Shown here piece after piece: positions 1 through 5,591 of a stretch of 5,591 nucleotides of DNA (positions within the stretch are counted from its first letter, which is position 1; each line of letters begins with the position of its first letter). The position numbers were made by a program, and so were the translations under genes. Source of the DNA: a virus; IMG/VR virus record IMGVR_UViG_3300038540_000013, positions 1 through 5,591 of that record; one strand, given 5' to 3'. Under the pieces are notes generated by a model that saw only the letters and a program-made list of their open reading frames with translations, had not been told where the DNA came from and did no database searches.

Positions 1-107
1 ATTACGACCAAATAAGAAATATATAATGAACAAAAAAAATGGGGGCAATGTCCCCATTTGCATTGATGAAAGGGTCAAATACGTACCTACAAAATGCGGA
101 AACTGTA
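1..107. repeat. Terminal direct repeat, copy 1 (circular-assembly overlap)
   Basis: Bases 1..107 are identical base-for-base to 5485..5591 at an offset of 5484 nt. The repeat runs through the rep start codon, as expected for a linearised circle. Confidence 0.95.
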
Positions 108-1111
108 TGGAATGCAGAAAAGCGAAAGCAAGAGAATGGAGAGTTAGATTACTAGAAGATCTAAAAGAACATAAAAACGGAATAATGATAACACTAACAT
201 TTAGCAATGAAAGTATAAGAGAATTAGCAACAGATAAATTAGTGAAAGGATTAACAGGATATACAAAGGATAATAAAATAGCAAAATTAGCATTAAGAAG
301 ATGGTTAGAAAGATGGAGACAAAGAAGGGGCAAAGATGGGAAAAGTCTAAGACATTGGTTAGTCACAGAATTAGGAAGCGGAGAAACGGAACATTTGCAC
401 CTACACGGAATAGTATGGACAAATGAAGGAATAGAAGAAATAAGAAAAAGATGGAAATACGGAAATGTATGGCATGGGACATGGGTAAATGAACAAACAA
501 TAAACTATAGTACAAAATATGTATACAAAATAGATGAAAAACATAAAAACTACAAAAGCATAGTTTTAACAAGTGATGGAATAGGAAAAAACTATTTAAA
601 CAGAACAGACAAAGATAAGAATACATACAAAGAAAATAAAACAAGAGAACACTACAAAACAAGTACAGGGCATAAAATAGCAATGCCAATATACTGGAGA
701 AATAAAATATACAATGAAGAAGAAAGGGAAAAATTATGGATAGAAAAGTTAGACAAAAAATTAAGATGGGTAGATGGGCAAAAAATAGACATAAGCAACG
801 GAGAGGAAGAATACTGGAAAGCACTAAAAGAAGCACAAAAGAAAAACAAAAAACTAGGATATGGAGATGATAATAAAGATTGGGATGCAATAAAATACGA
901 AAACGCATTAAGACAATTAAAAATAAACGAAAGAATAAAAAAAGGGTATATACGGGGCAATAGCGATACAAAAACAAAGGTACAGAACAACAGTAACACA
1001 GATAAAGATAGCAAAGGAAAAGCAAAAATTAACATAGATCAGCATAAGGAAAGTAAATACCCTACGGGTGGGGATAGCATAAAATGGGGGACAAGTAAGG
1101 AATGGGAATAA
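26..1111 (+). CDS. VP4: Replication initiation protein (Microviridae VP4 / phiX A-like HUH rolling-circle endonuclease)
   Basis: 361-aa ORF. It has the N-terminal Cys cluster CGNCMECRKAKAREW typical of microvirus VP4. RCR motif I is ITLTF (nt 188..202). The HUH motif is HLHLHGIVW (nt 392..418). The catalytic Tyr motif is YSTKYVYK (nt 506..529), and SDGIGKNYL lies downstream. The C-terminal ~70 aa are a K/N-rich low-complexity tail. Confidence 0.93.
   Translation: MNKKNGGNVPICIDERVKYVPTKCGNCMECRKAKAREWRVRLLEDLKEHKNGIMITLTFSNESIRELATDKLVKGLTGYTKDNKIAKLALRRWLERWRQRRGKDGKSLRHWLVTELGSGETEHLHLHGIVWTNEGIEEIRKRWKYGNVWHGTWVNEQTINYSTKYVYKIDEKHKNYKSIVLTSDGIGKNYLNRTDKDKNTYKENKTREHYKTSTGHKIAMPIYWRNKIYNEEEREKLWIEKLDKKLRWVDGQKIDISNGEEEYWKALKEAQKKNKKLGYGDDNKDWDAIKYENALRQLKINERIKKGYIRGNSDTKTKVQNNSNTDKDSKGKAKINIDQHKESKYPTGGDSIKWGTSKEWE
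37..59 (+). other. GC-cored stem-loop inside the rep 5' end (duplicated at 5521..5543 by the assembly overlap)
   Basis: AAATGGGGGC (37..46), loop AAT, GTCCCCATTT (50..59). That gives 10 pairs with one G:T wobble (45:51), or a perfect 8-bp stem (37..44/52..59) with a 7-nt loop. It starts 9 nt after the rep ATG. The G5/C4 runs stand out in an A-rich genome. Function is unknown. Confidence 0.5.
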
Positions 1112-1188
1112 ATAAAAATTGGAATTAAAAAAAAAATATAAATTAGCGTCAAGAAAAATTAACTGAATGTTAAACAAGAATTTAAAAC

Positions 1189-1560
1189 ATGAAACTAACA
1201 AAAAATTTCAAATCAGAAGAATTCGGGTGCAATGGGAAAGATTTACCAAAAAACCTAATCAAAAACTGTACAAGGGTTGCAGAAGTATTAGAAGTAATAA
1301 GAGAGTTCTTCCAAAAACCAGTTATAATATCTTCAGGATATAGAACATTAAGTCACAATAAAAAAATAGGAGGTAAAGAAAACAGCAAGCATTTAAAAGC
1401 ATTAGCAGCAGACTTTAGAATAAATGGCGTGAAGCATGACCGAATATCTAAGGCAATAGCTTTTCTAACAGGAATTGGAAAGCTAAAACAAATAGAATAC
1501 ACATACTTTAACGAAGAAAGAAACTTCACTCACATTCAACTATATGACAACAAAAACTAA
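1189..1560 (+). CDS. Zinc D-Ala-D-Ala carboxypeptidase-fold cell-wall peptidase (Peptidase_M15_3-like), putative endolysin
   Basis: 123-aa ORF. N-terminal LTKNFKSEEFGC matches the family hallmark (F..EF.C). The core SGYRTLSHNKKIGGKENSKHLKALAADF matches SGYR....N...GG..S.H..G.A.D with G replaced by A. C-terminal FTHIQL supplies the third ligand. Predicted Zn ligands are H68 (nt 1390..1392), D75 (1411..1413) and H115 (1531..1533). There is no signal peptide or TM segment. Confidence 0.85.
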   Translation: MKLTKNFKSEEFGCNGKDLPKNLIKNCTRVAEVLEVIREFFQKPVIISSGYRTLSHNKKIGGKENSKHLKALAADFRINGVKHDRISKAIAFLTGIGKLKQIEYTYFNEERNFTHIQLYDNKN

Positions 1561-1627
1561 TTGGAAAAAAATCTTAGCAGACATTCTTAAAATCATTGCA
1601 GGATTATTAGCAGGAACACAAATCTAA
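1544..1627 (+). CDS. Candidate micro-ORF, 27-aa amphipathic/hydrophobic peptide (MTTKTNWKKILADILKIIAGLLAGTQI)
   Basis: Hand-translated; it is below the ORF-track size cutoff. The ATG at 1544 lies 17 nt inside the 3' end of the peptidase gene in another frame, and the stop TAA is at 1625..1627. It fills most of the otherwise unexplained 1561..1639 gap. This is a T-enriched patch in an A-rich strand. Polar residues K9/D13/K16/G20 fall on one helical face. There is no obvious A-tract leader. Confidence 0.3.
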   Translation: MTTKTNWKKILADILKIIAGLLAGTQI

Positions 1628-1639
1628 CAACAATGAAAA

Positions 1640-1852
1640 ATGAGCACAGAAACAAAGGTTCACCGCTGGACAAGTAAATCTCAATACTTCAATATAGAAA
1701 ACGGGGAGGAGATAACTAAGCAAAACGCTTTAAAAAATTATAATATACTTAGAACAATCAAAAAAACTAAAATCGAATACAACAATGGATATATTGAATA
1801 CTGGCACGAATGCCAAAGAAAAAACCAGCTTAGTATCTGGGGAAATCCGTAA
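1640..1852 (+). CDS. Hypothetical protein (70 aa, mildly basic), ORFan to my eye
   Basis: A + strand ORF that fits tightly into the gene array, with an A-rich leader (caatgaaaaATG) like the other genes. I recognise no motif. Confidence 0.55.
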   Translation: MSTETKVHRWTSKSQYFNIENGEEITKQNALKNYNILRTIKKTKIEYNNGYIEYWHECQRKNQLSIWGNP

Positions 1853-1865
1853 AGGAGAAGAATTA

Positions 1866-2084
1866 ATGAAAAGCGAAATGATACCTAACACACCATTTGT
1901 AGCAAAATGGATTGAAACAGTGGGATGGTTCGCAGTATGCGGAAAGTACAGACTAACAGAACCATTTGAAACAGAAGCTGAACTAATAGCACATGTGGAG
2001 AAACGACCGTGGGACATGATCATAGCTTTAATGAACATAGTACAAATAGAAAACTTAAACTTAATAGAAGAAACAACTAAATAA
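1866..2084 (+). CDS. Hypothetical protein (72 aa from ATG 1866; ORF open from ATG 1785 = 99 aa), acidic
   Basis: ATG 1866 is preceded by AAAGGAG (1851..1857) at 8-nt spacing. It starts just after the upstream ORF stop (1850..1852), so the genes do not overlap. The 1785 start would overlap the previous ORF by 68 nt. I recognise no motif. Confidence 0.55.
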   Translation: MKSEMIPNTPFVAKWIETVGWFAVCGKYRLTEPFETEAELIAHVEKRPWDMIIALMNIVQIENLNLIEETTK

Positions 2085-2092
2085 TAAAAAAA

Positions 2093-4048
2093 ATGACAAT
2101 GAAAGTAAACATAGGCGGGAACCGCTTAGGAAGCGGAAGCAAAATGAAAGTAGATATGCGGACATATAACCGCAGCAATCACAACTTAAGTACAATAGTA
2201 AGAACAACAATGGCACCCGGGACACTAGTGCCATTTTTAAGTTTAGTCGGACTACCAGGGGACACATTTGACATAAACCTAGATTGCGATGTGATGACAC
2301 ATCCAACAATAGGGCCGTTATTCGGAAGCTATAAAGTACAATTAGACGTGTTCACAGTACCAGTAAGATTATACAACGGAAAACTACACAACAACGCTCT
2401 AAACATAGGATTAAACATGAGCAGTATAAAACTGCCATTGATTGAAATGGAAGCAAGCCCGTTAGACATAACAAAAGATCCTGACAACCAACAAATAAAC
2501 CCTAGTTGTATATTCAAATACTTGGGAATAAGCGGACTAGGTAGAGGAACAGACACAACACTAAAAAGGTACTTTAATGCAATACCATATATAGGATATT
2601 GGGACATATATAAAAATTTCTACGCGAACAAACAAGAAGAAATAGGAGCAGTAATACATAACGTACCAAATTCAACTGCTAAAAGTATAGACGAAGTAAG
2701 GCTAGTATGGGTAGGAACAGGGAATAATGTATTTCCCGAAGCACCAATAACAGTAGGACTAGACGTAGACGTAATAGGATTAGATTATATGGAAATAGAC
2801 TATATAGGAACACCACCAACTCTAAGTCAAATAATAATAAATACAGATCTAGGAGAATTTAGTGTAGAAGATATGTTTCTAACAAAAACAGATACAGCAG
2901 GAACAATAAAATGTTCAGGGAATATAAGTGGAGGAGTGTGGATAAATTGGAGATATGCAGATCCAACAGACCTCGGAGATGAAGTACCACAAGTATACAC
3001 ATTCCCGCTAGAAAACATAGACACAATGAGACAATCATTCTTATCAAACACGTTCCTAACAACACCAGTACTAATAACAGATGAAGTAATAGAACCATTT
3101 GGTCTACCATTAAAAAAAACAGGAACGGGGGAAAGTACAAGATGGAGTAAACTAACAAACCTAGAAGGACTAGCATTAAAAACATATCAGAGTGATATGT
3201 TTAATAACTGGTTAGAAACGGAATGGATAGATGGAACAAACGGAATTGCAGAAATAACAAGTGTTGATACAACAGGAAACAGTTTCACAATAGACGCCTT
3301 AAACCTAGCAAGTAAACTATACACACTATTAAACAGGGTTGCAATGAGTGATGGCACATACAAAAGCTGGATAGAAACAGTATATACAAGTGGAGGATTT
3401 TGGAGAGCAGAAACACCAATGTATATAGGAGGATTAAGTAAAGAACTAGTATTCCAAGAGGTAATAAGCAACGCAGAAACATCAGATCAACCACTAGGAA
3501 CATTAGCAGGTAGAGGAAAACTAACTAACAAACACAAAGGAGGTCATATCATAGTAAAGCCTGACGAAATAATGTATATCATGGGAATAATAAGCATAAC
3601 ACCAAGAATAGACTATAGTCAGGGAAACACATGGGATATGAATTTACTAACAATGGATGACTTCCATAAACCTCAACTAGATGGAATAGGATTCCAAGAC
3701 CTAATAACTGATGGAATGGCATATTGGGACACAACAGTTGATGACGAAGGAAATGTAACATATAAAAGCGCAGGTAAACAACCAGCATGGTTAAACTACA
3801 TGACAAACGTAAACAGAACGTATGGAAACTTCGCAATAAAAAACAATGAAATGTTTATGACATTAAACAGAAGATATGAATTTGACGCAACAGATGGCAT
3901 AGTTGATCTAACAACATACGTAGATCCGATAAAATTCAATGATATATTTGCACAAACAGACCGAGGAGCTCAAAACTTTTGGGTACAAATTGGAGCAGAT
4001 ATAGAAGCAAGAAGAGTCATGAGTGCAAAAGTAATACCAAACTTATAA
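2093..4048 (+). CDS. VP1: Major capsid protein (Microviridae VP1 / F-like)
   Basis: 651-aa ORF. N-terminal RSNHNLSTIVRTTMAPGTLVPF..LPGDTF...DVFTVPVRLY matches the conserved microvirus capsid N-terminus. Later blocks also match: AIPYIGYWDIYKNFY, LASKLYTLLNRVAMSDGTYKSWIETVY....PMYIGG, PLGTLAGRG, IMGIISITPRIDYSQG and KPQLDGIGFQDL. An alternative start is ATG 2099. Confidence 0.95.
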   Translation: MTMKVNIGGNRLGSGSKMKVDMRTYNRSNHNLSTIVRTTMAPGTLVPFLSLVGLPGDTFDINLDCDVMTHPTIGPLFGSYKVQLDVFTVPVRLYNGKLHNNALNIGLNMSSIKLPLIEMEASPLDITKDPDNQQINPSCIFKYLGISGLGRGTDTTLKRYFNAIPYIGYWDIYKNFYANKQEEIGAVIHNVPNSTAKSIDEVRLVWVGTGNNVFPEAPITVGLDVDVIGLDYMEIDYIGTPPTLSQIIINTDLGEFSVEDMFLTKTDTAGTIKCSGNISGGVWINWRYADPTDLGDEVPQVYTFPLENIDTMRQSFLSNTFLTTPVLITDEVIEPFGLPLKKTGTGESTRWSKLTNLEGLALKTYQSDMFNNWLETEWIDGTNGIAEITSVDTTGNSFTIDALNLASKLYTLLNRVAMSDGTYKSWIETVYTSGGFWRAETPMYIGGLSKELVFQEVISNAETSDQPLGTLAGRGKLTNKHKGGHIIVKPDEIMYIMGIISITPRIDYSQGNTWDMNLLTMDDFHKPQLDGIGFQDLITDGMAYWDTTVDDEGNVTYKSAGKQPAWLNYMTNVNRTYGNFAIKNNEMFMTLNRRYEFDATDGIVDLTTYVDPIKFNDIFAQTDRGAQNFWVQIGADIEARRVMSAKVIPNL

Positions 4049-4052
4049 AAAA

Positions 4053-4391
4053 ATGAAAGCATACAAATTAAACAAAAGTGTCAAAACGTCACTAAGAGTG
4101 AACGAAAGCATAGAAGGCGAAACAATAGAGCAAAAAATAGAGCGAATTATAAACAATAAAGAGCCTATAAAAGATGGAGCGCCTATAATATTCACAGAAA
4201 GAAAAGATGGAGTAAGACCCGAACACGACATAAGAACAGATAGATGGGATGTAGCAATAGATATGTCAGACAAGGGAGCAAAAGACGCTTTAGCTAAAAG
4301 AAAGGCATACTTGCAAGGAGATAAAAATGACGGCAAAGCCGAATCAACACATGGTGGAGATAAACCATCAGGAGAGGTAATCAGCACGTAA
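4053..4391 (+). CDS. Small conserved-looking virion-module protein, possibly internal scaffolding (VP3-like)
   Basis: 112-aa ORF starting 4 nt after the VP1 stop, behind the same ATAAAAAA leader. The block EPIKDGAPIIFTERKDGVRPEHDIRTDRWDVA resembles a block I recall from small proteins of gut microviruses. The functional call is inferred from size, charge and position next to VP1. Confidence 0.7.
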   Translation: MKAYKLNKSVKTSLRVNESIEGETIEQKIERIINNKEPIKDGAPIIFTERKDGVRPEHDIRTDRWDVAIDMSDKGAKDALAKRKAYLQGDKNDGKAESTHGGDKPSGEVIST

Positions 4392-4406
4392 AATCAATCA
4401 AAAATT

Positions 4407-4458
4407 AAAGAGTGCTACGCATGTGTTCTATATTATCAAGAAACAGCTAGCACTCTTT
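4407..4458 (+). other. Long imperfect stem-loop in the main non-coding region (candidate terminator/attenuator or complementary-strand origin)
   Basis: The outer stem is a perfect 11 bp: AAAGAGTGCTA (4407..4417) with TAGCACTCTTT (4448..4458). The inner extension pairs 4419-4420/4446-4447, 4422-4424/4443-4445 and 4426-4429/4439-4442, with single-nt bulges at 4418, 4421 and 4425. The loop is 9 nt (4430..4438). Total is about 20 bp. The 3' arm runs into TTTT (4456..4459). Confidence 0.45.
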
Positions 4459-4473
4459 TAAAAAAGAGCGAAA

Positions 4474-4566
4474 ATGAAAACAACAAATAAAGAAACAATA
4501 ATAGGAAGCATAATAACATTAGTTATACTAACATTAATAACCTTAATAATAAAAAAATGGAATTAG
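4474..4566 (+). CDS. Candidate micro-ORF, 30-aa single-pass membrane peptide (MKTTNKETIIGSIITLVILTLITLIIKKWN)
   Basis: Hand-translated; it is below the ORF-track size cutoff. The leader gagcgaaaaATG is A-rich like the other genes. An 18-residue uncharged core IIGSIITLVILTLITLII is flanked by K/E at the N-terminus and KKWN at the C-terminus. The stop TAG at 4564..4566 overlaps the VP2 start (4557) by 10 nt. This is a locally T-enriched segment in an A-rich strand. Confidence 0.4.
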   Translation: MKTTNKETIIGSIITLVILTLITLIIKKWN

Positions 4567-5468
4567 AAAAAATACTAGGAATGACAAGTCAAGGACTAGG
4601 AGCAATTCAACAAGTAGGGGATATATTAGGAATAGGACACAAAAAACAAGACAAAAGACAGTTAGAACAACAAGAAAAATTAAGTGAACAACAAGCAAGA
4701 ATACAAAATCAAGCACAGATGAAAATGTGGGAAGATACAAATTATTCTGCACAAGTAGAACAACTAAATAAAGCAGGGCTAAACCCCGGACTATTATACG
4801 GCAAAGGAGGAGGAGGTGGAACTACAGTAGGAGGAGGAATAAGTGGAGGACAAGCAGCAAATGCAGCAGCAACACAAACAGCAAATACACAAAGTAGAGG
4901 AATGGCAATTCAACAAGGAATGATGATGGCACAACTAGAAGTTATGAAAAGCCAAGCAAATAAAAACGATGCAGAAGCAGAAGCAATAAGAGGATATAAA
5001 GCCACAGAATCGGGGGCAAGTGCAGCAGAAAGCGCAAGCAGAAAAGCAAGCATAGACTTCCAAAATGAATTAAATAAAACTATAGGAATAAAAGACATGG
5101 CTGAAAGATATAGCTGGGCATCCGATATGACTGCAATACAAAGCCAAAAAATGAACGCAGAATATGAAGCATGGAAAACGGCAGGATTTGAGGGAAAATC
5201 ATTTGACGATCCAAATAGTCCAATGGCAAAGGCAATGAAGGCAGGATATGAAAAAACAATCCAAGATCTAGAAAAAGCAAAATTAGAAAACAACGCACAA
5301 AAGGCAACAAACGTAGTAAAAAATTTCGAAGCAGAATTAGCAAGTCAAGGAATACACCCACATAGTCCTTGGTGGACAAAACTCATAGGAGATATGTTAG
5401 AAAAGGTAGGAATAATGGATATGATAAAAGGAGGACAAAAAGAGGTAAAACAACAAATAAGTCAATAA
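4557..5468 (+). CDS. VP2: Minor capsid / DNA pilot protein (Microviridae VP2, phiX H-like)
   Basis: 303-aa ORF. It has the conserved-type KAGLNPGLLYG motif (nt 4773..4802), followed by a Gly-rich tract GKGGGGGTTVGGGISGG (about 4800..4850). The flanks are Q/A/E-rich and helical/coiled-coil-like. Size and position match VP2 of non-phiX microviruses. Confidence 0.8.
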   Translation: MELEKILGMTSQGLGAIQQVGDILGIGHKKQDKRQLEQQEKLSEQQARIQNQAQMKMWEDTNYSAQVEQLNKAGLNPGLLYGKGGGGGTTVGGGISGGQAANAAATQTANTQSRGMAIQQGMMMAQLEVMKSQANKNDAEAEAIRGYKATESGASAAESASRKASIDFQNELNKTIGIKDMAERYSWASDMTAIQSQKMNAEYEAWKTAGFEGKSFDDPNSPMAKAMKAGYEKTIQDLEKAKLENNAQKATNVVKNFEAELASQGIHPHSPWWTKLIGDMLEKVGIMDMIKGGQKEVKQQISQ

Positions 5469-5484
5469 TGTGCATATATCCAAC

Positions 5485-5591
5485 ATTACGACCAAATAAG
5501 AAATATATAATGAACAAAAAAAATGGGGGCAATGTCCCCATTTGCATTGATGAAAGGGTCAAATACGTACCTACAAAATGCGGAAACTGTA
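5485..5591. repeat. Terminal direct repeat, copy 2 (circular-assembly overlap)
   Basis: Identical to 1..107. It contains the rep leader, the rep ATG at 5510 and the hairpin copy at 5521..5543. Confidence 0.95.
5510..5591 (+). CDS. VP4: 5' fragment of rep/VP4 (same gene as 26..1111, re-read across the circle junction; truncated by window end)
   Basis: ATGAACAAAAAAAATGGGGGCAATGTCCCC... is identical to 26..107. It is an overlap artefact, not a second gene. Confidence 0.6.
   Translation, partial: MNKKNGGNVPICIDERVKYVPTKCGNC

Follow-up and report, generated by a model that had tools for sequence, protein, structure and literature searches.

Microviruses are among the most abundant phages in gut and aquatic viromes. 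Lysis by non-phiX microviruses is still largely unproven, and the genome described here is a compact and complete test case. In phiX174 a single gene is responsible: protein E is an amurin that lyses the cell by inhibition of MraY (mechanism as in PMC3394797). Wall peptidases entered the picture when Roux et al. (2012) described enzymes of the M15_3 family in 11 microviruses and suggested for them both a horizontal transfer and an endolysin role (PMC3394797). Peptidases are now among the recognised lysis-associated accessory genes (Kirchberger et al. 2022, PMC9239249), and M15 peptidase genes occur in cultured microviruses, i.e. in roseophages (PMC11499846) and in vB_RpoMi-Mini (PMC9865509). 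Gp7 of the microvirus Ebor, a peptidoglycan hydrolase of another type, was found in 2025 to be active on peptidoglycan (PMC11980548); it is the only peptidoglycan hydrolase of an ssDNA phage that has been verified biochemically. The literature searched contained no report on the activity of a microviral M15_3 protein. An earlier interpretation of the present DNA, made from its letters alone (the sequence-only reading), had stated that characterised microviruses encode no muralytic enzymes and that M15-like ORFs had been noted sporadically in metagenomic microviruses; given the publications above, this framing as a novelty is not supported as stated. The gene analyzed here is a divergent new example of a phenomenon known since 2012 and not a new phenomenon. 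The good documentation of microviral M15 peptidases means that the question of microvirus lysis is not one that this genome opens.

Related enzymes have been characterised from other sources. LysPM1 from Proteus phage Homer depends on Zn (PMC13461873), and the peptidase M15A of phage ST79 is active by zymogram (PMC5025407). The type enzyme of MEROPS family M15A, the Streptomyces albus G Zn2+ D-Ala-D-Ala carboxypeptidase (1LBU), holds its zinc with H154, D161 and H197 (PMC13461873).

The window, which is the whole stretch of 5,591 nt that was analyzed (IMG/VR record IMGVR_UViG_3300038540_000013), ends in an exact terminal repeat of 107 nt and closes to a circle of 5,484 nt. We call a genome gokushovirus-like Microviridae when it is circular, has about 4.5-6.5 kb and carries VP1, VP2 and VP4 on one strand. 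The window has the F-type capsid protein VP1, the pilot protein VP2 and the Rep protein VP4 all on one strand, and its nearest DNA relatives are microviruses without exception; it is a complete gokushovirus-like microvirus. The M15 gene lies, as had been claimed, between rep and the capsid module, with the VP5-like, VP3-like and VP1 genes downstream (Table 1). The accessory slot is bordered on its downstream side by orf70 and orf99 (1640..2084). Scans for promoters and terminators gave nothing above chance level and Rfam gave zero matches.

Table 1. Features of the window discussed in the text, with the evidence for each assignment.
Feature	Position	Strand	Evidence and remarks
VP4/Rep gene, upstream edge of the accessory slot	26..1111	+	Pfam REP_ORF2-G2P E=9.6e-11; PHROG 942 replication initiation protein E=3e-19
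M15_3 / M15A-type LAS zinc peptidase gene, 123 aa, candidate endolysin	1189..1560	+	Pfam, PHROG, AF2, Foldseek, dN/dS
Codons of the predicted zinc-ligand motif H68-x6-D75	1390..1413	+	H68 CAT 1390-1392; D75 GAC 1411-1413; within S66-x-H-x2-A-x-A-x-D
Codons of the predicted C-terminal active-site strand F113-T-H115-I-Q117-L-Y119	1525..1545	+	H115 CAC 1531-1533; Q117 CAA 1537-1539
ORF27, 27-aa basic-then-hydrophobic peptide MTTKTNWKKILADILKIIAGLLAGTQI	1544..1627	+	overlaps the 3' end of the M15 gene; conserved in L003
orf70, VP5-like	1640..1852	+	homologues in same order in L003 and L025-L027
orf99, VP3-like scaffold	1785..2084	+	same order in L003 and L025-L027; L025 homologue annotated 'putative VP3'
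VP1 major capsid protein gene	2093..4048	+	Pfam Phage_F; PHROG 514 E=1.4e-38; thousands of microvirus homologues
ORF30, 30-aa single-pass TM peptide MKTTNKETIIGSIITLVILTLITLIIKKWN	4474..4566	+	KD17 = 2.8; overlaps the VP2 start
VP2 DNA pilot protein gene	4557..5468	+	PHROG 8689 'pilot protein for DNA ejection' E=9.4e-12

The M15 reading frame runs from ATG to TAA. No in-frame start comes between the preceding stop and this ATG, and the resulting N-terminus, MKLTKNF, is the same as in many homologues. Residues 6-116 match positions 2-107 of the 108 positions of Pfam PF08291 (Peptidase_M15_3) with E=1.5e-18 and 67.4 bits, where the curated gathering cutoff is 23.2 bits; PHROG 894 'endolysin' is matched with E=3.9e-29. 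The protein matched 6,506 cluster representatives in an exhaustive HMMER search (E<=1e-3). The AF2 model is confident (pLDDT 94.8). A Foldseek search of the PDB with this model returned 1LBU on top (E=2e-4, TMq 0.71), followed by Hedgehog-N, ChiX, LysB4, LdcB and VanY, while viral models named 'Peptidase M15A' were matched with a TMq of up to 0.89. 1LBU is also the sole PDB relative seen by sequence (profile E=3.6e-14). Two neighbouring families remained below threshold, namely Pfam Peptidase_M15_2 (17.4 bits against a cutoff of 27) and NCBIfam MepK (NF053624; 28 bits against 185). Together, profiles and model identify the product as a homologue of the LAS-fold zinc peptidases (MEROPS M15A / Pfam Peptidase_M15_3), and the sequence-only reading was right in placing an M15-type peptidase in a microvirus. 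It was also right about the missing signal peptide: the best 19-residue Kyte-Doolittle mean is only 0.88, and the protein has neither a signal peptide nor a TM segment. Hundreds of its tailed-phage homologues are annotated as endolysins, and the free-standing form of 110-160 aa is their endolysin form.

The gene is clearly maintained. A comparison with its counterpart in the second member of the lineage (L003) gave a dN/dS of 0.10 at a dS of 0.72, and 34 of the 54 differences fall on third codon positions. An independent assembly is identical. These data mean that the M15 gene is under purifying selection. The fact that a gene with this dN/dS takes up 6.8% of the genome argues for a strong function.

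The motif pattern of the protein is F7-x3-E11-F12-x-C14, then S49-G-Y-R52-x4-N57-x3-G61-G62-x3-S66-x-H68-x2-A71-x-A73-x-D75, and finally H115. The segment S66-K-H68-L-K-A71-L-A73-A-D75 fits S-x-H-x-x-G-x-A-x-D, with Ala71 in the position of the Gly. An ungapped phmmer alignment to residues 126-163 of 1LBU pairs H68 with H154 and D75 with D161; both columns are invariant among 151-152 aligned homologues. N57 and S66 are invariant too, and R52 is invariant in 152 sequences. It matches the conserved substrate-carboxylate Arg (R138 of 1LBU, R47 of LysPM1), and the spacing R52-H68-D75 (16, 7) is that of R138-H154-D161 in 1LBU and of R47-H63-D70 in LysPM1. The HMMER alignment to 1LBU stops short of the C-terminal part, and a consensus C-terminal peptide matched nothing. 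The third ligand was assigned from the conservation of its column (every one of the 135 homologues aligned there has His), from the predicted strand and from the published superposition of LysPM1 and 1LBU. In the AF2 model F113-T-H115 is located on strand 113-118, comparable to F102-x-H104 in LysPM1 and H195-x-H197 in 1LBU. The predicted zinc ligands are hence H68, D75 and H115, the last being the distal His that is conserved in the family. The same three residues had been named before. A full family signature had been claimed as well; the named motif elements are indeed present, but their spacings were slightly miscounted and the Asp at His+2 is absent.

This absence deserves attention. The family motif H-x-D-x-R reads H115-I-Q117-L-Y119 in the window protein. 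Asp occupies position 117 in 126 of 134 homologues (94%); Gln occurs there only in the window protein and in P0002, and the other Asp-less homologues (n=6) carry G, A or N. At position 119 Arg is found in 108 of 127 homologues (85%), here replaced by Tyr. E103 stands where the homologues have a near-invariant Gly, and three residues (EER) are inserted. The active-site acid is thus replaced by Q117 at His+2, and F113 takes the position of the general base H195 of 1LBU, which leaves no obvious general base. In LysPM1 no acidic residue other than D106, the corresponding Asp, is near the active site, and D106 was proposed, on grounds other than mutagenesis, to act as the proton shuttle (PMC13461873). 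Judged from the alignments, Gln117 in place of this Asp is a new point of the lineage, and a natural Asp-to-Gln change provides a handle on the catalytic proposal for M15A enzymes. The lineage keeps three acidic residues, E64, E103 and D/E120, which are candidate substitutes for the Asp.

One may ask whether the protein has kept fold and zinc site while its catalysis was altered, so that it cuts another bond in a non-canonical way or, instead of being an efficient lysin, serves chiefly to bind peptidoglycan or to regulate. The exchanges at positions 117, 119 and 103 and the EER insertion point in this direction, the more so if the Asp transfers protons as proposed for LysPM1; the recurrence of Asp-less variants in six further homologues adds to it. 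The changes are shared by both members of the lineage, in which purifying selection is strong, and hence represent a stable state and not decay. On the other hand, all three zinc ligands are kept together with R52, N57 and S66, the idea of a catalytic Asp is itself a proposal, the acidic residues of the lineage could stand in for it, and the investment of so much of the genome at such a low dN/dS points to strong function. We consider an altered catalysis rather unlikely.

The horizontal origin that had been claimed for the gene is plausible. The closest capsid relatives (VP1 59-66% identical) have no M15 gene, and the identity of the protein to other microviral M15 proteins (35-37%) is no higher than that to tailed-phage proteins (37-38%); both facts make an acquisition by horizontal transfer plausible, and the gene lies outside the conserved core. 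The second part of the claim, a host or a tailed phage as donor, did not find support. A word-indexed protein search gave the protein itself and one relative with 86% identity, and the exhaustive HMMER search gave nothing else above about 50%. Scans of IMG/VR and metagenomes reached at most 44% identity, mostly on contigs not from microviruses, and a scan of bacterial genomes gave no match. In GenBank the protein matches at least 130 microvirus records.

The slot behind rep is variable. Sister virus L026 has a Hedgehog-type LAS Zn hydrolase in the same slot and L028 a DUF5675/Tlde1-like protein. Sister viruses hold non-orthologous wall-enzyme-like genes there, which is a new point. Other sister genomes leave the post-rep slot empty.

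An enzyme without an export signal requires a membrane lesion in order to reach the wall, and the window contains two small hydrophobic ORFs which are the best candidates for causing it. ORF27 is read in the +1 frame, and its ATG precedes the M15 stop codon by 14 nt; length and arrangement of this ORF are the same in L003. In simulations the probability of an ORF that stays intact and hydrophobic was 0.033, and that of 6 or fewer amino acid changes was 0.009. Omega, from the one pairwise comparison with L003, is 0.22. The hydrophobicity is weak (KD17 1.5-1.8), with D13 and K16 breaking the stretch, and the peptide has no family match. We regard this conserved 27-aa hydrophobic ORF, which overlaps the M15 stop codon, as a new point; ORF27 may be a translationally coupled, membrane-active partner of the peptidase. 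A comparable ORF is present at 1 of the 42 other M15 loci, and the idea that M15 genes are generally followed by a hydrophobic ORF is ruled out, since 41 of 44 loci have none. A fusion of M15 protein and ORF27 by +1 frameshift, with ORF27 as a C-terminal anchor, was also considered. The A-run of the window would permit a slip of the Lys-tRNA, and some homologues carry a C-terminal anchor; L003 has no equivalent slippery site, and a separate start at the conserved ATG is preferred.

ORF30 is a strong TM peptide located 2.9 kb from the M15 gene. The closest relative, L067, has a 30-aa positional analogue, which agrees with ORF30 in the context of its ATG and overlaps VP2 in the same way. PHROG matches of ORF30 are at chance level only, and neither ORF27 nor ORF30 fits a holin family. 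ORF30 was rejected as a conserved core gene, because it is absent in L025-L028, L069 and L070 and found only in the nearest relative; it is tentatively a second candidate for a membrane or lysis protein. Among the small ORFs of the + strand, none shows a lipobox Cys or the Rz-like features of spanins. Spanins are dispensable for some phages. On holin partners of microvirus endolysins the literature searched contained nothing specific.

The explanation that we favour, and believe to be probably correct, is that the M15 protein is a zinc wall peptidase carried as an accessory gene and used for lysis at exit in conjunction with a separate membrane lesion. The enzyme would be a cytoplasmic single-domain zinc metallopeptidase of about 14 kDa, of the same globular type as the endolysin of many Gram-negative tailed phages, and would be made late in infection. 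With Zn2+ held by H68, D75 and H115, and after a lesion possibly made by ORF27 or ORF30, it would cleave the peptidoglycan at a peptide bond of its stem or cross-link; the wall would then fail and release the progeny. Family, fold, placement of the ligands, purifying selection, position of the gene and its presence specific to the lineage are established here; the enzymatic activity, the bond cut, the timing at exit and any part played by the small peptides are inferences. An endolysin role is favoured because the characterised relatives LysPM1 and ST79 M15A lyse cells or degrade peptidoglycan, because the same role has been proposed in the literature for microviral M15 peptidases and one microvirus peptidoglycan hydrolase is active, and because sister microviruses hold other wall enzymes in the same slot. 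Against it stand the occurrence of the M15A domain in tail-associated entry lysins, the changes Q117, F113, Y119 and E103 with the 3-residue insertion, and, for the membrane partners, the interrupted hydrophobic stretch of ORF27 and the absence of ORF30 from most relatives.

A more specific version, which is conceivable but doubtful, is a miniature lysis module, in which an M15A peptidase that lacks a signal, and whose active site has been rewired, is joined to ORF27 as its coupled, amphipathic partner for permeabilising the inner membrane, and the post-rep position is a general lysis slot. ORF27 could then explain how a signal-less enzyme gains access to the wall in an ssDNA phage. If true, no smaller holin-like partner would have been described, the two proteins would be the first pair of the holin-endolysin type to be recognised in an ssDNA phage, and related microviruses would have plugged unrelated wall enzymes into one general lysis slot.

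The tail-associated lysins bring up a role in entry, with a few copies of the enzyme in the virion opening the peptidoglycan locally at genome delivery. M15A domains reside inside tail or baseplate proteins of tailed phages (e.g. Gp5-like proteins of 500-1200 aa), and the Ebor hydrolase Gp7 was found in virions in trace amounts (PMC11980548). The traces did not lead the authors of that study to claim an entry role, there is little room to spare in a T=1 capsid, and the closest relatives of the window virus infect without such an enzyme. The free-standing form of the protein is the endolysin form in tailed phages, and no fusion to VP2 or another structural protein occurs. An entry enzyme is therefore unlikely.

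Still less can be said for a non-lytic remodelling of the wall, in the manner of a D,D- or L,D-carboxypeptidase, for superinfection block or tuning of the host, with a small membrane protein as the single-gene lysis factor. 1LBU, the type enzyme, acts as a carboxypeptidase rather than a lysin, and the window protein has the weak, sub-threshold likeness to the L,D-endopeptidase MepK. The closest capsid relative has no wall enzyme, yet it retains a 30-aa TM ORF at the position of ORF30, so that an ORF30-type peptide might be the real lysis factor. However, without an export signal the wall is out of reach until the membrane is breached, which suits a role at the end of the cycle; the phage M15A proteins so far characterised are lytic, and the literature searched offered no precedent. 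We judge this role to be quite improbable. A reading frame open by chance, an artefact of assembly and a pseudogene in decay are all practically out of the question, as only the atypical C-terminal motif points that way, against strong profile matches, a confident fold, the identical independent assembly and the substitution pattern relative to L003.

The lytic peptidase that we favour can be compared with several known systems. phiX174 protein E also provides a microvirus with its lysis function, and ORF27 and ORF30 resemble it solely as small membrane-type peptides. E is non-enzymatic, overprinted and blocks wall synthesis, whereas the window has a separate and plausibly horizontally acquired gene for a putative wall-degrading enzyme. 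Ebor Gp7 is, like the window protein in its proposed role, an accessory enzyme for wall degradation encoded next to rep; it belongs to a non-M15 family (the HHpred match in the paper is 6SSC_A), to the lineage 'Tainavirinae' and to a phage of Rhodobacter (PMC11980548). The bacterial enzymes are more distant. 1LBU, with 22% identity, is a secreted carboxypeptidase of 213 aa with an extra N-terminal domain; its H154/D161/H197 and R138 correspond to H68/D75/H115 and R52, and its general base H195 to Phe113. MepK (YcbK) of E. coli, an L,D-endopeptidase of Peptidase_M15_2, belongs to the same clan and gives weak matches; it is exported, while the window protein has no signal.

The microviral M15_3 proteins come from small ssDNA phages as well and are members of the same Pfam family, but are only 29-37% identical to the window protein; they include those of KX513864 (Human gokushovirus 'peptidase M15'), MG945781, Microvirus mar50/52/54/59 and the bajarodmic and Dulem viruses. 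The gokushovirus examples occupy the same place, after VP4 and before VP5/VP3/VP1, and the M15 proteins of the mar viruses match the window protein in structure with a TMq of 0.71-0.83. The KX513864 protein is nearer to endolysins of SP6/K1E-type coliphages (52-57%) than to the window protein, which implies a separate acquisition. The other microviral proteins keep the canonical F-T-H-I-D-x-R where the window protein has H-I-Q-L-Y, and their loci are without the overlapping 27-aa ORF.

LysPM1 (PMC13461873) and ST79 M15A (PMC5025407) have 116-132 aa, compared with 123 aa in the window. Like the window protein, to which they and their kind are about 35-38% identical at best, they have one Peptidase_M15_3 domain only and carry neither a binding domain nor a signal peptide, and all three have the constellation R / H-x6-D / F-x-H in common. 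The two phage enzymes act within the holin and spanin cassettes of dsDNA phages, and LysPM1 has D106 at His+2, in contrast to the Gln of the window protein. LysPM1 and ST79 M15A are both lytic in experiments on permeabilised Gram-negative cells.

The window is a complete genome of a gokushovirus-like microvirus. Its last 107 nt (5485-5591) are a perfect direct repeat of positions 1-107; the assembled molecule is therefore a 5,484-nt circle. It is 100% identical to an independently assembled Logan contig (L066, SRR5416890). All of the substantial ORFs are on the plus strand, and its nearest relatives at the DNA level are without exception microviruses of faecal or environmental origin, with 65-69% identity across part of the genome. 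The 112-aa ORF directly 3' of VP1 is kept in all close relatives (L025-L028; E 1e-25 to 1e-29); it has no match in Pfam, PHROG or NCBIfam. No Shine-Dalgarno-like motif (GGAG, GAGG, AGGA, AAGG) occurs within 25 nt upstream of any of the nine plus-strand genes, the gene leaders are A-rich and the genome GC content is 34%. Together with the best tailed-phage matches of the M15 protein, which are from Flavobacterium, Prevotella and Bacteroides phages, these features hint at a host from the Bacteroidota.

Features of the window and of compared loci
Locus	Feature	Position	Strand	Basis
Window	VP4/Rep	26..1111	+	Pfam REP_ORF2-G2P; PHROG 942
Window	M15 peptidase ORF, 123 aa	1189..1560	+	Pfam Peptidase_M15_3; PHROG 894
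Window	ORF27, 27 aa	1544..1627	+	
Window	VP5-like and VP3-like, two small overlapping ORFs	1640..1852 and 1785..2084	+	position and homology to annotated relatives
Window	VP1 capsid	2093..4048	+	Pfam Phage_F; PHROG 514
Window	conserved 112-aa ORF	4053..4391	+	conservation among relatives
Window	DNA hairpin	4407-4458	+	z = -4.5
Window	ORF30, 30 aa	4474..4566	+	
Window	VP2 pilot protein	4557..5468	+	PHROG 8689
L003	61-aa ORF	390-575	+	
L026 (MG883709)	slot protein, 107 aa	1173-1496		Hedgehog N-terminal domain, Pfam HH_signal above threshold
L028 (MH572526)	slot protein, 118 aa	4489-4845		DUF5675, 46.5 bits; weakly similar to Tlde1 domain family
L067	DNA hairpin	about 3219-3275		z = -7.8
L067	30-aa TM ORF	3291-3383		

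The sequence-only reading had assigned the 123-aa ORF to the M15 peptidases, and its description of the ORF is exact. The protein matches Peptidase_M15_3 at 67.4 bits (cutoff 23.2) over essentially the full profile and PHROG 894 'endolysin' with E=3.9e-29; an exhaustive HMMER search of 1.84 billion cluster representatives gave 6,506 relatives at E<=1e-3. An AlphaFold2 model, computed from a 76-sequence alignment, has a mean pLDDT of 94.8 and a pTM of 0.88. Its top match in the PDB is 1LBU, the Zn2+ D-Ala-D-Ala carboxypeptidase of Streptomyces albus G (TMq 0.71), followed by the LAS enzymes Hedgehog-N, ChiX, LysB4, LdcB and VanY. Among the models of a viral structure library it comes closest to tailed-phage 'Peptidase M15A, C-terminal' proteins and to the 'Peptidase' of several microviruses, with TMq up to 0.89.

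The predicted zinc ligands H68, D75 and H115 are also borne out, by alignment to 1LBU for the first two, by column conservation, and by the location of H115 in an F-x-H motif on a beta-strand predicted in the model. Residues 40-77 align in phmmer without gaps to residues 126-163 of the 1LBU chain, with H68 on H154 and D75 on D161 (profile E=3.6e-14). The zinc ligands of 1LBU are H154, D161 and H197; their equivalents in LysPM1, the M15A endolysin of Proteus phage Homer, are H63, D70 and H104, and R47 of LysPM1 corresponds to R138 (PMC13461873). The 16- and 7-residue spacings between R52, H68 and D75 are the same as those of the equivalents in both enzymes. R52, N57, S66 and H68 are invariant in 152 aligned homologues, the D75 column contains Asp in 151/151, and all 135 homologues aligned at H115 have His there.

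The claim of a full family signature holds for the motifs and zinc ligands but overlooked the C-terminal active-site strand. This strand usually reads (F/W/H)-x-H-x-D-x-R, with Asp at His+2 in 126/134 and Arg at His+4 in 108/127 homologues. The window protein and its sole close relative, encoded on Logan contig L003, have F-T-H-I-Q-L-Y, so that Q117 and Y119 replace the Asp and the Arg. In LysPM1 the equivalent Asp, D106, is the only acidic side chain close to the active site, and a part in proton transfer has been proposed for it; the Phe at His-2 takes the place of H195, the general base of 1LBU (PMC13461873). With Gln at the first of these positions and Phe at the second, the window protein has neither candidate general base. 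Further departures from the family are Glu103, where a Gly is nearly invariant, and a three-residue insertion. Other microviral M15 proteins (KX513864, MG945781), in contrast, keep the canonical H-I-D-x-R. Judged from the two related sequences, these peculiarities are not decay, because dN/dS of the gene is 0.10 at dS = 0.72 between the window and the 86%-identical L003 relative, and the unusual residues are kept: Q117, Y119, E64 and E103 are the same in both proteins and residue 120 is acidic in both. E64, E103 or the acid at position 120 may reach the zinc-bound water. We consider it rather unlikely that the Gln117/Tyr119 site marks a changed chemistry or a protein that mainly binds.

Apart from the L003 relative, HMMER found no homologue above about 50% identity among the 1.84 billion representatives. 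The closest M15 loci in IMG/VR and metagenomes have 31-44% identity and are mostly not from microviruses. The window protein is 29-37% identical to other microviral M15 proteins versus 37-38% to proteins of Flavobacterium, Prevotella and Pectobacterium phages. The M15 protein of a human gokushovirus is 52-57% identical to endolysins of SP6/K1E-type coliphages, much closer than to the window protein. Furthermore, none of the viruses with the most similar capsids (VP1 59-66% identical to that of the window; VP4 E about 1e-98) has an M15_3 gene. The identity pattern and this absence fit an acquisition specific to the window lineage and separate from that in human gut gokushoviruses. The proposed horizontal acquisition is plausible; no donor can be named from the homologue searches.

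The interval between rep and the VP5-like gene contains different cargo across sister genomes. The L026 protein, which aligned to solved Hedgehog structures over both LAS zinc motifs (H-x6-D, H-x-H; E about 1e-5), is another LAS zinc hydrolase, and the L028 protein a possible wall enzyme; other genomes have unrelated small proteins or almost nothing in this slot. Related microviruses seem to have replaced one cargo by another, non-orthologous one in a single accessory slot. The presence of a second LAS hydrolase and a possible wall enzyme among the replacements supports, but does not prove, a lysis-type role of the slot. Its content differs even within the M15 lineage, since L003 has an extra ORF immediately 5' of M15 that stops 2 nt short of the M15 ATG; at this place after rep the window is non-coding.

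As originally stated, the M15 protein has no signal peptide; it contains no hydrophobic segment (best 19-residue hydropathy 0.88). Several homologues (P0004, P0006, P0014, P0016, P0035, P0092) bear hydrophobic segments of their own, either N-terminal (signal or SAR-like) or C-terminal, and the M15_3 family thus solves access to membrane and wall in different ways. Two small ORFs, neither with a match to any known family, are candidates for the membrane access of the signal-less enzyme. ORF27 lies in the +1 frame relative to M15 and starts with an ATG 14 nt ahead of the stop codon of M15; its product, MTTKTNWKKILADILKIIAGLLAGTQI, begins with basic residues and continues into a mostly hydrophobic stretch of 18 residues. 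The L003 counterpart, MKSRINWKAIIADILKIVAGILTGTQL, has the same length and arrangement although the two differ by 24% over the 66 nt outside the overlap. When 16 random substitutions were simulated, ORF27 stayed intact in 18% of the trials, intact and hydrophobic in 3.3%, and with <=6 amino-acid changes in 0.9%. The hypothesis for ORF27 is built on this one sequence pair, for which its dN/dS is 0.22. In a control, 1 of 42 other M15 loci had a hydrophobic ORF overlapping the M15 3' end. The lack of a slippery site at the corresponding point of L003 makes a +1 frameshift fusion of M15 and ORF27 unlikely.

ORF30 encodes a textbook single-pass TM peptide, MKTTNKETIIGSIITLVILTLITLIIKKWN (KD17 2.8). 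It lies between the 112-aa ORF and VP2 and ends inside the VP2 start. A TM ORF that shares this VP2 overlap and the ATG context occurs in L067, the closest relative by capsid; no analogue was found in the more distant relatives examined. From its position and physico-chemical character ORF30 could be a lysis or membrane protein. Just 5' of ORF30 is a strong DNA hairpin, which is a candidate replication-origin/nick site or terminator. The window and L067 share its loop motif CGCATsTGTTCTATATTAT, which is absent in the other 67 loci, and the stem differences between both genomes are compensatory.

We consider it probable that the M15 product is a functional Zn-dependent peptidase, which would act on peptidoglycan as an endolysin at the end of infection; a small membrane-active protein would give it passage through the membrane. 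A role in entry is quite unlikely, even with M15A domains being found in tail-associated lysins and with Ebor Gp7, a microvirus peptidoglycan hydrolase of another fold, occurring in virions in trace amounts (PMC11980548). It is very unlikely that M15 performs non-lytic wall trimming while a small TM protein is the true lysis factor. A chance ORF or pseudogene is excluded by the profile matches, the confident fold, the identical independent assembly and the low dN/dS.

The observation made from the sequence is correct and its functional reading reasonable, but the gene is not novel as a kind. M15_3 peptidases in microviruses have been known from publications since 2012 and are widely annotated. 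Roux et al. (2012, PMC3394797) described them in 11 microviruses (5 gokushoviruses and 6 alpaviruses), made the case that they were repeatedly acquired by horizontal transfer and suggested that they act as endolysins. Kirchberger et al. (2022, PMC9239249) listed peptidases among the recognised accessory genes associated with lysis, which some families carry as a fixed gene between VP1 and VP4 and which are otherwise sporadic, and gave evidence for transfer between microvirus families. An M15 peptidase gene is also present in the cultured microvirus vB_RpoMi-Mini (PMC9865509) and in 5/6 Roseobacter microviruses (PMC11499846). Our survey of carriers by tblastn with the M15 protein matched 832 phage-collection records, of which at least 133 are microviruses by name (bajarodmic 81, Microviridae 29, Microvirus 23), many annotated 'peptidase' or 'peptidase M15'. 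Two gokushovirus genomes share the window order exactly: VP4, peptidase, VP5, VP3, VP1, VP2. The statement that functional studies are lacking is partly outdated: Ebor Gp7 was shown in 2025 to be active on peptidoglycan (PMC11980548). The tailed-phage M15A endolysins LysPM1 (PMC13461873) and ST79 (PMC5025407) have been shown to be lytic. None of the literature searched reports biochemistry on an M15_3 protein from a microvirus. Three features merit a modest follow-up: the natural replacement of the active-site Asp by Gln, kept under strong selection; the conserved 27-aa ORF overlapping M15; and the interchangeable wall-enzyme slot of the sister genomes. The window M15 gene is a divergent addition to the known microviral M15_3 peptidases.

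Follow-up and report, generated by a model that had tools for sequence, protein, structure and literature searches.

In small phages with ssDNA or ssRNA genomes, lysis is usually encoded by short open reading frames (ORFs) with a transmembrane domain (TMD), whose position changes and whose sequences diverge, close relatives sharing 38-47% identity (PMC7693330). The metagenomic Sgl set consists of fast-evolving, position-variable and usually unannotated genes of very small lytic phages (PMC7693330, PMC12506998). Protein E of phiX174 (Bullavirinae), a MraY inhibitor of 91 aa, is a small microvirus membrane protein with one N-terminal transmembrane (TM) helix; it lyses the cell on its own without degrading the wall, is overprinted in the scaffold gene D, and depends on the host protein SlyD and on a conserved helix proline. 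LysM (SglM) of the ssRNA phage M, which inhibits MurJ, has 37 aa and a single TMD. Holins and pinholins (lambda S105, S21 68, T4 T) are small proteins that build up in the inner membrane, then make it permeable or depolarise it, and so release or activate an endolysin. In these three, the number of TMDs is one to three and the cytoplasmic tail is charged; as a rule, a holin gene lies next to that of the endolysin. The type I toxins (TisB, 29 aa; Hok/Gef, ~50 aa; Fst, 33 aa), which are chromosomal or plasmid-borne and controlled by antisense RNA, are single helices of ~30 aa that depolarise the inner membrane, and 30 residues therefore suffice for a membrane lesion. How microviruses beyond the phiX174 group leave the cell is an open question, although such phages are among the commonest in animal guts; the literature leaves their mode of lysis unsettled, with most of the clade examined in this study lacking a known lysis gene (PMC3394797, PMC9239249).

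The DNA analyzed here, referred to as the window, is 5,591 nucleotides long (IMG/VR record IMGVR_UViG_3300038540_000013) and contains a single circular microvirus genome of 5484 nt, with positions 1-107 recurring at 5485-5591. The phage is an Alpavirinae-like microvirus, a small gut-type ssDNA phage, and all of its genes lie on the + strand. Microviruses are not known to use the - strand. The gene order is Rep (26-1111), a 123-aa M15_3 peptidase that is a putative endolysin without a signal sequence (1189-1560; PF08291, E = 1.5e-18; phrog_894 endolysin, E = 3.9e-29; Zn-ligand positions H68, D75 and H115 invariant in the alignment), a 27-aa amphipathic micro-ORF (MTTKTNWKKILADILKIIAGLLAGTQI, 1544-1627), a pair of small ORFs that overlap each other (1640-1852 and 1785-2084), VP1 (2093-4048), a conserved VP3-like protein of 112 aa (4053-4391), the 30-codon micro-ORF that is the subject of this study (4474-4566), and the 303-aa VP2 DNA pilot protein (4557-5468; phrog_8689 pilot protein, E = 9e-12; 141 homologues). 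The closest GenBank phages share ~68% nucleotide identity in parts of the genome only, and no close relative was found there; a VP2-based scan of IMG/VR returned no relatives, and a scan with the VP2 of a distant clade member described below (L026) matched only that genome itself. A complete prophage of the same clade resides in Dysgonomonas sp. 521 (52% identity in Rep and 48% in VP1), and the signature element of the clade is also present in a Paludibacteraceae MAG. The hosts are therefore Bacteroidales, with which the A-rich leaders lacking a Shine-Dalgarno sequence agree.

For comparison, 111 non-redundant loci of the clade were assembled using a profile of the VP3-like protein and the hairpin motif, and 95 of these are genome-size. 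The usual gap between the VP3-like gene and VP2 in the clade is 64-145 nt and consists of a hairpin/leader element alone. In the window, the conserved hairpin occupies 4407-4458 (arms AAAGAGTGCTA and TAGCACTCTTT, 30-nt loop; DNA fold -13.1 kcal/mol, z = -3.8) and forms the 5' boundary of a variable slot that ends at VP2. Its loop bears the clade-wide motif (T)ACGCATGTGTTCTATATTATCAAG, also written TACGCRYGTRYTMTWTATTATSAA or TACGCNNGTNNTNTNTATTATSAA. Searching for the form TACGCRYGTRYTMTWTATTATSAA gave hits in 23 contigs of IMG/VR, 81 from metagenomes and 48 from genomes; in the latter two sets, many hits are chance occurrences outside microviruses. Fifty-eight distinct microvirus elements carry the loop motif on stems of differing sequence, as determined by a per-sequence stem search; RNAalifold run on 24 hairpin elements did not recover the main stem, with the 3' arms misaligned. 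CRISPR spacers match the loop, and the hairpin may be an origin-like or terminator-like element. The Bacteroides -7 promoter motif TAnnTTTG was not found near the slot, nor did it occur more often than expected by chance, and a scan for sigma-70 promoters and terminators was uninformative.

The hairpin is followed by the conserved box (A)nGAGCGAAA(A)ATG (GAGCGAAA leader), represented in the window by the A-rich leader TAAAAAAGAGCGAAA (4459-4473), which comparison of relatives shows to be conserved and which ends directly at a start codon. The ATG of this box is the first codon of VP2 in most relatives (L001, L003, L234 and many IMG/VR genomes) and the first codon of the micro-ORF in the window, where the VP2 ATG is placed 83 nt further downstream. 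Because the box ATG opens VP2 in most relatives, the micro-ORF represents an insert that separates the conserved initiation site from the pilot gene.

The micro-ORF (MKTTNKETIIGSIITLVILTLITLIIKKWN) opens with the ATG at 4474-4476 and closes with the TAG at 4564-4566, running 10 nt into VP2 (4557-4566); its coordinates, its peptide sequence and the overlap are as given in a preliminary description made from the letters of the window. Within the junction (4551-4566), a run of seven A residues (4551-4557) forms the A-rich leader of VP2, whose ATG occupies 4557-4559. This VP2 start is supported by the residues E-K-I-(L)-G-M preceding Met9, which the VP2 proteins of the window and of L006 have in common, and the arrangement of stop and start would fit termination-reinitiation coupling. 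The 20 nt upstream of the micro-ORF are A-rich and lack a Shine-Dalgarno sequence, as do those upstream of Rep, VP1, the VP3-like gene and VP2, in agreement with the earlier statement that the ORF shares the leader type of the major genes.

The frame is also hardly an accident of composition, as the preliminary description had argued. The body of the ORF remains free of stops in 4% of sequences shuffled by mononucleotide and in ~10% of random ones of genome composition, while none of 200,000 sequences of either type was both open and as hydrophobic as the encoded peptide (KD17 >= 2.8). Thirteen of the 20 T residues of the body fall on codon position 2 (chi-square p = 0.003), and the Ile, Leu, Thr and Lys codons are those preferred in the genome (ATA, TTA/CTA, ACA and AAA). 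The exact 30-aa peptide is absent from a collection of ~15 billion predicted proteins, which upholds the label 'unannotated'; overall, none of five peptides tested (0/5) was present in that collection. It is very probable that ORF 4474-4566 is a genuine gene for a membrane micro-protein and that it belongs to the accessory, not the core, set.

In the encoded peptide, a short polar N-terminus is followed by 19 uncharged residues (8-26), and the tail is KKWN. AlphaFold2 models it as one helix spanning residues 3-29 (mean pLDDT 90.8), and its Eisenberg mean hydrophobicity (0.92) and low hydrophobic moment (0.20) place it in the transmembrane class; with a KD17 of 2.8, it is the most hydrophobic + strand micro-ORF product of the window genome. 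These predictions bear out the single-pass TM character previously assigned to it: the ORF very probably encodes a one-helix membrane peptide, which would insert in the inner membrane. The ORF combines features used to recognize single-gene lysis in PMC7693330, namely small size (>= 25 codons), a predicted TMD, a plausible start and a very small lytic phage as carrier, the Shine-Dalgarno sequence being left aside as a signal that this type of host does not use.

Searches of Pfam, PHROG and NCBIfam at E <= 10 gave only weak matches to families of unknown function, with no match to a holin, phiX E or toxin family, and no homology to known exclusion proteins was found. A tblastn search of the peptide against GenBank phages returned nothing, probably as a result of low-complexity masking, and a blastn search with 4400-4600 returned only hairpin matches and compositional matches to AT-rich sequence. 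One blastn match leads to annotated TM 'hypothetical proteins' of bajarodmic virus 228, for which homology is not demonstrable. Similar peptides in GenBank records of another microvirus lineage likewise carry only a hypothetical-protein label.

Within the clade, a single-helix ORF starting at the conserved ATG occupies the slot in four genomes: the window (30 aa), L002 (31 aa; MKAGIEKNIIIGIIILAIISLIMVIKISTNN), L176 (32 aa; MDNRDYIIDKAGAILIITLLITVLILALAQIK) and L026 (44 aa, ending in TTTFVIIILAILALIVLKGNNNNKQ). All four show the bias of T toward codon position 2 (p = 6e-5 to 3e-3) and beat every shuffle, and their ends range from 10 nt inside VP2 to 22 nt upstream of it. The C-terminal tails are KKWN in the window, KISTNN in L002, K in L176 and KGNNNNKQ in L026. 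Unrelated soluble ORFs of 53 aa (L004 and L006), 57 aa (L236) and 58 aa (L074), which matched no family, fill the same slot in four other genomes, and the spacing of slot ORFs to the VP2 ATG is -11 to +22 nt when these are included. Among the 13 closest relatives by VP2 (44-64% identity), two have a TM ORF, three have a soluble ORF, seven have an empty slot and one is cut by the contig end; in the wider clade, the slot is empty in ~95% of cases. A TM micro-ORF at the VP3-like/VP2 junction, put forward in the preliminary description as a feature to be sought in related microviruses, is therefore intact and identically started in L002, L176 and L026, but it is not conserved across the relatives.

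The VP2 proteins of L176 and L026 are distant from that of the window (29% identity, and 45% over a partial match, respectively), which argues for more than one origin or acquisition of the TM type of slot ORF. Of 30 residues, 11 are identical between the slot ORFs of the window and L002, and the dN/dS is ~1.2; the pair is saturated and uninformative, and purifying selection at the sequence level was not detectable in this comparison. Between these two genomes, the frame, its limits and its hydrophobic character are kept, and the sequence itself is not. The slot is a hot spot at which relatives swap small genes, and the 30-codon ORF is an accessory element and not part of the conserved core. 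Fusion of the helix to VP2 by a -1 frameshift programmed at the A7 run was rejected because the ends of the other three slot TM ORFs lie 2-22 nt upstream of the VP2 ATG, and because A-runs stand before most genes of the window genome. The possibility of a split-off N-terminal helix of VP2 was also rejected, the VP2 N-termini being similar in genomes with and without the ORF.

Hydrophobicity of this degree is rare, being found in 8 of the 1054 + strand ORFs of 20-80 aa in the 95 related genomes. TM-like micro-ORFs on the + strands of these genomes are 15-fold enriched in intergenic positions (27/410, compared to 3/663 of embedded ORFs; Fisher p = 3e-9). At least one intergenic TM-like micro-ORF is present in 25 of the 95 genomes, mostly 3' of Rep, and the remaining 70 have none. 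Standard gene calling misses a whole layer of membrane-peptide genes of 27-44 aa in one large Bacteroidales-associated clade.

Compared to the systems described above, the 30-aa ORF at most works like phiX174 E, LysM, a minimal holin or a type I toxin and is a member of none of them, since it has no model match and no proline, it is not overprinted, and an endolysin is neither adjacent to it nor co-occurring with it. While phiX174 E has 91 aa and is nested in gene D, the window ORF encodes 30 aa and is intergenic apart from its 10-nt overlap with VP2, and its product has a TMD without the proline and does not match the Pfam family of E. LysM is of similar size and also has a single TMD; however, it belongs to another virus realm, there is no sequence similarity, and the host of the window phage is a member of the Bacteroidota. 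Because the window phage has a peptidase cassette, it would also not require a stand-alone lysis gene of the LysM/Sgl kind. In relation to holins, the window peptide has at least one predicted TM helix, only 30 aa and a four-residue tail, its gene lies 2.9 kb from the peptidase, no holin model matches it, and slot ORFs do not co-occur with an endolysin across the relatives. The type I toxins are likewise single helices of ~30 aa, and none of their models matches the window ORF. The holin/amurin likeness proposed earlier therefore does not extend to membership of a holin, phiX E or toxin family. The ORF can thus be described as a gene for a small predicted membrane peptide of an Alpavirinae-like phage, placed in the variable slot next to the conserved hairpin.

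There are several potential roles for such a peptide. While the reality of the gene and the membrane location of its product are well supported, a part in lysis is inferred, and we tentatively consider a stand-alone lysis-related effector to be the most likely role. Short TMD-bearing ORFs serving as lysis genes in other very small phages speak for it (PMC7693330), and non-cassette TM ORFs tend to be found in genomes without a peptidase (19 of 78, compared to 1 of 17 with one), a trend that is not significant (p = 0.11). The proposed sequence of events begins with an accessory gene inserted between the hairpin-plus-leader element and VP2, on which ribosomes start at the ATG that comparison identifies as the VP2 start of most relatives; initiation would proceed through the A-rich, Shine-Dalgarno-free leader typical of Bacteroidota hosts. 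A ribosome finishing 10 nt beyond the VP2 ATG could then couple translation of VP2 to that of the micro-ORF. The predicted product, one very hydrophobic helix of 30 residues in the inner membrane, would act independently of the M15 peptidase, the second option named in the preliminary description, a view that is based on the slot carriers L026 and L176, which have no muralytic gene, and on the peptidase-linked peptide family described below, which accounts for the M15 partner. It is possible that the peptide oligomerizes and depolarizes the membrane in the manner of a minimal holin or a type I toxin, or that it binds the TM region of a host envelope-synthesis protein in the manner of phiX174 E and LysM.

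Several observations weigh against a role in lysis. The slot is mostly empty and holds unrelated soluble ORFs in close relatives, which looks like dispensable cargo; moreover, 70 of the 95 genomes are without an intergenic TM micro-ORF and only 17 of the 95 have a peptidase, so lysis can come about otherwise. A second lysis effector would be redundant in the window, where a cassette of peptidase and micro-ORF is already present. Many hole-formers have amphipathic helices, whereas this one is hydrophobic all around (moment 0.20), and the window and L002 show no sequence-level purifying selection, with the reservation that this pair is saturated. In addition, most TMD-bearing candidate ORFs in a screen of ssRNA phages had no lytic phenotype in E. 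coli (PMC7693330), which counts against assigning lysis to a TMD-bearing ORF. The more specific proposal of a stand-alone lysis protein of Bacteroidales microviruses, whose single helix acts as a minimal pore or depolarizer or as a 'protein antibiotic' on a membrane enzyme of cell-wall-precursor supply, and which arose more than once at a hot spot by a putative replication origin, appears unlikely; if true, it would be the smallest known stand-alone lysis protein of its kind.

Superinfection exclusion, or another modulation of the host membrane, is a serious though less probable alternative. The peptide would be a dispensable 'moron' by the pilot gene that blocks DNA delivery by related microviruses or retunes a host membrane protein. 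The accessory distribution of the ORF and the interchangeable, unrelated cargo in the same slot of close relatives are as expected for such a gene, the prophage of Dysgonomonas sp. 521 indicates that a carried state in which exclusion pays exists in the clade, and a uniformly hydrophobic helix is closer to small membrane-protein binders than to pore formers. A precedent is provided by the hypervariable region of the gokushovirus pilot protein, which, as far as the summary in PMC10002423 goes, confers superinfection exclusion (Kirchberger et al. 2021 PNAS, also listed in PMC9239249); like the slot, it is described as a fast-changing element at the pilot gene of prophage-capable microviruses. 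However, this known microvirus determinant is part of VP2 and not a separate ORF, whereas the window ORF is separate and lies upstream. It is also important to note that coupling to a late structural gene is not an obvious position for expression during lysogeny, and that the 30-aa peptide has no homology to known exclusion proteins.

It is improbable that the 30-aa peptide is instead a holin, or a component of a holin/antiholin pair, that gives the signal-less M15 peptidase (1189-1560) access to the wall, as in the preliminary description, where it was suggested to provide the membrane lesion for this enzyme. The window does encode a cytoplasmic-type M15 endolysin without a signal sequence, no + strand micro-ORF of the genome is more hydrophobic than this one, and the 27-aa peptide could serve elsewhere, for example in outer-membrane disruption, leaving the holin role free. 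However, the micro-ORF starts at 4474 and the peptidase ends at 1560, and the place adjoining the peptidase is held by ORF 1544-1627, which runs over the peptidase stop by 17 nt. Using a local HMM, M15-like peptidases were identified in 17 of the 95 clade genomes. Sixteen of these 17 genes are followed by an amphipathic or TM-like ORF of 27-37 aa at -35 to +34 nt from the peptidase stop (background after other genes 28/484; Fisher p = 1e-17), and the slot ORF is missing in 16 of the 17 peptidase genomes. Conversely, no peptidase or lysozyme was found in L026 and L176, both complete genomes with a slot TM ORF, while L002 is a 1.8-kb fragment in which peptidase presence cannot be scored. The M15 partner is therefore ORF 1544-1627 rather than ORF 4474-4566, which is probably not a helper of the peptidase, and these observations speak against the earlier suggestion. 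A further point against a holin is the lack of any holin family match and, less clearly, the tail, in which the hydrophilic C-terminus typical of holins may be reduced to KKWN. The pairing of peptidase and micro-ORF is specific to this clade: elsewhere, a TM ORF adjoins the peptidase in only 4 of 34 small (<7 kb) peptidase contigs, some of which are possibly tailed-phage fragments.

Finally, a frame without any peptide function, either a spacer or coupling uORF that carries ribosomes from the leader to the displaced VP2 start or a young unexpressed ORF, would accord with the dN/dS of ~1.2 and low identity between the window and L002 (a saturated pair), with slot ORFs of quite different sequence all running from the leader ATG to the VP2 start, and with an AT-rich, low-complexity region to which BLAST finds only compositional matches, but this is very doubtful, as a spacer has no need of a hydrophobic helix, extreme hydrophobicity and the T bias at position 2 occur in four genomes of which at least two are distant, most genomes have no insert at all, and TM micro-ORFs are enriched in intergenic regions clade-wide.

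Two kinds of small peptide are distinguished in this clade, a sequence-conserved amphipathic family linked to M15 peptidases and a very hydrophobic stand-alone set. The peptidase-linked family, represented in the window by ORF 1544-1627, resembles the slot ORF in being encoded in the same genome, in its size class (27-37 aa), in its intergenic + strand position and in being missed by gene callers. However, it is amphipathic, conserved in sequence and tied to the peptidase, whereas the slot ORF is uniformly hydrophobic, poorly conserved and not tied to it. Both kinds are short, easily synthesized candidates for lysis and exclusion tests, so that together they make lysis in non-phiX microviruses directly testable; if active, they could serve as starting points for minimal peptides against Bacteroidota that act on membranes or block cell-wall pathways. 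The peptide MTTKTNWKKILADILKIIAGLLAGTQI aligns without gaps, at 37-52% identity, to seven other peptidase-linked peptides, giving a family pattern of a basic N-terminus followed by NWxxLxxEILKVxxGFxAGTQ(L/V) and the stop. A second family occupies the same post-peptidase position in L021, L028, L041, L051 and L103, with a pattern like MENFPIxEIxTAxMALISYILGRISKK. The peptidase-linked family has a mean hydrophobicity of ~0.6 and a hydrophobic moment of 0.3-0.5. In the comparison with type I toxins, the only near match, to NF047374 (E = 0.03, below the cut-off), came from the peptidase-linked micro-ORF of L041 and not from the 30-aa ORF, and the 27-aa peptide of 1544-1627, which is amphipathic with a cationic N-terminus, gave a weak sub-threshold match to Mastoparan.

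The window begins and ends with an exact terminal repeat of 107 nt (positions 1-107 and 5485-5591), which shows it to be a circular genome of 5484 nt in which the Rep start region was read twice. Throughout the clade of related microviruses, the gene for the pilot protein VP2 is preceded by a conserved element (window 4407-4473) consisting of a hairpin, then a T-run/A-run palindrome, then a GCGCGAAAA box. The hairpin loop motif, TACGCATGTRTTCTATATTATSAAG, is near-invariant across 58 distinct elements (L001-L110 and others). Since the TATTAT core, placed in a hairpin loop, is reminiscent of the sites nicked by HUH Rep proteins, the element may be the replication origin, although a role as terminator or as complementary-strand origin would be just as plausible. 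Six independent Logan contigs of relatives (L004, L005, L234, L236, L237 and L325) start within this loop, with first bases such as (T)GGTACGC, ACGCATG or TATTCTATATT. While these starts may possibly mark genuine DNA ends left by nicking, it is likely that common conserved k-mers branched the assembly graph where several microviruses were present in one sample. The loop is also represented in the very long CRISPR arrays (99-193 repeats, period 65-67 nt) of three metagenome contigs (L057, L068 and L094), whose repeats end in CTTAGGAATTGAAAC and which contain a spacer identical to it; hosts thus target these phages where their sequence varies least.

Adjoining the hairpin, the slot between the conserved leader and VP2 behaves as a hot spot of gene swapping. 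In the window this slot holds a micro-ORF for a predicted 30-aa transmembrane peptide (4474-4566), and in close relatives it is occupied by unrelated soluble ORFs of 53-58 aa (L004 58-219, L006 75-236, L236 66-239, and L074), each extending from the conserved ATG to the VP2 start and none matching a known family. Immediately 5' of the VP2 ATG, the window carries an A7 run (4551-4557) that, in the frame of the micro-ORF, reads A_AAA_AAA, a heptamer on which a -1 slip would fuse the helix to VP2; however, this layout is not conserved in the other slot ORFs and A-runs stand before most genes, so the run probably serves just as leader for VP2. Small membrane proteins close to the pilot gene occur beyond the clade of the window too, as the unrelated GenBank microvirus bajarodmic virus 228 (PQ006329.1; L318) has two small transmembrane proteins (50 and 32 aa; 1167-1319 and 1285-1383) annotated as 'hypothetical' just after its pilot gene.

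A second micro-ORF, 27 aa in length and on the plus strand (window 1544-1627), begins inside the 3' end of the M15 peptidase gene and is a member of a conserved but never annotated family (relatives in L122, L133, L150, L117, L184, L140, L145 and L128) with the pattern of a basic N-terminus, NW, xxLxxEILKVxxGFxAGTQ(L/V) and a stop. Such a micro-ORF lies directly 3' of the peptidase gene in 16 of the 17 clade genomes that encode a peptidase, and the 27-aa product is a candidate endolysin partner, either minimal holin-like or membrane-disrupting. Whereas the window genes have A-rich leaders without Shine-Dalgarno sequences, the peptidase-linked micro-ORFs of four relatives (L028, L041, L103 and L051) are preceded by a strong one (AAGGAGGTG) just past the peptidase stop, a contrast that may reflect horizontal acquisition of the cassette or another group of hosts.

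A scaffold of Dysgonomonas sp. 521 (L210, NZ_QVMO01000010.1, about 700-5500) contains an integrated, complete microvirus of the clade with Rep, VP1, VP3-like and VP2 genes as well as the hairpin element, and the element of the clade also occurs in a Paludibacteraceae MAG (L227). The integrated copy suggests that the clade infects Bacteroidales and can exist as a prophage.
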